DNA of 64,000 nt. Source: Candidatus Wolfebacteria bacterium GW2011_GWB1_47_1 (GTDB lineage: Bacteria > Patescibacteriota > Minisyncoccia > UBA6257 > UBA9933). The notes under the pieces are model-generated. The model was not told where the DNA came from. It made no database searches and saw only the letters and a list, made by a program, of their open reading frames with translations. Position numbers and translations under genes: made by a program. The DNA lies in the NCBI GenBank assembly GCA_001029635.1, contig CP011209.1:618435-682434 (forward strand). Direction: 5' to 3'. This document shows, piece after piece, positions 1-64,000 of this stretch. How positions within the stretch are numbered: position 1 is the first letter of the stretch; the number at the start of each line of letters is the position of its first letter.

Positions 1-2
1 TT

Positions 3-968
3 CGGATATTTGAACAGAAGGCGAGGGAAGGTGTCCGTGTTCGTTTGTTGTGCGATGCCGCGGGCAGTTCTAATCTTTATAATTCCGCACGCGTAAAGCG
101 ATTGCTTGCGAGCGGCATCGAAGTGCTCTTTTTTAATCCCATCAAGCCGTGGCGCATTAATAACTATTCGTCATGGTTTTTCCGGGATCATCGAAAGGTA
201 TTGGTCATTGATTCCCATGTGGGATACATTGGTGGTGTCGGCGTGCATCAGCGCATGCATAATTGGCGCGATACACAGGTTCGTATCGAGGGGCCGGTGA
301 TCCATGAACTGGATTACGTGTTTGATCAGATGTGGAATCGCACTAAAGAGGGAAAGTTCTTTCGTTTTAATAAGCCATTTTTTAGTGCAGAGCAGCAGAC
401 TAGCAAGCCACAGGCGCTTACGAAATATTTTTATTTTCTCACTAATTCGCCCCGATTTCATCAGCGATTCATTTACCATAGCCTGATCGATGTGATCAGA
501 AATGCGCACACGTGCGTTTACTTGACTACGCCGTATTTTATTCCTGATCTGCGCCTTGTGCGTGTACTGCGGCTTGCGGCGCGCAGAGGGGTGGATGTTC
601 GCTTGATCGTTCCTAATGCATCAGACCATCCGATCGTCGACATTGCAACGCAATCGTATTTTTGGATTATGCTCAAGGCGGGGGTACGGATCTATCTGTA
701 TCGCGATCATGTGCTACATGCAAAAACTGTCATCATCGACGATGATTGGGCGTCGGTGGGGAGTGCAAATCTGGATAGCTTGAGCCTACTCCTTAACTAT
801 GAGGCGAATCTGGTCGGTACGAACCACACGTTTGTATCGGAATTAAGAGGGCACTTCATGGAAGATCTCAACCGGTCACGGGAAGTGATCTTTTCGGACT
901 GGAAAAAACGTTCCTGGTTTCGTAAGTTGTTTGAGGCAATCACGTGGCCTATTCACAAATTTTTGTAA
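3..968 (+). CDS. cls: Cardiolipin synthase / phospholipase D family protein, 5'-truncated by window edge
   Basis: Frame is open from nt 3. Two HKD motifs are visible (HRKVLVID and HAKTVIIDDDWASVGSANLD). A hairpin terminator follows directly. Confidence 0.8.
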   Translation, partial: RIFEQKAREGVRVRLLCDAAGSSNLYNSARVKRLLASGIEVLFFNPIKPWRINNYSSWFFRDHRKVLVIDSHVGYIGGVGVHQRMHNWRDTQVRIEGPVIHELDYVFDQMWNRTKEGKFFRFNKPFFSAEQQTSKPQALTKYFYFLTNSPRFHQRFIYHSLIDVIRNAHTCVYLTTPYFIPDLRLVRVLRLAARRGVDVRLIVPNASDHPIVDIATQSYFWIMLKAGVRIYLYRDHVLHAKTVIIDDDWASVGSANLDSLSLLLNYEANLVGTNHTFVSELRGHFMEDLNRSREVIFSDWKKRSWFRKLFEAITWPIHKFL

Positions 969-970
969 AG

Positions 971-998
971 AAAAAAAGCCCGCGCAAGCGAGCTTTTT
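971..998. terminator. Bidirectional hairpin terminator between cls and the 61-aa minus-strand gene
   Basis: A-run, then stem agcccgc/gcgagct, then T-run (aaaaaaagcccgcgcaagcgagcttttt). Confidence 0.6.
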
Positions 999-1015
999 GA
1001 TACAGGGAAGAGACT

Positions 1016-1201
1016 TTATTTCTGGTCCCGGTTGAGTTGGGGGAAGCGGCGGTAACGGTATATTGCCGCCTTCTTGGTGCTTCCCGGTATTTTTTTGCTT
1101 GGGCGCTCTTCCTTGAGTGATGTGATATTAGGGATAAACCCCCAACGACTATGGATCGTTCCTCCCCTTATTTCTATCCTGGTGTCGCGCAATCCGAGCA
1201 T
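1016..1201 (-). CDS. Small, very basic hypothetical protein (61 aa)
   Basis: GGAGGAG lies 5 nt upstream of the ATG. TTGACA (1262-1267) -N17- TTAAAT (1239-1244) on the minus strand, with a terminator downstream. No family recognised. Confidence 0.5.
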   Translation of the reverse strand: MLGLRDTRIEIRGGTIHSRWGFIPNITSLKEERPSKKIPGSTKKAAIYRYRRFPQLNRDQK

Positions 1202-1269
1202 GACTCCTCCTCTGTGAGCGTGGTTTGGTGCTGTTATTATTTAAACACAGCATTTTTTTGTTGTCAAAC

Positions 1270-1556
1270 ATAGTTTTAGGGTTGTGAACCTGGATCCCGT
1301 GTCGTGGCACGGGATGACATACGCATTGCCATTCCGACCCACGAGCCTGAATCCAGAGTCCTATAGGGTAACATCACGGGTGCAAAAACTCTGGATCCCG
1401 TGTCGGAGCACGGGATGATAACTATGTTCCGCTACTATGGTGTATGTTTTCGCTCGCATGTCTTTTTCCAAGAACCGGGAAGGGTGAATGTGGTGGCAAA
1501 TAGTATCGCCTGCTATGACGCTAATCTTTTGTCCGAAATATGCGTTGGTTGAGTAA
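1270..1556 (+). repeat. Copy A of a two-copy element, with an internal 101-nt duplication/insertion
   Basis: 1391-1556 matches 50851-51016 with 6 mismatches in 166 nt. The left arm 1270-1319 matches 50831-50880 at 48/50. A 28-nt hairpin module occurs twice (1290-1317 and 1391-1418). Confidence 0.85.
1415..1552 (+). CDS. Candidate 45-aa small protein (MITMFRYYGVCFRSHVFFQEPGRVNVVANSIACYDANLLSEICVG), paralog of 50875..51012
   Basis: GGAG lies 6 nt upstream of the ATG. The ORF is conserved in both repeat copies; 4 of 6 nucleotide differences are synonymous third positions. It is below the ORF-track length cutoff. Confidence 0.4.
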   Translation: MITMFRYYGVCFRSHVFFQEPGRVNVVANSIACYDANLLSEICVG

Positions 1557-1635
1557 ACACTGTTTTGGAAAATTGCTGTCACATGGCGTATACTGTATGC
1601 ATACATGCGATCAATGTCTGTTTTTATTTTTTGCG

Positions 1636-3168
1636 ATGACAACACTTATTAAAAATATTCTACTAATTGACGGATCCGGCCAGCCTGCCGTCAAGGCCGA
1701 TGTACTTATTAAGAACGAGAAGATCGCCGCCATCGGTTCGTTTCCCCGGTATCAGGCAGATACCATTATCGATGGCATGGGTGCCTACCTTGCCCCCGGA
1801 TTCATTGATAGTAATACGCATTCTGACCGCTATTTGACCATTTTTACCAATCCCGGGCAGGAGCATTTTCTTCGCCAGGGGATAACTACGATTATCGGTG
1901 GTCAAGACGGTATTTCGCTTGCTCCGCTTCTTTACGGCTCCCTTGATCTGCAACGGTTTTGGACAGATCCTTATCGGATTAATATCGATTGGCATACGGT
2001 GCGGGAATTTTTTGCTGTTCTTGCCCGACGTCCTCTCGGGGTCAATTTTGGCACCTTGGTAGGACATTCCACATTGCGCCATTCCATTATCGGTAACGAC
2101 TTTCGCGACCTTACATCGAAGGAGTTAGGTATATTTGAATATATGGTCGAGCGGGCATTGCAAGATGGAGCATTTGGTATTTCATTTGACCTGCAGTCAC
2201 CCGTCTCTTCGCTGACGCCGACTAAGGAAATAAAAACCGCCCTTGAACTTGTGGAAAAATATAAAGGACTCGCGACCTTTAAGATTAGGAGTGGCTCTGA
2301 CACCAATGTTTATACGCATGATATTGGAGACCATATTGTACCGGCGGTCACGGAAATCATCAACCTTTCCAAGGAAACAGGGGCACGGATCCAACTGAAT
2401 AATTTTTCTCCCTTGAAGGGCTTTGAGCATGCATATCAAAAAGCGCTTGATGTAATAGAGGAAAACGCCGCCGTTGCCGACCTTTACTTTGCCATGCATC
2501 CCTTTGAGTATTCGATCATCCCCATTGTTGCCTTTTTGCCTGTTTGGGCACAGCGCGGCGGAATGGATGCGATCGTAAATAATCTGCAATCATTTGAATT
2601 TGGAGCAAAGATTGTTGCCGATCTTGAACATATTCCGGACAATCTTATTATTCATGACGCTCCCGGATTTGATTATCTCGTCGGGAAGAGTCTTAAAGAA
2701 CTTGGAGACGATCGGGGGACTATTATGCCCGAAACATTATTTGCCCTTATGCGTATGACCAAGCTGCGAGCGACACTTGTGTATGATAATCTTTCGCTGC
2801 AGGAGTTCAATCGCGCACTTGCCCGTGATCGTTCTTTGATTGTGTCGTCAGGCGCAAGCTTTGAATCACAGCGCATACAGTCTCGTCACGGCAATTTGTT
2901 CGCCGATGCAATACCTACCTTTTTGCGTATGGTTGCAACCGATAAGGCGTTATCAATCGAAGCAGCCATACGTAAGATTACTAGTATCCCCGCTCAGCGG
3001 TTAGGCATTTCAGCGCGCGGATCCATTCGCGAAGGATACTTTGCTGATCTCGTCCTTTTCCGCGACACAACAATTGAGACGGTTTTTGTGAACGGTTTCA
3101 TCGCGATTCGCGATGGCGTTTCCACGGATAATTTAAAAGGTAGGGTATTGGATCATGCACATGAATAA
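1636..3168 (+). CDS. Amidohydrolase, N-acyl-D-amino-acid deacylase (D-aminoacylase) family
   Basis: N-terminus MTTLIKNILLIDGSGQP...ADVLIKNEKIAAIG...APGFIDSNTHSD is typical of the family. Start moved to the ATG at 1636 because the upstream part of the ORF lies in the repeat element. Confidence 0.75.
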   Translation: MTTLIKNILLIDGSGQPAVKADVLIKNEKIAAIGSFPRYQADTIIDGMGAYLAPGFIDSNTHSDRYLTIFTNPGQEHFLRQGITTIIGGQDGISLAPLLYGSLDLQRFWTDPYRINIDWHTVREFFAVLARRPLGVNFGTLVGHSTLRHSIIGNDFRDLTSKELGIFEYMVERALQDGAFGISFDLQSPVSSLTPTKEIKTALELVEKYKGLATFKIRSGSDTNVYTHDIGDHIVPAVTEIINLSKETGARIQLNNFSPLKGFEHAYQKALDVIEENAAVADLYFAMHPFEYSIIPIVAFLPVWAQRGGMDAIVNNLQSFEFGAKIVADLEHIPDNLIIHDAPGFDYLVGKSLKELGDDRGTIMPETLFALMRMTKLRATLVYDNLSLQEFNRALARDRSLIVSSGASFESQRIQSRHGNLFADAIPTFLRMVATDKALSIEAAIRKITSIPAQRLGISARGSIREGYFADLVLFRDTTIETVFVNGFIAIRDGVSTDNLKGRVLDHAHE

Positions 3169-4279
3169 ACTATTCAACAATCGAAGGGGTGGGCATGCCC
3201 CGGATCATGTTTTTTTATGGACCCTTGGCATCCTTGTCGTTTTTGGGATCCTTATGCTTTCTAGTGCTTCCTCGGACCTGGGAAAGATTAAGTTTGATGA
3301 CACTTTTTTTTATCTGAAGCATCAGATCTACTATGGTCTTTTGCCGGGGATCGCCGGGTTTTTATTCGCGTCGTTCTTGTACTACAAACGATGGCAAACT
3401 ATGGCGTTATATTTGCTTCTCGTGAGTGTTGGCATGCTTTTGTTGGTATTTACCCCGCTTGGTATGCATTCGGGCGGGGCGACGCGGTGGATTAATATTG
3501 GTCCTGTTTCATTGCAACCTGCAGAATTGCTGAAGCTTACTTTTATCATTTACATGGCCGCATGGCTGAGTGGTAAGCGGACTAAACGACAAACGAGCTT
3601 CACTGAAGGATATTTGCCATTCCTTTCGATCTCAGGGTTTATTGCATTACTTATTGTATTACAACCAGCCACTACGACGGTTGCCGTCATTATGATGGCC
3701 AGTTTAATTGTTTATTTCATGAGCGGCGCAAAATTTAAATATATTGCCATGACGGTTGTGCTTGGGTTCGTTGCGCTTGCGATGTTGGTCGCGATAACCC
3801 CGTATCGCATGGAACGTGTCAAGAATTATTTTCGACAAGACAAGGTTGATGTCCTTGGGAAAGGATATCATTTGGAACAGGCGAAAATCGCCATCGGTTC
3901 GGGCGGCGCCATGGGGGTTGGATTTGGTCAATCTACGACAAAGTACAAATTTCTCCCTGAACCGATAGGGGATTCGATCTTTGCCGTTGTTGCCGAGGAG
4001 CTTGGTTTTGCCGGCTCGATACTCCTTATCTCCCTCTATATCCTGCTATTTACACGGGGGCTTCTTATTGCTAGCCGATGTAAGGATAAGTTTGGACAAC
4101 TTGCGGTGATTGGTATTATTTCCGTCGTTGCGATTCAAACGTTTATCAATATCGGAGCCATTTCTGGCATCTTGCCCTTAACGGGTGTTCCATTGCCATT
4201 TATTAGTTATGGAGGAACTGCGCTCGCTATTTTTCTTACCATGATGGGGGTTGTCGTCAATATATCGAAGCATGCATAA
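3155..4279 (+). CDS. ftsW: SEDS-family peptidoglycan polymerase FtsW/RodA
   Basis: Multi-TM protein with GFGQSTTKYKFLPEPIGDSIFAVVAEELGF and ISYGGTA motifs. It lies directly upstream of murG. Confidence 0.85.
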   Translation: MHMNKLFNNRRGGHAPDHVFLWTLGILVVFGILMLSSASSDLGKIKFDDTFFYLKHQIYYGLLPGIAGFLFASFLYYKRWQTMALYLLLVSVGMLLLVFTPLGMHSGGATRWINIGPVSLQPAELLKLTFIIYMAAWLSGKRTKRQTSFTEGYLPFLSISGFIALLIVLQPATTTVAVIMMASLIVYFMSGAKFKYIAMTVVLGFVALAMLVAITPYRMERVKNYFRQDKVDVLGKGYHLEQAKIAIGSGGAMGVGFGQSTTKYKFLPEPIGDSIFAVVAEELGFAGSILLISLYILLFTRGLLIASRCKDKFGQLAVIGIISVVAIQTFINIGAISGILPLTGVPLPFISYGGTALAIFLTMMGVVVNISKHA

Positions 4280-4321
4280 TAACCTACTACCTACAACCAA
4301 TAACTAATAACGATAGTAAAA

Positions 4322-4343
4322 AATCCCCGCCGTAGGCGGGGAT
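4322..4343. terminator. Hairpin terminator (aatccccgcc gta ggcggggatt)
   Basis: Perfect GC-rich stem, with a T-run on the minus strand after gene 4359..4607. Also lies downstream of ftsW. Confidence 0.6.
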
Positions 4344-4358
4344 TAAATCGTTATTTAC

Positions 4359-4607
4359 CTAAACTAGTCGCGTCCCTGATTTTCGCAAGGTGACTGTTAT
4401 CATCACGGCAATCGCCGTAAAAACTAACAGCCATACGATAATCGGGGGGAGAAACCAAGGGACGTTCGGGAATATGATAATGATCAATCCCGTAATGACG
4501 CCAACTACCGATAATCCGATAGGATTCCAGAGAAAGAATGAGGTCATGGCAGCAATAACCGTTCCGATTCCAGCGAGCATCAGCATGCGGAGCTTCCAAG
4601 GTTTCAT
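4359..4607 (-). CDS. Small hydrophobic membrane protein (82 aa), hypothetical
   Basis: AGGAGG lies 6 nt upstream of the ATG. Two or three predicted TM stretches. Terminator downstream. Confidence 0.6.
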   Translation of the reverse strand: MKPWKLRMLMLAGIGTVIAAMTSFFLWNPIGLSVVGVITGLIIIIFPNVPWFLPPIIVWLLVFTAIAVMITVTLRKSGTRLV

Positions 4608-4703
4608 TGCGCGCCTCCTATAAAAGTAGGATATAGATCAAAATACTGTAATATATTTACCATATTTTTATAATATTGTCAACATGATGTATACTGAATC
4701 TAT

Positions 4704-5879
4704 ATGAGAATACTTTTTACCGGGGGAGTTACCGGGGGGCACATCATGCCTCTTATATCCGTCGCCGAGAAATTGCCTATTGTGGCACAGTCGAGAGGCA
4801 TTCCATCACTTGAGTTTTTTTACCTTGGCGTGCCGGGAATGTATGCGCAGGAGCTTACTTCTAAGGGGATTACTGTTTCCCGTGTTGCTTCCGTAAAGAT
4901 GCGTCGTGGAGCGATCATCCGTAATATTATCGAACTTCCGCTTTTAATCGTTGCTATTATACAGGCGCTTTGGCGCGTGTATTGGATCATGCCTGACGTC
5001 CTCTTTTCAAAAGGAGGACCGGGGGCATTGCCTGTTGTATTGGCATGTGCCTTCTATCGTATCCCGATCATCATTCATGAATCCGATTCTGTTGCGGGTC
5101 TTACTAACCTTGCTTCTGCCCGTTTTGCCAAACGTATTGCAATTGCCTATGCGACCGCAAAAGAGTCGTTTGTCGGTACTCCTGCTAGCGATGTTGCGCG
5201 GGCTGCCATTGAGCAAAAGATCGCGTTGATCGGCAATCCTATTCGTAATTTTTTCTTAACCTCTTTTGATACGACTGATCGCGCGACTGTAAAACGCATC
5301 ATGGATTTTGATCCTGCAAAGCCCCTCCTGGTTGTTATCGGGGGGTCTCAGGGGGCTGTGCGCATCAACGAATTCCTTCTTTCAATTGCAGAAGATTTAC
5401 TTACGCGCAATATTCAAGTTTTGCATCAAACAGGGGTCAACAATATTGGCTCCGTAAAAGGTGATCTTGCGCTTGTTATGAAAAAGTATTCAAACATGTA
5501 TCAGCATGCGTATCGGGCTGTTCCGTATTTTGAAGAAGATATAAAGGATGCCTATTGTGCTGCCGACATCGTGATCTCTCGGGCGGGGAGTGGGTCGATT
5601 TTTGAGATTGCAGCCATGGGCCGTCCAGCCATCCTTATTCCTTTGCCGCAAGAGATATCGCGCGACCAGGTAAAGAACGCATTCGAATATGCCGCGACTG
5701 GAGCCGCGATCACCATCGAAGAATCTAATCTGACCCGAAATATCTTCCTTGATCAGTTAGATCGGTTGTTGGCTAATCCGACAATGCTTGCCTCGATGGC
5801 AGCCGCGGCAAAGGCATTTTCCCGTCCGGAGGCTGCGGAAGTATTAGCCAAAGAGATTGTTCATTTGGGACGCCGATAA
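4704..5879 (+). CDS. murG: UDP-GlcNAc:lipid I N-acetylglucosaminyltransferase MurG
   Basis: MRILFTGGVTGGHIMP N-terminus and a GGSQGA motif. Context with ftsW. Confidence 0.9.
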   Translation: MRILFTGGVTGGHIMPLISVAEKLPIVAQSRGIPSLEFFYLGVPGMYAQELTSKGITVSRVASVKMRRGAIIRNIIELPLLIVAIIQALWRVYWIMPDVLFSKGGPGALPVVLACAFYRIPIIIHESDSVAGLTNLASARFAKRIAIAYATAKESFVGTPASDVARAAIEQKIALIGNPIRNFFLTSFDTTDRATVKRIMDFDPAKPLLVVIGGSQGAVRINEFLLSIAEDLLTRNIQVLHQTGVNNIGSVKGDLALVMKKYSNMYQHAYRAVPYFEEDIKDAYCAADIVISRAGSGSIFEIAAMGRPAILIPLPQEISRDQVKNAFEYAATGAAITIEESNLTRNIFLDQLDRLLANPTMLASMAAAAKAFSRPEAAEVLAKEIVHLGRR

Positions 5880-5891
5880 TACGAATTACCT

Positions 5892-7769
5892 ATGCTTCGT
5901 CATTTATTACTACTCGTCTTCTTTATCACCTTAACGTTGCCTGCCTCCGTACGGGCGTTTACCGTGCCATATCAACGGGTTTTTCAGCAACGGGGATCCA
6001 TTATGGCAATTGACGTGTACGGAGAAGCGGACCCGCATTATGTTCAGTGTGATCTTGATCAATGGACCTGTATAGAAACGGGTACGAGCACTCCCAACCT
6101 TTTCCCGGAATTTACTGAAAAGCAATATATTCTTTCGAAGGACCGACAACTCGCGCTTGTTTCAGAGGGGTATGGCGCTACGCAACAGTATGACCTGTAT
6201 ACATTGGAGGCCGGCGATGTGACAAAAAAGACAATTGATTTTATCGGGGAAACAAAGCGGGCTATCTTTAGCGATGATAATACGAAAATATTATTTGTCA
6301 CCTTGTATGGTGAGTTCGTTGTTTTTAACATTCAGACTAATAGTGCCATCAAAAGCATTCCTATCGTGGGTGGAGCTTCCTTTATCCGTTTTTCACCTCA
6401 CGGAAATTATGTCGCATATTTTTCTCCCAGCACACTGAGTGGAAAAGATCGGGTTTATACACTCGTTGATGTTGCACGCGGTCACACCTATACCTGGAAG
6501 GAAAAAAATGATTATTGGGACCTTTTGAGTGAGGAAGAAAAGGCCTTTGATTTTTCTCCCGATGAGCGGCACTTTTTTTATTTGAGCGATCGCGAGGGGA
6601 CGCAGACCCTGTATATGACCCGGCTCTGGCTTCTTGATGGGATCAATGGACGACTTGGTAAGCGAATGTTCAAATCCGACTTCACGGTGAACAATTTTCT
6701 CTTTGGTGCGGATGGACTACTATATTTTACGGCAAACCGCAAAAGTCCATTAATCTGGTCCCTCTACTCGTATGATTTTAGGGATCAATTGGTTAGAGGG
6801 CTTGTTGATGATGTGCTTTATTGGCCCGCACCACAACAGAGTGGTAAATACATTATATTCCTACGCTCGAAAAATGAGCTGCCTTCGTTGTATACATTTG
6901 ATATAACGAAACGTTCCGTTGCTTCGCTTCCATTGACTATCACTGCCTCGCCTTTTCCCCTTGGAGCGGGGAAGATAAAGAATTTTTCCGGACGCTATGG
7001 CGTTTTATACACACCCGATGGCTATGACAAGAAAAAGTCCTATCCTTTGATTGTGTGGTTGCATGGCGGCCCCCATAGACAGACATCCCCATCATTTCAT
7101 TCGTACCATAGTTACGGAACGTACGATGGCATATTGGAACATTTACGTAAAAATGGTTTCCTCGTACTCAAGCTTGATTATCGGGGAAGCTATGGATACG
7201 GGAAAAAATTTGCAACAGACCTAAAGGGTAATGTAGGCAATTTGGACGTCAAAGATGTTGTCGATGCTACCGCGGTACTTAAGAAGGAGATGAAGATCGG
7301 CGAGGTCTACCCTATGGGTACTAGCTATGGCGGTTATCTTGCGTTGCGTGCGTTGGCCGGCAAACCTACGTTGTTCGATGGTGCGATTTCCGTCAATGGC
7401 GTTACGGATTGGTGGACATTAATCAATAATGACCCCGATTCGATATTTCAGGTTCATTTTAACGGGACTCCTTCTGCAAAAAATAAAGTGTTATACGACC
7501 AGGCATCTATTTTCTTGCGGTTAAATAATCTTAAGAACAAGAAGGTCATATTGGTTAATGGCGAAGAGGATGCAACCGTGCCGCATCGTCAAACGACCAT
7601 GCTTTATGATGCCTTAATTGATAAGGGGATGGCTCCGACGATTATCTCCTACGAAAAAGAGGGTCATATTTTGACCAATAGCGCAAATATTGATGATCTG
7701 TGTAATCAGGTGGTTAAGTTGCCTACAGGGTATGAAGGAAAAGTGTGCGTGCAGGCAAGTACGCTTTGA
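5892..7769 (+). CDS. S9 (prolyl oligopeptidase family) serine peptidase with N-terminal beta-propeller, secreted
   Basis: Signal peptide. WLHGGPH and GTSYGGYLA (GxSxGG nucleophile elbow) motifs, and a C-terminal His region. Confidence 0.8.
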   Translation: MLRHLLLLVFFITLTLPASVRAFTVPYQRVFQQRGSIMAIDVYGEADPHYVQCDLDQWTCIETGTSTPNLFPEFTEKQYILSKDRQLALVSEGYGATQQYDLYTLEAGDVTKKTIDFIGETKRAIFSDDNTKILFVTLYGEFVVFNIQTNSAIKSIPIVGGASFIRFSPHGNYVAYFSPSTLSGKDRVYTLVDVARGHTYTWKEKNDYWDLLSEEEKAFDFSPDERHFFYLSDREGTQTLYMTRLWLLDGINGRLGKRMFKSDFTVNNFLFGADGLLYFTANRKSPLIWSLYSYDFRDQLVRGLVDDVLYWPAPQQSGKYIIFLRSKNELPSLYTFDITKRSVASLPLTITASPFPLGAGKIKNFSGRYGVLYTPDGYDKKKSYPLIVWLHGGPHRQTSPSFHSYHSYGTYDGILEHLRKNGFLVLKLDYRGSYGYGKKFATDLKGNVGNLDVKDVVDATAVLKKEMKIGEVYPMGTSYGGYLALRALAGKPTLFDGAISVNGVTDWWTLINNDPDSIFQVHFNGTPSAKNKVLYDQASIFLRLNNLKNKKVILVNGEEDATVPHRQTTMLYDALIDKGMAPTIISYEKEGHILTNSANIDDLCNQVVKLPTGYEGKVCVQASTL

Positions 7770-7787
7770 TGCGATTTTTCGCATAAT

Positions 7788-7818
7788 AAAAGACCGTCTA
7801 ATGTTTAGTCGGTCTTTT
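7788..7818 (+). terminator. Intrinsic terminator after the S9 peptidase gene
   Basis: aaaagaccg...cggtctttt hairpin followed by T-rich sequence. Confidence 0.6.
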
Positions 7819-7893
7819 ATTATGCGGCGTTTTGTTGTATACTAAATACCTAAACGAAGTCGAGATTTTTACGAATTTAGAAGTATTGTAGCA

Positions 7894-9354
7894 ATGGAAC
7901 CACAGATTGATATACAGACCGGCCAGGAAATTCGCGTGCGTATTGCTCCGTCACCCACGGGTCTTCTCCATTTTGGAACGGCCCGGACAGCTCTATTTAA
8001 CTGGCTTTTTGCACGGCACATGGGGGGGAAGTTCATCCTGCGTATTGAAGATACTGACATAGAGCGATCAACGAAGGAATTCGAGGAAGATATTGTTACC
8101 GGACTGCGGTGGCTTGGTTTTGATTGGGATGAGGGTCCTGATAAGGGTGGCCCCTTTGGTCCATATCGACAATCTGAACGGCTTGATATCTACGCCCACT
8201 ATTTACAACAGCTTCTTGATGAAGACAAGGCATATCATTGTTTTTGTACGAAGGAACAACTTGATGTCGATCGACAGGCGATGCAAACTCAGGGCACTAC
8301 GCCTATTTATGTCGGCCGTTGCAGTGCGCTAACCAAAGAAGAACAGGTTCAGCGTATCACTGCCGGCGAAGCATCCGTTATTCGATTGCGTGTTTCGGAA
8401 GGAGTAATCGAGTTCCATGATATTATTCGTGATGTCGTTACTGTACAGTCCGCATTGATCGGCGATATTATTATCGCTCGCAGTCTCGATCTTCCGCTCT
8501 ATAACTTTGCGGTTGTGGTTGATGACTATGAGATGAAGATCTCCCATGTCATCCGCGGCGAGGATCATATTTCCAATACGCCAAAGCAGATCGTCGTGCA
8601 ACGCGCACTTGGTTTCGCCACTCCGGAATATGCACACCTGCCATTGATCCTTGCCCCCGATCGCAGCAAGCTTTCAAAGCGATACATTGAAACGTCATTG
8701 AATGATTTTAAAGCGCAGGGATACCTTCCTGAGTCGTTAGTCAATTTTATGGCGTTCATCGGATGGCATCCTACTGATGATAAGGACGTTATGGCGCGCG
8801 AAGAGCTGATTGCAGAGTTTGATCTCGAACGTGTGCAGAAAGGTGGAGGGGTGTTCAATCTTGAAAAATTGGAATGGTTGAATGCGCAATACATTAAGCG
8901 GCTACCGGTCGGAATCCTTGTCGATGAATTGATGCCATTCATTCCGCAGGAATGGAATACGCAGCGTGCGCTTTTGGAGCGCGTTGCAATAGTAGAGCAA
9001 GACCGCTTGAAGCGACTGACTGATTTTGTCGAATCTGCTGCATTCTTTTTTGCATTGCCTGATTACGAGGCCGATCTATTAGCATGGAAAGGTGCCGATG
9101 TCTCAATGACTAAGGGTCATTTGCGGGCCGTTTTGGATATCTTACGAAACGCTCCCGAGAGTCAATTTACCAAGGATGCCCTTGAGACGCTTCTTATGCC
9201 TCTGGCTGAAGAAAAGGGCAGGGGAGATATACTGTGGCCCTTGAGGGCTTGTTTGAGCGGAAAAAAGGCATCCCCAGGACCATTCGAGATCATGCCAGCA
9301 CTTGGAAAGTCCGAAGTGATCCATCGGATCGAAGTTGCGATAGAGAAATTATAA
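7894..9354 (+). CDS. gltX: Glutamate--tRNA ligase
   Basis: RIAPSPTGLLHFGTARTALFNW (HIGH-type) and KLSKR (KMSKS-type) motifs. Confidence 0.95.
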   Translation: MEPQIDIQTGQEIRVRIAPSPTGLLHFGTARTALFNWLFARHMGGKFILRIEDTDIERSTKEFEEDIVTGLRWLGFDWDEGPDKGGPFGPYRQSERLDIYAHYLQQLLDEDKAYHCFCTKEQLDVDRQAMQTQGTTPIYVGRCSALTKEEQVQRITAGEASVIRLRVSEGVIEFHDIIRDVVTVQSALIGDIIIARSLDLPLYNFAVVVDDYEMKISHVIRGEDHISNTPKQIVVQRALGFATPEYAHLPLILAPDRSKLSKRYIETSLNDFKAQGYLPESLVNFMAFIGWHPTDDKDVMAREELIAEFDLERVQKGGGVFNLEKLEWLNAQYIKRLPVGILVDELMPFIPQEWNTQRALLERVAIVEQDRLKRLTDFVESAAFFFALPDYEADLLAWKGADVSMTKGHLRAVLDILRNAPESQFTKDALETLLMPLAEEKGRGDILWPLRACLSGKKASPGPFEIMPALGKSEVIHRIEVAIEKL

Positions 9355-9385
9355 TACAACCCGAACTCATCTTTTTGTAAAGTCC

Positions 9386-10648
9386 ATGCATGGAGCATAT
9401 CACAAGGGAATAGCCCTTTACGTATTGGTCACGATCATGACAGGTTCTTTTGTTGTGGTTCGCGGAGCGGAAACGCCTCCAGAGATCAAGACAGCTATCG
9501 AAAAGAAACGTCAGGAAGAGCAAGAACTTGGCAATCAGATCAAGGCTGTACAGGGTGCGCTTGAAACGACCGCCGGTGAAAAACAGACGTTACAACGTGA
9601 ACTGACACAGATTAATAGTAACGTGAAACAACTTGACCTGGGTATCCGCTATAGTAAGACTGCCGCTGAAAAGCTCGGCTATGAGATACAAGATACACAG
9701 TATACCATTGAAGAATCGGAGGAACGGATCGAAATCCGTAAAAAGGATATTGCCGAGATGTTGAGACAGGTTCAGCAAAAGGATTATTCCGAAGGACCGC
9801 TCATGTCCATTTTAAAAGGTAAAAGTCTTACCGATGCCGTCGGTGAAATCCAGGCACTAATCGAATTTCAAGAGAATTTTTCCCAGGAGATTCGCGAGCT
9901 ACAGGGTTATACGGTCGAGCTCGATCAACACCTCAAGACCGCCGAAGAAAAGAAGCACCAGAAAGAGGTCGAGACCGAGAATTTTAAAAACAAAAAGGTT
10001 ATTCTCGATCAGACTAAACAATATCAGCAACAGCTACTTGCACAGACCAAAAACAAGGAGCAGATCTATCAGAACTCGCTTACCGAACTGAAGAAGAAAC
10101 AAGATCAGATCGATATCGAGATCGCACGTTTGGAATCCGAAGCGCGCAAGGATATTAACATTAGTGCATTGCCAAAGGTTGATACCGGACCGCTTATGAT
10201 GCCTGCGCAAGGAAGGCTTACGCAGGGGTATGGCGCTACGCCGTTCGCATTGCGTAGTTATGCCAGTAAGCGACACAATGGTATCGATATCGCTGCACCG
10301 ATCGGAACGCCGATCTATGCAGCGTCTGATGGGCGAGTCGTCGGGGTCGCTGATCAAGACTTATATTGTCGCAAAGGGGCCTATGGCAAATTTGTTGCCA
10401 TAACGCACTATAACGGATTGACCACGCTCTATGCCCATTTGTCCTTGTGGAAGGTCAGTGAAGGTCAAGAGGTAAAAAAAGGAGATGTAATCGGATATAT
10501 GGGTAGTACTGGATTTTCTACCGGATCACATCTGCATTTTACCGTGTATGCGACCCCAACGTTTAAGATAGCTCCTGCGGCGAAAAGCTGCGGACCGAAG
10601 ATGCCGTTTGGAGGGGATCTAAATCCGTTTGATTATTTGGCCAAATAA
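9386..10648 (+). CDS. M23 family metallopeptidase with long N-terminal coiled coil (EnvC-like)
   Basis: HNGIDIAAPIGTPIYAASDGRVV and GSTGFSTGSHLHF motifs. N-terminal TM segment plus a heptad-rich region. Confidence 0.85.
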   Translation: MHGAYHKGIALYVLVTIMTGSFVVVRGAETPPEIKTAIEKKRQEEQELGNQIKAVQGALETTAGEKQTLQRELTQINSNVKQLDLGIRYSKTAAEKLGYEIQDTQYTIEESEERIEIRKKDIAEMLRQVQQKDYSEGPLMSILKGKSLTDAVGEIQALIEFQENFSQEIRELQGYTVELDQHLKTAEEKKHQKEVETENFKNKKVILDQTKQYQQQLLAQTKNKEQIYQNSLTELKKKQDQIDIEIARLESEARKDINISALPKVDTGPLMMPAQGRLTQGYGATPFALRSYASKRHNGIDIAAPIGTPIYAASDGRVVGVADQDLYCRKGAYGKFVAITHYNGLTTLYAHLSLWKVSEGQEVKKGDVIGYMGSTGFSTGSHLHFTVYATPTFKIAPAAKSCGPKMPFGGDLNPFDYLAK

Positions 10649-10656
10649 AAACTTTT

Positions 10657-10782
10657 AAAAACCTCAAAAATTAGCGAACTGCGGCGTTACGGGGCCCAGT
10701 TGTGACAGGCGCCGTACACGTAAGTGCGTTTTCTGTTACAACTTTCCCGTGCCTCGCATTTCATCTAATTTTTGAGGTTTTT
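10657..10782 (+). other. 126-nt rod-like hairpin with 18-bp perfect terminal inverted repeats, followed by a T-run
   Basis: aaaaacctcaaaaattag (10657-10674) is the exact reverse complement of 10765-10782. Inner stems include agttgtgacag/ctgttacaact and acggg/cccgt. Confidence 0.7.
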
Positions 10783-10847
10783 TATTTTTATTCCGAAATG
10801 TTTTTAATATGACGAGTTGATATGTTGTCTGGTATACTTATATCCAT

Positions 10848-11018
10848 ATGACAGATCTCATCAATCAAATTTTTGACATTGCGAAAGGCATCGCGCGTGT
10901 CGTTGAAACAAGCCTTATCGGTCCGCTGACGATGATATTCAAGAGCCTTGGGTTGCTGTTTGTGAAGGTGTTTGAGCTGGGGCTCATGGCGGTCAAGTGG
11001 CTTATGGCTCAGCTATAA
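10848..11018 (+). CDS. Candidate 56-aa amphipathic/hydrophobic small protein, apparently leaderless
   Basis: TATACT at 10833-10838 is only 9 nt upstream of the ATG, with no SD. A clean hairpin terminator lies immediately downstream. The ORF is below the track cutoff. Confidence 0.35.
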   Translation: MTDLINQIFDIAKGIARVVETSLIGPLTMIFKSLGLLFVKVFELGLMAVKWLMAQL

Positions 11019-11020
11019 CA

Positions 11021-11049
11021 ACTGTAAAACAAAAAATTTGTTTTACAGT
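11021..11049 (+). terminator. Intrinsic terminator (ctgtaaaac...gttttacag)
   Basis: 9-bp stem followed by TTT. Confidence 0.6.
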
Positions 11050-11298
11050 TTGAAATTATTTTAAAACGGCGCGATGTATATATGCGTTGCAAATCATCCT
11101 GCGCGGAAGCATAGAGCCTTCAAGGGGATTTTTTGATGGTCTCATAATAAGATGTAATGCATATGATCGATGGATATTAGTGTATTGCATAAACTACCCA
11201 TATTATCTGTCGTGAAACCTTCATTTTGCGACAGATAATGTAGGACAAAAAAGCCCTTTCCTTTCGGATTGGGTCTTGTTTGTTTTACATTGGTATAT

Positions 11299-11727
11299 TT
11301 ATCTACCCCAACGATGTTTGGATGAGTTCCATGCCGACCATCCGATCTCTTCTTGAATAATAATGGCAAGCTCCAAACAATCTTTGTAATCGTTTTTATA
11401 ATCAAGATCCAGTCGTTGCGCCACGGCATCCCAGGACTCTTCGTTGATCTGTGCGAGACAATAGTCGCCCGTCTTCCGGTTGATCGCCTCCTGTTTCCAT
11501 TCCGATTCGGCCGAAATGACGCGATTCCACTGTTTGTACTCCTTGACGCCTACTTGCTGTATTAAATACACCTTTGCATCCTCTTGGGCGGTCAATGGGC
11601 GGAGTTGTACCGATCCTCCTGGTTTCGGTATCTCGTATTGAGCGATAGCGGTCATGGTATTGGATAATAATGTAGTCATTATCATCCCTATCAACGCGAC
11701 AAGCGCCTTTTTATTGTAGTGTTTCAT
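11299..11727 (-). CDS. Secreted lysozyme-like / lytic transglycosylase-like protein
   Basis: Signal peptide. AESEWKQEA...DYCLAQINEESW resembles the SLT-type catalytic Glu-Ser and GLxQI motifs. Start set at MKHYNKK. Confidence 0.55.
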   Translation of the reverse strand: MKHYNKKALVALIGMIMTTLLSNTMTAIAQYEIPKPGGSVQLRPLTAQEDAKVYLIQQVGVKEYKQWNRVISAESEWKQEAINRKTGDYCLAQINEESWDAVAQRLDLDYKNDYKDCLELAIIIQEEIGWSAWNSSKHRWGR

Positions 11728-11885
11728 AATCCGCGGTCTCACCCGCGCGTAGCACCTCGTGCAGCAATCTCCTTCACACGCTCATCTATTCAGTAGTTAT
11801 GGTTTAATTAAAGCATATTTATTATATCTTGTCAATATTTCGATACATGGGCGATTTTGCTATACTATTGCAAACTTATAACCGT

Positions 11886-12644
11886 ATGTATTACAAAACA
11901 GGAGAAGAATTCAAGGAAGTTTCTGGCTATGATCTTGAGCGCGGATGGTATCCTCGTGTGACAAAGATTTTGGAGATTAAATCAAAACCTGCATTGTATA
12001 AATTCTATGGAGAGCTTAGTAGTTTTGATGAGGGTGAGATAATCAAAGAAAAATCCGCTTCGGAAGGGACTATGGTGCATGAGGCATGTCAGGCAATTTT
12101 GCTTGGTCAATCCCCTTCTATTGATCCTTTGATTCAGCCGGCAGTTGACGCGTTTGTCTCCTTTATCGACCATACACCGATTCATACATCAGCTGATTTC
12201 ATCGAACGACGCATTATTAACCATGGCGAGCGGTATACCGGAACCATCGATGCATTAGCGTTGATCAATGGTAACTATGGTGTATTGGACATCAAAACGT
12301 CTCAGTCAATCTATCGCGACTACAACTTGCAGACAGCCGCGTATATGGGCGCACTTGAAAAACAATTTCCGAAGTTGCAAACCCGATGGATCTTACGTAT
12401 TGATCAGGCAAAAGAATGCAGCAAGTGTGGCGCATCGCTGCGACAGAAAGGCGGGCGTGATAAGGTGCGCGCCGGGTTTGGTAAAGGCGATCCGAAATGC
12501 GAGCACGAATGGTCCGAGATGAAGGGTTCTATTGAGTTGAAGGAATTTCCGTATTGGCAGAATGACTACAAGGCATTCCTTGCTGCAAAGAAACTTTGGG
12601 AATGGGAAAATGATTATTGGTTACGTCAGATCGGATATTTGTGA
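11886..12644 (+). CDS. PD-(D/E)XK superfamily nuclease (Cas4/RecB-like core) with Cys/His insertion
   Basis: GTIDAL...VLDIKTS...QTAAYM is the D, D/ExK and QxxxY pattern. Inserted CSKCG...CEHEW could bind zinc. Start moved to the ATG at 11886, downstream of TATACT. Confidence 0.6.
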   Translation: MYYKTGEEFKEVSGYDLERGWYPRVTKILEIKSKPALYKFYGELSSFDEGEIIKEKSASEGTMVHEACQAILLGQSPSIDPLIQPAVDAFVSFIDHTPIHTSADFIERRIINHGERYTGTIDALALINGNYGVLDIKTSQSIYRDYNLQTAAYMGALEKQFPKLQTRWILRIDQAKECSKCGASLRQKGGRDKVRAGFGKGDPKCEHEWSEMKGSIELKEFPYWQNDYKAFLAAKKLWEWENDYWLRQIGYL

Positions 12645-12684
12645 GAAGGAACGTAGGAAAAAGGAATAGGGAATAAGAAAAAAG

Positions 12685-12705
12685 AAGGCCCGCGTGTGCG
12701 GGCCT
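12685..12705. terminator. Bidirectional hairpin terminator (aaggcccgc gtgt gcgggcctt)
   Basis: Lies between convergent genes 11886..12644 (+) and 12725..13177 (-). Confidence 0.6.
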
Positions 12706-12724
12706 TTTAATTTGACTAGCTCTC

Positions 12725-13177
12725 TCAGTTCTTTTCGAACTTGCTCAAATCGAGCATTTTGAGGGCCATATCCAGGTAGCGGAGGTGTGGGGGGAAAATT
12801 CTTGACCGCATCGACCGCACCTTTTTCAACGTGAGAACGTGGACGATTTCAGTCACTCTCCCAGCCTCGTCCTCGTTTTGCTTCTTGAGCGTTTTTGGGA
12901 GGCGTGCTATCTGCGCCAGGAAGATCCCCGAGGTGTGTGTCGGTAGTACTCTAGGCTTGTCGATGAGTCGCATGTTCTCGGGTGCAACATGTACCCCGGT
13001 CTCCTCGTTAAGCTCCCGCTCGAAGCACTCCTCGAGTGAGTCGTCTTCGGGCTCCCCGTGTCCGCCCGGGAATTCGAGGCCACGCCCCTTTCCCGGCTTT
13101 TCGATGAACACGATCCCCTCCGGAGCGAGGACCATACCATACGCTCCGAATCTTCTTCCATCTGCTTGTTCTGCCAT
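12725..13177 (-). CDS. NUDIX hydrolase
   Basis: Nudix box GGHGEPEDDSLEECFERELNEETG. Confidence 0.85.
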   Translation of the reverse strand: MAEQADGRRFGAYGMVLAPEGIVFIEKPGKGRGLEFPGGHGEPEDDSLEECFERELNEETGVHVAPENMRLIDKPRVLPTHTSGIFLAQIARLPKTLKKQNEDEAGRVTEIVHVLTLKKVRSMRSRIFPPHLRYLDMALKMLDLSKFEKN

Positions 13178-13218
13178 TTCCTCGCTCCTTCGCTACATAA
13201 TTTGAAATCTTCTGGATT

Positions 13219-13248
13219 TATATAAACACTTTAATCACAATTTGTCAA
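13219..13248 (-). promoter_or_regulatory. Sigma70-like promoter for the NUDIX gene
   Basis: Minus strand TTGACA (13243-13248) -N18- TATATA (13219-13224), placed immediately after the upstream terminator T-run. Confidence 0.5.
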
Positions 13249-13253
13249 TATCT

Positions 13254-13277
13254 CAAAAAAGGAGCCTAGAGGCTCCT
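13254..13277 (-). terminator. Intrinsic terminator of the small-gene operon
   Basis: aggagcc taga ggctcct stem followed by T6 on the minus strand. Confidence 0.65.
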
Positions 13278-13287
13278 GTGTTTTTGC

Positions 13288-13743
13288 TTACGATTCGATC
13301 CATGAGGTTCTCCCGCGGAATGCATTACGCGGGAGGTCGTCCGGTAGGATGAGTGCCAATGCGAGGATCATATCGGCAATGTCATGCGCGAAGAAATCCA
13401 GTTCCGGTCCGCTCCAGCAAGGGTGTATGAAATCGGAGTCGAGGATCTTGAGCGTTTCTTGGAGTCTTTGTGCATTACCACCCCACCGTAGTAGCGCATT
13501 ATGTACCGTCACTGCGTCGCACACATTACGCGCAACGATGTATAGATGTTTTTCAGAAAACTTTTTGTCTGCTCGCTCGAGCGTGCGTGCCATTGTCTGC
13601 CCGCCCGTCAGGATGGATATCTCGCTTAACGCTCCCGTTTCGGAAACCTCTTTTTCCATTACCCTAACGAGGAATGCAATGATCTCTACGGCAAATAGAT
13701 CTGCCACGTATCCCCTTCCCATTGGTCCCAATTCGAATACCAT
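13288..13743 (-). CDS. Hypothetical protein (151 aa)
   Basis: AGGAGG lies upstream of the ATG at 13743; the ORF-track start at 13887 was rejected. Contains FFAHDIAD (an HD-like dipeptide), but no family is confidently recognised. Confidence 0.6.
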   Translation of the reverse strand: MVFELGPMGRGYVADLFAVEIIAFLVRVMEKEVSETGALSEISILTGGQTMARTLERADKKFSEKHLYIVARNVCDAVTVHNALLRWGGNAQRLQETLKILDSDFIHPCWSGPELDFFAHDIADMILALALILPDDLPRNAFRGRTSWIES

Positions 13744-13760
13744 GTGGTCGCCTCCTTTCT

Positions 13761-13976
13761 TTAGCAAAAGGTCGATCGAGTTGCTCGATGGAGATGCGTA
13801 TGTATTGGCGAGCCTTGTGTGATGACAATCGCCTTGATAAATACCTCTGCAACTTCTTCCGTTACGATATCGAGATCCCCCTCCCAATCCGGGTCGGCGT
13901 ATTTTTGGTCAAGCACCTTGATTATCATGGCTATCAGGTTTTGATTGCATGCGTATTCCGCCAATAGGACTTCCAT
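13761..13976 (-). CDS. Hypothetical small acidic protein (about 71 aa)
   Basis: In series with the flanking small genes. Weak SD (GAAGGG). Alternative start at 14009. Confidence 0.4.
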   Translation of the reverse strand: MEVLLAEYACNQNLIAMIIKVLDQKYADPDWEGDLDIVTEEVAEVFIKAIVITQGSPIHTHLHRATRSTFC

Positions 13977-14033
13977 ATCATACCCTTCGGTCGCCGTACC
14001 CACGCACATGACGAATGTGCCTACTTTTTTCTG

Positions 14034-14237
14034 TTACCCCTGTTGTTTTACGCGTGCTCCGATGATACCGTACTTATCCACAATGATTCGCACATTGCCA
14101 ATGGTTTCATCAGGGTCATCGTATGGCCTATCGGCAATGCGAGCCTCGAGTGATTCCAAAAGGGTTTCAATGCAGCTTTTTATAACCTCGGTTGGACTTG
14201 CGCCTCTGCGTTCTGTATCTGTCGAATCGGTACTCAT
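14034..14237 (-). CDS. Hypothetical small acidic protein (67 aa)
   Basis: GGGAGG SD upstream of the ATG. No family recognised. Confidence 0.5.
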   Translation of the reverse strand: MSTDSTDTERRGASPTEVIKSCIETLLESLEARIADRPYDDPDETIGNVRIIVDKYGIIGARVKQQG

Positions 14238-14292
14238 TCGCGCACCTCCCTAGAGAAATTGTCATTGTTCTGCCTTTAGTCTATCGATAAAC

Positions 14293-14475
14293 TTACCGCT
14301 GCGTCAATTCGCACCGGTTAATGATGATCGGGGCTCGCTCCCCATCCTTCCCGATAATAACGCCAAGTGCGAAGCTTAACGTAGTTGCCAGAATCAAGAG
14401 TCCAGCGACGGCGATTTTTTGTTTGTGCTGTCCAACGGTTGTTTTGTAGTAAAAAACCTGGTCGTTAATGGTCAT
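14293..14475 (-). CDS. Hypothetical single-TM small protein (60 aa)
   Basis: Central hydrophobic stretch IAVAGLLILATTLSFALGVII. First gene of the minus-strand small-gene series. Weak SD. Confidence 0.4.
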   Translation of the reverse strand: MTINDQVFYYKTTVGQHKQKIAVAGLLILATTLSFALGVIIGKDGERAPIIINRCELTQR

Positions 14476-14526
14476 ATGCCTTTATTCTATGCGGTTTACG
14501 TCTTCTTGCTGTGGCCTTCTGCCCCG

Positions 14527-14556
14527 TTGACAGAATGTTTTATTATACGGTATACT
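14527..14556 (+). promoter_or_regulatory. Sigma70-like promoter of rpmA
   Basis: TTGACA (14527-14532) -N18- TATACT (14551-14556). Confidence 0.55.
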
Positions 14557-14584
14557 GGGGTGTAACAAAAGTAATACAGATATT

Positions 14585-14628
14585 GATCATACGGCGCACG
14601 ACTCTGAACCGCCTTATGATCCTTTTTT
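14585..14628 (+). promoter_or_regulatory. Terminator-like hairpin plus T6 inside the rpmA 5' leader (candidate attenuator / ribosomal-protein leader)
   Basis: gatcatacggcg pairs with cgccttatgatc (11 of 12 bp, 13-nt loop), followed by TTTTTT at 14623-14628, 13 nt before the rpmA ATG. Confidence 0.5.
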
Positions 14629-14640
14629 CTCTCAGGATAT

Positions 14641-14934
14641 ATGGCACATACCAAAGCCAAGGGGTCTACTAAAAATGGCCGAGACTCCCAGGCACAACGA
14701 TTAGGAGTAAAGCGACAGCACGGCCAGACTGTCGGCGCAGGTGAGATCTTGATCCGCCAGCGTGGAACTAAATATTTGCCGGGTCTCAATGTTGCCCGCG
14801 CAAAGGATGACACCTTGTACGCGATGATCCCGGGAACCCTTCAGTTCTTGTCACGCACCAAGATTAAGTTTGACGGAAACAAGCGAAGCGTAAAAGTTTT
14901 GACCATTGTTCCGAAGACTGTTGTCGAGGCATAA
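14641..14934 (+). CDS. rpmA: 50S ribosomal protein L27
   Basis: [24 protein letters not shown]... is the canonical L27 N-terminus. Confidence 0.95.
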
Positions 14935-14945
14935 TGTGATATTAT

Positions 14946-14980
14946 GAAAAATCCGCCTTTCAGTTGATGGGCGGATTTTT
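14946..14980 (+). terminator. Intrinsic terminator of rpmA
   Basis: aaaaatccgcc...ggcggattttt. Confidence 0.7.
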
Positions 14981-15490
14981 GTGTCTTCATTTTCTTAAAA
15001 AACGTTTTCTGTACTTTTTCTGGAAAAAGTACCAAAAAGCCTGCGAGCGAAATAAAAAAGCGGAATGCCTTTAAAAATTCCTTACGAAGTCCGAGGGTGC
15101 GCCCGTTTATCAACGGGTCCCCGCACCTCGGATTCTGTGGGAATTTTTTGCGTTCATTCTGGTCGCTTTTTTACAGCTCGCGCCCGGATGTGAGGAGGTT
15201 TTCTTTGTCTATTTAATCCTTGTTTTTATATGATCGCAACATCGAATACGAGAATTTTTCTTCGTTCATTTATACTTTATTTTTACAACTCGCATTGGAA
15301 TGCGGGGAGATTTTCTTCGCCTATCTTCACGCCGTTTTTACATGCTCGCAGGTGCGAATGCGATTCAAGAATTTTTTTTGCCTTCATTGCGCAGCAGATT
15401 TTATTTTTCGTGTGCGCGTTGTCATCCGGCCCTTTATTTTTCATGCCGCTTGCCACGTGGAACATAATCATTTTTTTTATGTTGCTACCG
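14981..15490. repeat. Gene-free tract: degenerate tandem repeats (period 55-61 bp, about 6 units from 15142) preceded by three hairpins
   Basis: The motif TTTT(C)TTCG(Y)TCATT recurs at about 15142, 15198, 15253, 15309 and 15370. TTTTTACAnCTCGC(A) recurs at 15171, 15226, 15283 and 15338, each followed by a GAATGCG-like segment. Confidence 0.75.
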
Positions 15491-15491
15491 T

Positions 15492-15522
15492 AAAAAAAGA
15501 GCTGCGGCGTTGCAGCTCTTTC
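15492..15522 (-). terminator. Intrinsic terminator of gene 15556..16215
   Basis: agagctgc ggcgt gcagctct stem with a T7 run on the minus strand. Confidence 0.7.
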
Positions 15523-15555
15523 TGTGTCTACGGGATGTTTTTTAGTTATGCCGAT

Positions 15556-16215
15556 TTACGATGACATCGGCTGAATTTCTTCTCGTGAGGAATCCGGTCG
15601 CCTTCCGTACTTTACGTAGAGAAACACAAGCAACCGCGCAACGAGGGCCACCCCCAGCACCTCCATTAAGAAGGTAAGGCCACTTACGGTCGCCTGTTCT
15701 CCTAGAAACGATAAGCCACTGATAAGAACATACCCAAAGACCGCGCAGGTGGTGGCTCCGCATAACATGATCGATTTCAGGGTTTCGCAGAATATCGAAA
15801 ATAGCAGGAACACGGGCATGGAAATCAGGATTAACATGGTGATGAACCACTCCGGGCGATCCGATCGCTGCGGCTCCTTGAGCTTCGGGATGAAACGCCC
15901 ATCTTGATAGCTGTAGGTGATTTCGGTTATTTCCGTTATCTGCCTGAGCGGTAATCCGAATTGTAGATCTATCGCAACTTCTTTGCCGGTCCAGCTTGCT
16001 CCTTTTCCGAATTGCTTCAGTCGGTAGGCTGTTGCCAGAGGCAGGTCCTTTGGAACATCGTTGATCATCTCGATCACTCTTTCGCCTTGGCTCACCACTA
16101 CGGCGTTTTTTACCCGCTGAAAGGACAATTCCTGATCAGCCGCAGCTAAGGCAAAACCTGAAACAGGTATACTTACCAGCAAGATTGCCATCAAAATTAT
16201 TGTTCTCATCGCCAT
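15556..16215 (-). CDS. Hypothetical membrane protein (signal peptide, extracytoplasmic domain, 3-4 C-terminal TM segments)
   Basis: GGGAGGGG SD. Hydrophobic N-terminus and C-terminal TM stretches. No family recognised. Confidence 0.6.
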   Translation of the reverse strand: MAMRTIILMAILLVSIPVSGFALAAADQELSFQRVKNAVVVSQGERVIEMINDVPKDLPLATAYRLKQFGKGASWTGKEVAIDLQFGLPLRQITEITEITYSYQDGRFIPKLKEPQRSDRPEWFITMLILISMPVFLLFSIFCETLKSIMLCGATTCAVFGYVLISGLSFLGEQATVSGLTFLMEVLGVALVARLLVFLYVKYGRRPDSSREEIQPMSS

Positions 16216-16312
16216 CCCCTCCCTATCCTTTTAGTATGGTGTACTGAAAACAAAATTGCACATACCTGTTATTTTGTCAATCTCCAGCTTACGGAATGTG
16301 CTCGAGGTATTT

Positions 16313-16342
16313 TTGACTTTTTGTTGGATAGGCTTATATACT
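16313..16342 (+). promoter_or_regulatory. Sigma70-like promoter of the two-peptide unit
   Basis: TTGACT (16313-16318) -N18- TATACT (16337-16342). Confidence 0.55.
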
Positions 16343-16390
16343 GGGGGTAGATTCTTTATCATTCGTCATTCTTAGTGAGGAGGTTTGAAA

Positions 16391-16534
16391 ATGTTTTCGA
16401 TACCGGGTGGCTTGGCAGAGCGATTGGGATTCCCTTCGTTCAATATCAATCTTGACCTCGATGATATCGCTGACGTCAGCGAGGAAGCAGCTGCTCACGT
16501 GTCAGTGAATCCCCGATTCGCCAGAAGGAGGTAG
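16391..16534 (+). CDS. Candidate 47-aa acidic peptide (MFSIPGGLAERLGFPSFNINLDLDDIADVSEEAAAHVSVNPRFARRR)
   Basis: GAGGAGG lies 7 nt upstream of the ATG, downstream of a strong promoter. Not in the ORF track (<60 aa). Confidence 0.5.
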   Translation: MFSIPGGLAERLGFPSFNINLDLDDIADVSEEAAAHVSVNPRFARRR

Positions 16535-16540
16535 TCTGAT

Positions 16541-16696
16541 ATGCTTATGCGAATTAAGCGTGGAGGAAAGATGGTTTTTATCCGCACTCAGCCTGCTCCG
16601 AGGACAAAGTGTTCGTGCGGTAAATTGGGGTGTTGCTGTGGCGCTGTTGATCTCTCGGCGCGTCCCTGGACAGGATATGGGTATCCCCATAGGTAA
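16541..16696 (+). CDS. Candidate 51-aa basic Cys-rich peptide (MLMRIKRGGKMVFIRTQPAPRTKCSCGKLGCCCGAVDLSARPWTGYGYPHR)
   Basis: AGGAGG lies 9 nt upstream of the ATG and overlaps the end of the preceding ORF. Same reading frame as 16391..16534, separated by TAG plus 2 codons. A terminator follows. Confidence 0.5.
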   Translation: MLMRIKRGGKMVFIRTQPAPRTKCSCGKLGCCCGAVDLSARPWTGYGYPHR

Positions 16697-16720
16697 GCCG
16701 CCGCATTACTTTTTATGACA

Positions 16721-16751
16721 AATGCCTCGCCGATACGGCGAGGCATTTTTT
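16721..16751. terminator. Hairpin terminator (atgcctcgcc gata cggcgaggcat + T7)
   Basis: Perfect 10-11 bp stem with a T-run on the plus strand. Lies between the peptide unit (+) and the rplI 3' end (-). Confidence 0.7.
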
Positions 16752-16756
16752 GTTGG

Positions 16757-17215
16757 CTATTTTTCTGGATTGAGTGTGACGGTTATCGTGCCGTTGATAC
16801 TGTGACCAAAGCTTATTTTTATTGCATGTGCGCCAAGTGTTTTGATCTGTTTTTCAAGATCTACTTTAATCACCGCATGCGCTTTTGCCAGAGGAGAAAG
16901 CTTCGCCTTGACCGCTTCCTCGATCTCGTGCTTGGTTACCGAGCCGAATACTTCCCCATTCTTTCCTACCTTTGTGATAAAGATGAATGCGTCATCGGCC
17001 AGTGTCTTTGCCAATGCATGCAACTCTGCTTCCAGTGTCTGTTGTTGTTTTGCCTTGCTTTCCTTCTGTACTTGCAAGATATGTGTTTCATGTCCTGTGG
17101 CAATCTTAACCAGCCCCTTTGGAATGAGCATATTTTTTGCGTGACCGTCGGAGACGTTTTTTACTTCTCCCTTTTTTCCTATACCCTTAATATCCTGCAA
17201 TAATATTACCTTCAT
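16757..17215 (-). CDS. rplI: 50S ribosomal protein L9
   Basis: [35 protein letters not shown] is the canonical L9 N-terminus. Confidence 0.95.
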
Positions 17216-17300
17216 AAAATTTTACGGAACTGGATTTCCGCCTTCCTGCTTTCGCATGAAGCTATAGCAAGGCAATGCGCGGGAATAGCAATTCTTATGC

Positions 17301-18557
17301 TTATTTCAATTCTGCATTAAGTGTTTCGACTGCCTTTGTGAGTTGTGGATCTCTTTCGTTCTTGAGATCTTCTTCAGTTAGACTTACTTCTACGTCGGGT
17401 GTAATGCCGTTCTTGTCGATGATCGTGCCATTAGGCGTGAGCCAATGGGCGATCGTGATTTTTACCAGTGCATTAGCTTTGAGTGGGATTAATTCCTGCA
17501 CGCTCCCCTTTCCAAAGCTTTTCTTTCCAACGAGCTTGGTGCCGTTGTTGTCCTTGAGCGCTCCCGCAAGGATTTCTGATGCGGAAGCCGATCCTTCGTT
17601 GATCAGAACCACCGTCGGAACGTCCTTGAATATCGGCATACCTTGTGCCTTGAATTCAGTGTGACCGTTGTCTTCGGATCGGAATTTTTCCGTTACTACA
17701 ACACTTCCACGCTCCATAAACCATCCTGCGATATTGACCGATGCATCGAGATAGCCTCCTGGATTATTACGCAAATCAAGAATGACTCCTTGTGGATCCT
17801 TTTCCACTGCTTCTACGAGCGCCTGATAGAATAGCAACGGAGCCTTTTCGTAAAAATTATAAAGCTGAATGTATAAGATCTTCCCATTAGTGTCTTCCTT
17901 CCCTGCGTCATTGAGCATCTTCCAATCAAGCGTTGGGATTTGGATCACGTCGCGCGTGATCTCGATATCCTTTGTATCGGGCCAACCTTCACGGAAGATT
18001 GACAGGGTCACCTTTGTTCCTTTTAGTCCGCGGATCTTCTTTACTGCGTTTTCGGTCGACAATCCTTCAGTACTCGAGTTGTCTATTTTTATGATCGCAT
18101 CACCCGGCTTGAGTCCTGCGCGATCGGCCGGCGTATTCTTGAGCGGAGCGACGACTACCAGCTGTTCGTTGCGGATTCCTATTTCCGCGCCGATGCCGCC
18201 GAATTCCCCGCTGATTTCTTGCGTAAAATCATCAGCTTCTTTTGGTGGCATGAATACGGAATACGGATCACCCGTGGCGGCGAGCATACCTGAGATCGCA
18301 CCATAGACCATTTCTTGGTCGGTTACCTGTTCGGCATTCACATACTTTTCTTGCAGCACTTTCCATACATCCCAAAAGAGGCTGAAGTCAACCTTTTCTT
18401 CGTTTCCTTCCTCAAGATTTACCACTCCCTTTACGAGCGTGACACTCGGCTCCTCGACGCCTGCCCGGTAGCCATAATAGAATGAACCACCTCCTATAAG
18501 GGCTATGCCTATTACGATACTTCCCGCTAATGCGAGCCTTTTCACCAAAATTTTCAT
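17301..18557 (-). CDS. ctpA: S41 family C-terminal processing peptidase with PDZ domain
   Basis: PDZ segment GGIGAEIG...PADRAGLKPGDAIIKID. Catalytic region VVLINEGSASASEILAGAL. N-terminal TM anchor. Confidence 0.85.
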   Translation of the reverse strand: MKILVKRLALAGSIVIGIALIGGGSFYYGYRAGVEEPSVTLVKGVVNLEEGNEEKVDFSLFWDVWKVLQEKYVNAEQVTDQEMVYGAISGMLAATGDPYSVFMPPKEADDFTQEISGEFGGIGAEIGIRNEQLVVVAPLKNTPADRAGLKPGDAIIKIDNSSTEGLSTENAVKKIRGLKGTKVTLSIFREGWPDTKDIEITRDVIQIPTLDWKMLNDAGKEDTNGKILYIQLYNFYEKAPLLFYQALVEAVEKDPQGVILDLRNNPGGYLDASVNIAGWFMERGSVVVTEKFRSEDNGHTEFKAQGMPIFKDVPTVVLINEGSASASEILAGALKDNNGTKLVGKKSFGKGSVQELIPLKANALVKITIAHWLTPNGTIIDKNGITPDVEVSLTEEDLKNERDPQLTKAVETLNAELK

Positions 18558-18674
18558 TGCTCAATTGTATCAAATGAAGGGCTTAAAGTCTATTAGAAAA
18601 AGCGTGGAAAAGAGGAATAGTATAAAAATAGCACCTTACTATTGGGTGCTATTTTAATGAATATATCGAAGATA

Positions 18675-19253
18675 TTATTCATGTAGTAACGGTATTGATC
18701 GCACGATCGAATACTTTGCTCCTGTGCTTTCGAGGTGCGTTTCCATGATGTCGATCCGTGCGACTGGAATTGGTATTGTGTGCGCAAGCGCTATAGCGTG
18801 ATCTGCTATCTTTCGCCCCTCCGGGAGTCGGGCGAGTGTGATATGGCCGTTAAAGTTCGCAAACTGTTCTCCCTGTGGGTGAATTGCGTGATTCGCGAGC
18901 TCTTGCAGAACCCCCTTTTTGAATGTTCCTAGTACTGTATTTGATTCTGCCAATAGCGTCGCCCAGATCATGCGCGGGGGTCTGTGCGGTGGCGCTGTGG
19001 TTAGCATCTTGATTGCCAACTGCGGAATTGTTATCTGTCGTGCTACATCTGTTATGATGCGCTCGATCACATCGATTGAATGTTCCTCCTGCTCTCCCAA
19101 ATAAAGCACGGTAATGTGCCAATCTTGACTAGGCGTCATTCGCGCGTTTGCATACAGGTCTGGATATGTCGCACTATCCGCCTGCAGTAATTGGCGTACG
19201 GCCTCGATTGCTTCGGGGGGTATATTGATGGCAATAAAAAGGCTTTTTTTCAT
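18675..19253 (-). CDS. thpR: RNA 2',3'-cyclic phosphodiesterase / 2'-5' RNA ligase (2H family)
   Basis: Two HxT motifs: HITVLYLG and HITLARL. Confidence 0.8.
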   Translation of the reverse strand: MKKSLFIAINIPPEAIEAVRQLLQADSATYPDLYANARMTPSQDWHITVLYLGEQEEHSIDVIERIITDVARQITIPQLAIKMLTTAPPHRPPRMIWATLLAESNTVLGTFKKGVLQELANHAIHPQGEQFANFNGHITLARLPEGRKIADHAIALAHTIPIPVARIDIMETHLESTGAKYSIVRSIPLLHE

Positions 19254-19293
19254 ATGCCTTAGTATATCAGAGTTATTTGTATTTGCATTCCGA

Positions 19294-19500
19294 TCATTCC
19301 CGTTTAGTGTTCTTTACTAATCGCACGATAAAACAGAACCCTGTGATCGAAGAAATAATAAGAGCGACTCCGATGATACCTGCGGTGAGTGAGACCGAAA
19401 AGCCTCCTTCGTACTTCCATGCAAAAAATACCAGCACCAAGCCGACAATTGCGCGAATAGCCCGATTGACAGCCCCAATATTTTTGATGTCATTGCACAT
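19294..19500 (-). CDS. DUF2892 (YgaP-like) small membrane protein
   Basis: NIGAVNRAIRAIVGLVLVFFA is typical of DUF2892. Start set at the ATG at 19500 to avoid overlap with the upstream gene. Confidence 0.6.
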   Translation of the reverse strand: MCNDIKNIGAVNRAIRAIVGLVLVFFAWKYEGGFSVSLTAGIIGVALIISSITGFCFIVRLVKNTKRE

Positions 19501-19531
19501 ATGTGTAAATATCTTTATGCGACCTTTCTTG

Positions 19532-20620
19532 TTACGGCTGAAGAATATCTTCCGTCCTGCCATTGATTGATACTATAACTTCTCTGATGGTCGAAAATTG
19601 TTTAAGCGTGTTTATGATCTGTGCACGGATCGCCGTTACACGGCATGAGCCGCCAACGTTCCGTTCGAGGTTTTCCGTAAAATCTATACGTGCGGTTCCA
19701 TTTTCTATTATGAGCGAATTGATCTGTACGTTCGGAGATATGTTCGTAAAATAGTCAGATTCCTTGTCTTGTTCGTTTGGGCCTTTGAGGAGTTCTTCGA
19801 TAGCCGCGCGACCAATACCTTCGGTCCACGGAATCTCCCGAGTCACCGGGAATACCTTATCGCATAGGAATGCAGGGTCAAGATTGCTGTTATTAAAGAA
19901 CACGTTTACCCTTCGTGTCTTTTGAGAAAAAACGATTGGCATCTCAAACGTCTTTTGATTCTCTTCTAGTCCGCTTGGATTGTCATTTTTAAACACAAGA
20001 AATCCTGTCGCGGTCGTTGGTTCCGTAAACTCAAGTATTGTGGTGAATGGGACCAGCGATTCCGACATCCAATCTTTTGTCGCGGTGACATAGTGTTGTC
20101 CTAACGGCTTGCGGTCTGCATCGGTAATTGTTACGGGAAACACCGCCTCGAAGTACCATAGTCCGCGCGCTAATCCTTCAATTTTGACCGGGCTGACAAC
20201 CGGGTCAATTTCTGTTGGGGCTAGTATGACAATCTCTGGTGTCATAACGATGCGCAGCTCTCCGATGATAAGCGCGTCAGTAGATACTACTTCTCCCTTT
20301 CCCTCAATAATCGAGCCTCGATAGATCTGGGTTGTGTCAATAGTCTCCCCTTTTTCATTCGCGATGCGCGTTTCCGGTACGATCGCCAATTGAATCGTTT
20401 TGCCGTCATCGTTTTGCACCGTGATCATCTGCGCATTTTGCATGACATCTGTAACCGTTCCTCGGATGGTCTTATTCATGCGAATCGTGGCGGTTAGTTC
20501 GTCTCCACGTTGCTGCTCGCTCCACGGTGGAGTAACCATCCTCCATACATATACCAAGCCCATTATGATCAAGATGCCGGCAATTGTTGTTGTGGTAAAA
20601 AAGAAAGCTCGTGATCTCAT
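19532..20620 (-). CDS. Membrane-anchored Gmad2 Ig-like + GerMN domain protein
   Basis: The C-terminal ...AAIEELLKGP...ARIDFTENL...IINTLKQFSTIREVIVSINGR is GerMN-like. The middle segment EGLARGLWYFEAVFPVTITD is Gmad2-like. Confidence 0.65.
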   Translation of the reverse strand: MRSRAFFFTTTTIAGILIIMGLVYVWRMVTPPWSEQQRGDELTATIRMNKTIRGTVTDVMQNAQMITVQNDDGKTIQLAIVPETRIANEKGETIDTTQIYRGSIIEGKGEVVSTDALIIGELRIVMTPEIVILAPTEIDPVVSPVKIEGLARGLWYFEAVFPVTITDADRKPLGQHYVTATKDWMSESLVPFTTILEFTEPTTATGFLVFKNDNPSGLEENQKTFEMPIVFSQKTRRVNVFFNNSNLDPAFLCDKVFPVTREIPWTEGIGRAAIEELLKGPNEQDKESDYFTNISPNVQINSLIIENGTARIDFTENLERNVGGSCRVTAIRAQIINTLKQFSTIREVIVSINGRTEDILQP

Positions 20621-20634
20621 ATGGTCTAAGTGTA

Positions 20635-21900
20635 TTACTTGTTCTTCGGTGGTACAAGCCGATAGATGACCCCGGCCTTATCGTCGGAGATATATGCCGT
20701 TCCATTTGGTGCGAATAGTATATCAACAGGGCGTCCGAGCGCATCGTAGTCGTCCGTGAGCCATCCGTTTATGAAATCATCCATGCCTTCATATGCGCCG
20801 TTTTCCGTCAGTTTTATACGCACAATCTTATAGCCGGTCGGCGTGCTGCGATTCCAGGATCCATGGTATGCGACTAGTAGATCATTGTGATATTCGGTAG
20901 GCCAGCTATCCGGGATGAATGCGAGTCCAAGTGGTGCGGAATGTGCCGGGATATCTATGTAGCTTGGCGTCTCGAATGGTTCCATGCACGGATTGCGGAA
21001 GTAGGTATTCTTATCGAACTCCGTATCATGAATGTTCTTCCCGTAGCAGATGGGCCACCCGTAATTCCCCCCTTTCTTGATGATATTTAGTTCGTCGGGT
21101 GGTGTGCCGTCCCCTAACATATCCCGGCCCATTTCTGTTGCCCAAATGTCCCTGGTATAGGGGTGGAAAGCCATAAAAACGCTATTACGGAGCCCTGTGG
21201 CGAACGTTTGCATCTTTCCTGTGTCTATAGCTATTTCGAGTATCTTTGCCCGATTTTGGTCCGTTTCCCGGCAGACATTACAGGACGAGCCGACCGACAC
21301 TAGGAGGTTATTTCCGTATGACAATAGGGTACGGGTGGAATGCCCGCCTCCGATCGGCAGCGGTGCGATTGCCCGCTTATCGGATGCAGTCAGCGTTTTT
21401 GGGTCGTAGGAAAATTCGCCTACCAAATCGTTTTCGGCGACATAGAGCTTGCAGTCATTCGACTGTACGCATTGTGTGACAATACCGTGAGGACTGTTCA
21501 ATCCGCCTATAACTGTTTTCGTCTCGTCACTCTTTCCGTCGTTATTTTTGTCGATGAGCGCGACCACCTTCCCTTGCGCGGGAATGCTTGCAAGTAGGAT
21601 TCCATTCGGGTCAAAAGTCAGTACGCGGGGATCGACGAGATCCTTCGCAAAGATGGAAAGTGAAAATCCCCGCGGCATGCGTAATGGACCCTGCTGCACT
21701 CGCCGTTCGGGTTCTGCTGATTCTTTTTGTTCTTCTATTGGCGCGGGAGAACTCTCCTCGATGAGTCGGACAATATCCTGTTCGGGCTCTAATACCGCCG
21801 GCCAGATGCCGCGCAGCTGCGTCCAATAAACAGCCGTCAATCCCGCTACGATTGCGATCGCAAGTATGGCCTCTATAATGATGCGTATTTTTTGTTTCAT
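20635..21900 (-). CDS. PQQ-dependent (soluble) sugar dehydrogenase family beta-propeller, membrane-anchored
   Basis: GGNYGWP motif and propeller-like repeats. Start at 21900 overlaps the sod stop codon (ATGA). Confidence 0.7.
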   Translation of the reverse strand: MKQKIRIIIEAILAIAIVAGLTAVYWTQLRGIWPAVLEPEQDIVRLIEESSPAPIEEQKESAEPERRVQQGPLRMPRGFSLSIFAKDLVDPRVLTFDPNGILLASIPAQGKVVALIDKNNDGKSDETKTVIGGLNSPHGIVTQCVQSNDCKLYVAENDLVGEFSYDPKTLTASDKRAIAPLPIGGGHSTRTLLSYGNNLLVSVGSSCNVCRETDQNRAKILEIAIDTGKMQTFATGLRNSVFMAFHPYTRDIWATEMGRDMLGDGTPPDELNIIKKGGNYGWPICYGKNIHDTEFDKNTYFRNPCMEPFETPSYIDIPAHSAPLGLAFIPDSWPTEYHNDLLVAYHGSWNRSTPTGYKIVRIKLTENGAYEGMDDFINGWLTDDYDALGRPVDILFAPNGTAYISDDKAGVIYRLVPPKNK

Positions 21901-22508
21901 CCGAGTGCGTTGTATCTTTCTTCTACCGCCTTCCAATCGAGCACGTTCCACCAGTTTTCGATGTATTCGGGGCGACGATTCTGGTAGTGCAGATAATACG
22001 CATGCTCCCAAATATCAATAACCATAAGTGGCGCATCTCCTGTCATTAGCGGATTGTCGTGGCCGGTGGTCGAAACGATCTTGAGCTTTTTATTTGCGTC
22101 GGCCGCTAACCACACCCAGCCACTCCCAAAAATATTTGCGGCCGCCTTTGAAAATTGCTCCTTGAACGCAATAATGCTCCCAAATGTTTCTACGAGCGCA
22201 TTGCCGAGTTCTTCAGGAATATATTCTTGTGTCGCCGGATTCATAATGTTCCAATACAGCGTGTGACTAAAGTGTCCACCCGCGTTGTTGCGCACGGTCG
22301 TGCGGATCTCTTCGGGAAGCTCGTTGAGTGACTTGATCAATTCCTCGACCGTCTTATCTTGCAGGTCGGGATATTTTTCAAGCGCGGCGTTGAGCTTGTC
22401 GACGTACGATTGATGATGTTTTGTGTGATGGATCTCGAGCGTCTTCGCGTCGATGAACGGCTCGAGCGCATTATATGCGTATGGAAGCGGAGGAAGTTCG
22501 TGTTTCAT
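21897..22508 (-). CDS. sodA: Fe/Mn superoxide dismutase
   Basis: LPPLPYAYNALEPFID...HHTKHH...DIWEHAYYL motifs. Metal specificity is not decidable by eye. Confidence 0.95.
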   Translation of the reverse strand: MKHELPPLPYAYNALEPFIDAKTLEIHHTKHHQSYVDKLNAALEKYPDLQDKTVEELIKSLNELPEEIRTTVRNNAGGHFSHTLYWNIMNPATQEYIPEELGNALVETFGSIIAFKEQFSKAAANIFGSGWVWLAADANKKLKIVSTTGHDNPLMTGDAPLMVIDIWEHAYYLHYQNRRPEYIENWWNVLDWKAVEERYNALG

Positions 22509-22623
22509 ATTGACAGTGTTATTATGTTAACGAGTTAACGGGTTGCGCGTTAGGCATCCCACCGAATCGACTACTCTAATTATATACTTCCGTGGAAAAT
22601 TTAACACTGCGATCGATCACCGT

Positions 22624-22654
22624 AAAACAAAAAACGCCCCGGGAGGGGCGTTGC
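22624..22654 (-). terminator. Intrinsic terminator, family 1 (cgccccgggaggggcg)
   Basis: Hairpin plus T-run on the minus strand after gene 22669..23022. This 31-mer is identical to 23090-23120. Confidence 0.75.
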
Positions 22655-22668
22655 GGATTTGCGACAAC

Positions 22669-23022
22669 TTACGGAAGATGGCCACTGCGATCAGGAGGGA
22701 TATAGTTCATGTATATGATCTGGATGCTGTAGCGGTACATGCCAGGATACTTGCTGATGATATCCAGGATCGGTGCAAGCGTAGCCGCGTCTTTGCATGT
22801 GTGATAGATGCGTACGTACGGAGTACCCGTGAACCTTTCCTGGACCCTTCCGCCGATGTACACTTCCTTGTCGTCGGTGATCGCTGTTACGATAAGGTCG
22901 ATGTCGGGGAATGCTTCCCGAAAATAGAGGGTAATTTTTTGATCGGTATTTTGTAGGTCCCATAACGCTTGCCCTCTGCCAATGCCATGGAATTCGATCT
23001 GAACTGTTATCCTTGAATTCAT
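22669..23022 (-). CDS. Hypothetical protein (117 aa), orphan cassette
   Basis: GGAGGAG SD, own promoter and terminator. C-terminal ...IIYMNYIPPD motif is shared with two other orphans. Confidence 0.65.
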   Translation of the reverse strand: MNSRITVQIEFHGIGRGQALWDLQNTDQKITLYFREAFPDIDLIVTAITDDKEVYIGGRVQERFTGTPYVRIYHTCKDAATLAPILDIISKYPGMYRYSIQIIYMNYIPPDRSGHLP

Positions 23023-23089
23023 CTAGTCTCCTCCACTCTCTATGTGATGATATACTAGGTCTAGTGTGTCTTATTATTCCGGGTTTGTC

Positions 23090-23120
23090 AAAACAAAAAA
23101 CGCCCCGGGAGGGGCGTTGC
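23090..23120 (-). terminator. Intrinsic terminator, family 1 (exact duplicate of 22624-22654), T-run fused to TTGACA
   Basis: Identical 31-mer. On the minus strand the T-run runs into gttTTGACAaac, the -35 of the next gene. Confidence 0.75.
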
Positions 23121-23132
23121 TGCGACGAAGGG

Positions 23133-23480
23133 TTAGTTAGTCGGGAGAGTCGCGAGCGTCTTAAGGAAAGAGCGATAGCTGTCAATCTGAACCCCATCTG
23201 TCAATTGCAGATCGAATGTTCCTTTAAGTGGTTCCAGTGCCTCAGCGACAGAAAGCATTGCGGGGTTGTCCATTTCTCCGACGATGCGAATAATCGGCTT
23301 TGCCCGCTTAAGAGCTGAATGTAGCGAAATACGCCTGTTGTTTTCTGACACGATAATACAACACTGATCCCTGGCCTCCTGAGAAATACCTCCGAGTGCT
23401 TTTTTGATATCACCTAGCGTTGCACCTGTCATCTTTTGATCAGCGAAATCACCGATGCCATCTATAAAGATATTAATCAT
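23133..23480 (-). CDS. Hypothetical protein (115 aa), orphan cassette
   Basis: AAGGAGAG SD. TTGACA-N17-TAAGGT upstream. Own terminator. Confidence 0.65.
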   Translation of the reverse strand: MINIFIDGIGDFADQKMTGATLGDIKKALGGISQEARDQCCIIVSENNRRISLHSALKRAKPIIRIVGEMDNPAMLSVAEALEPLKGTFDLQLTDGVQIDSYRSFLKTLATLPTN

Positions 23481-23576
23481 ACTACATCTCTCCTTTCTGT
23501 GGCTTGCTATGAACTAAAAGTACCTTAATTCTAAATATTTTTCCTGTCAATTTATTTGGTTAAAAAAACGCCCCAG

Positions 23577-23596
23577 GTGGGGCGTTGGATGCGTGT
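23577..23596 (-). terminator. Intrinsic terminator, family 1 variant (aacgccccaggtggggcgtt)
   Basis: Hairpin plus T-run on the minus strand after gene 23601..23957. Confidence 0.7.
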
Positions 23597-23600
23597 CTTG

Positions 23601-23957
23601 CTAAAGTTCATCCAGATAACTTTGCCGCACTACTGCGGGCGGGTTTGACGGATTGTACCACTCCCCCTTTTTTGCCTTGGGCGGAATGTAAGACGGCATA
23701 GGGATGATATTGATGCCGTATCCTGCTGCCCGGGTGTGTTGCTCCCGTGTGCGGATCAATGTGACGATCACGGTAACATCTTCTTCCGGTTCTACCCCGA
23801 TGCGGATGATAGAGGCCGGAGCATCGCTAACCACCCGAAACATGCAGTCTTTTGTGTTAATACCGTACGTTTCGATTGCTAGCCGCATTTGTCCGAGACT
23901 TTCTTCTGCCCATTGCCGTTGGTCCGGGGATTCTATCTGTAGTTCGAAAAAGACCAT
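23601..23957 (-). CDS. Hypothetical protein (118 aa), orphan cassette
   Basis: AAGGAGG SD with TTGACA upstream. C-terminal ...INIIPMPSYIPPK motif. Confidence 0.65.
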   Translation of the reverse strand: MVFFELQIESPDQRQWAEESLGQMRLAIETYGINTKDCMFRVVSDAPASIIRIGVEPEEDVTVIVTLIRTREQHTRAAGYGINIIPMPSYIPPKAKKGEWYNPSNPPAVVRQSYLDEL

Positions 23958-24031
23958 AGGTCCTCCTTTTTCATGAGCTGATGATCTAGAAGTACCCTAT
24001 GGCAAATTGCTTGGCGTGTCAATTTGATTGC

Positions 24032-24059
24032 AAAAAGGCCCACATCGTACTGGCCTTTG
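24032..24059 (-). terminator. Intrinsic terminator after the peptidase E-like gene
   Basis: aaaggcc...ggccttt hairpin with a T-run on the minus strand, followed by TTGACA. Confidence 0.6.
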
Positions 24060-24146
24060 GGTAGATTATAGGAGGAAGTCTTTGCTGGAATTTTCTGCGT
24101 TTCTGATATACGCCAAAACAAAAAAACGTTATGGATGTTGTTACGA

Positions 24147-24770
24147 TTATAGCGAGACTATTTTGAATGTATTGTTCTCCAGCCATACCGCCTGAGTGTC
24201 CTGGATAAAAAGAAGTGGGTCGGTATTGATTGGGAGCTTTTCGACGACTTTGCCAAATTCGTTTACGAACTCCGGATTGTTGGAGTGTGGCATGATGCTG
24301 AAGTTTATGATTCCTAACCCCTTTTGATCAGGTACATCAGCGAGGAATGGCTTTTCCTCTTCGTCGAATGCGAACATTGCGAGTGAGGGCCCCATGATCA
24401 TCGCTCCCGCGCTGGTGCCGGTATAGATGATGGAATCGTTTTTGATCGTATCAACAATAGTCGATTCAAGCCCTCTCTTTCTGATCAGCCCGACGAGATA
24501 AAAAACAGCTCCACCTGCAATGTGTAGTATATCTGCGTCCGCGAGCGTTTGCTCGAGTTCTTCTGCGGTGATGGTGCGTAGGTCGATATCCGTCGTTTCG
24601 TATCCGAGCTCCTTAAATTTTATTCGATCGTTATCTACCCACCATGGGTGTTCTTGCGCATTATCTGATGCGTTTGCAATAAAGGCAACTTTTGTTGCGG
24701 GTTTATTTTTTAATAGCGGTCTTAGGAGTGGGAGGGTTTTGTCGAGTGATGAGGCGAGGAAGAGATACAT
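24147..24770 (-). CDS. S51 family peptidase (dipeptidase E-like)
   Basis: YTGTSAGAMIMG (Ser nucleophile context) and the ...IMPHSN region. Length is about 207 aa. Confidence 0.7.
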   Translation of the reverse strand: MYLFLASSLDKTLPLLRPLLKNKPATKVAFIANASDNAQEHPWWVDNDRIKFKELGYETTDIDLRTITAEELEQTLADADILHIAGGAVFYLVGLIRKRGLESTIVDTIKNDSIIYTGTSAGAMIMGPSLAMFAFDEEEKPFLADVPDQKGLGIINFSIMPHSNNPEFVNEFGKVVEKLPINTDPLLFIQDTQAVWLENNTFKIVSL

Positions 24771-24782
24771 TATCTATTGTAT

Positions 24783-25397
24783 TTATTTAACTTTAGCTCC
24801 CGATTCAATCTTCTTTTCTGGGGTCAATAAGACCGGGTTTTCTGCGCCACCTGCGGCGAGGAGCATGCCATGGCTTTCAACACCCATGAGGGCTCGTGGG
24901 GCCAGGTTTGCTACTATGATGATCTCTTTGCCGATGAGTTCGTCCGGTCTGTATGCCTTGCCGATACCCGCAACGATCTGGCGACTTTCTTCGCCGAGTT
25001 CGAGTTGGAGCTTAATGAGCTTCTCTGACTTTTCTACGCGTATAGCCTCCTTAATCTTGGCTACCTTCAATTCCACCTTTGCAAAATCATCGTAGGTGAT
25101 TTCGCCATCCTTAGTAGCGGTTTCTACAGTCAATTTTTCTTTTGTCGGTTCTTGTTCCTTTACCGCTTCCTTATGAACAGCCGATTTTGGCTTGCGCTTA
25201 GTATATAGGTAATAGACTTCGAGAATACCGACGGCATTAATCAACAACAATGCGATAAACCAACCCCTTTCTTTGCGTTCAAATGCGCGGAGCAGCGCGG
25301 CTCCTTTGATGATGAATGACCACGCGAGTAGGATAAGAAACGTGAGCGGATACTGAATAATGAGTGAGAGCAAGAAGAATTGAATTTCGGTTGACAT
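24783..25397 (-). CDS. Fusion protein: N-terminal DUF5652-like 2-TM anchor + C-terminal tRNA-binding (Trbp111/CsaA/EMAP-type OB) domain
   Basis: C-terminus FAKVELKVAKIKEAIRVEKSEKLIKLQLELGEESRQIVAGIGKAY...IIIVANLAPRALMGVESHGMLLAA is the classic tRNA-binding domain. N-terminus ...KGAALLRAFERKERGWFIALLLINAVGILEVYYLY is membrane-embedded. Confidence 0.7.
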   Translation of the reverse strand: MSTEIQFFLLSLIIQYPLTFLILLAWSFIIKGAALLRAFERKERGWFIALLLINAVGILEVYYLYTKRKPKSAVHKEAVKEQEPTKEKLTVETATKDGEITYDDFAKVELKVAKIKEAIRVEKSEKLIKLQLELGEESRQIVAGIGKAYRPDELIGKEIIIVANLAPRALMGVESHGMLLAAGGAENPVLLTPEKKIESGAKVK

Positions 25398-25472
25398 ATG
25401 CTTGAATTTGTTAGTATTGCGTTATGCATTAGTATAGCGGGTTTTGGGTATGTTTGAAAAGTATCCCTTATC

Positions 25473-25499
25473 AAAAAGGGCACGTCGTGCGTGCCCTTT
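25473..25499 (-). terminator. Intrinsic terminator after gene 25505..25831
   Basis: gggcacg tcgtg cgtgccc stem with A/T runs on both sides. Confidence 0.65.
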
Positions 25500-25504
25500 G
25501 CGCC

Positions 25505-25831
25505 TTACTTGCCTTTTGCGGCGACGAGCTCTTTGAGGCGTTTTTTCGCCTCTCTGAGTTTTTTGGATGATTTCTTGGCCGGGATGCCGTATTTTTTGAT
25601 TGGCCTGTCCCCTGCCTGCTCGTAGAACTCGATCTTGATGCGTGAGTCGCCGTTGTTTTTTAGCCGCGTGATGAACTCGTGTGCGACGTAGTATCCCTTC
25701 TTTTCCTTACTTTGAAATGGGAAGGTTACCTCGTTGCCGCTTGCTGCACAGGTCTCCGCTAGCGCAGCGACGATGGTTTCGTTTGAAAAATGGTTTCGTG
25801 GAACGACGATGTACTTATACTTTGGCGGCAT
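25505..25831 (-). CDS. Hypothetical protein (108 aa) with Lys-rich C-terminal tail, orphan cassette
   Basis: GAGGGGGA SD and own terminator. No family recognised. Confidence 0.6.
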   Translation of the reverse strand: MPPKYKYIVVPRNHFSNETIVAALAETCAASGNEVTFPFQSKEKKGYYVAHEFITRLKNNGDSRIKIEFYEQAGDRPIKKYGIPAKKSSKKLREAKKRLKELVAAKGK

Positions 25832-25895
25832 ACACTCCCCCTCTTTTCCTCAGTGATATGAACTAAACGTAGCGTCGCATGTATCGATGGTTCTG

Positions 25896-25930
25896 TCAAA
25901 AAAGCCCCCGATTGCTCGGGGGCTTGACTG
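25896..25930 (-). terminator. Intrinsic terminator, family 2 (gcccccgattgctcgggggc), T-run fused to TTGACA
   Basis: Identical to 26464-26497 except for a 1-nt indel. Confidence 0.75.
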
Positions 25931-25941
25931 ACTTTCTGGCT

Positions 25942-26376
25942 TTACGAGAGGGGTGGGATGTACAGCACTACCAAATCCTCTTCCGTTCCCGGATTTGGAA
26001 TGTTGATGATCTCGCCTTCGATTTCATGGTGTGCGAGTACTCTCTGATACTGTTTCGCAGCCTCCAATCGACCAGCGTATTCGCCGAAACCATTGGGATA
26101 CAGGAGTGTTCCGGCGTCGAGTGATTTGCCGGCAACTTTCTCTACGTGGGCGATGAATCCAGGCTCTTCCTCCTGAATGAGTACGGAGAAGCCGCGTTGT
26201 TGCGTCGGGCCGATGAACGGCGGAATGTCGTATCGTTGTAGGATATCAATGATCGGAGCACTCCGTTGGAGGCGTATCAACGCGCTGTTGTATGCTTTCT
26301 TGCGCGCTTTGTTCCCTACTTTTTCCCCGATCGCATCAGCTCGTTCGTATAGATCGCCTTGGTCTATTTTGTCCAT
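25942..26376 (-). CDS. Hypothetical protein (144 aa), orphan cassette
   Basis: GGAGGG SD. TTGACA-N17-TATTTT upstream. Ends ...IINIPNPGTEEDLVVLYIPPLS. Confidence 0.65.
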   Translation of the reverse strand: MDKIDQGDLYERADAIGEKVGNKARKKAYNSALIRLQRSAPIIDILQRYDIPPFIGPTQQRGFSVLIQEEEPGFIAHVEKVAGKSLDAGTLLYPNGFGEYAGRLEAAKQYQRVLAHHEIEGEIINIPNPGTEEDLVVLYIPPLS

Positions 26377-26463
26377 GGTCCCTCCGTTAGGACGTATATG
26401 TTAGTACTATCGACAAAAATAGCCCGAATAGATTACTTTGTCAAAGCTTTCCGATATCGCCTA

Positions 26464-26497
26464 TCAAAAAACCCCCGATTGCTCGGGGGCTTGACTG
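26464..26497 (-). terminator. Intrinsic terminator, family 2 (duplicate of 25896-25930)
   Basis: Same hairpin and flanks, about 70 nt downstream of the stop of gene 26563..27186. Confidence 0.75.
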
Positions 26498-26562
26498 TCG
26501 AAAGGCTAACCGAGAATTATTGTTCCTCGTCTTCCCTTCTTGTCTATTATGGACCGTATTGT

Positions 26563-27186
26563 CTACGACTCTTGGTCCTGGGTTTTTGCAGTAGTCCACC
26601 TGCTGAAGATTTCCTTGCTTCGCTCATCGATGTTGGGATTGGTGAATCCATGCCTTTCGCAGAAGGCCTCAACGGTATTCTCGAGGCTTTTCCAAAAGGA
26701 GATTATTTCCACATACCTTTGTTTCGACGCGAGGTAGATTCTCTCATTCTCCTTTTTATCGAGGGAGCCGCCGAAGTACTCTTCTCCGAGTGGTTTGAGC
26801 GTGTTATTGTCGCCGATGCGCATTTCCCATATCTCTATCTCACTCCCATCGGGAGGACCGAATACGTGGGCGATTTTCTTGAACGAAGTGTCGGCATGTT
26901 TCTCGACTGTTGTTTGCAACAGGCCGAGCAGCTCTTGGATGTGGGCTTCGGGCGATGCAATTGAGATGTTCAGGTGTCCCCATGGCTCCGGGTAAAAGCT
27001 ACTCGGGTGGTTTTTATCTGCTTCATCCGTTTCGTCGAGGTGTCCCGAACAACTCACGCCGAATGAGGCGCAGAACGGGATCTGATGGAACAGTTCGACG
27101 AGGGTTCGAAATAGCAGATCAATTCCGCGAAATCCATACCTACTTTCCAGTAATCTGACCGCTGCGTGTTGCCGTCCGCATCCCAT
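26563..27186 (-). CDS. Hypothetical protein (207 aa), orphan cassette
   Basis: GAGGAG SD. TTGACA at 27246-27251 (minus). No family recognised. Confidence 0.65.
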   Translation of the reverse strand: MGCGRQHAAVRLLESRYGFRGIDLLFRTLVELFHQIPFCASFGVSCSGHLDETDEADKNHPSSFYPEPWGHLNISIASPEAHIQELLGLLQTTVEKHADTSFKKIAHVFGPPDGSEIEIWEMRIGDNNTLKPLGEEYFGGSLDKKENERIYLASKQRYVEIISFWKSLENTVEAFCERHGFTNPNIDERSKEIFSRWTTAKTQDQES

Positions 27187-27286
27187 ATTTTACTCCTCTT
27201 GATTATTATTGGTGTACTAAAAATACAATACCTATTCGCACCCATTTTGTCAAAGTCTTTTGCCGACATCCTTTTCAATACAACGG

Positions 27287-27400
27287 CATACCATCGATGA
27301 AATTGAATCAATAGCCCTCTTGTATAAATATACGTGTTTCTCACGTAAATGGTTCAGTCGGGAATCGATGTAAGTCGATCCAGTCGTCTCCATGATCCTA
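27287..27400 (-). pseudogene. queA: Decayed fragment of queA (internal about 37 codons)
   Basis: 27287-27342 matches 29777-29832 at 55/56, with weaker similarity to about 27400. Two in-frame TGA codons and a frameshift relative to the intact queA. Confidence 0.8.
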
Positions 27401-27489
27401 TTAATGCATGTGTTCCGTAGCACCTATTATTAATGGATAATGCAGAACCGCCCCGAATACTGTCATGTTAGAGTTGATCGAGAAGTTGG

Positions 27490-28314
27490 TTAATCATCGT
27501 CGTCGTCATCACCTTTTTGGGACGCTGACGGCGTTGGGGTTGTCGTTTGTTGGATTGCCTGCGAGGTTGTCTGCTGTCCGACCGCTCCAACGAGATAGTT
27601 TGCAAGCATTTGATGCGCATTCATCGAATGAGGCAGCCCCTCAAATGCAGCCGTTCCATCCCTTCCACAATAAGGGCGTATCGCGCCTACCCCGCCTGGA
27701 TGTCTCGGAATATAGCTTGTTACGTTGTAGACATTGCCATTGACGATCATCCAGCAATCGTCTGTTGTGCTGTGTTTCGCAATTTCCTGAATTGATAACG
27801 TTACTGATGGATTGGTCACGGTCGTGCTTAGTGTCGTCGGCTTTGCAGTCGATGTTGTTGGTTGTGCTGTTGCGGTCGTCGGCTTTTGCGTGGCCGCATT
27901 TTGTGCTACAGGTTTCTGTCCGAAGTCCCCTATGTAGTAGGCCTTGAGCATTTCGGTCGCGTTTTGCGAATGTGACTTTGGACTGGATGTCCGCCCTTTA
28001 GTCGCGTAGGCTTGCGTCGCATCCGTTCCACAGGTTGGGAGAATCGTGCTTGCATCTCCCGGATGTTTATCGAGATAGGTCGTTACGTCGTAGACTTTGC
28101 CGCTCACAAGGAGCCAACAACTTGCGGCGGTATTGTGCGTCAAAATCTCTCGCATAGATAACAGGGCTCCTGGTGCTACTACTGAGGCCGATTGCTGTTC
28201 CGGAGGAATCTCAACAGCCTGTTGTTTATTTTGATAAAACACTAATCCTGAGGTTAATAACGCAGTTACTAATGCCCAGAAGATAAGAAGTGATACCGCG
28301 GTCAATTTTTTCAT
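27490..28314 (-). CDS. Membrane-anchored protein with two cytochrome b5-like heme-binding domains, Thr-rich linkers and a poly-Asp tail
   Basis: Two copies of the ...CW(L/M)xVxGxVY(D/N)VT.Y...HPG(G/D) pattern, each with a downstream His (KSHS, LPHS). N-terminal signal anchor. Ends in KGDDDDDD. Confidence 0.75.
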   Translation of the reverse strand: MKKLTAVSLLIFWALVTALLTSGLVFYQNKQQAVEIPPEQQSASVVAPGALLSMREILTHNTAASCWLLVSGKVYDVTTYLDKHPGDASTILPTCGTDATQAYATKGRTSSPKSHSQNATEMLKAYYIGDFGQKPVAQNAATQKPTTATAQPTTSTAKPTTLSTTVTNPSVTLSIQEIAKHSTTDDCWMIVNGNVYNVTSYIPRHPGGVGAIRPYCGRDGTAAFEGLPHSMNAHQMLANYLVGAVGQQTTSQAIQQTTTPTPSASQKGDDDDDD

Positions 28315-28320
28315 GGATTT

Positions 28321-29625
28321 TTAGCGGAAGCCGAATTCTTCCGTATGTATATGTGATTTTTTTGTGCCCTTTTCAATTAATTGTCGTGTGAGGGAATGCA
28401 TCATAGGTTGCGGCCCACAAATCAGGATTTCCTTACTGTGAATATCCTCGTCCATCTGGAGTGTTGCCGCAGAAATGTGCCCTTGCGTACTTGAACAGTA
28501 TGGAACTATGCGTATACTTGGGTTGCCTTGTTCGATTGTAAGCAGTTCGTCGAGAAATACTGCCTCGGCTTTATTAGTTACGCAGTAATAGATTGTTATG
28601 TGATAGGACGAATCAGTTACCGATTTCGCCATACCAATGAATGGTGTTATGCCGATGCCGCCCGCTATCCAGATCTGGTTTTTTCCTGCAAAATGGTCGT
28701 ATAAAAATGTGCCAAAAGGACCCTCTATCTGTGCAACCGTATTCTTTGCTATCAATTTGAATTTGCCGGTATGATCTCCGAGTGTCTTTATTGCTATTGC
28801 TAATCGTGGTTCATCGGGAGTGGATATGAGCGAAAATGGATGTGACTCTTTGCCCACCTTCTCATCTTCAAAACTAATAAATACAAACTGGCCTGGTCTG
28901 TAGGCGATAGGCCTGTATGCTGGCACCATATAGATGGAAACGGTATTCTTGTCCAATGTACGCACCTCATCGACGATATATTCGATATGTGGAACAAAGA
29001 ATTTCGGGGCTAATGTGCGATAACAGATCGCCACCACGCCGATCGCGATAAATGTCGCCATCAGCCAATATAATCCTGCAGAGTTTTGTGTATCGCTATA
29101 GATGACCAAGGTGTGGATCGACGCAAGAACAAACGATACGGAAAGAAACTGGTGCGTAAGCCTCCATTTGTGATACGCGAAACTGATAAAGAAGGTCAAT
29201 ATAAGAAACAGTATCATCGAAAGCAATGCGGCAGTACCCCAGAGGATATCGGGGTCCGTTGAAAGTAAAAATAATGCCGCGTCCCGGGTGGATGCAACGA
29301 GAGCAATCTTCAGGGCAATCACTATCGGATGAAATAAGAGTAATGAGAATGTGATCGCGCCAAGTCGATGGTGAGCCACATATGCTTTATTAATGCCATC
29401 GAAGAATTGTTCCAGTATCGGATGGCGGGTGCCAAGTACTAACGTCAATGCAAATAATGCCATTCCTATCAACCCAAAGATTTGACCAATACTGGTTAGT
29501 GTATATGTGGGCGTTTCAAATCGCAGGGTAATCGGCTTCATGGTCGCCCAAAATAATAGTGGCAAAAGCGAAAGCGCCACAATAATCAACCACCCCGATG
29601 ACCTTTTTATACGCTGCAGCTTCAT
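28321..29625 (-). CDS. Ferric reductase/NADPH oxidase (FRD/NOX) family flavocytochrome: 6-TM bis-heme domain + FAD + NAD(P)H domains
   Basis: Hx13H (HHRLGAITFSLLLFH) and Hx12H (HQFLSVSFVLASIH) pairs in TM helices. HPFS (FAD), GGIGITPF (NAD(P)H) and a C-terminal CGP motif. Confidence 0.8.
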   Translation of the reverse strand: MKLQRIKRSSGWLIIVALSLLPLLFWATMKPITLRFETPTYTLTSIGQIFGLIGMALFALTLVLGTRHPILEQFFDGINKAYVAHHRLGAITFSLLLFHPIVIALKIALVASTRDAALFLLSTDPDILWGTAALLSMILFLILTFFISFAYHKWRLTHQFLSVSFVLASIHTLVIYSDTQNSAGLYWLMATFIAIGVVAICYRTLAPKFFVPHIEYIVDEVRTLDKNTVSIYMVPAYRPIAYRPGQFVFISFEDEKVGKESHPFSLISTPDEPRLAIAIKTLGDHTGKFKLIAKNTVAQIEGPFGTFLYDHFAGKNQIWIAGGIGITPFIGMAKSVTDSSYHITIYYCVTNKAEAVFLDELLTIEQGNPSIRIVPYCSSTQGHISAATLQMDEDIHSKEILICGPQPMMHSLTRQLIEKGTKKSHIHTEEFGFR

Positions 29626-29629
29626 ATAT

Positions 29630-30667
29630 TCAGTATATCAACATACCATCTCCAAATGAAAAGAATCGAAACTTTCGTTTAATTGCAATCTTGTAGAGCT
29701 TGAAGAGTGTATCCTTGCCGATCAGTGCCGCAACCAGCATCAAGAGGCTGGATTGTGGCACGTGAAAGTTGGTTACCATACCATCGATGAAATTGAATCG
29801 ATAGCCCTCTTGTATAAATATACGTGTTTCTCCTGTTAAACGTTTCAATTGGGAATCGATACAGGCTGACTCAAGTGTTCGGACTACTGTCGTACCTACT
29901 CCGATAATGGGGCGGCCTTCCTCCTTCGCCTTGTTGAGAAAGTTTGCCGTCTGCTTGTCTATTGAAAATGATTCGGTGTGTAGCGCGCCGGTATCGAGAT
30001 GCTCCTGCGTAAGTGGCGCAAATGTACCAATGTTTACATGGAGTGTTATAAAGCGAATGTCTACCCCCTGCTTCTGCAGCTTTTTTAATAGGCGATCAGT
30101 AAAATGGAGCGATGCGGTTGGTGCTGCGACTGAGCCGGCATGCTTAGCAAATACCGTCTGGTATTTTTTACGCAATTCGCGTTCGTTGAGTGGCGATTCT
30201 TTTATGTAAGGAGGGATCGGCGTGATGCCATGGCGATCAAGTATCGTATTGAGCTGCTGTAATGGAAACGATGGCTTAAGTAGATAATATTTTCCTTCTT
30301 GTTTTGCAACATTAAAAAATAAGCCACTTGTGATCCGGACATTGGTTCCTACTTCGAGCTTGCGATCTGACATAGCGCGGATTACATCTCCCTCTTGGGC
30401 AATATAAAGGATGCGCGCGGTTCCTCCTGTCGGTTTGGTAACCGTCAGGCGCGCGGGAAGAACTTTTGTTTGGTTGAATACCAATACCGCGCCCTTTGGC
30501 AGGTATTCCCCTATATGCGCAAAGGTCGTTTCAGTGATCGAATCGGCATTTCGATCGTATACCAAAAGTTTGGCGCTATCGCGGGGCGATGCGGGCTTTT
30601 GCGCGATCAGCGTTTCTGGAAATGCGTAATCGTATTCTTTGAGTATTTTTTCTAGTGGTTTTGACAT
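29630..30667 (-). CDS. queA: S-adenosylmethionine:tRNA ribosyltransferase-isomerase
   Basis: YDYAFPETLIAQKPASPRDSAKLLV..., GITPIPPYIKE and FFSFGDGMLI motifs. Start set at the ATG at 30667, just after the upstream stop. Confidence 0.9.
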   Translation of the reverse strand: MSKPLEKILKEYDYAFPETLIAQKPASPRDSAKLLVYDRNADSITETTFAHIGEYLPKGAVLVFNQTKVLPARLTVTKPTGGTARILYIAQEGDVIRAMSDRKLEVGTNVRITSGLFFNVAKQEGKYYLLKPSFPLQQLNTILDRHGITPIPPYIKESPLNERELRKKYQTVFAKHAGSVAAPTASLHFTDRLLKKLQKQGVDIRFITLHVNIGTFAPLTQEHLDTGALHTESFSIDKQTANFLNKAKEEGRPIIGVGTTVVRTLESACIDSQLKRLTGETRIFIQEGYRFNFIDGMVTNFHVPQSSLLMLVAALIGKDTLFKLYKIAIKRKFRFFSFGDGMLIY

Positions 30668-30671
30668 CGGC

Positions 30672-31160
30672 TTACGGACGGAGGTATTCTTTGTTGATCT
30701 CGATCCGCTCATCGATAATTGAATTCGGATCGTTCATCCAGATCTTTGAGGGAGCTATCTTATATAATCTATAGGTGTTCTCATTGAGCAATTTTTTCAA
30801 TCCCGTATTGAATGATTTTGTTGCACGTGCGTAGGGATATGTCCGTTTGAAGTAGGTTAATGATACCTCTGGTATTTCTAAAAGTGTTACCCTTTTTGCT
30901 GTTCCTTCGATCTGTAACCCTACCCCATCCCCTATCAATTGATGGGAATCGAATATCGCCACTGCAACGCTTTTGTTCTGCCCGATATTCACACAATGTT
31001 TTGAGCGGATATGGGAAACGAAATATAAATTCAGATCATTGTCGTATGCATATACAACCGGAGATACCCATGCCGTACCGTTTTTGCCGGCACTTCCAAT
31101 CGTCATGTATTGGTTGCTCTCCAGTATCTCTTTTGCCAATTTTTGCACATCGATTGCCAT
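30672..31160 (-). CDS. Pyridoxamine 5'-phosphate oxidase-like FMN-binding family protein
   Basis: Split-barrel family pattern (...YMTIGSAGKNGTAWVSPVVYAYDNDLNLYFVS...). Sits between tgt and queA. Confidence 0.6.
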   Translation of the reverse strand: MAIDVQKLAKEILESNQYMTIGSAGKNGTAWVSPVVYAYDNDLNLYFVSHIRSKHCVNIGQNKSVAVAIFDSHQLIGDGVGLQIEGTAKRVTLLEIPEVSLTYFKRTYPYARATKSFNTGLKKLLNENTYRLYKIAPSKIWMNDPNSIIDERIEINKEYLRP

Positions 31161-31164
31161 AGGA

Positions 31165-32301
31165 TTATATTTTTCCCTTTTTAATCTCTTCACGCACTTT
31201 CTTCACGAATCCGTGGAAGAAGTACATGTTGTGGAATGTGAGTAACTTAAGTGGCGTTATTTCGTTTGCCTTCAAGAGATGTGTGATATACCCCCTGCTG
31301 TAGTTTTGACATACAAAACACGAGCACTTTGGATCGAGGGGTTTTTTATCCAATAAAAATGTTCTTTTTTTCAAATCCAAGCGCCCTTTCGACGTAAATG
31401 CCATACCATGCCGCGCGTAATGCGTCGGAGCGATGCAGTCGAATGTATCGATGCCTGACTTCATGATCGGGATGATATCGTCGAGATGTCCGATGCCGAG
31501 TAGGTGGCGCGGTTTATTTTCTGGTAGTTTCTTGGTTACGATATCGAGCATGCCCGTCATCGAGCCTTTGTCTGCTCCGAATTCTCCTCCAATACCGAAG
31601 CCATCGAATGGCAGACTTCCGATAAATTCTGCACTTTCGGTCCGTAGATCCTTAAACTTTCCTCCTTGTACAATACCGTAGAGTGCCTGTTTCGACTTTT
31701 TTGTCTTGAGACAAACCTTTGCCCATTCGTTAGTATGCTCGAGCGACTTTTTTGTATATGCGCGGTCGGCCATCGGCGATGTACATTCGTCGAATGCAAA
31801 GATAATATCCGCGCCGATTTGTTCTTGTATCTTGATCGATTCTTTTGGCCCGAGAAACATTTCGCTACCATCATGATAGGAGCGGAACATAACCCCGTCC
31901 GGTGTTATGCTAAGTAGCTTGGGTTGTTGGCCAAGCTCGATGATATTTTCGCTTTCCTTTTTTAGAATCTTACCGGTCTGGAAGTCCCGACCGAACCCAA
32001 GGCTAAATACTTGAAATCCGCCCGAATCCGTCATAATCGGACGTTTCCAATTCATGAATTTGTGCAGACCCCCGTGCTTTTTAAGTACGGCTTCGCCTGG
32101 ACGGATGTGGAGATGATAGGTGTTAGCGATCAGTAATTGTGCGCCTGTCGCCTCGACCTCCTCGGATGTAAGCGTTTTAATAACCCCCTGGGTTGCTACC
32201 GAAACGTAGGCAGGTGTCTCCACTGTGCCATGCGTTGTTTTGAGCATGCCTATGCGCGCCTTGCTCTTCGCCGATCGTTTTTTGATTTTGAATTCGATCA
32301 T
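31165..32301 (-). CDS. tgt: Queuine tRNA-ribosyltransferase (tRNA-guanine transglycosylase)
   Basis: MTDSGGFQVFSLG, the GIGGEF region and the zinc site CSCFVCQNYSRGYITHL. Confidence 0.95.
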   Translation of the reverse strand: MIEFKIKKRSAKSKARIGMLKTTHGTVETPAYVSVATQGVIKTLTSEEVEATGAQLLIANTYHLHIRPGEAVLKKHGGLHKFMNWKRPIMTDSGGFQVFSLGFGRDFQTGKILKKESENIIELGQQPKLLSITPDGVMFRSYHDGSEMFLGPKESIKIQEQIGADIIFAFDECTSPMADRAYTKKSLEHTNEWAKVCLKTKKSKQALYGIVQGGKFKDLRTESAEFIGSLPFDGFGIGGEFGADKGSMTGMLDIVTKKLPENKPRHLLGIGHLDDIIPIMKSGIDTFDCIAPTHYARHGMAFTSKGRLDLKKRTFLLDKKPLDPKCSCFVCQNYSRGYITHLLKANEITPLKLLTFHNMYFFHGFVKKVREEIKKGKI

Positions 32302-32334
32302 AGGATTATCAGTATGCGCTAAACACCTTAAAAA

Positions 32335-35022
32335 TCAAGATGTTTTTTGCTTTTCATGAGTAAATATAAGGTATTTTGCCAATTCAATGAGTAGAATTTC
32401 AATGATCCCCGCAGTGATGATAACCGCCCAGGGCCGCCATCCGAGCGACACGGTTCCCATAATGGTCTGCATACCCGGGATATAGATGGCAAATCCGAGC
32501 AGTGCCAATCCTGCGACAATTGATCCATTGATCGCCTTATTTGAAAATACCCTTCTGTGAAATATGGATGTTTTAAGCGATCTGATGCACAGTACCAAAA
32601 GCAACGAATCAAAACAGGAGAGGGCAAAGACTGCGGTGCGTGCCAAACTTACATCTTCCGTTTTGCCAAGAAATGCTGCATACAGTCCTACCGCCATCGT
32701 TCCCGTCACGAAAAAGATGAATACTAGCCACTGCTTCAGGGCGGGGGTCAATATTGATTCATGCGGATCGCGGGGCGGTTCCTGCATGATTCCAAAACGG
32801 TCCCGCTCGGTCGTCAGCGCAATATTAGGGAGGCCGTCTTCTACCACGTTGATCCAGAGCAACTGCGTTGCCAGTAATGGAATCGGCAGTCCGAACGAAA
32901 TAGTCGCGATAAACAGAAAGAGTTCCGCAAAACTATCGGAGACAAGATAGACGAATATACGGCGTATATTATTAAACATGATTCTCCCCTCCTCAATCGT
33001 CTTCAATACTGTCTTAAGACTATTGTCGAGTAGAACGATATCGGACGCTTCGCGTGCTGCATCTGTTCCTGACCCGAGTGCTATACCCACATCGGAGGTT
33101 TGGAGTGCCGGGGCGTCGTTCACACCATCACCGATCATGGCAACTACTTCCCCGTTCTTTTGCAGTGCCTGCACGATGCGTAATTTGTGGTGTGGTGATA
33201 CCCGCGCGTAAAGACATACCGACTTTGCAACCTTTGCCAGTTCTTCGTCCGTCATTGCCTCGATATCTGCTCCTTCCATAATACATGACTCTGCTGACGG
33301 TATACCCACCTCATTGGCGATCGTGCGTGCCGTCAAGCGGTGGTCCCCCGTGATTAATACCGTTCGGATACCCGCTTTGCGTGCATCCTGTATGGTATGT
33401 CTTGCGTCCGAGCGCAACGGATCTTTAATGGCAATAAGTCCTACGAGCGTAAGGTCGTTTACCAGTTCCGATACAGCCTGATATGATGGGAGTCTTTGTA
33501 GTGTTTTGCGAGCGCATGCGATTACGCGGAGTCCTGTGGAAGTTGTCATTTCCATATGGCGGATGATGCGCTCGCGTTCGGGATCTCCAATGGGATGATG
33601 CGCGCCATTTTTATCAACCGATGTTGCCAGAGCGGTGAGCTGTTCGGCCGCACCGATGATCAATAGTTCAAACGTTCCTTTCGCTGTGCCAAATACCGTT
33701 GCCGCGTACTTTGTCTCCGATTCGAATGGTGCCATATCCTCTATCCAGCGACCTTGCCAGAGCTCATTGCGGTCGACTCCTGCCTGGATGGCTGCCAGAA
33801 GCAGTGCTTGTTCCGTCGGCGTTCCGCGAATAATCCAGTCTTTTAATTCGTCTTTTGGATTTTCTATATACGCTTCATTGACGAGCGCCGCGATTTGCAA
33901 TGATGTAATGTGCGAATCTGTCGGTTCTCCATTTGTTGCCAGATCTTTTATGTCGTTTTCTTCCGCGATTGGTAATTCATGCGTTGCGGTCAGGATGTGA
34001 CTTACCTGCATCGTTCCTTGAGTCAAGGTTCCTGTCTTGTCTGTGCAGATCACCGTTACGCTGCCAAGCGTTTCCGTCGCGGCCAATTTACGCACAAGAC
34101 CTCTCTCCTTGAGAATGCGGCGCATGCCCATAACCAACACAATCGTTATCGCAGGCAGCAACCCTTCCGGAATAGCCGACGCCGCGAGTGCAAGCGATGC
34201 GATGAAAATATCAGTAAACGGTTCACCGCGCGCAACCCCTAGTGCGATGATCAATACGACGATGCCACTGATGACCGCACCCAAGACGTTTGACATATGG
34301 CCGAGCTTTATCTGGAGCGGTGTGGGCCTCCGTTCTTCTTCGCGCAAGGACGATGCGATCTTCCCGAATTCGGTATCTCCCCCTGTAGCGACGACCAGAA
34401 GCGTCGCGCGTCCTGTTTCGACGGTTGTTCCCATGAATGCCATATTGCGCTGTTCGAAGACGGGTGCTTCCGCGGCGATCGTGCCCGTACTTTTTTCTAC
34501 CGGAGACCACTCGCCCGTGAGTGCCGATTCATTGACCGTCAATCGGGTTGCCGTGATAATGCGCGCATCAGCTGGAACCTTATTCCCTGCCTTTACCATA
34601 ATGACATCACCCGGTACCAATTCGGCGGCGTCTATCTCTCTTCGATTGCCCGCTCGTATGACGCTTGCTACCGTGCGTGCCATGCTGCGCAACGACTTAA
34701 GTGCTTCGTTCGCCTTGTCCTCCTGTAAAAAACTTACGATGCCATTCAATAACAAAACTGCAACCATAAAGCTCCCATCGATGTAGTGCTGTAACGCAAA
34801 TGAGATGATCGATGCACCAACCAGGATGTACATCAATGAATTATTAAATTGTTCAATAAATATACGTAGGCGTGAATATGACGCGCCTTCCGGCAGAACA
34901 TTCTTGCCGATCTTTGTCGCGAGACCATACGCCTGGTCATCTGAAAGGCCGCTGGGGCCACTTCCGGTAGCCTCATATACTTCTTCCGCAGTCAGTTCGT
35001 GCCAAAGGATTTTAATTGCCAT
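32335..35022 (-). CDS. P-type cation-transporting ATPase (P2-type, Ca2+/Mg2+-like)
   Basis: ICTDKTGTLT phosphorylation motif, TGDHRLTA and MIGDGVNDAPAL. 895 aa with about 10 TM segments. Confidence 0.9.
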   Translation of the reverse strand: MAIKILWHELTAEEVYEATGSGPSGLSDDQAYGLATKIGKNVLPEGASYSRLRIFIEQFNNSLMYILVGASIISFALQHYIDGSFMVAVLLLNGIVSFLQEDKANEALKSLRSMARTVASVIRAGNRREIDAAELVPGDVIMVKAGNKVPADARIITATRLTVNESALTGEWSPVEKSTGTIAAEAPVFEQRNMAFMGTTVETGRATLLVVATGGDTEFGKIASSLREEERRPTPLQIKLGHMSNVLGAVISGIVVLIIALGVARGEPFTDIFIASLALAASAIPEGLLPAITIVLVMGMRRILKERGLVRKLAATETLGSVTVICTDKTGTLTQGTMQVSHILTATHELPIAEENDIKDLATNGEPTDSHITSLQIAALVNEAYIENPKDELKDWIIRGTPTEQALLLAAIQAGVDRNELWQGRWIEDMAPFESETKYAATVFGTAKGTFELLIIGAAEQLTALATSVDKNGAHHPIGDPERERIIRHMEMTTSTGLRVIACARKTLQRLPSYQAVSELVNDLTLVGLIAIKDPLRSDARHTIQDARKAGIRTVLITGDHRLTARTIANEVGIPSAESCIMEGADIEAMTDEELAKVAKSVCLYARVSPHHKLRIVQALQKNGEVVAMIGDGVNDAPALQTSDVGIALGSGTDAAREASDIVLLDNSLKTVLKTIEEGRIMFNNIRRIFVYLVSDSFAELFLFIATISFGLPIPLLATQLLWINVVEDGLPNIALTTERDRFGIMQEPPRDPHESILTPALKQWLVFIFFVTGTMAVGLYAAFLGKTEDVSLARTAVFALSCFDSLLLVLCIRSLKTSIFHRRVFSNKAINGSIVAGLALLGFAIYIPGMQTIMGTVSLGWRPWAVIITAGIIEILLIELAKYLIFTHEKQKTS

Positions 35023-36250
35023 GCTCAGGTGTTGTTGGTCCTGTTACCAGGTGACTATGCGTTTCATTTGCCGCAATAAAGAGTAATGATGCGAATGCCG
35101 CAGCTACGAAGCTTAACGAGAAAAATACGTTTGTCGGTAGATAATACGCAATGATCATCAGTATAGGAATAAATATGACCCGTGCCGCATTGTACAATAT
35201 TTCTCTGCTGATGATGAATGCGGTAGCATCGGAAACTGTTTTTGTTATCTTATAATATTGACTTGTCCATGCGACCATTAGTCCCGACGTCACCACATTG
35301 CCTCCAATATGCACGCCGACGAGTATCGGCGGCAGTATAATAAAAGGCCTAATCAGCCATACAACCGCATTGCCGATCGACGTCCAGGTGATCACATTAC
35401 GACGTTTTCCGTAGTCCGCAAGATATCCCACAAGATATGTCACCACGGCTGTCACGATTAGTCCGAGTGAAATGATCGTTCCGAATTCCTTGAAATTTCC
35501 TATTGCTATGAAAATGAACAGTGGCCAGATCGCCCCTCGAACGATCGCTTCGGTCGCGTAGCCAATGCCTGATATGGTAAAGGGAAACAGCTCCGGCTCT
35601 TTGAAGAGCGGAGTAATGGAATGGATGCTTAGATTCTTCGATTTGTTTCTATTCGGAAAAAAGAAGAGCGGGAATACCGAAATAAGCAATATTGCACTTC
35701 CAATAAAGAAGGTGTTTTGAAACCCCGCAGCCGCGATCAATACACCGCCAAAAAACGGCGCCGCGAGCGAAAGGATTGAGGCTAATACCGATCGCATACC
35801 CACCTCCTTCCCCAGCTTTTCCCTATGAGCTACACTTGAAAAATCAATATGGTAGCCGATGTTAAATAGCAGTCCATGTATTGCGCTTGCGATTGGCAAT
35901 GCGAAGAACAATAGCGGAATCGTCTTCATTGTTCCGAGCCCCAAAAAATATAGCACCAGAAACGGAATACTTAAAAACATCATCATCTTATCACTGAGTT
36001 TTTTGATCAGCGGCAAGAGCGAGAATGTGAATACAAGAAACCACGCCGAATGAAGAAAGTAGAACAAAAGAATCTTCCACAGGGGAAATCCAAGATTCCA
36101 AAAATAGATAGGTACGAATACCCCGATCAGCCCTTCAGCGAATGCCAAAATCGCCAGCGTTAAATACAACGTTCCCATTTCGGGATTTCCGAAGAGTGGC
36201 GTGTGATGTTTATCGGTCAGCATGATATATTCATTATATATCATTTTCAT
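35012..36250 (-). CDS. MFS-type transporter (12 predicted TM)
   Basis: Uniformly hydrophobic 412-aa protein with an MFS-like two-halves organisation. The family call is by topology only. Confidence 0.6.
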   Translation of the reverse strand: MKMIYNEYIMLTDKHHTPLFGNPEMGTLYLTLAILAFAEGLIGVFVPIYFWNLGFPLWKILLFYFLHSAWFLVFTFSLLPLIKKLSDKMMMFLSIPFLVLYFLGLGTMKTIPLLFFALPIASAIHGLLFNIGYHIDFSSVAHREKLGKEVGMRSVLASILSLAAPFFGGVLIAAAGFQNTFFIGSAILLISVFPLFFFPNRNKSKNLSIHSITPLFKEPELFPFTISGIGYATEAIVRGAIWPLFIFIAIGNFKEFGTIISLGLIVTAVVTYLVGYLADYGKRRNVITWTSIGNAVVWLIRPFIILPPILVGVHIGGNVVTSGLMVAWTSQYYKITKTVSDATAFIISREILYNAARVIFIPILMIIAYYLPTNVFFSLSFVAAAFASLLFIAANETHSHLVTGPTTPEHGN

Positions 36251-36253
36251 GCA

Positions 36254-37327
36254 TCACTCGAGTTTTTCGATCTTTATGCCGATGAGCCGTATTGCTTTTC
36301 GTTTTGGATTTTCTCTCGCATCGAGAAATGGTAAAAGTAGTTTGAGCGTTTCAAATTCGAACTGTGTTCTATCGTTCGTGGCCACGGGCAATGTCTTTAC
36401 CCGTGTCTTTGTCTCAAATCCTTCGAACCGTACCGTAATGCCAACGGTCTTGAATGTAACAAAATCACTTTGTGTGAAGCGTGCATAAACCTGCCCGGAT
36501 AATTTTCTTAGTAGGCCGATAATTGTTTCTCCGACCAGTGTGTCGTGTTGCAACGTTTCCTGCTCGCTTATCGATTTCGCGATCCATTCTTCTATGAGTG
36601 GTGCCTCATCCATTCCCCGCGCTTTTTCATAGAGATAGAGCCCTTGTTTGCCAACAGCCAATTCAAGCTCGAATCGGTCAAGAGCCTGCAGATCGGCGAT
36701 TGTCCCTATGCCGCGCTCAAGCAATTCATCTGCGGTTTTTGGACCAATACCCGGTATTTTGCGCAGCTTATTTTTAAGCATGAATGCCCGCACTTCTTTC
36801 GGAAGTACTACTGTTAGTCCGTCTGGTTTCTGAAAATCCGAAGCGAGTTTTGCCACCAACTTGTTCGGTCCGATGCCAATCGATGCGGTCAGTGCTTCTT
36901 TTTTGCCTATTTCTTTCTTGATTGCCTCTCCGATCTTCTGCGCCTTTGCGAACGATCCTGTCTTACTGAGATCGAAATATGCCTCATCAATACTCGCCTC
37001 TTCTACTACGTTCGCATATGATCGAACGATTTCCATAATTTTTGCCGATGTTTCCTCATATTCATGCATATTGGGTGTAATAAAAACAACACCCGGCTTC
37101 CCGCACTTCCTTGCTTCTTCTGATAGAAACCATGCAGTCGAGATTGGGAGTGCCGAATGGATGCCGTATTCACGTGCCGCATAGTTCGCCGTCGATACCA
37201 CTCCTCGCCCCTTGCCATCCTGGGGATCTGACCCTACGGCGATCGGCAATCCGTTGAGTCGCGGTTTGTTGCGCTCTTCCACTGAAGCAAAGAACGCATC
37301 CATATCAATGTGAGCGATAATCCTCAT
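36254..37327 (-). CDS. dinB: DNA polymerase IV (Y-family)
   Basis: MRIIAHIDMDAFFASVEE..., SIDEAYFD and the IGPNKLVAKLAS region. Confidence 0.9.
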   Translation of the reverse strand: MRIIAHIDMDAFFASVEERNKPRLNGLPIAVGSDPQDGKGRGVVSTANYAAREYGIHSALPISTAWFLSEEARKCGKPGVVFITPNMHEYEETSAKIMEIVRSYANVVEEASIDEAYFDLSKTGSFAKAQKIGEAIKKEIGKKEALTASIGIGPNKLVAKLASDFQKPDGLTVVLPKEVRAFMLKNKLRKIPGIGPKTADELLERGIGTIADLQALDRFELELAVGKQGLYLYEKARGMDEAPLIEEWIAKSISEQETLQHDTLVGETIIGLLRKLSGQVYARFTQSDFVTFKTVGITVRFEGFETKTRVKTLPVATNDRTQFEFETLKLLLPFLDARENPKRKAIRLIGIKIEKLE

Positions 37328-37395
37328 GGGTTTAGTTATACCATTTTTGGGTCAATAAAACCGCATCTTTGCATTGCGCGGGTTTATTGTGCATA

Positions 37396-38637
37396 TTATT
37401 CACTGCGAAGCGCCTCCATGGGGCTTTTCCGCGCTGCCTGTTCGGCGGGAAAAATACCAAATATAAAACCGACAATCATCGCAACTACTGCCCCGATCAG
37501 GGCTCCTTCAAAGGGAAAGAAAAATCTGAAATCGATGGCATATATCTCCCCCAAAATGACCGTTAGTAAAACGCCCCCTCCCCATCCAAGCAGGATGCCG
37601 ATCACTGCCCCTGTCATGGTCAGTATGAGCGCTTCAAAAAGAAACTGGCGCAATATGTCTTGATCGGTAGCGCCAACGGCTTTGCGCAATCCTATTTCAT
37701 GCGTCCGTTCCGTAACTGATACGAACATAATATTCATAATGCCGACGCCGCCAACGACCAATGAGATCGCGGCAATCGTTGTAAGAAGAATGGTTAGGAT
37801 ATCGGTGATCGTCGTAAGCATCGCCGCGGCATCTTCCATTGTCATGGTGTAGAAATCATCCTTGGAAATATCCTTAATATCGTGACTCTCGCGCATCGTC
37901 GTTTTGATATCCTTTACCATCGAGTTGATCACGGTTTCCGTTTTTGCCTCAACCATTATATGGCTAATGAAATGTACGCCCATGACATATAGTTGTACGG
38001 TTGTGTAGGGCATTATGAACGAATCGTCGTATGCCGCAGCTGCTCCTGACCCTTTCTTTTTTAAAATACCCACGACTCGATAGTTCTTATCCTTGATCTT
38101 TATGTGCTTTCCGATGGGATCCTCTCCCTCGAACAGTTTTTCTGCAACCTTACTTCCGATAACCACAACGCTGTTCCGTTGCGCTACATCCTCGTCTGTG
38201 AATGTTTCGCCACTGGTAAGCTCGAGTTGAAATAACCGAAAGATGACTCCCTCACCTCCCAATGCCGGCCCGGCAAACAGTTGCGATCCGAATGTTGCCG
38301 TCACGCTGCTTTCCATGTACGGCATAACCACGTTTGCGTCGGGTACGTTTTCTTTTCTCCTCAGTGCTACAATATCCTCTTCTTGAAGTGAATCGTTCAT
38401 AATAGCGCCACTAAATCCTGAAAACCCCTTGGGTTGTTTACCTGGAAGTACAAAAACATTTTTAGGACCAAAACTTTGCACTTCTCGAATGACTAATTCC
38501 TGTGCACTTGCCCCGATTGCCAGAATAAGAATAATCGACGCTATCCCGATTACGATGCCTAAAATAGTCAGGAGCGAACGTGATCGGTGCATGACGACTC
38601 CCTCATATGCAATTTTAATTCTATCTTTGTTTGTCAT
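37396..38637 (-). CDS. ABC transporter permease, MacB/FtsX type (paralog 2)
   Basis: MacB_PCD-like periplasmic domain plus FtsX C-terminus (...GIMNIMFVSVTERTHEIGLRKAVGA...). Start set at the ATG at 38637. Confidence 0.85.
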   Translation of the reverse strand: MTNKDRIKIAYEGVVMHRSRSLLTILGIVIGIASIILILAIGASAQELVIREVQSFGPKNVFVLPGKQPKGFSGFSGAIMNDSLQEEDIVALRRKENVPDANVVMPYMESSVTATFGSQLFAGPALGGEGVIFRLFQLELTSGETFTDEDVAQRNSVVVIGSKVAEKLFEGEDPIGKHIKIKDKNYRVVGILKKKGSGAAAAYDDSFIMPYTTVQLYVMGVHFISHIMVEAKTETVINSMVKDIKTTMRESHDIKDISKDDFYTMTMEDAAAMLTTITDILTILLTTIAAISLVVGGVGIMNIMFVSVTERTHEIGLRKAVGATDQDILRQFLFEALILTMTGAVIGILLGWGGGVLLTVILGEIYAIDFRFFFPFEGALIGAVVAMIVGFIFGIFPAEQAARKSPMEALRSE

Positions 38638-38638
38638 A

Positions 38639-39880
38639 TCATTCGTAGCGGAGCGCCTCCATCGGACTTTTTTTTGCCGCTTGCCGTGCGGGAAAAATAC
38701 CAAAGACGAATCCGACAACCGTTGAAACGATCAACCCAGCGATGGAGCCGCCAACCGGAAACGTGAACGAAAAGTCTATACCAAATGCGTATTTTATTAT
38801 GTATGCAAGCAGAATACCAATAGTAGCCCCAATCAAAACCCCAATTACTCCGCCACTGAGAGTCAGAATAATAGCTTCTGATAAAAACTGATCCAAGATG
38901 TCTTTGTTTGTTGCCCCTAGTGCCTTGCGGAGTCCGATCTCCCGCGTGCGCTCCATGACGGATACAAGCATAATGTTCATGATTCCTACTCCACCAACGA
39001 CCAACGAGATCGCGGCAACCGCAGAAAGGAGAATGGTTAGTATGTTTGTGACATTCCCGATGCGCTGTACGATATCATCCTGCGTCATAATAAAGAAGTC
39101 ATCTCTGCTTGGATCGTCAATATTGTGATTGTTGCGCAAGAGCGTCTCGATGTCACGGGAAACGTTTTGTATATTCGCTTCCGTATCTGCTTCCACGACC
39201 ATGCGTTGAAAATATTTAATTCCTAAAATATGTTGCTGTACGACCGTATAGGGTACTACTACGGCTTCGTCAAAATTAACAAAGGATCCCTGACCTTTCT
39301 GCGCAAATACCCCCATTACCCGATAGTTTTTATTTTTGATCTTGATTTTTTTGCCAATAGGTTCTTCCGTTGGGAATAGTTCCTCCGCAACTTTCTTGCC
39401 AATGACTGCGACCTCCTCCTTTTGGCTTACGCTTTCGTCAGGAAAAAAATCACCTTGGGCCATCTTGAGGTCAAATAATCGGATAATATCGGGCGTGCTT
39501 CCCATAACCAGCCCTGCATAGGATTCGTTTTCGAAAATCGATATTATGTTTCCAAATACGATCGGAGTCACTGATGCCGCATTGGGTACGTTTGCTTTTT
39601 TTTGGAGGTCATTAAGGTCTTTTTCGCGAAGTGAATCCGTAAACAGTGTTGAGCCCGCCCCGCCAACGTCCGTCGGAGCCTTCCCAGGGACAACAAATAC
39701 ATTCTTGGGCCCCATATTCTGGATCTCTCCTACAATAAGTTGTTTGCCGCTTTCGCCTAGTGCTATAACGACGATGATCGCCCCGATGCCGATGACAATC
39801 CCGAGAATGGTCAACAAAGAACGCGATCGATGCGTCGCCAATCCCACTGCTGCCATACGTACCGTGTCCCATGTCTGCAT
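38639..39880 (-). CDS. ABC transporter permease, MacB/FtsX type (paralog 1)
   Basis: Same architecture (...GIMNIMLVSVMERTREIGLRKALGA...). Confidence 0.85.
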   Translation of the reverse strand: MQTWDTVRMAAVGLATHRSRSLLTILGIVIGIGAIIVVIALGESGKQLIVGEIQNMGPKNVFVVPGKAPTDVGGAGSTLFTDSLREKDLNDLQKKANVPNAASVTPIVFGNIISIFENESYAGLVMGSTPDIIRLFDLKMAQGDFFPDESVSQKEEVAVIGKKVAEELFPTEEPIGKKIKIKNKNYRVMGVFAQKGQGSFVNFDEAVVVPYTVVQQHILGIKYFQRMVVEADTEANIQNVSRDIETLLRNNHNIDDPSRDDFFIMTQDDIVQRIGNVTNILTILLSAVAAISLVVGGVGIMNIMLVSVMERTREIGLRKALGATNKDILDQFLSEAIILTLSGGVIGVLIGATIGILLAYIIKYAFGIDFSFTFPVGGSIAGLIVSTVVGFVFGIFPARQAAKKSPMEALRYE

Positions 39881-39884
39881 GCGG

Positions 39885-40640
39885 TTATTTAATCAGATCA
39901 TCCTTATGCACCCGGTGGCGATGTTCGACCCACTCATCACTTTCAATAAGCCCGTCTTTGATATGTATAATGCGTTCTGCGGCGGCCGCGACATATGATT
40001 CATGCGTCACCATAACAATCGTGTGTCCTTGCTCGTGCAATTCCTGTAGAAATTGCAAAATGACGGCTCCTGATTTTGAGTCCAGGCTGCCGGTTGGTTC
40101 GTCGGCAAAGATGACTTTGGGGCCGTTAACCAATGCGCGCGCTATCGCGACGCGCTGCTTCTGTCCCCCGGAAAGTTTTACCGTTGGAAAATTCTCGCGT
40201 TCGGATAGACCTACCATTTCTACCATCGCGCGGGCGATCCGTGTTCGCTCAGGCTCATACACGTCTGCATAGATAAGTGGAAGCTTTACGTTTTCGATCA
40301 CGGACAGGCGCGGCAATAGGTTGAATGCCTGAAATATAAAACCGATCTTTTTATTTCTTACCCGTGCGAGTTCATCATCGGAATAATGCTCGAGATCCTT
40401 GCCGTCGAGAAGATACTTCCCTCCCGATGGGCGTTCGAGGCATCCAAGTATCTGTAATAGGGTTGATTTTCCGGACCCTGAAGGTCCCATGATGGAAACA
40501 AATTCCCCTTCGTGGATATCGAGAGAAACATCCCGGAGTGCCACCGCTTCCAGATCTTCGATCATATATACCTTGCGAAGGTTCTTCGTGGAGAGTACCA
40601 GTGGACGATTTTTATGCTTCTGTTGATCTATTTGCTCCAT
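39885..40640 (-). CDS. ABC transporter ATP-binding protein (MacB/LolD-like)
   Basis: Walker A GPSGSGKST, signature LSGGQKQRVAIARAL and Walker B VIFADEPTG. Confidence 0.9.
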   Translation of the reverse strand: MEQIDQQKHKNRPLVLSTKNLRKVYMIEDLEAVALRDVSLDIHEGEFVSIMGPSGSGKSTLLQILGCLERPSGGKYLLDGKDLEHYSDDELARVRNKKIGFIFQAFNLLPRLSVIENVKLPLIYADVYEPERTRIARAMVEMVGLSERENFPTVKLSGGQKQRVAIARALVNGPKVIFADEPTGSLDSKSGAVILQFLQELHEQGHTIVMVTHESYVAAAAERIIHIKDGLIESDEWVEHRHRVHKDDLIK

Positions 40641-40649
40641 TGTGCCGGT

Positions 40650-42317
40650 TTAGTTGATTATCACTTTGTCTCCTTCTTGGATGCCCGATACGATTTCCGT
40701 CCGGCCGTCTGAGCCTCGTAATCCGGTTACCACCTCCACTTCTTTGACGATACCTTCCTCTTCGCTTACCAATACTGTTACGTATTTCTTGCCTTCTCGA
40801 GAGACAATATTTCTGGTAGGGATGTATAATACACCACTCTTTTCTCCGGATAGTACGTCGATATTTGCCGTAAGCCCCGGCAGGATACGGACATCTTCAT
40901 TGATGAACTCGAACGTTGTCTTATAGGTAGCCACTCCTTCCAATACGGTTGACGATATATCGATTTGAATCAATTTTGTATCAAACAACACGTCCGTACC
41001 ATACGCGTCGAGCGTTACCTGTGCCGTATTGCCCACCTTTACCTTTGCGATGTCTGCTTCTGCAACATATGATTCAATTAAAAATTTACCCGATCCGATG
41101 ATTGAAACCGTTGGTATGTTTGGTAAGATGATATCTCCGAGTGTGGGGACTATCTTCGTTACCGTTCCCGTGAATGGTGCTCGCAATATGGTCTTATCAA
41201 CCTGTGCCTGATAATAGTCTACATTAGCGCGTGCGTTTTCGAGCTGACTCTGTTGATATGCGATGTCCTGGGAAGAAGCCCCTGCGATCTTCAGGGCTAA
41301 TTCGCGTTGTGCTTGATCAAGCGCACTTTGTGCTGCGGTGATACTCGATTGGGCATTCGCAATAGCCGTCTGATTCGCCGATCGCTGTGTCGCGATCGAT
41401 TGGCGTTGTTTGTTCACGCTTGCTAGTGCGGCGACAATGCTGTTGCGCCCGGTTGAAACGGCTGTCTTGTATGTGTTGAGTGTTGTCGCATCAAGACTAT
41501 TTGGACTATTGACCACATCTTGTAGATCACCAAAAAAGACTAGGAAGATATCCAGGTGTATCTTCGCATTGTTCAGTGCGGCATCCAATGCGTCGGTATC
41601 GCCATTTATATTTTTGACCCCGTTCAGCTCTGCCGAAAAATCTGCCAAGTGTTCTGTTGAGAGAGCCCTCCCTGCCTCAGAGTCTATCCTTGCCTGACTA
41701 TTAAATGATGTGAACGATATGGTTGGTCGATCTGTATCATCATTCAAAAAAAGATTGTCTACTTGATTGCGAAGCGCGTCGTCCGACTTGGTATATGTGT
41801 CTGTTAGCGTGTCCGGTACGGAGCTGTAGAGATTTGCCAGATCGATTTCAGCCTTACTCGTTACATTTACCAGATTGCGTTCGACATCCGCCAAGCCATT
41901 CTTCGCATTGGTCACTCGCGTTTCCGAGACGGCAAGATCTTCCTGTCGAGCGCCTATCTCGAGTTGGTCGAGTTTTGCCTCTTGCGAACGAACGTTTGCG
42001 CGCGCCTGCGCGAGCTGTGCCTGGAGATCGGAATTCTCAAGCGTCATTAGCTCTTGTCCTTCTCGTACCGTATTTCCTACCGCAACGCGGATGCGAGCCA
42101 CGCGTCCACCTTTTTCAAACGCGATATCGAGGTTTTGCGTCGGCCTTACTTTGCCGGTAATGCTCACCTCTTCTCGTACCTGTCCGAGCGTAGCCGCTGT
42201 GGTTTCATATGTTTGTGCTGTTGTATTTTTGCGATAGACATATCCGCCAATCACAAGCAGCACAACCACTCCCGTAATAACCCATTTATTTTTTATCAAT
42301 GCCTTTATTTTTTGCAT
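40650..42317 (-). CDS. Membrane-fusion/periplasmic adaptor protein (HlyD/MacA/YknX-like) with an unusually long coiled-coil hairpin
   Basis: N-terminal TM, lipoyl-like and beta-barrel segments (...GQELMTLENSDLQAQL... / ...ILRAPFTGTVTKI...), with about 250 aa of coiled coil between them. Confidence 0.8.
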   Translation of the reverse strand: MQKIKALIKNKWVITGVVVLLVIGGYVYRKNTTAQTYETTAATLGQVREEVSITGKVRPTQNLDIAFEKGGRVARIRVAVGNTVREGQELMTLENSDLQAQLAQARANVRSQEAKLDQLEIGARQEDLAVSETRVTNAKNGLADVERNLVNVTSKAEIDLANLYSSVPDTLTDTYTKSDDALRNQVDNLFLNDDTDRPTISFTSFNSQARIDSEAGRALSTEHLADFSAELNGVKNINGDTDALDAALNNAKIHLDIFLVFFGDLQDVVNSPNSLDATTLNTYKTAVSTGRNSIVAALASVNKQRQSIATQRSANQTAIANAQSSITAAQSALDQAQRELALKIAGASSQDIAYQQSQLENARANVDYYQAQVDKTILRAPFTGTVTKIVPTLGDIILPNIPTVSIIGSGKFLIESYVAEADIAKVKVGNTAQVTLDAYGTDVLFDTKLIQIDISSTVLEGVATYKTTFEFINEDVRILPGLTANIDVLSGEKSGVLYIPTRNIVSREGKKYVTVLVSEEEGIVKEVEVVTGLRGSDGRTEIVSGIQEGDKVIIN

Positions 42318-42326
42318 AATTAAATT

Positions 42327-42340
42327 CGTGCGATCGCACG
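42327..42340. promoter_or_regulatory. Perfect 14-bp palindrome CGTGCGATCGCACG in the leader of the adaptor/ABC operon
   Basis: Lies 10 nt upstream of the adaptor ATG and downstream of a TATACT element (minus strand). Confidence 0.4.
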
Positions 42341-42384
42341 TTACGCGTAAGAACTTTTCTTTAGTATACACTAGAATGGACGGC

Positions 42385-42415
42385 AAAAAAACAGCCCAAT
42401 TGGGGCTGTTTTTTA
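42385..42415 (-). terminator. Intrinsic terminator after the SIMPL gene
   Basis: acagccc aattg ggggctgt hairpin flanked by A7/T7 runs. Confidence 0.7.
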
Positions 42416-43222
42416 TTAACGAATTTCGTAGCGAAGGGTGACATTGATATTCACCTCCTGTGATCCTGGCTCGATGGATGGGGCGATCGGTGTCGCCATT
42501 TCCATTGATGAGGTCTTTAGCATATCTCCTCCTCTGCCATATGCATAGTACGGGATCTGCCCTCCACTTTCGTCGATCGAAAGTAATTTTCCAATACCGA
42601 AGTCCCCGCTCTTTGCAATCGCCTTTGCCTTTTCTTGCGCCTGCTTGATTGCTGCTTCCCGTGCTTCTGTTTCAATCTTCACCTTGTCGTCTATCGTGAA
42701 TGAAAGCTGCGAAACGGTATTGGCCCCTTTCTGGGTAAGTGTCCCCATAATATCTCCGATCTTTGCGAAGTCACGTATTTTCACCGTAGCGCTTTGTGTG
42801 ATCGTATACCCAACAATGTCCGGAGGCGGGCATGGGCGCACCTCCATCGTTGTCGGAGTAAGTGATCGTGACGAGCAATCGTAGTACTGATATCGCGGAT
42901 CGATACTAAACTGCTGCGTCTTGATATCTTTTACATCAACTCCCTGTGATTTGATGAATGAGATGATCGCATTCATCTTTTCGGCATTCTGTTCCTGCGA
43001 TTCGGTAATATCTTTACCTCCTTGCGTTACGACGCCAAAGTTAAACTGTGCGATATCCGGGATCGCCGTTACCTTGCCTTCTCCACTGACTGCGAAACTG
43101 CGAAATGATGACGGTTGTATCGATTCCGCGTACGCGCGTGCGTAGATGAACCCTGCGTAGGTGAGTAGTGTGATGGCGATGACTCCAATCGCACTAAGAC
43201 TATTTTTAATCTTTGTATCCAT
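42416..43222 (-). CDS. SIMPL (DUF541) domain protein, membrane-anchored
   Basis: ...VSGEGKVTAIPDIAQFNFGVV... and ...EAREAAIKQAQEKAKAIAKS... are typical of SIMPL. Start set at MDTKIKN. Confidence 0.75.
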   Translation of the reverse strand: MDTKIKNSLSAIGVIAITLLTYAGFIYARAYAESIQPSSFRSFAVSGEGKVTAIPDIAQFNFGVVTQGGKDITESQEQNAEKMNAIISFIKSQGVDVKDIKTQQFSIDPRYQYYDCSSRSLTPTTMEVRPCPPPDIVGYTITQSATVKIRDFAKIGDIMGTLTQKGANTVSQLSFTIDDKVKIETEAREAAIKQAQEKAKAIAKSGDFGIGKLLSIDESGGQIPYYAYGRGGDMLKTSSMEMATPIAPSIEPGSQEVNINVTLRYEIR

Positions 43223-43236
43223 GATTGTGATGATGA

Positions 43237-43635
43237 TTATAGAAGTCCGAGTACTTCTTTTGATTTTAGTATGACATCCTCCATACTCCAATTCGACTTT
43301 AGGAGATAGAATGCCGGTTCCGCTAATGAAACTTTTTTGAGCATTTCATCATCGGTGTCGAAATTTGTAAGAACGATTACTTTTACCATCTTCCCCCATT
43401 CGTCTTCCCTGACCCTTTTAAGCATTGTCAGGCCGTCCATTTTTGGCATGAGAATGTCAACTAATAGTAGATCAGGATGTTCTTTAAGTGCCAACGCAAG
43501 TCCATCTTCCCCATTTCTTGCGGTCAGTACCTCTATCACTCCCTCACGTTTAAATGAGTCGACGAGCGCATTGAGCATCGATTCTTCATCTTCGACAAAA
43601 AGAATCTTTTTCCGTTGCAATGACTGTGGTTCCAT
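43237..43635 (-). CDS. Stand-alone response-regulator receiver domain protein
   Basis: KKILFVEDEE...LLLVDILMPKMDG...VIVLTN is a CheY-like fold with no output domain. Confidence 0.85.
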   Translation of the reverse strand: MEPQSLQRKKILFVEDEESMLNALVDSFKREGVIEVLTARNGEDGLALALKEHPDLLLVDILMPKMDGLTMLKRVREDEWGKMVKVIVLTNFDTDDEMLKKVSLAEPAFYLLKSNWSMEDVILKSKEVLGLL

Positions 43636-43691
43636 ATTGCCTATAGTATATACCTGTTTTCTTTATTCGACCAGGGATTGCTTCTCTGAAA

Positions 43692-45911
43692 TTACACTGC
43701 GAGCGGTCGTGTGCCCTGTTTTGCCTTCATGCCGGTAAGCGGGAGTGATACGTAGAATGTCGTCCCTTTGTTTTCTTCTGATTCGAACCAAACCTTACCA
43801 CTCGAATATTCAATCAATGATTTTATAATATAGAGACCGAGTCCATTGCCATCAGGCTCCTTCGCGCGTGCATTGTCCGCACGGAAAAACTTTGTAAAGA
43901 TTTTCGACTGCTGATCAATTGGAATTCCCAGTCCAGTATCTTTAATCGATATCAGAATGTCCCCATCGTGTTCGTTAAGCGCTATTACGATTACACCACT
44001 TTCTTGGGTGTATTTTACCGCGTTTGTTAGTAGATTTTGAAATACCATCCGTAGTAATTTTGGATCGGCATTAATTTGAGGTAATTGTTCGCCATAATTT
44101 TTTGTTATTTGCAACTTTTTACTGGTTATTTGTGGTGCCAGATCTTTTAACGTTTCATTCATTACCGATGCAAAATCGAGCGGCTGTACATCGACCATGA
44201 AGGTTCCCATGTCAATGCGCGAAACGTTAAGCAGCGCATTTACTAAGTCGATCATGCGTTTGCTTGCGCGCATGATCTCGTCCAGGTATTGTCGTTGCTT
44301 TTCCGATAGTTCCGTATTGGACGTCGTCAGCATCTCTACGTACCAATTGATAATAGTCAGGGGGGTGCGCAATTGGTGTGATGCGATCGAAACGAACTCG
44401 GTTTTTGATTTGTCTATTTCCTTTTGTCGCGTAATGTCCCGTTCGACTCCGACGAATCCGTACAAGTTCTGCTTTTCGTCAAATATCGGTGATATATGCG
44501 ATTCTGCGATATAGAGCTGTCCATTTTTCCGCTTATTAGTTACCTCGCCATGAAAACTTTGCCTATCTTCCTTGATTGTTCTCCACATACGCCGATAAAA
44601 CTCCGCGGGCATCTGCTTGCCCCATAGTGATGGCCGATTTCCTTTCATTTCGTCTATTGAATACCCCGTAATCTCTTCAGCAGCTTTGTTTGCATAAAGG
44701 ATAATTCCCTCCTTATCCGTAATAATAATATGATCAGATGCCCCTTCAACGGCAAGTTTGAATTTTTCAAGATCCTCGGTCACCTCCTGTATTTTTTTTT
44801 CGAGAATCATGTGGGAACCTTCCAAGTTTTTTGCCATTTCGTTAAAAGACGCACCGAGATCCCCTAATTCATCTCTTGAATCCACACTTGTCCGTATGCC
44901 GAACATGCCTCGCCCGAGCTTTAATGCGGAATCTGAGAGCATCCTAAGTGGTTCGATGACTGTTCGCATTAATACATACATGAGAACCAATATAAATGCG
45001 ACGAGAATGATTACCAGCGCGAGCGTATTCGCGCGCATCTGCTCTATTGACGCAAACGCCTGAGCTCGATCTATTTCAGTTACTATTTTCCATCCATTAT
45101 CCAAACATACCATCGCTCCAATTACCAATACGCCATCGCTATTAGTGTACTGCCTCGCTTTGCCGCATTGCGCAACCACATCGCTTGACTCAGGATGTTT
45201 TGTCAGTGCACCACTTCTTTGAAGGCTAAACCCTTTGCCGTCGATGATAAATGTCGTGAGTGTTGAATATTTTGGAGAATCTTGCGTTACTGTTTTATTA
45301 AGCGTTTTCAGTACTCCTGCAATATAGTCTGCTCGAATAAAGTTTATAAGCGTCCCAATGTGCTCCCCGGTCACCTTGTCTATGAGTGGTGCACTAATCG
45401 CAAGTGAAATTTCTTCAGTGTCAAAGTGACGTATTATCTCAAAATCGCTTAGATATGTGGATCCATAATTCAAGTCTTCAGACTGGGTGAGATACACATC
45501 TTCCGATTCATTTTTACCGATTTCTGTTTGTTTTGTGGAGGCAATAACTACAGCTGTTTTATCAAGAATATTAATCCCATAGATCGATGGATCGATCGAC
45601 CGCTTATTCTTTTCCAAATGTTCATTCAGCGCTGTTATTTTTTTTGCATCTCCTGACATAACTATCTCTTTAGTTGTATCGCGAATGAATCCGTCAGATG
45701 AAAAATCAGCTGCGCGTTGGCTCATTTGTTTGATTGCTTCGAGCAGCGTCATTTTGGATGTGTTATTTACGATTGCAAGTATATCGGATGTTTCTCCAAT
45801 GATCCTATTTCTTTGTGTCGTAAAAATCATGTAGTTAGCCCCAATAACCAGCAGTAGTAGTAATGTTAGGCCGCTTAGTATTTTCCACCCTATCGTGTAT
45901 CGTTTTAACAT
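43692..45911 (-). CDS. Sensor histidine kinase (extracytoplasmic Cache-like sensor, HAMP, PAS, HisKA, HATPase_c)
   Basis: H-box SHQLRTPLT, plus N (LLTNAVKY), G1 (DTGLGI) and G2 (GLGLY) boxes. Two TM segments flank a 260-aa sensor domain. Confidence 0.85.
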   Translation of the reverse strand: MLKRYTIGWKILSGLTLLLLLVIGANYMIFTTQRNRIIGETSDILAIVNNTSKMTLLEAIKQMSQRAADFSSDGFIRDTTKEIVMSGDAKKITALNEHLEKNKRSIDPSIYGINILDKTAVVIASTKQTEIGKNESEDVYLTQSEDLNYGSTYLSDFEIIRHFDTEEISLAISAPLIDKVTGEHIGTLINFIRADYIAGVLKTLNKTVTQDSPKYSTLTTFIIDGKGFSLQRSGALTKHPESSDVVAQCGKARQYTNSDGVLVIGAMVCLDNGWKIVTEIDRAQAFASIEQMRANTLALVIILVAFILVLMYVLMRTVIEPLRMLSDSALKLGRGMFGIRTSVDSRDELGDLGASFNEMAKNLEGSHMILEKKIQEVTEDLEKFKLAVEGASDHIIITDKEGIILYANKAAEEITGYSIDEMKGNRPSLWGKQMPAEFYRRMWRTIKEDRQSFHGEVTNKRKNGQLYIAESHISPIFDEKQNLYGFVGVERDITRQKEIDKSKTEFVSIASHQLRTPLTIINWYVEMLTTSNTELSEKQRQYLDEIMRASKRMIDLVNALLNVSRIDMGTFMVDVQPLDFASVMNETLKDLAPQITSKKLQITKNYGEQLPQINADPKLLRMVFQNLLTNAVKYTQESGVIVIALNEHDGDILISIKDTGLGIPIDQQSKIFTKFFRADNARAKEPDGNGLGLYIIKSLIEYSSGKVWFESEENKGTTFYVSLPLTGMKAKQGTRPLAV

Positions 45912-45961
45912 GGGAGCTTTACGTGCATTATGTGTAATCAGTGCGACTTTTGATCGACCTA

Positions 45962-48199
45962 TTAGTCTTTTTTATTTGGTAATACCGCATAAAATGTCGA
46001 TCCTTTATTTTCTTCCGACTCGAACCAAATAGTCCCCCCGATGAGTTCAAGAATTGATTTTACGATATAGAGCCCGAGCCCATTTCCTTCGGGTTGCTCC
46101 TTTTGCGCATTGTCCGCACGAAAGAATTTCTCAAAAATACGTGCCTGTTGGCCGACCGGAATCCCGTATCCATTGTCTGCTACGGTGATAAGTATTTCCG
46201 CAATACCCTTCCGTGCTATTCCAATAGTAATAATCCCCTTTTCTGGAGTGTACTGTATGGCATTTAGTATCAGATTCTGGAATATAATCCGGACAAGCGC
46301 AGGATCAGCATTAATACTTGATGCCTGTGGATCATATTCTCGTACGATATGTAGCTGCTTTTTCTCGATAGGATTTCCCATCTCAACCAGTATCGAGTCC
46401 GCTATTTCCGTCAGTTGTATCTGCTCGGGTTTGACATTTAGTGCCCCCAAGTCAACCCGCGAGACGCTCAAAAGTGAATTTATCAGATCCACCATTCTTT
46501 TGCTTGCTGACTGAATCCTTCCGAGATATTCTTGCTGCTCATTATTTAGTTGCCCAACTTCTCCTTTGGAGAGCATTTGTGTGTACCAATTTATGACAGT
46601 GAGTGGGGTGCGGAGCTGATGTGATGCGATTGAGATGAATTCGTTTTTTGTTTTATCCGCTTCTCTTCGCGCTGTAATATCCCGTTGGATACTCACAAAA
46701 CCATACAGTTTCCCTTTATTCATAAGAAGTGGGGATATATGCAGCTCGGACAAATATCGTTCACCACCCTTTCTTTTATTAGTGATTTCTCCGTGAAACT
46801 CCTCCTTTTTTATCTTGATTGTTTCCCATAGTTTCCCATAAAATTCAATTGGCATTTGTCGACCCCAGAGGGATGGTTTTACTCCAATCAATTCTAACTG
46901 TGTGTATCCGGTTAGCGTTTCCATTGCTTTGTTTGCATACAGAATACGACCATCAACGTCTGTGATGATGACAGGATCTGAAACGGCTTCTATAGCCAAA
47001 CGAAACTTTTCGAAATCCGCAGTACGCTCCCATACCTTTCCCTCGAGGTTTGTGTATGTGTCATTGAGTTTCGCAGTCATGTTATTGAATGCCATTCCGA
47101 GTTCTTCAAACTCATCCCCTGTGTCAATAGTAACCACCTGTTTTAGATTTCCTTTGCCAATTTGAGATGCTACCGCTTTTAGCTTTGTTAATGGTTTTAG
47201 TAATTTTGCGACAAGCAAAAATAATAGTATTGCGACACCGGCTGACGCGAGCGCTATAAAAATACTGACAATGCGAGCGATTTTTTTTGCTACAGCTACA
47301 AAACCTTGCGTGGGTTCTTCAAGGAGAATGAAAAACGGCGCATTATTGACCCGAGCTATTCCAATAATCTCATTTCGCTGGTGTTGGGCATCATACGTTT
47401 CGAAAGCCGTTGATCGTTTAATTTCAGTAAGTATTACCCCTTCCGCTTCATACTGCAGTGGCATTATGGTGATATTGCCGAATTTATGGGTATCCGCAAG
47501 TATTTTTTGTAGTGCGGGAGACAGTGGCCTAAAGCTTTTATACAGCAGTTCTTGCCTATCAGTTTGTATCACAACCCCGTATTCGTCGATTAACATCGCC
47601 CCCCCCTCCGGACTTAATATTTTTGGACGCAATGCATCGCCGATCAATGTATCTTTTAATTTTGCGACTAAAACACCAATTATCACCCCATCGGGTGTTT
47701 TGACCGGATGCGAAAAATAATATCCGAATTTTTTACTCGTTACCCCGATTGCCGAATCAATCACTAGTTCTCCTTCAATAGCCTTTTTAAAATAAGGACG
47801 AAATCCATAATTTTGACCAACAAAGGTCGGATCGGTTGAAACCACCGTCCTCCCTGTCATATCCATTAGATAGATCGCTTGATAGCTGTGATCTATATCA
47901 AATCTAGTAAAATGGGCGAGAAGAAAGGCGTCTTGCGGCTGTGGATCCTCTTGTTGCAAATATTTAATTACCTCATCATGCGCCGCAAGATGCTGTACGA
48001 ATGATTTCGAATTATTAAACACATTCGTAAGCGTCTCTTCTTGTTGAATGACGATTGATTCGAAATATTCAATTGCGAGCACCGAGATAGTTCGCTGCAT
48101 CATACCATACACCGCGATTGTCGCGAGTGTTCCGAAAAAAAACATAACCGTAATAATTACCAGAACAACCTTCTTCTTAAATGATATACGAAGTTTCAT
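45962..48199 (-). CDS. Sensor histidine kinase, tandem paralog with a divergent sensor domain
   Basis: Cytoplasmic PAS-HisKA-ATPase portion is closely similar to 43692..45911. Start set at MKLRISF (48199) to avoid overlap with pyrD. Confidence 0.8.
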   Translation of the reverse strand: MKLRISFKKKVVLVIITVMFFFGTLATIAVYGMMQRTISVLAIEYFESIVIQQEETLTNVFNNSKSFVQHLAAHDEVIKYLQQEDPQPQDAFLLAHFTRFDIDHSYQAIYLMDMTGRTVVSTDPTFVGQNYGFRPYFKKAIEGELVIDSAIGVTSKKFGYYFSHPVKTPDGVIIGVLVAKLKDTLIGDALRPKILSPEGGAMLIDEYGVVIQTDRQELLYKSFRPLSPALQKILADTHKFGNITIMPLQYEAEGVILTEIKRSTAFETYDAQHQRNEIIGIARVNNAPFFILLEEPTQGFVAVAKKIARIVSIFIALASAGVAILLFLLVAKLLKPLTKLKAVASQIGKGNLKQVVTIDTGDEFEELGMAFNNMTAKLNDTYTNLEGKVWERTADFEKFRLAIEAVSDPVIITDVDGRILYANKAMETLTGYTQLELIGVKPSLWGRQMPIEFYGKLWETIKIKKEEFHGEITNKRKGGERYLSELHISPLLMNKGKLYGFVSIQRDITARREADKTKNEFISIASHQLRTPLTVINWYTQMLSKGEVGQLNNEQQEYLGRIQSASKRMVDLINSLLSVSRVDLGALNVKPEQIQLTEIADSILVEMGNPIEKKQLHIVREYDPQASSINADPALVRIIFQNLILNAIQYTPEKGIITIGIARKGIAEILITVADNGYGIPVGQQARIFEKFFRADNAQKEQPEGNGLGLYIVKSILELIGGTIWFESEENKGSTFYAVLPNKKD

Positions 48200-48245
48200 A
48201 AAAGTAGTCCGCAATTTAATATATATATAAGTATACAATATTTTT

Positions 48246-49382
48246 TTACGGCTCCCTATGGTGCTCAATTTTTGAGCCAATAGCTTCGGAAAGCGTCTTA
48301 AATCCATCTTGCTTAAGTAGTTCAATAATTCCCCTGTTAATTTCACTGATGACCTGAGGACCTTCAAAAATCATACCCGTTATCATTTGCACCAAGGATG
48401 CGCCACTGCAGATTTTTTTATACGCATCGTTTGCTGAAAAGATGCCTCCACAACCAACGATGATATATCTTCCCCGTGTTCTCTTATAAATATACCCAAT
48501 CATCGCATCGGACCGGTCTTGCACAAGCTTGCCGCTCATTCCTCCATATGGAGGAATGTTGGCATCCTTTATATTTTCGTTTCCTCGGTCTTTGGTTAGA
48601 TTTGTACAGATAAATCCATTAATGCGATGTCTATCCGCGACCTCAATAATCCCGTTGATATGGTCGTTTGACAGATCCGCGGACAACTTGAGAAATACGG
48701 GTTTTGTTGTTTTGATTGCATCGAGCCTTGTTAGCAACGCATCGAGTGCCGTGGGTTCCACAAATGGCTCCCCCATACAGGTGTTCGGACAACTAATGTT
48801 GATCGTAAAATAGTCTCCTATTGTTGCGAATGTCTCGAATGCCTTTGCGTAGTCGGCAATCCCCGCGTCTTGGGTTGCCGTGCTTGCATCATTGGTCATC
48901 GCAATACTTGTCCCGATCGGTATAAAAAATTTTTTTAATGCAAGCCGTTTGGCAATTACATCGCATCCGGCGTTTTTTAATCCATAATAAACAACCAGTC
49001 CTTTTGATTTTTTCATACGCCAAAGCCGCGGCTTTGGATTGCCTTTACATGCGCGGCCGGTTATCGAACCTATTTCTTCGAATCCGAACCCGACTGAGCC
49101 AATGATGTCGGTCAGGACACCATCTTTATCGAATCCCGCAGCCAGCCCTACGGGATTTGTAAATTCAATTCCTGCTATCGTTTGTTTTAATATCGGATGC
49201 GTATAGCCGAACGTCAGCCGTGTTAGTGTCCGAGTTAACGCATATCTTCCGAGGCGTTGTCCTATGTGTGTCATTGCATCGTGCACCTGTTCCGGGTCAA
49301 TGCGGAAATATATGCGCTTGAGAATATTTTTGTATATCGCGGCAATCGAGCCGTTTCTTACGGCAATGAGGCTATTTTTCAT
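48246..49382 (-). CDS. pyrD: Dihydroorotate dehydrogenase (class 2-like)
   Basis: ...NPVGLAAGFDKDG..., ...NISCPNT... and ...GGIFSANDAYKKICSGASLVQ... motifs, with a long N-terminal extension typical of class 2. Confidence 0.85.
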   Translation of the reverse strand: MKNSLIAVRNGSIAAIYKNILKRIYFRIDPEQVHDAMTHIGQRLGRYALTRTLTRLTFGYTHPILKQTIAGIEFTNPVGLAAGFDKDGVLTDIIGSVGFGFEEIGSITGRACKGNPKPRLWRMKKSKGLVVYYGLKNAGCDVIAKRLALKKFFIPIGTSIAMTNDASTATQDAGIADYAKAFETFATIGDYFTINISCPNTCMGEPFVEPTALDALLTRLDAIKTTKPVFLKLSADLSNDHINGIIEVADRHRINGFICTNLTKDRGNENIKDANIPPYGGMSGKLVQDRSDAMIGYIYKRTRGRYIIVGCGGIFSANDAYKKICSGASLVQMITGMIFEGPQVISEINRGIIELLKQDGFKTLSEAIGSKIEHHREP

Positions 49383-49397
49383 CAGTTTAGTATATAT

Positions 49398-49425
49398 AAA
49401 AAACGATACTACTGTATCGTTTTTA
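49398..49425. terminator. Bidirectional-looking hairpin terminator (aaaaacgatac tact gtatcgttttt)
   Basis: Lies between ybaB and pyrD on the minus strand. Confidence 0.6.
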
Positions 49426-49445
49426 TTATATCATGGAATGCTTTT

Positions 49446-49694
49446 TTATTTCTGCATTGCCGCAAATTTTCCCGCAATTGCTTGCTGGGCCTTCTTTACC
49501 GCATCATTAAACACCTCCTTCATTAATTTCTGCAGTCTATCATTCGCAATACCCTCCTCAATACTCACTTCGTTTACTTCGAATGCACCATTCATCGTTA
49601 TGCGCACACCATCTCTTTCCGCCGTCACCTCCTCCTTCTGGATCGCATTCTGTAATTCTTTGAGTTGTTTTAGTTGTTTAAATGAATCGAACAT
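49446..49694 (-). CDS. ybaB: YbaB/EbfC family nucleoid-associated protein
   Basis: MFDSFKQLKQLKELQNAIQKEEVTAERDGVRITMNG... matches the family pattern. The ORF-track start at 49739 is an alternative. Confidence 0.8.
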   Translation of the reverse strand: MFDSFKQLKQLKELQNAIQKEEVTAERDGVRITMNGAFEVNEVSIEEGIANDRLQKLMKEVFNDAVKKAQQAIAGKFAAMQK

Positions 49695-49762
49695 ATTTTT
49701 GTTGTAGTCGTTAGTTACTATGTCAGTAAATTGTATCATACGGCGGGTAAAAATTCATATAC

Positions 49763-49792
49763 AAAAAGCCGCCAGTCTAAAGACTGGCGGTT
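49763..49792 (-). terminator. Intrinsic terminator of gene 49830..50612
   Basis: ccgccagtc ttta gactggcgg plus T5 on the minus strand. Confidence 0.7.
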
Positions 49793-49829
49793 GGTGTTCT
49801 GCCTTGGCAAGGGGCGTGTCCGTTACGTT

Positions 49830-50612
49830 TTACTCGCCGGTAGCGACCGGCGTGAGTGTGAGCTCGCGCCCCCGGATCGCCGCATAGAGCGCGCCCCCAG
49901 CGTGGTTTATTTCACCAAGGAGCGTGCCTATTCTTTGCCCGAAGGCAAAGCGGCCGGTTACCGTCGCCTTGGACCGGGTGAGGGTCGCAATGACTGTGGT
50001 CGAGTCCGAAAGGGTCACGGCGATCTTCTTGTCCTGTACCCGCCCGAGGAACGTTACGGGTTTGCCGAATTCGTGCATGATGTCCGCCCCCTCGACCCAG
50101 TTCTCGTTGAGCTGAGAAAGAGGGATCCTTTTCAGTTGGCCGACCTGTGTGAACAGGACGCCCTGGCCGTCGTTTAAAAGTCTGATGTTGCTTATGTTCG
50201 GATTGGCGGCGCGAAGCTTGGCCGTACCGAAGCCAAAGTAGTACTGGCTCATCACCGGCGTCTTTTCCGAAGCGCTGCCCGGGAAGAACGCGGTGACCAT
50301 GTTGAGTGCCGACATCTGCTCGGTGATCAGACTAGCAACGGCCTTGACCGTTTCGTTGAGCGGCCCGTCTACTTCCAGGACCACCAGGCGATTCTTCATC
50401 TGAATACTAATGATCTTGGTCACGGGGACCGCGGGCATGATCTCCATTGCGGGAATCGGCATGCTCATCTTTTCGGCTATGCGCGCGGGGAGGTCGAGGG
50501 TCTGCGTGTGGACGCCTTTCCCCTGTACGACGAGGCTCAGGATCCTGCGAGGGTCTAACAAATTGCTGCGAAGATCTCCTACTCCGGTGTACCTGTTATG
50601 GCTGCACTTCAT
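49830..50612 (-). CDS. Hypothetical protein (260 aa), strongly GC-elevated orphan
   Basis: AAGGAG SD upstream of MKCSHN. TTGACA-N16-TAAAAT promoter at about 50690-50721 (minus). Spot GC counts are 53-67% per 60-nt line. No family recognised. Confidence 0.65.
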   Translation of the reverse strand: MKCSHNRYTGVGDLRSNLLDPRRILSLVVQGKGVHTQTLDLPARIAEKMSMPIPAMEIMPAVPVTKIISIQMKNRLVVLEVDGPLNETVKAVASLITEQMSALNMVTAFFPGSASEKTPVMSQYYFGFGTAKLRAANPNISNIRLLNDGQGVLFTQVGQLKRIPLSQLNENWVEGADIMHEFGKPVTFLGRVQDKKIAVTLSDSTTVIATLTRSKATVTGRFAFGQRIGTLLGEINHAGGALYAAIRGRELTLTPVATGE

Positions 50613-50830
50613 GAGCGCTCCTTTTCTTGTTGGGGTTGCGGTTGATGTCCTTGCCAAGACATTGTGAAATTCGAAATGTGCTACAGATTTTTATTTTACC
50701 ACATCATCTAATTTTGTCAACTAACACTCCGCTAACGCACATTTCGGCCAAAGTAATTTACAATACCCTAATAGGGCTCCGGTTACATTGTCATATCGGC
50801 GGAGGCCGGTATCCAGCATTGTTGTGGAAA

Positions 50831-51016
50831 AATAGTTTTAGGGTTGTGAACCTGGATCCCGTGTCGGAGCACGGGATGACAACAATGTTCCGTTACTATG
50901 GTGTATGTTTCCGCTCGCATGTCTTTTTCCAAGAACCGGGAAGGGTGAATGTGGTGGCGAATAGTATCGCCTGCTATGACGCTAATCTTTTGTTCGAAAT
51001 ATGCGTTGGTTGAGTA
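50831..51016 (+). repeat. Copy B of the two-copy element (uninterrupted form)
   Basis: See 1270..1556. Contains the 8-bp hairpin ATCCCGTG/CACGGGAT (50855-50876). Confidence 0.85.
50875..51012 (+). CDS. Candidate 45-aa small protein (MTTMFRYYGVCFRSHVFFQEPGRVNVVANSIACYDANLLFEICVG)
   Basis: GGAG sits in the hairpin loop 6 nt upstream of the ATG. A terminator follows directly. Plus strand within an otherwise minus-strand region. Confidence 0.45.
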
Positions 51017-51021
51017 ACTAA

Positions 51022-51048
51022 TAAAAATCCTCTCATCGAGAGGATTTT
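51022..51048. terminator. Bidirectional hairpin terminator (aaaaatcctctc atcg agaggattttt)
   Basis: Serves the small plus-strand ORF and the minus-strand PspC-domain gene. Confidence 0.75.
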
Positions 51049-51050
51049 TA

Positions 51051-51293
51051 TTATGCCGCGTTTTCTTCCGTAGTTTTCTTTGCTTTAGCTACCTTTTTAT
51101 GCTCACTTCGATGTGGAACAATGAGTGCGGCGAAGATGTACGCGATCACTCCCGGGAATATTCCCGTAAAGACTACAACCAGTATCCATACGACCCGCAA
51201 CAATACGGGGTCGAGATCAAAATATTCACCTACTCCTCCGATCACACCGCTGACCGCTTTATTCGATTCGCTTTTGTATAATCGCTTTGTCAT
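51051..51293 (-). CDS. PspC domain-containing membrane protein
   Basis: RLYKSESNKAVSGVIGGVGEYFDLDPVLLRVVWIL is the PspC motif. Confidence 0.85.
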   Translation of the reverse strand: MTKRLYKSESNKAVSGVIGGVGEYFDLDPVLLRVVWILVVVFTGIFPGVIAYIFAALIVPHRSEHKKVAKAKKTTEENAA

Positions 51294-51298
51294 ATCCG

Positions 51299-51949
51299 TT
51301 ATTCGCTGAGCGTTATCGAAAGGACCTTTGCCGGCTTTACCGGTGTTGATGGTTCTCCGCTGTATCGATTTGGTGTCACTGCCGCATCCGCAATTTTATC
51401 TACCGTTTCCATGCCGTTCGTCACTCGCCCAAAAATAACATAATTCTTCGGCAACGGATAATCGGCGTGCATGATAAAGAATTGGCTGCCGTTGGTATTC
51501 GGACCCGCGTTTGCCATTGCAATCGTTCCACGGGTGTATTCTCCTGTGAACGGCTCATCCGCAAACGTGTAGCCTGGACCTCCCGTACCATCCCCTTTGG
51601 GGTCACCTCCTTGAATCATAAATCCTTTGATTACGCGGTGGAATACCGTGTTATTGTAAAAGCCTTTTTTTGCGAGGGTTTTGAAGTTTTCTACCGTCTT
51701 CTGAGTCTGCTCCTTGTTTAGTTTGATCACGATCGTGCCTTCTGTTGTTTCCACCGTCGCGGTAAATTGATTTGTCATTAGTTCTGTTGATTCCATAGGT
51801 TGTTCATTTTTTGCCGACGAAGTTAGCTGTGTTTGTTTTTGTTGCGTATTCGTATTTTTCCGTGTGATGTCTGATCTCCCATACATTCCAAGACCGATCA
51901 CTATCAACACCAAGAAAATAATGAGCGCAACTCCTTCCTTGTAATTCAT
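51299..51949 (-). CDS. Cyclophilin-type peptidyl-prolyl cis-trans isomerase, membrane-anchored/secreted
   Basis: FHRVIKGFMIQGGDP...GGPGY...GTIAMANAGPNTNGSQFFI motifs. Start set at MNYKEG. Confidence 0.9.
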   Translation of the reverse strand: MNYKEGVALIIFLVLIVIGLGMYGRSDITRKNTNTQQKQTQLTSSAKNEQPMESTELMTNQFTATVETTEGTIVIKLNKEQTQKTVENFKTLAKKGFYNNTVFHRVIKGFMIQGGDPKGDGTGGPGYTFADEPFTGEYTRGTIAMANAGPNTNGSQFFIMHADYPLPKNYVIFGRVTNGMETVDKIADAAVTPNRYSGEPSTPVKPAKVLSITLSE

Positions 51950-52025
51950 ATGTCTATTGTACCGAACACTCCCCTTCCTTTGCAACAACGACGCCTTGCG
52001 GCGTCGTTGTTCTCTCCCCCTTCTT

Positions 52026-53810
52026 TTATTTCCCCTTGGATGCTCTGACGCGATCGGTTTCCGTAAGATATTTTTTGCGGAGACGGATGCTTTTAGGCGT
52101 TACTTCTAAGTATTCATCTTCGGCCATCACTTCGAGGCCACGCTCTAATGTGACGGTAAGCGGCGGAACAAGTTGAATTGCTTCGTCTGCGCGGGATGCA
52201 CGCATGTTCGTAAGTTGCTTCCCCTTGATCGGGTTAACGGACATATCGTTGCCCTTTGCGGTGTTTCCAATAACCATTCCCTCATACACCTCAGTGTTTG
52301 CCTCAATAAACAATGTGCCACGCTCCTGCAGGTTTGCCAACGAGAATGCCAATGCCTTTCCGGCTGCCATGGAAATCATGGATCCGAGTTCGGTCTTTAC
52401 GATCTCTCCGGCATACGGGCGAAACCCGATGAACCGGCTGCATAAAATACCTTCTCCGCGCGTGTCGATCGTAAACTGACCACGATAGCCTAGTAATCCG
52501 CGTGTTGGCATTTCGAACAGGAGGCGCGTATAGCTTTCAATTTGTTTCATCTGCGTCATGATGCCACGGCGTTTGCCAAGCGTTTCGATGACCACTCCTG
52601 CCATCTTTTCCGGCACATCGATTACGACTTCTTCAAACGGTTCCATCTTTTGTCCGTCCACTTCGTGCATGATGACCTGCGGTTGGGATACTTGCAGCTC
52701 AAACCCTTCGCGACGCATGTTTTCAAGCAAGATTGCGATGTGCATTTCTCCACGGCCGTATACTTTAAAGCTATCTCCTTCGGAAAAATCAACCTTTAGC
52801 CCCACATTCACTTCCAGTTCTTTATCCAAGCGCTCCTTGATCTGGCGGGTCGTTACGAACTTACCCTCCTTTCCCGCGAACGGTGAATCGTTGACAAGGA
52901 AGTTCAAAGAGATTGTCGGCTCGTCGATGGCGATCGCCGGCAATGCCTCCTGGTCGGGGTTTGCACAAAGTGTTTCCCCAATATCGATATTTGCCAATCC
53001 TGCAATCATAACGATGTCTCCGGCGCTTACCGACGGCGAGTCAACACGTTCCAGTCCCTTAAACGAAAAGAGTTTAGTAATCTTGCCATTTCGAATCTCT
53101 CCGGTCGGCTTTTTGATGATAATCGTATCCCCTACTTTAACTGTTCCTTCATAGACGCGCGCAATGGCGAGGCGTCCTAGGAAATTGTCATAGGCCAAAT
53201 TAAACGGCTGTGCGCGAAATGGTGCATCCCCACGCATATGGCTCGGTTCTACCTCTTCGATGATTGTATCGAGGAGCGGTGTCAAATCTTTTGAATCGTC
53301 CGTTAGATGTTTTTTTGCAATACCTTCTCTTCCAATCGCATAGACGGTCGTAAAGTTGAGTTGCTTGTCGGTCGCTCCTAGATCCATAAACAGTTCCAAA
53401 ACCATTTCATGTGCTTCGTCCGGATTTGCTGCCGGCTTGTCGATCTTGTTAATGATGACGATCGGCTGCAACCCCAGTTCGAGCGACTTCTTAAGTACAA
53501 AGCGAGTCTGCGGCATCGGGCCTTCCTGTGCGTCGACAACCAACAAAACGGAGTCGATCGAGCGCAGTACGCGCTCCACTTCGGACCCGAAATCCGCGTG
53601 ACCAGGCGTGTCCACAATATTGATCTTTGTGCCCTTATACATTACTGACGCATTCTTTGCGTAAATGGTAATGCCACGCTCCTTTTCGAGCGTGTTACTG
53701 TCCATGCTGACACCCTCCGCGGCTGCTCCTGTCTGTTTTAGAATAGCGTCGGTTAGTGTTGTCTTGCCGTGGTCAACGTGTGCGATGATCGCAATGTTTC
53801 GGATTTCCAT
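52026..53810 (-). CDS. typA: Translational GTPase TypA/BipA
   Basis: IRNIAIIAHVDHGKTTL, DTPGHADF and NKID motifs. 594 aa. Confidence 0.95.
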   Translation of the reverse strand: MEIRNIAIIAHVDHGKTTLTDAILKQTGAAAEGVSMDSNTLEKERGITIYAKNASVMYKGTKINIVDTPGHADFGSEVERVLRSIDSVLLVVDAQEGPMPQTRFVLKKSLELGLQPIVIINKIDKPAANPDEAHEMVLELFMDLGATDKQLNFTTVYAIGREGIAKKHLTDDSKDLTPLLDTIIEEVEPSHMRGDAPFRAQPFNLAYDNFLGRLAIARVYEGTVKVGDTIIIKKPTGEIRNGKITKLFSFKGLERVDSPSVSAGDIVMIAGLANIDIGETLCANPDQEALPAIAIDEPTISLNFLVNDSPFAGKEGKFVTTRQIKERLDKELEVNVGLKVDFSEGDSFKVYGRGEMHIAILLENMRREGFELQVSQPQVIMHEVDGQKMEPFEEVVIDVPEKMAGVVIETLGKRRGIMTQMKQIESYTRLLFEMPTRGLLGYRGQFTIDTRGEGILCSRFIGFRPYAGEIVKTELGSMISMAAGKALAFSLANLQERGTLFIEANTEVYEGMVIGNTAKGNDMSVNPIKGKQLTNMRASRADEAIQLVPPLTVTLERGLEVMAEDEYLEVTPKSIRLRKKYLTETDRVRASKGK

Positions 53811-53888
53811 ACAAAAAAGCCCCCTGAGGCACTAGTGATTAATTGAGCTCCCATTATATCCTTAATCTATAAATTTGTCCAGTCAAAA

Positions 53889-53913
53889 AAGCCCCCGAAT
53901 CGAAAGGGGGCTT
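53889..53913 (-). terminator. Intrinsic terminator, family 2-like (gcccccgaatcgaaagggggc), T-run fused to TTGACT
   Basis: Hairpin plus T6 on the minus strand after the HAD gene. Confidence 0.7.
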
Positions 53914-53923
53914 ATCTAGGCAA

Positions 53924-54553
53924 TTAGAATAACAGCTGCTTGAGCCAGCGGATCTTCCTTGCTCCTTTGATGGTTTGTGCGCTGTTGGTGAGCCAGTAGA
54001 CTCGCATGCCAGCCGCTAGGGCCGACTCAACTCCCGCCTCACCATCCTCGACGGCGATACAGTCTCTTGGTTCGCATTCGAGCCGCTCTGCCGCAAGGAG
54101 AAATACGTCCGGAGACGGCTTCCCTTTGGCTACTTCATCGACTGACGCGTAACAGCTTATGTAACGATCCATCTGGATCGTCGACATACATAGTTCGATC
54201 CATGCAAGTGGTGATGCGGATGCTATCCCCATGGGGATTCCTCGTCTGTGTAATTTCCTGAGCAGCTTTTGTGCGTAATCAATCGGTTCTATTGAGCGGG
54301 CTATCGCCATTATCTGCATCCTCCGCCACTTCTCTTCAAGGAGTTCTTGCGGATCATGGCGTGGAGCCAGCTGGCGAAAAACCTCGCGTGTGTGCACACC
54401 GGCAAAGCGCCGCGAAATTTCTTCGGGCCTAACTGCGATACCATACTGTGCCAGCACAGCCGCTTCTGCCGGCGCATGAAATTCCTTTTGCGTCTTCACT
54501 AACGTACTATCGAGATCAAAGATCCATCCCTGTTTTGACCAGAGTTCGTTCAT
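53924..54553 (-). CDS. HAD superfamily hydrolase (beta-phosphoglucomutase-like subfamily IA)
   Basis: WIFDLDSTLV (DxDxT) and ...VEDGEAGVESALAAGM... motifs. AAGGAGGG SD. GC-elevated. Confidence 0.75.
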   Translation of the reverse strand: MNELWSKQGWIFDLDSTLVKTQKEFHAPAEAAVLAQYGIAVRPEEISRRFAGVHTREVFRQLAPRHDPQELLEEKWRRMQIMAIARSIEPIDYAQKLLRKLHRRGIPMGIASASPLAWIELCMSTIQMDRYISCYASVDEVAKGKPSPDVFLLAAERLECEPRDCIAVEDGEAGVESALAAGMRVYWLTNSAQTIKGARKIRWLKQLLF

Positions 54554-54623
54554 AATCCCTCCTTTTACTATCTAGTTGTAGTGATCTATTACCAAGTGTT
54601 GCACGCGATCGTTTTGTTGTCAA

Positions 54624-54652
54624 AAAAGCCGCCCGATATTCGGGCGGCTTTT
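54624..54652 (-). terminator. Intrinsic terminator after gene 54663..55160
   Basis: aagccgcccg atatt cgggcggctt plus a T-run on the minus strand. Confidence 0.7.
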
Positions 54653-54662
54653 GAGTTGTGCG

Positions 54663-55160
54663 CTAGATGAGACTTCCTCCGAAGTACTCATGAAAACCGA
54701 GCACTTCCCCCGCTTGGTCATGGTCAAACCTAATTTCTTCTCGTCCTTTGAATTGGACGAAATTCCCACCAGGTTCAACCACATTCTCGTACCGCATACC
54801 AATGCGAGTGTGAGCCTTCGGCCCACGACCCCCATTAAAAAAGTGGCATACGTATGCCGCACCAAGCGCGTCTTTGAGGAGCGGGATTACCTCTTTGGGA
54901 TAACTTCCACCATACGACATCCACCAGACGGGCATGCCCCCGAAGAATATCATGGTCATCCCCGCCGAACGGTCAGAATGAGGCGTCGTGTAGTAGTAAT
55001 CGACTACCTTATAGCTCCCTCGTACGAACTGGATAGTGGTACACCCTGTTATAGACTCCTTGGTCTTAGTTACTCCATCCCCATCCCCTACATACCCAGC
55101 CAGCATTGCTGCAAAGAAAACGTGCTTCGCTTCTTTGAGTACTGCGTCTCTGACGATCAT
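54663..55160 (-). CDS. Hypothetical protein (165 aa), possibly DUF5680-like
   Basis: GGAGG lies 8 nt upstream of the ATG at 55160. The family call is from memory of a WMxYxG-containing pattern only. Confidence 0.55.
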   Translation of the reverse strand: MIVRDAVLKEAKHVFFAAMLAGYVGDGDGVTKTKESITGCTTIQFVRGSYKVVDYYYTTPHSDRSAGMTMIFFGGMPVWWMSYGGSYPKEVIPLLKDALGAAYVCHFFNGGRGPKAHTRIGMRYENVVEPGGNFVQFKGREEIRFDHDQAGEVLGFHEYFGGSLI

Positions 55161-55199
55161 TACTAGCACCTCCGTTCCTTGAATTAATCTACTAAAAAC

Positions 55200-55223
55200 A
55201 AAAATAGCACAAATGTGCTATTT
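55200..55223 (-). terminator. Hairpin terminator of the DoxX gene, embedded in the next promoter
   Basis: On the minus strand, TTGACA aaatagcac attt gtgctattt TTG: the hairpin occupies the spacer between TTGACA and a TATTTT -10-like element. Confidence 0.55.
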
Positions 55224-55236
55224 TGTCAATATATTT

Positions 55237-55713
55237 TCATTTACACCATAGGCACTTCTTTATCCAAGTAGGAAGCTGCCTCGATCTCTGTATCATACCA
55301 TCAATACCCCAATATATTCCCGCATTGAAGACAACCAGCACAATAAATCCAGCGATGTAGATAATATGCTCGTCGACAATGTAGGCGTGCTCCCCTGCGT
55401 ATGGAAAGTTAAGCGTTGGAATATAATACAATGCCATAATTAGTACTCCTAGCGATGCGGCAATCCGCGTACCAACACCAAGCATAAGCGTCGCACCTAC
55501 GAGAAATAATCCCCACTCGTTCAGCATATCCACCCATGTTATATTTTGCGGCAACGCAAGCCAACCATAAAATCCTGATAGGGTTTGAGCACCGGCGAGA
55601 TAACCTACAGAAGTCCATTCCGGATTCATTAGCTTTGCAATGCCCGCATACAGAAACAACGCCCCAAGCGCCATACGCAAGAGAAACACTGCTTTTTTCT
55701 GTGATTGTGTCAT
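55237..55713 (-). CDS. DoxX family membrane protein
   Basis: ...LRMALGALFLYAGIAKL... and 4 TM segments. Start set at MTQSQKK. Confidence 0.75.
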   Translation of the reverse strand: MTQSQKKAVFLLRMALGALFLYAGIAKLMNPEWTSVGYLAGAQTLSGFYGWLALPQNITWVDMLNEWGLFLVGATLMLGVGTRIAASLGVLIMALYYIPTLNFPYAGEHAYIVDEHIIYIAGFIVLVVFNAGIYWGIDGMIQRSRQLPTWIKKCLWCK

Positions 55714-55731
55714 ATGTATACAGTATAGCAA

Positions 55732-58700
55732 TTAATCCCCCTCTTGTGTCATTAAATCTCGCAGTGCGCAATACTCGCATTCTTGATCATCACATCGCTT
55801 ATCCCAAAACGCTCCTTCAATAATCTCGGACCCAACCCTTATAATTTCCTTTTCGAGTTTGACTATTTCTTCTGGCGTTACTTCAAACATTTCCTTCTTA
55901 TATTTTCCACTTTGCATCGGCTCTATAAAATCAACATCCGCCGATACCATATCATACTTTCCTTGCCTATCTAATAGGATCTTATAGAAGACTAGCTGAC
56001 GTTTTATTCCTCCTCCTTCGGTCTTTATTTCGTCATCACCTTCCATCTCATCATCCTTTGCAACGCCTTCTATTTGATTGCGGGATTTCGGCTTACCTGT
56101 CTTATAATCTACGACGTTTACTGCCTTCCCTGTATCGATAAATTCCATCTTGTCGATCTTTCCGGTCAGGCGGATCTCTGGGGTCATCATCACGTCGCTT
56201 ACCGCGTATTCGGTAAGAACGTTCCCTCTCCATATTTGGTGATACGTATCGTACCACCCTTCAAGCGCAGTTATTCCTTTTTTCTTTGCATCTTCAAAAT
56301 CCCTTCCTGTAAGCGATTGATGGCCGAGATGATATACGAATTTATCGATCAGAAACTGCTTGTCAGCACCCCGTTCGGCTAGCGCGTTGAAGAAGTCTTG
56401 CAGCGCGTTGTGCACTGCAGTCCCGAACATTTGGTGCTTTTCGGGGGCTCCGGGGATGCGCAATAGGTTTGAATAGAAATAGCGCCATGGACAGGTTAGA
56501 TAATTATTTAATGCAGTTGCCGAAAGGCCGTTGCGCATAAACAGCTCTTTGATATATTCCTTATCTCGGATATCCACAGACGTGATTGCGCGCTGAGTAA
56601 ATAATAATTCTTTGTGTCGGTTTAGCTCCTTTTCATATTGTTCTACTTGCATCGGCTCACATAGGTCTTCGCGTATCTCGCTAATAAATAACGAGGGTAA
56701 TAATTCCCGTTTGTGCGTATTTTCCTTTGCGTATGATACTGTTGCTGTCTGCTTTGCGCGTGTAAGCGCGACGTAAAATAGCCTTCGCTCATCGGCGTTT
56801 TCGTCATCACCTTCCATCATAAGATCTTCTGTCCGCGCAAATACGCTCATCGGCAGTACGAGCAACTCACGACTTCTCTTGTTGCCCCAATGCGTATCAA
56901 ATACATTGATAATATAGACATGATCGAACTCGAGACCCTTCGACCGATGCGCGGTCATTAGGCGCACCTTTCCTGTTCCATATCCACCAATGCTTCTTTT
57001 AATGGTTAGTCCATGTCGCTCCATCGTGTCCAGATGCGCGAAAAGGTCTGCGAGTTTTGCGTCTCGGTGCGTTTCTACTATTTTTTTAATCTCGTCAAAA
57101 AAGGCTGCCAGTTTTTCCATCTTCTCAACCGGTTCGGTACCCTTAAGTACGTGCGCCAACAGTCCTGATTCACGCATAATCATCTCTACGCTTTCGGCTA
57201 GACTCTTATTCTTCGCTGCCGCATTCCACTGCGCCATTTTCCCATATATTTTCTGCATACCTTCCGGATCCTGCAGATTCAGTTTTTCGTCGTGCATTAT
57301 TTGCTCTGATCGCACTACCTCGTAAATGGAGGTCCTGTTTCGATTTGCATATTCCATGCATTTATACAGGTCCAGTGGTTCAATGCCAAGAAAATCAATA
57401 TGCAACATTGCAATGAATTCCTCCGGAGATCCGAATGTATTGACCGCCCGTAATATGCGCACCATCTTTCCGATTTCATCATCACGCATGATGTCCTGAT
57501 CGGACTCTATGGCAGCGGGAATCCCCACACGCTCAAGCATCTCCATTATCGGGAATGCATCTCGATTATTTCTATACAAAATAGCGATCTCTTCTGGTTT
57601 AACTCCTTGAGCGATCCGTTCTTTTATATCGCGCGTGATACCGTATTGCTCGGCATCCTCATTTGCGAAGGAGCCAATCCTTATCGGTCGTGGGGTATGC
57701 GGGGCGTTTGCTCGCAATTCCTTTTTTCCAGGGATGACCCCATGCGCAGCATCGAGAATGATCTGCGTGGATCGATAGTTTTCTTCCAATACGATCAGTT
57801 GCGCTGATGGATATAACTTCTGAAAGTACAGGAAATTTTCGAGAGATGCGCCCTGAAACCGGTAGATTGCTTGCTTCTCATCACCTACTACAAAGATATT
57901 TGGGTCCTGATGAAATCCACACAGCAATTCAACAATCTTGTTTTGCGCATTGTTCGTATCTTGATGTTCATCCACTAGAATATATTGATACTGCTCCTGT
58001 AATAGAAGCAGCAGATTCGCATCCTTTTGCAGTGCCCCTAGCGCTTCCATAATCATATCGGCATAGTCATACCACTTTCCTTCGGCAAGCGCCTGCTCAT
58101 ACGCCTCATACAATAATACAAGCTCTTCGTTCTTTTTTATATTTTTTTGTTGCTTTTGGTACACCCCCTTCATCTTTCCCTTGTGGGCACCTTTGTCGTA
58201 ATACAGATCCTCGATGCTCTCGAATGCGCGCAACTCTTTCCCAACGATCTCCTTAAACCGGTCGACCGAAACACCTTCCTGCTTTAATTTGTCGATTGAT
58301 GACAAAATTTTCCCGACATAATATGTTGGGTCTCCATACGGTCTTAGGAGCTCTAATGGATGCTTTTCGAGCATCTGCTCGATAATCCGTACTCGGTCGA
58401 CTTCGGTTACCGGTTCGGCCCCGATGATCCTCGGAAAATTTTCCGGATAATTGCCAATAATATCATTACAAAATCCATGGAATGTACTGATCGCTACCGT
58501 GTATGCCGGGCCACCGATCAACTCCATAAGGCGGCGGCGCATCGATACCACTCCTGATTCCGTAAAAGTGAGCGCTAGAATATTATCTGGCTCCATATCT
58601 GTCTTTTGCAAAATGTTCGCAATGCGAAGCGTTAGTATCTGCGTTTTTCCAGTGCCTGGCCCTGCGATAACCATAACAGGGCCTTCTATCGTATCTACTG

Positions 58701-58758
58701 CGTGCTTTTGCTGTGCGTTAAGTTTTGCGTATGCGACTCGGAATGCATCGTTGATCAT
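55732..58758 (-). CDS. UvrD/PcrA/AddA-like superfamily 1 helicase fused to a C-terminal PD-(D/E)XK nuclease with a Cas4/AddB-type Cys cluster
   Basis: AGPGTGKT Walker A, DEHQDTN and TAHRSKGLEF helicase motifs. C-terminal VDYKTGKP plus Cys at CPWRY and CDDQECEYC. Confidence 0.85.
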   Translation of the reverse strand: MINDAFRVAYAKLNAQQKHAVDTIEGPVMVIAGPGTGKTQILTLRIANILQKTDMEPDNILALTFTESGVVSMRRRLMELIGGPAYTVAISTFHGFCNDIIGNYPENFPRIIGAEPVTEVDRVRIIEQMLEKHPLELLRPYGDPTYYVGKILSSIDKLKQEGVSVDRFKEIVGKELRAFESIEDLYYDKGAHKGKMKGVYQKQQKNIKKNEELVLLYEAYEQALAEGKWYDYADMIMEALGALQKDANLLLLLQEQYQYILVDEHQDTNNAQNKIVELLCGFHQDPNIFVVGDEKQAIYRFQGASLENFLYFQKLYPSAQLIVLEENYRSTQIILDAAHGVIPGKKELRANAPHTPRPIRIGSFANEDAEQYGITRDIKERIAQGVKPEEIAILYRNNRDAFPIMEMLERVGIPAAIESDQDIMRDDEIGKMVRILRAVNTFGSPEEFIAMLHIDFLGIEPLDLYKCMEYANRNRTSIYEVVRSEQIMHDEKLNLQDPEGMQKIYGKMAQWNAAAKNKSLAESVEMIMRESGLLAHVLKGTEPVEKMEKLAAFFDEIKKIVETHRDAKLADLFAHLDTMERHGLTIKRSIGGYGTGKVRLMTAHRSKGLEFDHVYIINVFDTHWGNKRSRELLVLPMSVFARTEDLMMEGDDENADERRLFYVALTRAKQTATVSYAKENTHKRELLPSLFISEIREDLCEPMQVEQYEKELNRHKELLFTQRAITSVDIRDKEYIKELFMRNGLSATALNNYLTCPWRYFYSNLLRIPGAPEKHQMFGTAVHNALQDFFNALAERGADKQFLIDKFVYHLGHQSLTGRDFEDAKKKGITALEGWYDTYHQIWRGNVLTEYAVSDVMMTPEIRLTGKIDKMEFIDTGKAVNVVDYKTGKPKSRNQIEGVAKDDEMEGDDEIKTEGGGIKRQLVFYKILLDRQGKYDMVSADVDFIEPMQSGKYKKEMFEVTPEEIVKLEKEIIRVGSEIIEGAFWDKRCDDQECEYCALRDLMTQEGD

Positions 58759-58895
58759 ATAACCTATGATACCATGTCTGATATTTTATCAAAACTACTA
58801 CATGAGCTTGCAAAAAATTCAATACTAGATATAGTCTGCTGAATCAACGTTTTTTATATACCCGCAGATGCGATAGGGGTATATTTTGAGCAATA

Positions 58896-60071
58896 TCACT
58901 CCACGACGAATGATCCGCGGACCATACCCATCCAACAGCTGAATGGAATTTTCCCATCTTCTTTTGGCGTAAAGTATAGAACGTTATCTCCCGGTTCTAT
59001 ATCTTTTGTAATATTGAGTGACGGGATAATAATTCGATTGGTACATCCGCTAACCTGTTCGGCGCTAATAATCCATTTGACCGGTATTCCTTTCTTTAAT
59101 TCCAACGATTCCGGCTCGAACCCTTTTGCGGTAATGCGCGTCCTAACCTCTTGTTCATCTCCTGCTGGGACCTGTTCCTCTGCCACATTACCGGTTAGCT
59201 CCCCAGTCCGTGCGGGCGTAACTGTTCCCCAAAGTGCATGCCCCGCACTGAATGTAGCAATCGCAAACAAGAGCACAATCACCCCGGATACCTTCTTAAA
59301 GATGGACATGTTGTTTGCCGATGACCAGCTGCTTGCGACTCCAAGCGCAAGTAGTGCCGGCATCGTACCAATGGCAAATAACGCCAAACTTGCGCCTCCG
59401 ATCCAAGCGCTTCCTGATGCCAATGCAAACAACTGCATACTTTGGGTAAAGCCACACGGTAGGAAGAAGCTCAGTCCGCCCAGTACAAACGGTGTCGTAG
59501 GGTGATCTGATGTGCTTAATTTGTGCCACAATTTTGACATTCCCTCCGGAGTGCGAATTCCAAGACGCGCGATCGATGGAACTAATCCTAAAATATTTAA
59601 TCCGAGCCACGCCATAATGACCGCAATCACAATATTAAACACAGCAATCGTTGCGACGCTGATATGGATTGTGCCGCCGATCGCCCCTAGCGTGCTTCCT
59701 AGTACAAAAAAGGATGTTATTCTCCCAACATGAAATGTGATATGTGGCTGAGTAGCCCGTATCAATGACCTGTTATTTTTTCCCGCATAGCGTTGCGCGA
59801 ATGCGACCACCACTCCACCGATCGTCGCCATACAAGATGATAGCGATGCAACGATGCCGATTAATACCGCAACGCCGAACGTAATCTCTGCGCTGCCTGG
59901 CCCCAGCGTATCGAATGCCCCTGTCGAACGGATCATATTATAGAATATAATCATGATGGTTACGATACCGATCGCAGAAATCCATTCGTATAGACTCGAT
60001 CCTTTATATTTTGAATGCGCAGAGACACAGCATTTATCTTGCTGCGCATGTTTTGTAATTATTTTTTGCAT
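58896..60071 (-). CDS. DsbD_2/TauE-like polytopic membrane protein with a C-terminal cupredoxin-like domain
   Basis: Six or more TM segments, followed by a soluble beta-rich tail ...ITAKGFEPESLELKKGIPVKWII...SCWMGMVRGSFVVE. Family assignment is from overall pattern only. Confidence 0.55.
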   Translation of the reverse strand: MQKIITKHAQQDKCCVSAHSKYKGSSLYEWISAIGIVTIMIIFYNMIRSTGAFDTLGPGSAEITFGVAVLIGIVASLSSCMATIGGVVVAFAQRYAGKNNRSLIRATQPHITFHVGRITSFFVLGSTLGAIGGTIHISVATIAVFNIVIAVIMAWLGLNILGLVPSIARLGIRTPEGMSKLWHKLSTSDHPTTPFVLGGLSFFLPCGFTQSMQLFALASGSAWIGGASLALFAIGTMPALLALGVASSWSSANNMSIFKKVSGVIVLLFAIATFSAGHALWGTVTPARTGELTGNVAEEQVPAGDEQEVRTRITAKGFEPESLELKKGIPVKWIISAEQVSGCTNRIIIPSLNITKDIEPGDNVLYFTPKEDGKIPFSCWMGMVRGSFVVE

Positions 60072-60077
60072 TGTTTT

Positions 60078-60533
60078 TTATAAGGCGGCTTCGTGTATCG
60101 TCTCATCAACCTTCATTTCAATTCGCCGCTCCCAATCCATGCGCCGTTCAAATCCGCTTTTTTCCAACCGTTCCGAAATACGCCAAATACCCTGATAGAG
60201 CTTTTGTATCTCGATCAAGAGTTCGGGCATCGTTTGTTTTGTGGAAACTAATATCGACTTCTTACCTTTGAAGATACGCCAGATGACAGGGTCGATCCCG
60301 TAGGCCTTACCGCCATATTCTACAATCAGTAGATCATGATGAACCTTGCGGTCGATAATACCTTTTACAATATAGATACGCGCGTTAGGAAGCTCATCGA
60401 GAATCCAATTTCCCGCCAGATGGACAACCTCATCGCAATAATTTTGAGCCAAAATGGGCAGCGGTTTATCACCCACCTTCTTGAGTAGATGTATCATCTT
60501 CTTCTGGACACCCTCAATTAGCTCTTTAGTCAT
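60078..60533 (-). CDS. Hypothetical protein (151 aa)
   Basis: Long uninterrupted ORF in the operon direction. No SD and no family recognised. Confidence 0.55.
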   Translation of the reverse strand: MTKELIEGVQKKMIHLLKKVGDKPLPILAQNYCDEVVHLAGNWILDELPNARIYIVKGIIDRKVHHDLLIVEYGGKAYGIDPVIWRIFKGKKSILVSTKQTMPELLIEIQKLYQGIWRISERLEKSGFERRMDWERRIEMKVDETIHEAAL

Positions 60534-60601
60534 AGTGCAATTATATCACTTTATTCTTCCGCAATAAAAGCCCCTTCTTGAGAGGCTTTTATTGTGTCAT
60601 C

Positions 60602-61060
60602 TTATCGAGCAATATCGCCACAGGCATAATAGATTCCGGCTTCTTGAGGCGATTTATGTACATTAATTGCCAGTGGCAATCCTCCAAGCAACTTTGTCAT
60701 TGGTACATCGAGTATCGTCGTTGATTCACCATCAACCGGAAATGTAAGTGGGTAGACTACTTGACCGATTGATGCACACGTCCCTGTGTGGATATGTGCA
60801 GGCTGGACTACTCCCTCCGGCCCTCCTGTCAGTTTGAGGACCACCTGCGTCTTTCCATTTGTAGCAGTCAGTGTTGCGGTTCCCATTTGTCCTGATCCAT
60901 TTTGGGAATCAAGAACAACGACCATTGCCTGCGCCTGCGGAGCTGGTACGGAAATTTCAGGGGCAGTCGTTCCTCGGCGAAATGCTTGAGAAGCGCCATA
61001 TCCTCCTATAGCTATCGCAATCAGCACCAATGTACCAAACATGACCATTTTTTTGTCCAT
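60602..61060 (-). CDS. Secreted hypothetical protein, CHRD-like (AHIHTGTC ... AINVHKS pattern)
   Basis: Signal anchor, then a single beta-rich domain with AHIHxGxC and NVH motifs reminiscent of CHRD domains. Confidence 0.45.
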   Translation of the reverse strand: MDKKMVMFGTLVLIAIAIGGYGASQAFRRGTTAPEISVPAPQAQAMVVVLDSQNGSGQMGTATLTATNGKTQVVLKLTGGPEGVVQPAHIHTGTCASIGQVVYPLTFPVDGESTTILDVPMTKLLGGLPLAINVHKSPQEAGIYYACGDIAR

Positions 61061-61220
61061 TGTTTTCGTATATGTATGTAGTTTTTGTCTGTATGCCCTA
61101 TGCCACAGTCGACCTACTGGGTATGCTATGTATCATGCATTATTATATCACGTACTAGTATATAAGACGACTTTCGTTTGTATTGCATTTACTAGCGGTA
61201 TATAAGCGCATTGTGTAATT

Positions 61221-61380
61221 AAAAAGCCCGGATGATCCGGGCATTAGGTTGCGGAGCGATAGATATGATTCATCCATCGCCCCTAGCGTATACAGCCTTC
61301 TTTGCAGTGGTTAACCGCTGCGAGGGCCCATTTTTTGCTTGTCCACATGGGGTGCTACCTCCTTTTTTCGATATGTACAG
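61221..61380 (-). ncRNA. Compact about 160-nt transcription unit (promoter to terminator), either a small RNA or the mRNA of a 21-codon micro-ORF
   Basis: Minus strand TTGACA (61410-61415) -N17- TATAGT (61388-61393). GGAGG lies 9 nt upstream of the ATG at 61348. The ORF MWTSKKWALAAVNHCKEGCIR ends at 61283. Terminator hairpin gcccgga tga tccgggc plus T5 at 61221-61242. Confidence 0.4.
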
Positions 61381-61446
61381 ATTCGAACTATATAACAACC
61401 CTTACACCTTGTCAATATACTTGTTTTGTTCTACACTGTATCCATT

Positions 61447-62415
61447 ATGCTGATCGATGACGTAGTAATCAAAGTAAGTTCCGGACGCGGTGGGCGGGGC
61501 GCAGTTGCCTTCAATAAGAATATGAAGAGTCTTGGGCCTGCGGGCGGAAGCGGTGGTAATGGCGGAAACGTCATTGTTGAGGGTGCTTCGGATTTGGGTC
61601 TTTTAAGCCAATTCCGCTATAAAAAGGATGTTTCTGCGGAAAACGGCGAGCCGGGTAAGCCTCAGTTCAATGATGGCCACACTGGCGTTGATCTCATACT
61701 TAAGGTTCCCGTAGGGACCATTCTTCACAACATGACAACCGGTGCCGATTATGAAATCGTCAAGATTGGCGAGCGCATCACGATCGCCAAGGGAGGCAAG
61801 GGAGGCAAGGGAAATCTGCAATTCAAGTCATCCACCAATACCAGCCCGACTCAATATCAAAACGGAACGCCCGGAGAGGAATTCATGTTTCGGCTCGAAT
61901 TAAAGCTGATCGCGGACGTTGGCATTATTGGATTACCAAGTGCCGGGAAATCCAGTCTTTTAAACGAAATTACCAATGCACAGAGCAAGGTCGGTAACTA
62001 CCCATTCACAACCCTCGAACCGAACTTGGGAGTGTACTATGAGCTGATTTTGGCTGATATTCCAGGACTGATCGAGGGATCTAGTGAAGGAAAGGGATTA
62101 GGTGACCGATTCTTGCGCCACATTGAGCGAACCGAAATATTATTCCATTTAGTTCCCGCTGATTCCACAGACCTTGCCCATGATTATGCAATCATTCGTA
62201 AGGAGCTCGGAGCACACAATCCCGCTCTGCTCGCCAAAAAGGAATACCTCTTTTTAAGCAAGAGTGATACCGTCGCGGAGCCGGAGCTCAACGAGAAACT
62301 TGCGCTTCTCAAAAAACTCAATCCTACTGTTACTCCAATTTCGGTATACAACTGGGAGAGCCTTGACGGCGTAAAACGCATTCTCAATGAAGTAATTAAG
62401 CAGAAAAAGGTTTAG
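61447..62415 (+). CDS. obg: GTPase ObgE/CgtA
   Basis: MLIDDVVIKVSSGRGGRGAVAF..GGSGGNGGNV is the Obg fold. G-domain motifs GLPSAGKSS and DIPGLIEG. Confidence 0.95.
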   Translation: MLIDDVVIKVSSGRGGRGAVAFNKNMKSLGPAGGSGGNGGNVIVEGASDLGLLSQFRYKKDVSAENGEPGKPQFNDGHTGVDLILKVPVGTILHNMTTGADYEIVKIGERITIAKGGKGGKGNLQFKSSTNTSPTQYQNGTPGEEFMFRLELKLIADVGIIGLPSAGKSSLLNEITNAQSKVGNYPFTTLEPNLGVYYELILADIPGLIEGSSEGKGLGDRFLRHIERTEILFHLVPADSTDLAHDYAIIRKELGAHNPALLAKKEYLFLSKSDTVAEPELNEKLALLKKLNPTVTPISVYNWESLDGVKRILNEVIKQKKV

Positions 62416-62427
62416 TATTGCTTCGTA

Positions 62428-62457
62428 CAAAAACCGACCCATTGCGGGTCGGTTTTT
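62428..62457. terminator. Bidirectional hairpin terminator (aaaaaccgaccc attgc gggtcggttttt)
   Basis: Lies between convergent obg (+) and 62461..62904 (-). Confidence 0.75.
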
Positions 62458-62460
62458 GTA

Positions 62461-62904
62461 TTATTTGATAATCGTCTTTTTAATATGCTCCAGTATTTCT
62501 TCCGGATGTCTCTCGCATAGATTTTTTTTGATACGCATGGCTACTATCTTCTTTACCGCTACAGGAAGCAGAGCCTCAACTTCTCCTACGATCGGAGATA
62601 CCAGCACAATCTGTGTCGGCGTCACGCGACCAACAATATCCTTTGCCGCTGTCCTGAATTTTGCCGTGAATTCCTGTTGATACTGCTCTTTTGTTGTCTT
62701 AGAGCTTCCTCCGGTTACGCCCGTTTTGCCTGTCCTCACCGAAAGGCCTTCCTTATCGGAATACCTGATGCGTGGAATGCGGAATGTTTCGATCTTCTCT
62801 ATCACTCCATCTCCGGCAAGATAGAACTCTGCCTCTTGCGTCCCCGTTAGGATCACTAGCGCCCTTTCTTTTTTGAATTGTGGAAATTGTTGTGCGATCT
62901 TCAT
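62461..62904 (-). CDS. Hypothetical protein (147 aa)
   Basis: Clean ORF with a terminator downstream. It vaguely resembles host-attachment / eRF1-like small proteins, but I cannot support this from motifs. Confidence 0.55.
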   Translation of the reverse strand: MKIAQQFPQFKKERALVILTGTQEAEFYLAGDGVIEKIETFRIPRIRYSDKEGLSVRTGKTGVTGGSSKTTKEQYQQEFTAKFRTAAKDIVGRVTPTQIVLVSPIVGEVEALLPVAVKKIVAMRIKKNLCERHPEEILEHIKKTIIK

Positions 62905-62935
62905 ATCATTTATTATATACCATTAAGAATATTTA

Positions 62936-63934
62936 TCACAGATACCCTTCTTTCCGCAGTGTGGATACTACGCCTTCGGTGTCATGTTGTGCCATCAAAT
63001 GTATACGCAGCTCCCGCGCTCCATCGAAGCCGTGCACATATGCCTTGTAGTGTTTCTTCATTACATCAAACCGTTTTGCGTCTCCAAATAACTCCTCGAA
63101 TAATCGAGAATGCTCAACCATAACCCGCATTTTTTCCTGCAATCCGATATTGCGCGCGTCGACCTCTTTTCTTGCTTTGTACGCGTTCTTATCCGCAAAG
63201 AACCACGGATTCCCGAACATTCCCCTACCGACCATAATACCATCGACACCATACTGATTTACCCGTTCCATTGCTTCGGTCATATTTTGCACATCTCCGT
63301 TTCCCAATATAAACGGCCGTTCTTTGCCTGTATAATATGTACGTGTCATTTCAGCACCTCGCGCTATGACGTCCCAATGAGCGGGAACATCAGACATTTC
63401 CTTTTTTGTTCTTCCGTGAATAGTTATCGCAGCAGGCTCCATTTCTAAAATATGAGGCAACCACTCATCTAGTGTTTCCTTTGCATATCCTATGCGTGTC
63501 TTTACCGAAACGGGTATCGTTCCCGCTCCCCGTTTTGTTTCGGATATTATTTTCTTTGCTAGTTGCGGACTTTGAATCAACTTTGCGCCCGCATTCTGTT
63601 TCTGGATGTTCTTATCCGGACATCCCATATTAATATCTATGCCGTCAAATCCAAGTTCCTTAACCAAGAGCGCCGTCTGATAGAAATGTTCCGGTGTCGC
63701 GCCAAATACCTGCGCAACAATCGGCCGCTCGCGATCGTCAAAGCGAAGATCGAGCATTAACGCTTCCCTTCCCGCAGAACATATCCCATCGCATGATACG
63801 AATTCCGTCCACATTATGTCGGGCTTTCCGTATGTTGCGATCATGCGGCGAAATGCCGCATCAGTAACATCTGCCATTGGTGCCAGTGCAAAAATAGGCA
63901 TGTCTAAGTTTTTCCAAAATCCATGTTCGATCAT
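62936..63934 (-). CDS. dus: tRNA-dihydrouridine synthase
   Basis: FALAPMADVTDAAFRRM..., DINMGCP and HGRT motifs. Confidence 0.9.
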   Translation of the reverse strand: MIEHGFWKNLDMPIFALAPMADVTDAAFRRMIATYGKPDIMWTEFVSCDGICSAGREALMLDLRFDDRERPIVAQVFGATPEHFYQTALLVKELGFDGIDINMGCPDKNIQKQNAGAKLIQSPQLAKKIISETKRGAGTIPVSVKTRIGYAKETLDEWLPHILEMEPAAITIHGRTKKEMSDVPAHWDVIARGAEMTRTYYTGKERPFILGNGDVQNMTEAMERVNQYGVDGIMVGRGMFGNPWFFADKNAYKARKEVDARNIGLQEKMRVMVEHSRLFEELFGDAKRFDVMKKHYKAYVHGFDGARELRIHLMAQHDTEGVVSTLRKEGYL

Positions 63935-64000
63935 ATACTTATAGCCCCAGCCCTGCGGGGATTTGCAGCGTCTTCAAAAATGCCGGGATGGCAAATAGTA

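Follow-up and report, generated by a model that had tools for sequence, protein, structure and literature searches.

A MITE-like repeat element of a Wolfebacteria genome carries an NTS/SRM-type hairpin array that differs by exactly one unit between copies

The Neisseria Transformation Sequence (NTS), CGTCATTCCCGCGMAVGCGGGAATCYRG, has been generalised as the Ssn-related motif (SRM). The motif is bound, only as single-stranded DNA, by Ssn proteins, which are small single-domain GIY-YIG nucleases (cd10448) (Chenal 2025, PMC11893778). The neisserial Ssn does not bind it as RNA, and the Ssn cut site lies a few nucleotides upstream of the motif (PMC11893778). The dRS3 repeat, which is the core of the NTS motif, also builds the NIME arrays of Neisseria (dRS3-RS-dRS3), in which the number of units varies between strains (PMC1797815). 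Further families with which a short, hairpin-rich repeat may be compared are the REP/BIME sequences with RAYT, the palindrome-associated MITEs of IS200/IS605, and classical MITEs such as the Rickettsia palindromic elements and the Correia elements, the latter occurring as full-length and internally deleted forms.

Here we analyse a repeat element in a stretch of 64,000 nucleotides, hereafter the window, from Candidatus Wolfebacteria bacterium GW2011_GWB1_47_1 (contig CP011209.1). The window is also contained in a 633,307-nt contig of a Rifle groundwater metagenome (JGI 3300025309 Ga0209212_1000002). The element looks like a MITE, being non-coding and bounded by terminal inverted repeats, and its two copies in the window, A and B, look paralogous. 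Copy A (1258-1556) and copy B (50817-51017) agree at 96% identity, except that A is longer by exactly 101 bases. A repeat search of the window yields 96% identity between 1391-1556 and 50852-51017 and 94% between 1266-1319 and 50828-50881, and the global alignment of A with B has one internal gap, of exactly 101 nt. The original prediction of an extra 101-nt stretch in A, lying between two 28-nt modules, is thus borne out by both methods. Its placement of the element end 80 nt upstream of the amidohydrolase ATG (1636) was correct as well; it was also right on the homology of A with B, except that copy A begins at about 1258 and not at 1270. In our opinion, it is likely that the copies are paralogous MITE-like elements with an NTS/SRM array in which one unit was gained or lost by recombination or slippage between hairpin repeats. 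The features of copies A and B are listed in Table 1.

Table 1. Coordinates, in the window, of the features of copies A and B
Feature	Position	Strand	Remarks
Copy A, remnant of spacer sp0	1258..1289	+	Homology with B and C starts here; left terminal inverted repeat, left region and inverted hairpin 0 missing in A
Copy A, SRM1: TGTCATCCCGTG-CCACGA-CACGGGATCCAG on the minus strand; plus-strand loop TCGTGG	1290..1319	-	Exact SRM match; -7.9 kcal/mol
Copy A, linker tacgcatt (8 nt) between SRM1 and inverted module	1320..1327	+	Similar to the L041 array
Copy A, decayed inverted SRM: GCCATTCCGA...CTGAATCCAG	1328..1356	+	GCCAT in A, GTCAT kept in C; no longer folds (-1.2 kcal/mol)
Copy A, spacer sp1 (34 nt) with palindrome cctatagg	1357..1390	+	98.6% identical in C, absent from B
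Copy A, SRM2: loop TCGGAG; flank GATGATA, giving ATCAT on the minus strand	1391..1420	-	B and C have GACA there; -7.9 kcal/mol
Copy A, body	1421..1527	+	Most of an open frame of 45-50 codons, doubtfully real, lies here
Copy A, right terminal inverted repeat: TTTGTCCGAAATATGCGTTGGTTGAGT	1528..1554	+	A/B/C homology ends at GAGTA
Copy B, left terminal inverted repeat: ACTCCGCTAACGCACATTTCGGCCAAA	50726..50752	+	21/27 complementary to 50989-51015
Copy B, inverted SRM0: GTCATATCGGC-GGAG-GCCGGTATCCAG; SRM-like, opposite orientation	50790..50816	+	Folds at -5.2 kcal/mol; homologous to GTCATACCGGCGAAAGCCGGTATCCAG in L041
Copy B, spacer sp0 (35 nt)	50817..50851	+	Alignment of copies
Copy B, single SRM hairpin: left flank of SRM1, loop and right flank of SRM2	50852..50881	-	Exact SRM match; alignment
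Copy B, body	50882..50988	+	Repeat search and copy comparison
Copy B, right terminal inverted repeat	50989..51015	+	Followed by a bidirectional terminator hairpin, 51019-51053

The existence of only these two copies, with the element missing from relatives, had been named in the original prediction as a finding that would refute it. A third copy, C, exists, and the hairpin itself recurs across phyla. Copy C was found by a metagenome scan with the small ORF of the element as query, which returned two truncated contigs only (L130 and L131), both of them copy C cut off by the contig end; the copy is complete in L136 (8407-8793), where it adjoins parA/parB. Its host is the same or a closely related Wolfebacteria population. 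Beyond the two copies of the window and the one in L136, L130 and L131, no further copy was found. Pairwise identities show the three copies to be equidistant (A-B 95.9%, A-C 96.0%, B-C 95.8%), and the 101 nt, absent from B, are the sole indel that sets B apart from A and from C. Copy A recurs without a single difference in nine independent public contigs, so its structure is not an assembly artefact. All contigs covering either locus are identical, and no alleles differing in the presence of the 101 nt were seen there. An apparent shorter allele of A in L140 was rejected, the sequence having a scaffold gap instead.

It should be noted that the element interrupts assemblies. In the metagenome-assembled genome just mentioned, the gap (NN, L140 9991-9992) stands over window positions 1295-1531; NCBI contig LCNR01000010 ends at 50785, and two JGI contigs (L130 and L131) start, at their position 1, within the element body.

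The 28-nt module CTGGATCCCGTGTCGNNGCACGGGATGA is located at 1290-1317, 1391-1418 and 50852-50879, with no further occurrence in the window at up to 3 mismatches; against these 3 occurrences, 100 shuffles gave 0 matches. Read on the minus strand, it consists of TGTCAT-CCCGTG-loop-CACGGG-ATCCAG, and by sequence and fold it is an NTS/SRM-type hairpin. The published SRM search motif, HGTCWYN(0-2)YYVSBRHN(0-5)WNVSBRGN(0-2)RNCYNB (PMC11893778), is matched exactly by 1290-1319 and 50852-50881, both on the minus strand, and missed by one base at 1391-1420, which has ATCAT for GTCAT. The motif has 3 matches in the window versus 0.18 in 100 dinucleotide shuffles, a small enrichment in which all hairpins lie inside one repeat element. 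All three modules fold as single-stranded DNA into a hairpin with an 8-bp stem (-7.9 kcal/mol with DNA parameters). The loops are those originally described, TCGTGG in the first module of A and TCGGAG in the other two. The inverted SRM0 of copy B misses the motif, by manual reading at a single position.

Thus, the hairpin shares with NTS/SRM (PMC11893778) the succession of GTCAT, a palindrome rich in CCCG/CGGG and ATCYRG, two window copies satisfying the motif, and it is likewise repeated, predicted to fold as single-stranded DNA and oriented by non-palindromic flanks. The second hairpin type of copy C is even identical to the Neisseria NTS consensus at 26 of 28 positions. Unlike the described NTS/SRM systems, the hairpins here are rare, lie inside an element bounded by inverted repeats and have no ssn gene in the 82 kb examined. 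The host, moreover, is a member of the CPR/Patescibacteria, a group not mentioned in the text of PMC11893778.

A scan of one genome per species, with the two stem arms only as query, placed the 30-nt module in more than 120 genome stretches from Rickettsia, Thermoanaerobaculia, Marinagarivorans, Kangiella, Bacteroidetes, several CPR lineages and others. Flanks outside the search pattern are conserved, with AC after the module (after GATG) in 122 of 135 cases and CT before GGAT in 82 of 135. Other Wolfebacteria carry arrays (L041 twice, L081) in which an inverted SRM is followed by about 35 nt, an SRM with a TCGTGG loop, about 10 nt and another inverted SRM; hairpin orientations alternate in these arrays as they do in the window element. 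The region 1290-1337 of copy A, from SRM1 through the linker into the next module, has 85% identity with the array at L041 3850-3902 across 53 nt. Spacer homology between the arrays described here and L081 was also considered, and the similarity is too weak to claim.

In order, the element consists of a left arm, a left region, an inverted SRM-like hairpin, a 35-nt spacer, one or more SRM hairpins, a 107-nt body and a right arm; the hairpin array thus occupies the left half. Copy B measures 290 nt and copy C 387 nt. Copy B is complete, and copy A is without its left end: A retains the right arm only, everything leftwards from about 1258 being gone, and the terminal inverted repeat motif had no match upstream of this remnant. 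The inverted repeats of copy C, AACCAACGCACATTTCGGCCAAA and TTTGTCCGAAATATGCGTTGGTT, are 23 nt long, 91% complementary and 337 nt apart, and they sit exactly at the homology boundaries between copies. In copy B the arms are complementary at 21 of 27 bases. The right end of homology is GAGTA in all three copies. The left-arm motif is common to B, the left end of C and L081; a right inverted repeat was looked for in L081 and not found. A possible target site in B is AACTAA, present on both sides with a 1-nt offset, and the left flank of B, TGTCAACT, occurs in L081 as well. No direct repeat flanks copy C. The element holds no transposase, its sole ORFs being short and without a family match in Pfam.

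These features are like those of classical MITEs such as the Correia and Rickettsia palindromic elements, with a length of 290-390 nt, terminal inverted repeats, no transposase, an intergenic position next to promoters and terminators, and length variants by internal deletion. Unlike classical MITEs, the element has three known copies rather than many dispersed ones and no clear target-site duplication, and no parent or related autonomous insertion sequence was identified. REP/BIME sequences with RAYT and the IS200/IS605 palindrome-associated MITEs resemble the element in their alternating hairpins, short linkers and mosaic units, and in that action is thought to be on single-stranded DNA; they differ from it in hairpin sequence, which is unrelated, and in being families without long terminal inverted repeats, and no Y1 transposase was seen here.

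Two further observations concern the ends and the layout of the element. In copy B, CATTGTTGT (50817-50825) and ACAACAATG (50880-50888) are a 9-nt inverted repeat without mismatch, seen in the RNA fold, around the spacer and the hairpin, the right half of which is substituted in A and C. A scan of viral contigs with the inverted-repeat motif returned one 27-nt match and three to the 19-nt pattern alone, with the element in none of them; the 27-nt match (L145 5860-5886; IMG/VR contig 3300025296_000522, classed viral) is 92.6% identical to the left-arm motif GCTAACGCACATTTCGG.CAAA.GTAATTT.

The 101 nt amount to exactly one unit of the hairpin array and are situated between two direct copies of the 28-30-nt hairpin. 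The unit comprises the hairpin SRM1, the 8-nt linker, a decayed inverted hairpin and the 34-nt spacer, and it is 97% identical between A and C. The complementary segments noted originally, atccagag (1351-1358) and ctctggat (1389-1396), and the palindrome cctatagg (1360-1367) are at the positions given. The complementarity is that of the arrangement in which ATCCAGAG of the decayed inverted SRM pairs with CTCTGGAT of SRM2, i.e., the 3' flank of the inverted module faces the 5' flank of SRM2. The spacer preceding SRM1 is dissimilar to the spacer preceding SRM2, and the two units therefore did not arise by recent tandem duplication. In none of the loci fetched do the 73 nt between the hairpins have another copy; they occur in A and C only, always in the same place, which does not fit the suggestion that they are a mobile insert in their own right.

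With 73 nt between two hairpins and a number of units that varies between copies (present in A and C, absent from B), the array is comparable to NIME (PMC1797815), in which short hairpin repeats likewise surround unrelated 50-150-nt segments and unit number changes between copies or strains. By this analogy, it appears to behave like a small neisserial mosaic element. Unlike the long NIME arrays next to surface-protein genes, it has two units only, its hairpins alternate in orientation, and its host belongs to a different phylum.

The breakpoints lie inside the two direct copies of the 28-30-nt hairpin, and we infer a recombination mechanism and its direction. Replication slippage or recombination between these direct repeats would have gained or lost one unit, the hairpins acting as DNA structures and not as a translation start. 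In the likelier version, which is also the simplest, one unit would have been deleted in B. This version is favoured because two of the three equidistant copies keep the unit. B had been regarded as the uninterrupted copy; given that C also carries the unit and that all three copies are equidistant, B is as likely, or likelier, to be a deletion derivative, and it probably lost a unit rather than A having gained one. In the less likely version, an ancestor shared by A and C would have acquired the unit through repair templated by another array; the tree being star-like, such an insertion may have fallen on a short branch that leads to these two copies. Of the two mechanisms proposed at the outset, slippage between hairpins is retained as one of two for a hairpin-bounded difference that is itself real, and the 73 nt as an independently mobile insert found no support.

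The alternative that comes closest is that A, and C with it, gained the 101 nt by insertion, either because the SRM-dimer unit is mobile or because it was copied in by break repair. A single-strand break next to the resident hairpin would have been repaired from a two-hairpin donor array, with the intervening 73 nt copied along. We regard this as unlikely. With two of three equidistant copies bearing the unit, it calls for two identical insertions or for a grouping of A with C of which the substitutions give no sign; the 73 nt have no further copy in the fetched loci, and no Ssn gene was found in the 82 kb. Nevertheless, several observations agree with it. In A, the inserted stretch would reach from the loop of a canonical hairpin as far as the 5' arm of the following one, a distance of exactly one array period. 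SRM1 with its linker resembles the L041 arrays, and Ssn nucleases are known to cut single-stranded DNA a few nucleotides from the motif (PMC11893778). Moreover, copy C shows an apparent true insertion: a 78-nt SRM-bearing piece with TGTCATTCCCGCGAAGGCGGGAATCCAC that splits the left inverted repeat.

This 78-nt segment (L136 8794-8871) is situated between ACTC and AACCAACGC, which are contiguous in the right arm and have a contiguous counterpart, ACTCCGCTAACGC, in the left arm of B. TGTCATTCCCGCGAAGGCGGGAATCCAC is the second SRM type of C, the one that agrees with the Neisseria NTS consensus at 26 of 28 positions, and it is identical over 30 nt to L081 1513-1542. The segment lends some support to a gain by repair. 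That SRM-bearing units of about 80-100 nt are themselves mobile, inserting at or near hairpins or elsewhere through a single-stranded DNA break followed by copying, seems to us quite improbable. If it were true, the element would bear the traces of two such events, one being the 101-nt unit of A and C, the other the 78-nt NTS-like segment of C, and it would offer a concrete route for the multiplication of NTS/SRM, which the 2025 Ssn paper left open, and extend the system to the CPR.

On the reading that we prefer, recombination or slippage between hairpin repeats, an Ssn-type nuclease may have started the rearrangement. No GIY-YIG or Ssn ORF was found at E <= 10 in the window and 18 kb of flanks (82.4 kb of the 633-kb contig; regular expression, phmmer and jackhmmer), so a nuclease-driven step is unsupported in this genome. 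A CPR GIY-YIG protein used as query returned Patescibacteria proteins, none of which was traceable to this genome. The hairpin is also rare, with only three copies in 82 kb, all within this element. In other genomes, a small GIY-YIG gene stands beside the hairpin in nine of about 120 loci, and the two that were tested both match Pfam GIY-YIG. Locus L052 (Candidatus Doudnabacteria) is the only CPR locus among those scanned with the nuclease gene and the motif close by. In it, the small GIY-YIG gene (1109-1360) is followed by a tRNA-like gene, recognised by eye, at 1381-1470 and, about 500 nt downstream of the GIY-YIG gene, by an SRM hairpin with a TCGGGG loop (1864-1893).

A different view of the hairpin takes it, with the GGAG of its loop and the ATG that follows, as the regulated start of a small protein gene, and the first module of A as its decayed duplicate. 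A frame of 45-50 codons is indeed open in all three copies, GGAG precedes the ATG by 6 nt, substitutions in the frame are 5 synonymous to 3 non-synonymous, and NCBI annotated a partial ORF here. Against this view, the hairpin recurs across phyla as a DNA repeat to which no ORF is attached, and its ATG, inside GGGATGAC, belongs to the conserved GTCAT flank. In other Wolfebacteria and Parcubacteria, TCGTGG is the loop usually found (L041 twice, L081, L074, L076) and thus not a decayed form, and TCGGAG loops occur in unrelated phyla without the ORF (L015, L084), Bacteroidetes and Fibrobacter copies among them. Among the A, B and C substitutions another frame scores 4:4, so that no frame stands out, and the inverted repeat of the element supplies the final nine codons of the ORF, eight of them sense codons and one the stop. 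A search of 5.8 billion proteins returned no homologue of the ORF except its own annotation, and Pfam had nothing for it, for the 61-aa ORF or for the 81-aa minus-strand ORF. The small ORF is probably not a gene, and a start region here, decayed or intact, appears very unlikely. The claim that the ATG of the first module opens only 18 codons was mistaken as well: the ATG at 1314 is in frame with the ORF at 1284..1418 and opens 34 codons.

Public gene calls run across the element at both loci: an 81-aa ORF at 1361-1606 (-), the partial UX83_C0010G0001 at 50627-51013 (+) and, at 1540-1635 (+), 32 codons that lengthen the amidohydrolase at its N-terminus, from a start within the inverted repeat. 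Family matches are lacking for all of them, and these calls are probably spurious.

A reading of the element as a cis-regulatory RNA or as the gene of a small RNA, with the hairpins as RNA structures, is in our view highly improbable: the region of copy B folds as RNA better than shuffles (z = -4.8) and a terminator hairpin follows the element in B, but it is the repeat hairpins and the terminator that produce the fold signal, no terminator follows copy A, a consensus scan saw no promoter in front, no Rfam family reached the gathering score or E < 0.01 (searches of the whole window at gathering score and of both loci at E <= 1 returned nothing meaningful), and the neisserial Ssn binds its motif as single-stranded DNA and not as RNA (PMC11893778).

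As to neighbouring promoters, the element had been proposed to abut the -35 box of a divergent 61-aa gene; the consensus scan found no minus-strand promoter-like site for this ORF near the element. The only promoter-like site near copy A is TTGGAA-18-TATACT (1565-1594), immediately beyond the right arm and in front of the amidohydrolase. At the other locus, a strong promoter-like site with a TG, TTGACA-16-TAAAAT, lies at 50693-50720 (-) and faces a 260-275-aa gene; its -35 box is 5 nt outside the left inverted repeat of B. The sequence beside the repeat that was given above as the left flank of B is also conserved in L081 (6055-6087), there next to another gene. The element may thus bring with it, or generate, a -35 box that faces outwards.

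Elsewhere in the window, a direct repeat of 68-84 nt with about 90% identity is found at 27287-27354 and 29777-29844, where one copy follows a cytochrome-b5-domain gene and the 3' end of a queA-like gene contains the other; it is possibly a duplicated gene fragment. Near-identical families of GC-rich hairpins after A-runs (AAAAAGCCCCCGATTGCTCGGGGGCTT, AAAAACGCCCCGGGAGGGGCGTT) are located at 25895-25930, 26466-26497, 22624-22654, 23090-23120, 53882-53918 and 54619-54650 and are probably shared intrinsic terminators between short genes.

The hairpin type itself was already known, and the points of interest are, in our opinion, the CPR host and the view, at the level of single bases, of a hairpin-bounded rearrangement. 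Because the element attracts spurious gene calls and breaks assemblies, annotators of these genomes should mask it. A motif that was characterised only in 2025 is now placed in a CPR bacterium, with a sequence almost as in Rickettsia and other Proteobacteria. The array, moreover, presents a clean natural rearrangement with both breakpoints in copies of one hairpin, of a kind that has been proposed for neisserial mosaic arrays and is seldom seen base by base.

Follow-up and report, generated by a model that had tools for sequence, protein, structure and literature searches.

Bacteria of the Candidate Phyla Radiation (CPR) have tiny genomes with little non-coding DNA, and a tract without genes between rpmA and a convergent gene in one of them (positions 14981–15490 of the window, the whole 64-kb stretch of DNA analysed) raises the question as to what such a stretch represents. 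The window comes from a Candidatus Wolfebacteria genome, the Wolfebacteria being ultra-small groundwater bacteria of the CPR. A sequence-only reading had described the tract as a tandem array of about six units of 55–61 bp, and had proposed for it an array of protein-binding sites (segregation, terminus or nucleoid organisation), a decayed repeat family or a structured non-coding RNA locus. The same 12 kb are found at 99.9–100% identity in assembly GCA_003453235.1 and in several other metagenome assemblies: among the contigs compared (designated by L numbers), L001–L003, L005 and L006 are 100% identical to the window over 12 kb, L004 is 99.9% and L008 99.99% identical, and the tract itself shows zero differences among L001–L006 and L008. 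As these conspecific contigs are near-identical over 12 kb and invariant in the tract, they are uninformative on conservation, which has to be read from more distant relatives. The tract is indeed enclosed by two convergent terminators, as follows:

14641–14934, plus strand: rpmA (Pfam PF01016), left neighbour of the tract
14947–14980, plus strand: intrinsic terminator of rpmA, formed by inverted repeat I2 with a T-run behind it; bounds the tract on the left
15496–15521, minus strand: terminator of the convergent gene, a perfect 10-bp inverted repeat (I10) between A- and T-runs; right boundary of the tract
15556–16215, minus strand: gene for an orphan 219-aa predicted membrane protein, convergent to rpmA, within the 1.8-kb rpmA–rplI segment

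Between these terminators there is no credible open reading frame, in agreement with the first description: the frames present are 62–114 aa long without a Shine-Dalgarno sequence, and their conservation is out of the question, the right two-thirds of the tract being confined to this species. No conserved protein gene occupies the site in relatives, and no tRNA or tmRNA gene is detected. The genes called within about 6 kb on each side carry the Pfam domains of GltX, M23 peptidase, NUDIX, L27 and L9, together with those of CtpB, LigT, Gmad2, GSDH and SOD. The 219-aa protein has no Pfam family, no homologue in species-representative genomes and none but itself among 5.8 billion proteins, and its gene is missing from the rpmA–rplI interval of L007, L010, L012, L072 and L074; since this orphan gene is without homologues, CtpB and L9 were used as anchors for finding relatives. 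The rplI–rpmA gap is just 38–330 bp in L007, L010, L012 and L072, so that the 1.8-kb segment of the window is lineage-specific; the interval is a variable spot, which in L069 and L070 holds different orphan genes and extends to as much as 2.2 kb. A conserved 47-aa open reading frame is present solely in the window and L069, and any tie between it and the hairpin element described below was rejected on account of this distribution.

The degenerate periodicity of ~56 bp is real. Seed-based repeats, autocorrelation and pairwise alignment, by which the units were defined, give five units at 15138–15430 that are pairwise 74–83% alike, with a stronger super-period of ~112 bp (repeat family D1). Autocorrelation reaches z 4.9 at lag 112 and z 3.3 at lag 57, the 95th percentile of the per-shuffle maximum being 3.5; seed-based repeat finding returns families at spacings of 55, 57 and 112 nt, and a blastn self-match covers 138 nt at 69.6% identity (E 7e-7). 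The signal at lag 112 and the self-match place the periodicity above chance. Tandem Repeats Finder, the program suggested with the first description, reports no array in the tract, because the copies are ~70–80% alike and differ by indels. Copies resembling TTTTCTTCGYYCATT lie at 15144, 15199, 15256, 15311 and 15374 (spacing 55, 57, 55 and 63 nt) and TTTTTACANCTCGC at 15168 and 15280, with degenerate versions at 15223 and 15335, within 1–4 nt of the motif positions first given; neither motif recurs elsewhere in the 64-kb window at ≤2 mismatches. Each unit holds a T-rich block, TTTTTACA-N-CTCGC and a small inverted repeat, and the inverted repeats first seen at 15291–15304 and 15346–15357 are present. 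Five of the roughly six units proposed are thus recovered; the sixth (15431–15490) is unsupported, and a further copy placed at 14986 amounts to a 19-nt, 79% match (family D5) overlapping the rpmA terminator. The units and the end of the tract are:

15138–15194, plus strand: u1, first unit of the array; 3' arm of the rod described below plus the tail hairpin CTCGC-N8-GTGAG
15195–15249, plus strand: u2, degenerate copy of 3' arm and tail (40/54 matches to u4, 38/53 to the 3' arm of L051; family D2)
15250–15305, plus strand: u3, degenerate, with tail hairpin CTCGCATTGGAATGCGGG (40/54 to u1, 43/56 to the L051 arm; families D1 and D3)
15306–15365, plus strand: u4, the unit that by pairwise alignment most resembles other species' 3' arm and tail
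15366–15430, plus strand: u5, the most decayed recognisable unit (42/55 to u3, 36/56 to u1), with a family D3 copy at 15374–15388
15431–15490, no strand assigned: T-rich end of the tract, with only short partial alignments to the units (22–24 matches over 28–33 nt)

Two known kinds of repeat array come to mind. A period of 55–61 bp with small inverted repeats in each unit is shared with CRISPR arrays; this candidate was rejected, as it had been from the start, since there are no unique spacers, the units align throughout their length and the repeats are degenerate, and no cas genes are found among the Pfam-annotated genes ~6 kb on either side. The ToxI arrays of type III toxin-antitoxin systems are likewise non-coding, gene-adjacent tandem direct repeats of tens of nucleotides with terminator-like hairpins. 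In contrast to the units of the tract, however, ToxI repeats are near-identical and lie upstream of, and co-directional with, the toxin gene, whereas the neighbour here is a convergent orphan membrane protein gene with no ToxN-like domain; a ToxI-like array was rejected on these grounds and on the 74–83% likeness of the units.

The first description had overlooked a 139-nt inverted repeat at 15043–15181, of which u1 is the right arm, and a palindrome at 15011–15032. Both are parts of one structured element, which fills the left third of the tract:

15009–15203, plus strand (the orientation of the model): complete conserved structured element of ~195 nt, made of P1, A-run linker, rod and tail (covariance model R1)
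15011–15032, plus strand: P1, a perfect AT-rich 10-bp hairpin or palindrome, GTACTTTTTC-TG-GAAAAAGTAC (inverted repeat I3)
15034–15038, plus strand: A5 linker from P1 to the rod; an A5–6 run stands there in the aligned copies that include this position
15043–15181, plus strand: long rod-like hairpin of 139 nt (RNA folding, covariation of helices 2–7)

The rod consists of a 5' arm (~15043–15107), an apical loop (15108–15111) and a 3' arm (~15112–15181), comprises 54 pairs and is closed by the stem GCGAGC/GCTCGC. Folded as RNA, the 146 nt from 15040 to 15185 form a near-perfect hairpin of -66.1 kcal/mol (z -7.25). Its left arm (15043–15085) is an inverted copy of the unit and its right arm is u1, the duplex of u1 with the 5' arm reaching -35.8 kcal/mol (z -5.7). 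In the consensus structure, the biggest interruptions are an internal loop of ~4 x 5 nt and a bulge of 4–6 nt, which flank helix 4. Conservation peaks at mid-rod, near GCGGAAUGG/CCAUU, with small loops on either side; internal loops and bulges retain their sequence (GAAU / CACAG; GAACUCGC ... CUCAGACA at the apex, in eight copies), and the apex is the most variable part of the rod, with differing loops among the aligned copies. A small open reading frame inside the rod was considered and rejected, as the reading frames vary in length and sequence between species.

The element is not confined to the window. With blastn, the segment 14995–15088 matches the extreme end of contigs L012 and L013, at a different genomic place. 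A scan of metagenomes with a degenerate pattern finds full copies in three more species (L051/L031, L046/L068 and L064). The first such pattern, which excluded the window's own variant, gave zero matches; the second gave 51, of which only five are true family members (three contig pairs or singles), the others being rejected as chance matches in GC-rich coding DNA. Scans of viral contigs with the palindrome and two element patterns returned chance palindromes or nothing. The covariance model R1, built from four sequences, scores the element of the window at 184.7 bits (E 1.5e-37) and finds it once per locus in ten Wolfebacteria contigs, window included: full-length copies, one each, in the window, L064, L051, L046, L070, L074, L007 and L069, and partial copies cut by contig ends in L012 and L071. 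No second copy occurs in the ~180 kb of sequence scanned with R1, and the exact-pattern scan lists the 893-kb contig behind L046 once. Across the element-bearing species, ribosomal protein L9 shows only 66–81% identity.

In the ten-sequence alignment (A9), 93.8% of cells are paired, vs 80.3 +/- 1.0 in shuffles, although the alignment is fitted to the model's own structure; 28 of the 56 pairs are compensatory, with changes on both sides, a count attained in 0/500 shuffles and drawn from ten related sequences, which are not ten independent events. Sliding the partners by 1–3 columns brings pairing down to 40–53%, and RNAalifold on an independent MAFFT alignment returns the same helices. In P1 (helix 1 of A9), 4/11 pairs are compensatory, as where GTAC/GTAC becomes CCAC/GTGG in L007 and L071; the P1 of L070 is imperfect. 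The most divergent copy, that of L007 (72 bits), folds on its own into the same P1, A-run and rod (z -5.0). A U.G wobble is retained on the plus strand in 7/9 sequences. Quasi-palindrome (templated) mutation can mimic compensatory changes without selection on an RNA. Rfam 15 holds no relevant match at gathering score over the whole window, nor anything relevant at E up to 10 for the tract, L051 and L007, the best trace being a chance-level match of L007 to Bacteroidales-1 (15 bits, E 1.6); no account of a comparable element from CPR bacteria turned up in the literature searched.

How, then, does the array relate to this element? By alignment, the tandem units are paralogues of the rod's 3' arm and its small tail hairpin: over 3' arm plus tail, u4 has 80–83% identity with its counterparts in other species (46/57 for L051, 45/56 for L046, 44/53 for L070; shuffled control, mean 16 and maximum 39 matches), and the corresponding arm of the sister species L064 agrees with u1 at 84%. 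Taken singly, the units give no better folds than shuffled sequence; the 5' arm pairs only weakly with u2–u6, near background (z -0.8 to -2.1), and no further rod is detected in 15190–15560 by the covariance model run with its filters off. Terminator-like sites at 15177–15194 (in u1, followed by GAGGTTTTCT) and 15289–15306 (in u3) belong to a total of four across the region, vs 2.9 +/- 1.5 in shuffles, and are thus not in excess. The array of the window is absent from all nine element-bearing relatives, the closest (L064) included. Orphan copies of the 3' arm, one or two each, are nevertheless seen in four of them: in L070 the rod is trailed by a second 3' arm, of a different type; L071 carries two more arm ends; in L007, a remnant of 33 nt from the other arm type survives beyond the rod together with its tail; and L069 has an arm remnant separated from the rod by an inserted gene. 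The arm types, told apart by the closing stem, are two, GCGAGC/GCTCGC and CGAAC/GTTCG; the rod is of one type (type 1) in L070 and L071 and of the other (type 2) in L007 and L069, so that with their orphan or second arms several species hold both types at the locus. Arm duplication is therefore a recurrent accident of the family. The recurrence of arm copies in five species could also mean that the copies are not functionless. The tract is very probably to be read as a conserved structured element followed by decayed duplicates of its own 3' arm. A decayed repeat family and a structured RNA locus, both named in the sequence-only reading, thus each capture part of it, the repeats not being its primary feature.

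The genomic surroundings of the element vary. It stands on the downstream side of rpmA and is co-oriented with it in the window, in L070 and L074, in L069 (where one gene intervenes between the two) and probably in L071; between the co-directional GSDH and Gmad2 genes in L007 and L012; in a divergent region by dnaB in L046, the other gene being transcribed away; in L051, with an MFS transporter gene on one side and a transketolase gene on the other; and after a tRNA-ligase gene in L064. In L010 and L072, it is absent from an otherwise syntenic block. No neighbour gene is common to all these contexts, and no transposase, Y1/HUH or Xer-type gene adjoins the element. Three independent assemblies break inside it. 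In L051, L046 and L007, the two flanks of the element agree in the sign of their GC skew, and the tract of the window, instead of sitting at the skew maximum as one proposed check would have it, lies ~2 kb past a local cumulative-skew maximum, the global one being near 31 kb; an origin, terminus or dif site was rejected because the skew shows no switch there.

Which strand would be transcribed is less plainly written in the sequence. No conserved sigma-70-like promoter is found on either side of the element, and no consistent plus-strand terminator follows it across relatives; a tail hairpin with a U-rich run is seen on the plus strand in the window and L051 and is inconsistent elsewhere. Folding is about as good on one strand as on the other, with the minus strand more stable in 6/7 species. 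Wobble pairs in the two strands count 15 vs 8 among the pairs common to both strand-derived structures and 25 vs 17 in their union, with ~3% wobble in a rod whose pairing is nearly all Watson-Crick; this mild asymmetry, smaller than a typical RNA would show, also fits a palindrome at the DNA level. In the aligned copies, a U5–6 run comes 3–4 nt past the rod on the minus strand, a feature in keeping with a minus-strand transcript or with a terminator.

The reading favoured here, with a probability of about 0.5 as a whole, is that of a small rod-shaped RNA gene accompanied by dead duplicates of its 3' arm. That the element acts as an RNA gene is, taken by itself, close to an even bet; it is favoured because deep conservation goes with compensatory change and conserved asymmetric loops, because there is one copy per locus, and because the element is independent of its neighbour genes while keeping a constant co-orientation with rpmA. 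The element would encode a small, stable, rod-shaped non-coding RNA, most likely transcribed from left to right in the direction of rpmA, which lies just upstream in five species, and this RNA may act in trans as a protein-binding scaffold or as a mimic of a double helix. Long inverted repeats provoke slippage and template switching, which would yield such arm copies: the stretch 15195–15430 represents four further ~56-bp copies of 3' arm and tail, partly as ~112-bp doublets, which would have arisen when replication slipped or switched template at the long inverted repeat and are presumably now decaying, with no function of their own.

The lack of a promoter, the folding of the minus strand, the few wobbles and the U-run keep other readings alive. 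It is unlikely, if worth serious thought, that the locus is a DNA-level quasi-palindrome, non-coding and possibly mobile or recombinogenic (MITE/ERIC-like or a single-stranded DNA hairpin site), with arms kept complementary by intrastrand template switching and tandem copies as products of its instability. The equal folding of the strands, their almost pure Watson-Crick pairing and the empty promoter search fit this, as do the shifts of position within the syntenic block (rpmA–rplI in the window, L070 and L074; GSDH–Gmad2 in L007 and L012), the loss from that block in L010 and L072, the arm duplications and arm-type swaps in five species and the three broken assemblies; template-switch mutagenesis would also explain why single arms are duplicated in tandem, why this recurs across species and why arms change in concert. 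It is, however, a mechanism and not a function, and it leaves unexplained the deep conservation of asymmetric loops and bulges, which templated correction should erase. The ERIC, Correia and MITE palindromes are 130–200-bp imperfect inverted repeats, intergenic, variable in position and prone to local rearrangement, and the rod (139 bp, 54 pairs) falls within the 100–200-bp intergenic imperfect palindromes of that kind; but those occur in many dispersed, near-identical copies per genome, whereas R1 finds one match per locus over ~180 kb, a single stretch is matched in the 893-kb L046 contig, and the element is conserved across species as distant as their L9 proteins indicate, with loops kept and stems covarying. 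The missing transposase, Y1/HUH or Xer-type neighbour and the constant orientation to rpmA in five species also speak against it. That the element is instead a large terminator or insulator, its minus-strand GC-closed rod and U5–6 run stopping read-through between convergent or tandem genes and the repeats adding weak terminators (hairpin and T-run) at each unit boundary, is improbable. The A5–6 run beside the rod is conserved, the element stands between convergent rpmA and rplI-side genes in five species and between co-directional genes in L007 and L012, and two unit boundaries score as terminator-like; yet rpmA and the orphan gene already own canonical terminators, the L046 element sits in a divergent promoter region with nothing to stop, a 54-bp stem with conserved internal loops goes far beyond the needs of termination, and the terminator-like sites do not exceed shuffles.

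Within the RNA reading, a 6S- or Ms1-like regulator, whose rod would mimic DNA and sequester RNA polymerase, is a special case suggested by analogy and itself rather improbable. Like 6S/Ms1 RNA, the element is a long irregular hairpin of ~140–200 nt closed by its own ends (139-nt rod; ~195 nt with P1 and tail, against 150–200 nt expected), present once per locus as 6S is once per genome in variable gene contexts, with stems that evolve by compensatory change and a mid-rod sequence, adjoined by small loops, that is the most conserved. In contrast, it matches no Rfam 6S model (RF00013 or related) at E up to 10, lacks the large single-stranded central bubble that defines 6S, its biggest loops being those beside helix 4, adds an AT-rich 5' hairpin and an A-run, and is known from sequence alone. 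Bacterial SRP (4.5S) RNA was rejected, the apex being variable where a conserved GNRA-type domain IV would be expected, and Rfam giving no SRP match. The binding-site array first proposed, in which the ~56-bp units would serve a segregation, nucleoid or replication protein in the manner of iterons or centromeres (sopC, parC type), is now highly unlikely. Five regular direct repeats 55–63 bp apart do share a T-rich block, a motif and a small inverted repeat, and the greater closeness of u4 than of the functional arm u1 to other species' arms could hint at constraint; but the array is in none of the nine element-bearing relatives, the units are just 74–83% alike with indels, no Par- or Rep-like gene lies nearby, the GC skew does not switch at the element, and derivation from one hairpin arm explains the common motifs without a protein. 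An iteron or centromere array was rejected accordingly. Very doubtful, too, is the idea that the extra 3' arms form a modular RNA or single-stranded DNA switch, in which one 5' arm pairs with, or is re-templated from, several 3' arms; it would explain why orphan arms of two types persist beside the rod in five species, why arm type differs between close relatives and why u4 is nearer to other species' arms, and, if true, hairpin-arm exchange would add a form of variation that has not been described among the non-coding elements of bacteria.

The small rod-shaped RNA gene with dead arm copies thus remains the preferred reading, and the element, previously undescribed and specific to Wolfebacteria, is most likely a small non-coding RNA. 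To our knowledge of the literature searched, almost no lineage-specific non-coding RNAs have been described for the CPR. Should the element turn out to be merely a structured orphan motif, its interest would be modest and for specialists. Retained in ten Wolfebacteria contigs or more, and with compensatory change in half of its pairs, it is a strong candidate for a functional hairpin, of RNA or DNA, not seen before. The element is specific to its clade and rod-like in structure, and its arms have been duplicated recurrently. It also makes plain why genome assemblies of these bacteria break here, and illustrates from nature how tandem copies of one arm spring from a long inverted repeat and later come to resemble an enigmatic repeat array.

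The convergent genes rpmA and rplI (L9) are separated by 38 bp to 2.2 kb in Wolfebacteria, and the interval between them, whose orphan gene content differs among contigs, is a variation hot spot in this group.

The rpmA-rplI interval in the window and in related Wolfebacteria contigs
Window 14935-16756: interval with a 219-aa orphan gene
L007:9851-10179: interval with an 81-aa orphan gene
L069/L070:10460-12682: interval with orphan genes of 208 and 211 aa; in L070 also a methyltransferase
L072:5184-5221: interval
L074:6937-7347: interval

Protein-coding features of the interval in the window
15556-16215, minus strand: gene for a 219-aa predicted membrane protein
16313-16342, plus strand: strong promoter of the 47-aa ORF, TTGACT-N18-TATACTGGGG
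16391-16534, plus strand: 47-aa ORF, protein MFSIPGGLAERLGF...NPRFARRR

The 219-aa predicted membrane protein is devoid of any Pfam domain, its sole match among 5.8 billion proteins is itself, and it is a true orphan confined to the species of the window. The 47-aa ORF, served by a GAGGAGG ribosome-binding site (window 16313-16534, plus strand), belongs to no Pfam family and shares 70% identity with an unannotated ORF that another Wolfebacteria genome likewise carries between rpmA and rplI (L069:12431-12574, minus strand); in some contigs, what the gene callers predict instead is an opposite-strand ORF of 52 aa. The 47-aa ORF looks like a genuine, conserved small protein gene.

In three independent short-read assemblies, the contig ends inside the hairpin element, the conserved structured element that occupies 15009-15203 in the window (L012:1, L013:1, L071:9848). 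Its long inverted repeat probably disrupts de Bruijn graph assembly, and metagenome-assembled genomes may thus under-represent the element. Frequently found 30-130 nt upstream of it in relatives is a short REP-like palindrome, GTCATTCCCGC-N3-8-GCGGGAAT, multi-copy in several of them and with no copy in the 64-kb window; its translation gives rise to spurious ORFs (MSFPRRRESI...).

Copies of the REP-like palindrome in relatives
L007: 6 copies within 17 kb
L051:6092-6150: REP-like palindrome
L069:11606-11628: REP-like palindrome
L046, L064, L074: degenerate copies immediately upstream of the hairpin element

Viral contig L016 (IMG/VR 3300035520_001104) has a palindrome of the GTACTTTTT...AAAAAGTAC type in at least four copies (5744, 5837, 11769 and 12282), which resemble P1, the AT-rich palindrome of the hairpin element. 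None of them adjoins a rod, the element's long hairpin, and they probably represent an unrelated terminator-like repeat.

The rpmA promoter (window 14527-14556), kept in a relative (L012:4360-4404, minus strand), and that of the 47-aa ORF have in common the extended consensus TTGAC(A/T)-N18-TATACTGGGG, a possible basis for modelling promoters in this clade.

Follow-up and report, generated by a model that had tools for sequence, protein, structure and literature searches.

A small mRNA with its own promoter, whose conserved product is the 47-aa protein ORF A, probably accounts for the transcription unit between the genes for ribosomal proteins L27 and L9 in a Candidatus Wolfebacteria (CPR/Parcubacteria) genome. 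The segment downstream of ORF A, which contains a second open reading frame (ORF B), is specific to this species and most likely untranslated. The window, that is the whole 64,000-nt stretch of DNA analysed, matches contigs of one groundwater population, including GCA_003453235.1 and JGI samples 3300025013 and 3300025309, and positions 16216-16756 are 100% identical in all three. An initial annotation had placed a promoter, two ORFs, their Shine-Dalgarno sites and a terminator in this region, and each of them was found at the same coordinates (Table 1). It had also taken the region for a real but mostly unannotated small-protein transcription unit, a view that is borne out by the conservation of ORF A and by the purifying selection acting on it.

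Table 1. Features of the transcription unit and its surroundings. Positions are those of the window unless another locus is named.
Feature	Position	Strand	Remarks
rpmA (L27)	14641-14934	+	one flank of the unit
Hairpin element	15040-15184	best on -	degenerate second copy near 15240-15400
Orphan predicted membrane protein, 217/219 aa	15556-16215	-	adjoins the unit
Sigma-70-type promoter	16313-16342	+	TTGACT (16313-16318), 18-nt spacer, TATACT (16337-16342); consensus scan
Shine-Dalgarno GAGGAGG of ORF A	16377-16383	+	7 nt before ATG; read from sequence
ORF A, 47-aa acidic small protein, MFSIPGGLAERLGFPSFNINLDLDDIADVSEEAAAHVSVNPRFARRR	16391-16534	+	stop TAG 16532-16534; conserved gene
AGGAGG	16526-16531	+	made by the last Arg codons of ORF A (AGA-AGG-AGG), 9 nt before the ORF B ATG; read from sequence
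3' segment without ortholog counterpart	16535-16710	+	upper bound; DNA alignment, local and global realignment
ORF B, 51 aa, basic	16541-16696	+	five Cys, motif CSCGKLGCCCG; species-specific segment, coding status unproven
Second GGAGG	16562-16566	+	4 nt before an in-frame ATG at 16571, inside ORF B; read from sequence
Intrinsic terminator hairpin	16720-16748		13-bp perfect stem, then TTTTTT; scan
rplI (L9)	16757-17215	-	other flank, convergent with the unit
Hairpin element at other loci	L027 6311-6452; L029 2324-2497; L004 4059-4202; L009 8837-8980; L013/L014 1-94		

Related loci were reached by a synteny walk outward from the neighbouring S41 protease. The membrane protein that adjoins the unit was dropped as a synteny anchor because it is an orphan: no homolog outside its own species was found among 5.8 billion proteins, and no Pfam domain was found in it. 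Its codon usage is native (score +0.17). Across the related loci compared, ORF A gave only one strong tblastn match, at positions 10006-9860 of locus L009 (E 3.5e-17, 70% identity over 46 aa). L009 is GCA_003508115.1, from the species of GW2011_GWC2_39_22, and its protease is 76% identical to that of the window. The ortholog, MFVIPGGLAERLGFKDFSINLDTADLADVREEDAAVVITNPRMARKPE, is 48 aa long and occupies the same L27-L9 interval. Its public record is the hypothetical protein KKR12910.1, and there is a variant of it with the change K15T.

ORF A and its ortholog are 68-70% identical in amino acid sequence. They share the same ATG, have no indel before the last two codons and stop within one codon of each other. 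By the Nei-Gojobori method dN is 0.28 and dS is 1.63, giving the dN/dS on a homolog that had been suggested as a check, 0.17; the value comes from a single pair of 46 codons, one divergent ortholog species having been found in addition to the K15T variant. Differences at the three codon positions number 10, 11 and 25, so that the third position dominates, and, read in either of its other two frames, the alignment has an identity of only 33-36% and is interrupted by stops. For comparison, L9 of these two genomes is 68% identical with a dN of 0.21, against 0.28 for ORF A, and the divergence of ORF A is thus about equal to that of a ribosomal protein. A small-protein gene should keep its frame, start and approximate stop in a diverged relative and bear the mark of purifying selection, and this is what was found. 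Together with the conserved promoter, Shine-Dalgarno sequence and terminator described below, the low dN/dS, the third-position bias and the conserved start argue that ORF A is a real protein-coding gene under purifying selection, with its own promoter and terminator. It would have been kept by such selection since the two Wolfebacteria species diverged.

Codon usage gives a different impression. The codon score of ORF A is low (-0.02, the 2.7th percentile of real gene segments), and native codon usage is found in no frame within 16391-16693. These values would suit a non-coding RNA, or an intergenic spacer whose ORFs are chance features, as would the fold z of -2.9 for the whole transcript, most of which comes from the terminator. 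Such a reading is nevertheless highly improbable. The substitutions between ORF A and its ortholog are of the kind expected in a protein, and the start codon and the Shine-Dalgarno sequence are conserved. No Rfam family was matched at the gathering threshold anywhere in the window, and when matches in 16200-16800 were ranked by E-value only chance-level ones appeared, centred on the terminator. The ORF B segment has no unusual structure (fold z = +0.51), and ARAGORN detected no tRNA or tmRNA in the window. Because ORF A appears to be real and yet scores low, composition tests must be weak for ORFs of such length, which softens the case against ORF B presented below.

The promoter matches the consensus at 10/12 positions. 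Transcription would start from it near 16349, the predicted start, leaving a leader of about 41 nt that carries a strong Shine-Dalgarno sequence. In the L009 ortholog the promoter reads TTGACT-N18-TACAAT, and DNA alignment indicates that the -35 box, an upstream T-run and the N18 spacing are kept. The leader is partly conserved in the same alignment, and at the position matching the Shine-Dalgarno sequence the ortholog has GGAAGGAG. A motif census of the window found no Shine-Dalgarno motif in 39/45 long ORFs; many long ORFs have instead a TATAAT-like box directly (5-10 nt) before the ATG, an arrangement that looks like leaderless initiation. The strong Shine-Dalgarno sequence of ORF A is therefore unusual in the window, where most long ORFs are without one. 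Starts led by GGAGG belong mainly to small or orphan genes, of 61, 67, 82, 118, 144, 151, 165 and 217 aa, in addition to ORF A.

The transcript would end at the hairpin, 9 nt past the stop codon of rplI, a gene convergent with the unit, and from this position the hairpin probably serves as terminator on both strands. Its stem core, CCTCGCC...GGCGAGG, is related to the CCTTGCC...GGCGAGG of the L009 ortholog. Promoter, ORF A and terminator each exceed chance expectation, being conserved in a second species.

Two further observations concern the surroundings of the promoter and terminator. A 41-nt block that is 83% identical occurs at window positions 16242-16281 and 55190-55230 (- strand), in the upstream regions of two Shine-Dalgarno-led genes on the - strand, one encoding the orphan membrane protein of 217 aa and the other a DUF5680 protein of 165 aa. 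Within the block are TTGACA and the inverted repeat ACAAAAT...ATTTTGT. It is arranged back to back with the promoter of ORF A and may be a shared promoter or operator. At the other end of the unit, a 52-aa ORF (16588-16746, - strand) runs antisense to ORF B and begins inside the terminator hairpin. It is annotated as hypothetical in several records (AKM78396.1, KKU37095.1 and others; 19 contigs), and this annotation is probably an error. ORF A itself appears in a single MAG record, as a hypothetical protein (KKU74579.1).

Searches against known families gave ORF A no name. Pfam, NCBIfam, PADLOC, PHROGs and PDB returned no match for ORF A, its ortholog, ORF B or the readthrough fusion of the two ORFs, and a word-indexed search of the fusion against 5.8 billion proteins returned nothing. 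An exhaustive HMMER search of 1.84 billion cluster representatives recovered ORF A itself and two PUFA synthases for ORF A, and a low-complexity repeat protein for ORF B. A metagenome scan with the ORF A alignment found the L009 species again and nothing else, the same scan with the fusion found nothing, and viral, phage and plasmid scans were negative. No paralogs were found within the window.

The PUFA synthases led to a comparison with acyl carrier protein (ACP, PP-binding) domains. Residues 8-30 of ORF A resemble the loop that precedes the DSL motif in the tandem ACPs of PUFA synthases, with a HMMER E-value of 1e-4 that is summed over 5-6 repeats. In contrast to an ACP, ORF A is only half as long (47 aa compared with a domain of about 80 aa) and has no Pfam PP-binding match. 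An ACP identity was rejected: hhalign gave a probability of 8.9%, and the ortholog has Arg in place of the candidate Ser30. ORF A resembles lineage-restricted sORFs (<50 aa, often missed by annotation pipelines) in being short and having its own promoter, Shine-Dalgarno sequence and terminator, in its in-frame conservation under purifying selection between related species, and in that some assemblies have it as a called gene (KKU74579.1, KKR12910.1) while others miss it. It differs from them in belonging to no described family and in having two known carrier species.

No signal peptide or membrane segment was predicted in ORF A. AlphaFold2 run on the single sequence gave a pLDDT of 57.5, too low for a fold search. 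The 14 N-terminal residues (MF-IPGGLAERLGF) are invariant between the two species; an acidic core follows, and then a basic tail, NPR-x-AR. Because of the invariant N-terminus and the NPR-x-AR tail, we tentatively suggest that ORF A is most likely a small soluble protein that binds another macromolecule.

Between rpmA and rplI, the ORF A gene lies in an accessory island that varies among species. Across the species compared, whose flanking proteins are 73-80% identical, the L9-L27 interval is an insertion hot spot: its length varies between about 70 nt and 2.2 kb, and the orphan genes in it are unrelated. The L9 and L27 genes are adjacent in L011 and L030. An 81-aa ORF lies between them in L004 and a hairpin element in L029. 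A similar hairpin element follows L9 in L027, where the contig ends before L27, and unrelated genes follow L9 in L013. The L009 interval carries a 2.2-kb insert. Contigs of the four closest relatives (L005-L008, protease 79-82% identical) end in or just after the protease or L9 gene, which makes them uninformative on the ORF A/B locus. ORF A was found in 2 of at least 7 species compared at the locus, and it was not found in at least 5 other Wolfebacteria species, either at the locus or within the available contig. Since it is absent at the locus from these species, ORF A appears to be accessory and dispensable. The compared species form a star-like phylogeny, in which all protease identities are about 75-80%.

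The hairpin element found at several of these loci is a long, imperfect structure of about 145-175 nt, of which several Wolfebacteria species have copies at variable sites between genes (Table 1). Its copies have fold z values of -3.8 to -10, and compensatory double changes are present in 9/50 consensus pairs. No Rfam family matched it. Gene callers place 60-72-aa ORFs on the copies, and some contigs start inside a copy. It may be a palindromic element of the REP/MITE type, or else a small RNA not yet described.

The relationship of ORF A to ORF B turns on the stop codon between them. As the initial annotation had noted, the two ORFs are in one frame with only TAG-TCT-GAT between them, and the AGGAGG of ORF B is built from Arg codons of ORF A; all of this can be read in the sequence. 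The unit is carried by 12 other same-species assemblies, in which ORF B is unchanged and ORF A differs by one synonymous SNP (16429 A>C). In a thirteenth, an assembly gap of Ns falls inside ORF B. Because the stretch is the same across these assemblies, assembly and sequencing error are excluded as the origin of the TAG. The thirteen assemblies are clonal and so carry no information on selection on ORF B.

In the L009 ortholog the stop is a TGA one codon later than that of ORF A, and the terminator follows about 45 nt on without an ORF B. The codons equivalent to the end of ORF A are CGA-AAG-CCT-GAA-TGA, and the AGGAGG is therefore missing. Compared with the ortholog, an extra 135-170 nt lies between stop and terminator in the window species, with ORF B inside it; the alignment gap itself is about 135 nt, and the short aligned islands around it are unreliable. 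No counterpart of ORF B was detected in L009 or in L016. Hence the frame conservation that had been looked for in homologs holds for ORF A and not for ORF B, and neither the TAG nor the Cys pattern is conserved, the ortholog having TGA and lacking ORF B altogether.

We considered whether ORFs A and B descend from one gene of about 100 aa that was cut by the TAG, leaving either a pseudogene or a fusion made by readthrough or recoding. The shared frame and the three codons between the ORFs suggest it, and TAG is the rarest stop in the window, ending 3/45 long ORFs. However, those other ORFs do end in it, Parcubacteria use the standard genetic code, and two ORFs placed in succession share a frame once in three times. 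No uninterrupted homolog spans both halves, and protein searches revealed no protein of about 100 aa that resembles the fusion. The ortholog, with 48 aa, ends one codon further on and is followed by its terminator, which indicates that the stop of ORF A is ancestral. The split gene and TAG readthrough were rejected on this ground, and we regard them as very unlikely. With coupled gene pairs and programmed readthrough systems the unit has in common a stop 6 nt from the next start, a shared frame and a Shine-Dalgarno sequence inside the end of the first ORF. It departs from them in that the arrangement is unique to one species and the stop marks where the protein ended ancestrally.

A two-gene operon, in which ORF A and ORF B are both translated and ORF B is coupled through the AGGAGG in the last Arg codons of ORF A, is a more serious alternative, though still an unlikely one. 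ORF B would then be a young, species-specific Cys-rich peptide with a metal-binding or redox role, or just a recently born gene. ORF B occupies the space from ORF A to the terminator, and two of its ATG codons, at 16541 and 16571, are preceded by AGGAGG and GGAGG at 9 and 4 nt, respectively. Elsewhere in the window, a census of GGAGG-ATG sites outside genes, each with 40 or more codons after it, yielded mostly ORFs with native codon scores (0.15-0.29), several of which are called as genes in public assemblies. Such sites before long ORFs thus tend to coincide with native codon usage.

ORF B itself does not follow this pattern. Its codon log-odds score is -0.20 (-0.34 from Met11), compared with +0.26 +/- 0.13 for real 50-codon segments and -0.12 +/- 0.15 for spurious ORFs. 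When the score was split, the signal came from amino-acid composition, which resembles that of out-of-frame ORFs and ranks at the 0.3rd percentile among real genes; the synonymous-codon score (-0.006) carries no information and does not count against ORF B, a point that leaves the operon some room. An open + frame of at least 51 codons arose in 30% of dinucleotide shuffles of the stretch from 16535, in the ORF B stretch all but one of the six frames stay open for at least 42 codons, and sharing a frame with ORF A is a 1-in-3 event. Above all, ORF B has no counterpart in the sole ortholog of the unit, and no homolog was found among 5.8 billion proteins, 1.84 billion cluster representatives or the metagenome, viral and plasmid scans. 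The frame-preserving homolog expected of a genuine small gene was therefore not seen for ORF B. The translational coupling proposed earlier has no comparative support, as both the AGGAGG and ORF B are missing in the ortholog. It is doubtful that ORF B is translated and functional, and it is neither a partner of ORF A nor the second half of a split gene.

The Cys cluster of ORF B and the acidic character of ORF A had raised the possibility of a precursor-like or metal-binding peptide pair. In a RiPP-type arrangement ORF A would be the leader and ORF B the Cys-rich core. The composition of ORF A is acidic, as in a leader, and includes an LDLDD motif; its FNINLDLD may resemble the FNLD box of lanthipeptide leaders, and ORF B supplies the CSCGKLGCCCG cluster. 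The resemblance to the leaders of class I lanthipeptides and thiopeptides (FNLD / LDLxDL) extends to an acidic N-terminal peptide with F-x-I-N-L-D and a Cys-rich ORF after it, but the motif of ORF A is not canonical. Leader and core would moreover be separate polypeptides with a stop codon between them, and the ortholog has the leader-like peptide without the supposed core. NCBIfam precursor models gave no match. In the 32 largest ORFs of the 64-kb window and in the precomputed calls within about 6 kb, Pfam identified neither a LanB, LanC, LanM or YcaO protein nor a radical-SAM enzyme; beyond this distance the screen covers the large ORFs. The earlier remark that no maturation enzyme is adjacent agrees with the Pfam calls for genes within about 6 kb. 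A RiPP precursor is accordingly given very little credence.

Metal binding fares no better. ORF B is similar to bacterial metallothioneins (SmtA/BmtA) in its size of about 50 aa and in having five Cys within 11 residues; it is unlike them in having fewer Cys, no His ligand pattern and a strongly basic composition. It matched neither a metallothionein nor any other family, even with Pfam and NCBIfam E-values of up to 1-10, and it has no relative in PDB. Since ORF B is also unconserved, the comparisons lend no support to a precursor or metal-binding pair. The same is true of a toxin/antidote pair, whose partnership would be unconserved and for which PADLOC and Pfam returned no match.

For the 3' segment, the interpretation that we prefer is an untranslated lineage-specific insertion, which is most likely, or at most a very young ORF. 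In this species alone, about 135-170 nt would have come to lie between the stop of ORF A and the terminator, with ORF B contained in it by chance. Less probable than the operon in general, though not negligible, is the specific case of ORF B as a gene at birth, in which the insertion into the 3' end of a conserved mRNA gained translation. The terminal Arg codons of ORF A (AGA-AGG-AGG) would then have provided a ready-made Shine-Dalgarno sequence, and the second GGAGG-ATG inside ORF B another start. If true, a new Cys-rich basic peptide would be co-expressed with ORF A in a streamlined CPR genome.

What first catches the eye in the unit is the Cys-rich peptide, the TAG in frame between the ORFs and the coupling that the sequence suggests, and none of these has comparative support. 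ORF B can nevertheless serve as a test case for the translation of a Shine-Dalgarno-preceded ORF in a 3' insertion, through the peptides TQPAPR, LGCCCGAVDLSAR and PWTGYGYPHR, of which the last two assume cleavage before Pro. The practical value of ORF A is modest: it is a candidate for peptide searches in Rifle aquifer metaproteomes (LGFPSFNINLDLDDIADVSEEAAAHVSVNPR). Public annotation can be corrected at this locus, where several records carry the 52-aa antisense ORF that overlaps the terminator instead of ORF A. ORF A is a new orphan small-protein gene of narrow distribution in a variable island. The finding is a modest one, and it adds one more verified small-protein gene, with homologs only in two Wolfebacteria species, to the poorly annotated CPR proteome.

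Follow-up and report, generated by a model that had tools for sequence, protein, structure and literature searches.

We found that a Candidatus Wolfebacteria genome carries a short dead fragment of queA 2.5 kb downstream of the intact gene, inside the 303-nt gap that follows a cytochrome-b5 gene. The best explanation, to which we give a probability of about one in two, is that the fragment is the stub of a collapsed tandem duplication, in which a duplication was followed by an internal deletion. The supported relic spans positions 27287-27369 of the window, i.e., of the whole 64-kb stretch of DNA analysed. These 83 nt (84 alignment columns) correspond to codons 285-312 of the 360-codon queA ORF. 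It is the sole gene-fragment relic found in the window. As a small rearrangement scar in the reduced genome of a member of the Candidate Phyla Radiation (CPR), it carries little weight in itself. Its value is that of a marker, pointing to the stretch from queA to the DUF5652/tRNA-binding gene in Candidatus Wolfebacteria as a hotspot in which a gene pair (FRE, encoding a ferric-reductase-like membrane flavoprotein, and b5, encoding a tandem cytochrome-b5 protein) and promoter-ORF-terminator orphan cassettes appear to be gained, lost, and reordered with no visible mobility genes. In the Wolfebacteria genome literature, we found nothing bearing on this locus.

All genes of the neighbourhood lie on the minus strand, in the order tgt, PNPOx-like gene, queA, FRE, b5, the 303-nt gap, orf207, orf144, orf108, DUF5652/tRNA_bind, and S51 peptidase (Table 1). 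The 360-codon queA ORF overlaps the PNPOx-like gene by 41 nt, and the true start is likely at 30667, which gives the 345-aa form found in databases. FRE starts 4 nt past the queA stop codon. Among otherwise identical strains, the b5 gene shows a 1-nt indel at window position 27560 (L005, L009), which alters the acidic C-terminal tail of the protein (281 aa vs 274).

Table 1. Positions of the queA relic, its parental segment, and the surrounding features in the window.
Feature	Position	Strand	Remarks
tgt	31165-32301	-	
PNPOx-like gene	30672-31193	-	between tgt and queA
intact queA (PF02547)	29630-30712	-	Pfam E = 2e-110; 360-codon ORF
parental segment in intact queA	29777-29860	-	codons 285-312 of the 360-codon ORF
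FRE, ferric-reductase-like membrane flavoprotein	28321-29625	-	Pfam Ferric_reduct + FAD_binding_8 + NAD_binding_1
b5, tandem cytochrome-b5 protein, two Cyt-b5 domains	27490-28314	-	Pfam E = 2e-44, two matched stretches
spacer, b5 stop codon to relic	27370-27489	-	120 nt; includes 27370-27400
diverged 5' part of relic	27343-27369	-	queA codons 285-293, IDSRLNHL...
relic core	27287-27342	-	queA codons 294 (from position 2) to 312, ETRIFIQEGY*FNFIDGM
promoter-like site for orf207	27225-27253	-	TTGACA-17-TATTGT, consensus scan 10/12; starts 33 nt beyond the relic
orf207	26563-27186	-	small family restricted to Wolfebacteria
orf144 cassette	25942-26376	-	own promoter and terminator
orf108 cassette	25505-25831	-	own promoter and terminator
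conserved DUF5652/tRNA_bind promoter region, CTTTTCAAAC..CCCAAAACCCGCTATACT	25424-25462	-	far edge of the window-specific insertion

Formal alignment of the two copies bore out the direct repeat reported in the initial annotation. Positions 27287-27342 agree with 29777-29832 at 55 of the 56 sites, and the two copies point the same way at a distance of 2,490 bp (binomial p = 2e-30; chance expectation for the window, about 1e-22 such pairs). Over the 84-column gapped alignment, the relic and queA share 90% identity (blastn E = 5e-26). The annotation had also extended the similarity, at two-thirds identity, over about 55 nt beyond this core. Roughly the nearer half of that extension stood: 27343-27369 is homologous to queA, with 20/24 matches in register at an offset of 2491 after a 1-nt deletion (p = 1e-8). 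The remainder, 27370-27400, showed no detectable likeness to queA, with 11/31 matches in the best register (p = 0.19) and a local alignment score not above those of shuffled sequences. An extension of the relic in the 5' direction to ~27400-27450, suggested by the resemblance by eye of 'PLIIGATE' to 'PIIGVGTT', was rejected on the same grounds (alignment equal to shuffles; 11/31 in register).

Translation of the relic gave FT*ETRIFIQEGY*FNFIDGM in one frame and IDSRLNHL in another, in agreement with the two in-frame TGA codons and the frameshift described earlier. The single mismatch of the core to queA turns CGA (Arg) into TGA, and the diverged 5' part bears the 1-nt deletion together with a GGA-to-TGA change. 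The coding capacity is gone: there is no start codon, the frame is disrupted, and only codons 285-312 of 360 are represented. The description of the fragment as a queA pseudogene relic is thus apt (E = 5e-26; two TGA codons, 1-nt deletion), and the fragment can be assigned to the queA of this very lineage, as detailed below. Its 3' edge is sharp and falls right after the DGM codons, as the annotation had stated; below 27287, only 6 of the 31 positions in 27256-27286 match queA, and the promoter-like site of the 207-aa ORF follows at 27253-27225. The two copies of the repeat bracket b5, FRE, and the last 147 nt of queA, a stretch that had been estimated at about 150 nt. The spacer between b5 and the relic showed no homology to the b5-downstream DNA of relatives and no Rfam match.

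The initial annotation had raised the possibility that the repeat is an assembly artefact, which we consider extremely improbable. The 4.15-kb arrangement including the relic was recovered at 11 loci from at least 8 independent assemblies (NCBI, ENA, JGI) with 99.6-100% identity. These assemblies were made with different assemblers and contain contigs as long as 526 and 633 kb; a 984-kb contig likewise carries the queA protein. Since the same arrangement recurs in at least 8 independent assemblies, the relic is not an artefact of any one of them. The observation that could speak for an artefact comes from L006 (GCA_003483105.1), assembled from metagenomic reads, in which the queA copy of the repeat contains NN and lacks 14 bases at window 29793-29808. 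The queA call in this assembly is split, with a separate 49-aa 'hypothetical protein' for the 3' end, indicating an assembly break at the repeat; assemblers are expected to break at a genuine 56-nt repeat. The repeat thus calls for caution by annotators and assemblers, having broken one metagenome-assembled genome. With their 99.6-100% identity, the 11 relic-bearing loci represent a single sampled strain-level population.

Two further members of the queA protein cluster are of note. P0143 (KKU37077.1), in the 90% cluster, is a frameshifted queA of 254 aa that diverges after ...DIRFIT in one metagenome-assembled genome; the frameshift may be real, marking an inactivated allele within the population, or may stem from an error in sequencing or assembly. 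P0144 (300 aa) has a length that fits a deletion product, but it is N-terminally truncated by the end of its contig and was rejected as such a product.

The relic core matches the queA of the window at 55/56 positions and those of relatives at 36-47/56, and it shares synonymous sites with the window's own gene. In addition, the IDSxL state in a hypervariable loop is common to the relic and the window queA and is absent from the best 45 of 120 queA homologues. On both criteria, the relic belongs to this lineage. No second queA piece was found in relatives at 70-80% queA identity. Sequence comparison thus places the copying of the relic from the own-lineage queA after the split from every sampled relative. 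Of the two scenarios offered in the initial annotation, import of the b5/FRE module and decay of a queA duplication, the latter is favoured, because the fragment derives from the gene of this lineage.

The locus is structured as Q1-[codons 285-360, FRE, b5, spacer]-[codons 285-312]-orf207 promoter. One 2,490-bp unit, made up of queA from codon 285 onward, FRE, b5, and the 120-nt spacer, is thus followed head to tail by 83 nt that match the start of a second copy, the relic. The relic lies directly after b5 and the spacer, in the same orientation, and its register gives a period of 2,490-2,491 bp. In the collapsed-duplication reading, the 2,490-bp unit would first have been duplicated in tandem in this Candidatus Wolfebacteria lineage; an internal deletion, with its edge exactly behind the DGM codons, would then have taken away all but the stub of the second copy. 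Later, the functional queA would have re-homogenised the 56-nt core by short-tract gene conversion. We infer this order of duplication and deletion from the present structure. The scheme needs no intermediate with a defective queA. It costs two events, and both joints are blurred at base level, with the homology fading to noise at 27370-27400.

The relic resembles the remnant of a collapsed tandem duplication in being head to tail and in the same orientation, in starting at the end of the first unit, in being truncated with stop codons and a frameshift, and in being confined to one lineage. It differs from the typical case in that merely 83 nt of the 2,490-bp unit are left, the joints are blurred, and the identity is strongly uneven along the stub, falling from 98% to ~75% and then to noise. 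The contrast between the near-perfect core and the diverged flank, which the annotation had taken as a sign of gene conversion or of an att-like recombination core, is real: the differences amount to 1/56 and 8/28, respectively (Fisher p = 0.0005; p = 0.014 when a clustered change is counted as one event). The flank is the most variable queA stretch in the clade (43% identity to relatives), and this variability explains part, but not all, of the unevenness. Short tracts of a pseudogene or paralogue are known to be converted by the functional copy; the locus has in common with such cases a sharply bounded near-identical block within diverged homology and a functional queA on the same strand, 2.5 kb off. 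What points to conversion here is the heterogeneity in identity alone, within a single strain-level population. The uneven identity is likely due to gene conversion or to a crossover in the best-conserved stretch. The att-like core, the other half of the earlier suggestion, was not supported, as there is neither a recombinase within 10 kb nor a displaced queA 3' end.

We compared the locus with those of relatives, none of which exceeds ~80% queA identity among the database matches. The backbone is conserved, in the order tgt-queA-[slot]-DUF5652/tRNA_bind-S51-small orphans-SOD, and the slot between queA and DUF5652 is variable. FRE and b5 occupy the slot in L051 and in L013, where FRE starts 5 nt after queA; they are preceded by an orf144 homologue in L012/L020 and by a TlyA-like gene in L017. 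The pair is therefore found between queA and DUF5652 in at least 5 other Candidatus Wolfebacteria lineages, and FRE and queA matches on apparently the same contigs imply the same linkage in further lineages. Neither a queA repeat nor flanking repeats were present in these other carriers (L012/L020, L013, L017, L051). FRE/b5 are absent from L015, L016, L018, L019, L021, and L022, where the slot holds nothing or one small ORF, and from L048, which has tgt, PNPOx, queA, orf177 (a distant orf144 relative), orf207 (66% identity), and DUF5652. The initial annotation had anticipated that, where the b5/FRE pair is missing, queA might abut the orphan genes. L048 fits this expectation, with queA followed by orphan cassettes including orf207. 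The relatives that carry the pair lack the repeat.

The PNPOx insertion between tgt and queA, as well as orf207, occurs in the window lineage and L048 only; elsewhere tgt and queA abut or overlap. As the only other lineage with both features, L048 is probably the closest sampled relative. The reading in which FRE/b5 are residents of the slot requires their loss in this lineage. No FRE/b5 remnants were detected in L048 or in any other empty slot and the backbone tree of the relatives is nearly a star, so gain and loss of the pair have no rigorous order. The state of L048 may reflect loss of FRE/b5, or an ancestral polymorphism combined with re-acquisition from a sibling strain in the window lineage. 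In L048, moreover, DUF5652/tRNA_bind is separated from the S51 peptidase by an inserted gene (L048:6629-7840) that contains SduA_C, a Shedu-type defence nuclease domain, and this insertion is further evidence of the neighbourhood as an accessory-gene hotspot.

In L013, L017, and L051, the DUF5652 promoter motif directly follows b5. The corresponding sequence in the window (25424-25462) is homologous to that directly after b5 in L013 and L017, with 0 of 400 shuffles reaching the score. Compared with the simplest order, queA-FRE-b5-DUF5652, the window-specific DNA consists of the 120-nt spacer, the relic, and three orphan cassettes. In the window, the relic and cassettes displace the DUF5652 promoter by ~2 kb from b5.

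These comparisons do not support an import of FRE/b5. The annotation's scenario, in which the module arrived by recombination at queA and regenerated the 3' end of the gene, finds no support in L012/L020, L013, L017, and L051, which have the pair in the same slot with no repeat. The tight queA-FRE junction is common to the window and L013 (4 nt vs 5 nt). The match profiles of the two genes run in parallel, with a group at 61-68% followed by 48% for FRE, and a group at 70-80% followed by 64% for queA. No closer FRE donor was found, the highest identity among the database matches being 68%. The branch of the window FRE is slightly longer than those of the other carriers (65-66% vs 69-72%). The GC3 values of FRE and b5 are typical of the window (z = -0.45 and -0.33), whereas the orphans are outliers (z = +1.0 to +2.2). 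No shift in similarity to relatives, as foreign DNA would cause, was seen in queA 3' of the core. A foreign origin of the queA 3' end or of FRE/b5 was accordingly rejected, there being no identity discontinuity, closer donor, or compositional deviation. FRE and b5 appear, on these sequence criteria, to be long-standing residents of the variable slot and not cargo.

The bracketing of a gene end by direct repeats recalls e14 and phage 21 in E. coli icd, which insert toward the 3' side of a protein-coding gene and bring along a substitute for its 3' end. As in icd, direct repeats of the target gene flank the segment, and the 3' end within the bracketed segment keeps the target intact. Unlike icd-type elements, the window locus has no integrase or other recombinase family within 10 kb on either side (21-kb gene table). 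Furthermore, the leftover is an internal piece of queA (codons 285-312) and not a displaced original 3' end, for which no tblastn signal was obtained beyond the relic (6/31 bases match below it), and the bracketed genes appear ancestral to the slot and have no repeats in other lineages. The lack of a recombinase, of a displaced 3' end, and of foreign cargo sets the relic apart from att-type elements. The locus also shares with homology-facilitated illegitimate recombination an exchange of accessory genes among related strains at a conserved anchor gene and the patchy slot presence across the clade. This mechanism, which acts during natural transformation, replaces DNA and does not duplicate the anchor; in the window, the anchor segment is duplicated. 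The relic fits the class of ordinary pseudogene stubs beside a parent gene, formed by local duplication and deletion.

Other histories would produce the same structure. A re-acquisition by Campbell-type recombination, which we regard as unlikely, also takes two steps and is formally equivalent to duplication plus deletion. It would start from a strain of the lineage that had lost the queA 3' end and FRE/b5 and regained them from a sibling strain on a circular 2.49-kb fragment (codon 285 to stop, FRE, b5, spacer) by one crossover in the 56-nt core, the flank of the relic being the allele of the other parent. The geometry agrees exactly, with direct repeats bracketing the queA 3' end, FRE, and b5, and a near-identical core beside a diverged flank is expected from a crossover in the best-conserved stretch of two alleles. 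The patchy presence of FRE/b5 across the clade is also in line with it, as is L048, the probable sister, with queA followed by orphan cassettes including orf207 and no FRE/b5. Against these points, the scheme needs an intermediate with a truncated queA or a later loss of the displaced 3' end, of which we saw no trace beyond the relic, and no truncated-queA variant is present in the 90% protein cluster. The IDSxL state of both relic and gene implies that the donor was a very close sibling, and no such allele occurs among the homologues screened. The lack of a closer FRE donor, of a foreign signal in queA 3' of the core, and of flanking repeats in other FRE/b5 carriers, together with the window-typical composition of FRE/b5, likewise argues against it. 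A bolder version takes the 56-nt core as an integrase-free recombination site, at which a RecA crossover excises the 2.49-kb module (queA 3' end, FRE, b5) as a circle that re-enters siblings. We consider this very unlikely. If true, it would account for the patchy FRE/b5 among Wolfebacteria, including the absence from L048, would represent a minimal mobile unit carrying a gene end in a CPR bacterium, and would offer accessory redox genes a route between CPR strains by homologous recombination alone.

It is also possible, if doubtful, that the relic was a short ectopic copy or templated patch, in which a break between b5 and the cassettes was filled with ~85-110 nt copied from queA, located on the same strand at a distance of 2.4 kb. 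This would have occurred by illegitimate recombination or template switching during cassette insertion or reshuffling, with the diverged 5' part resulting from error-prone synthesis near the joint. A single event would suffice. The relic coincides with the upstream border of the window-specific cassette block, a position taken by a terminator in the other cassettes; the cassettes occupy different positions in different lineages, and the identity drops progressively toward the 5' joint. On the other side, neither joint bears recognisable microhomology or ancestral spacer sequence, a search for microhomology or remnants of the ancestral b5-DUF5652 spacer beside the relic having given no significant result against L012, L013, and L017. 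The patch would be the sole one of its kind in the 64-kb window, and templated filler of ~85-110 nt is, to our knowledge, poorly documented in bacteria. We therefore retain the collapsed tandem duplication as the preferred reading.

Whether the relic has been recruited to a function is a separate matter, and we hold this to be very improbable. It might terminate weakly or insulate behind b5, contain a small functional ORF (27250-27423, 57 aa), or be kept as a substrate for recombination. A clustered change from ACAGG to CGTG, specific to the relic, creates a 6-bp hairpin at 27347-27331 on the minus strand (TACGTG-AGAAA-CACGTA, then TATTTAT), b5 otherwise has no terminator, and an open frame of 47-57 codons passes through the relic. 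The hairpin is weak, however, with a fold z-score of -1.8 and 10/200 shuffles folding at least as well, and real terminators of this genome have 8-bp GC-rich stems. The ORF has no family match and a length unremarkable for the base composition, the relic has no Rfam match, and nothing comparable exists in any relative. The intergenic region had no Rfam match at E up to 1, and the presence of a known RNA element, e.g., a preQ1 riboswitch, was rejected on this basis. The relic is, to judge from its sequence, probably functionless, or at most a 56-bp homology able to delete the 2.49-kb interval; such an event could in principle remove the queA 3' end along with FRE/b5.

Beyond the relic, the minus strand at window 22600-27260 holds six small ORFs without a family assignment, each arranged as a TTGACA promoter, a ribosome-binding site, the ORF, and a GC hairpin with a T-run. 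The cassette terminators run straight into the next -35 element, and L048:4540-5920 has the same architecture; the TTTGACAAAAT motif of the orf207 promoter-like site also heads the L048 cassettes. Near-identical terminators are found on unrelated ORFs (25899-25930 vs 26466-26497, 31/32; 22624-22654 vs 23090-23120, 31/31). The orf144 cassette lies between queA and FRE in L012 and after orf207 in the window, and this difference in placement indicates that cassettes are apparently reshuffled with no visible mobility gene. An integron-like cassette array was rejected, as no integrase is present and the cassette ends are plain 8-bp GC hairpins with T-runs, i.e., terminators. A phage or defence identity was likewise rejected for the orphan cassettes, which gave no PHROG or PADLOC matches; orf207 had no Pfam match either.

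Elsewhere in the window, we noted a non-coding dispersed repeat that is not matched in Rfam and has no tRNA nearby. Its two sites, 1266-1556 and 50828-51017, are 49.5 kb apart and share a 166-nt stretch (96% identity) and a shorter module of 54-63 nt (92-94%), of which the first site has two copies. The repeat holds the hairpin GGATCCCGTGTCG..GCACGGGATG.
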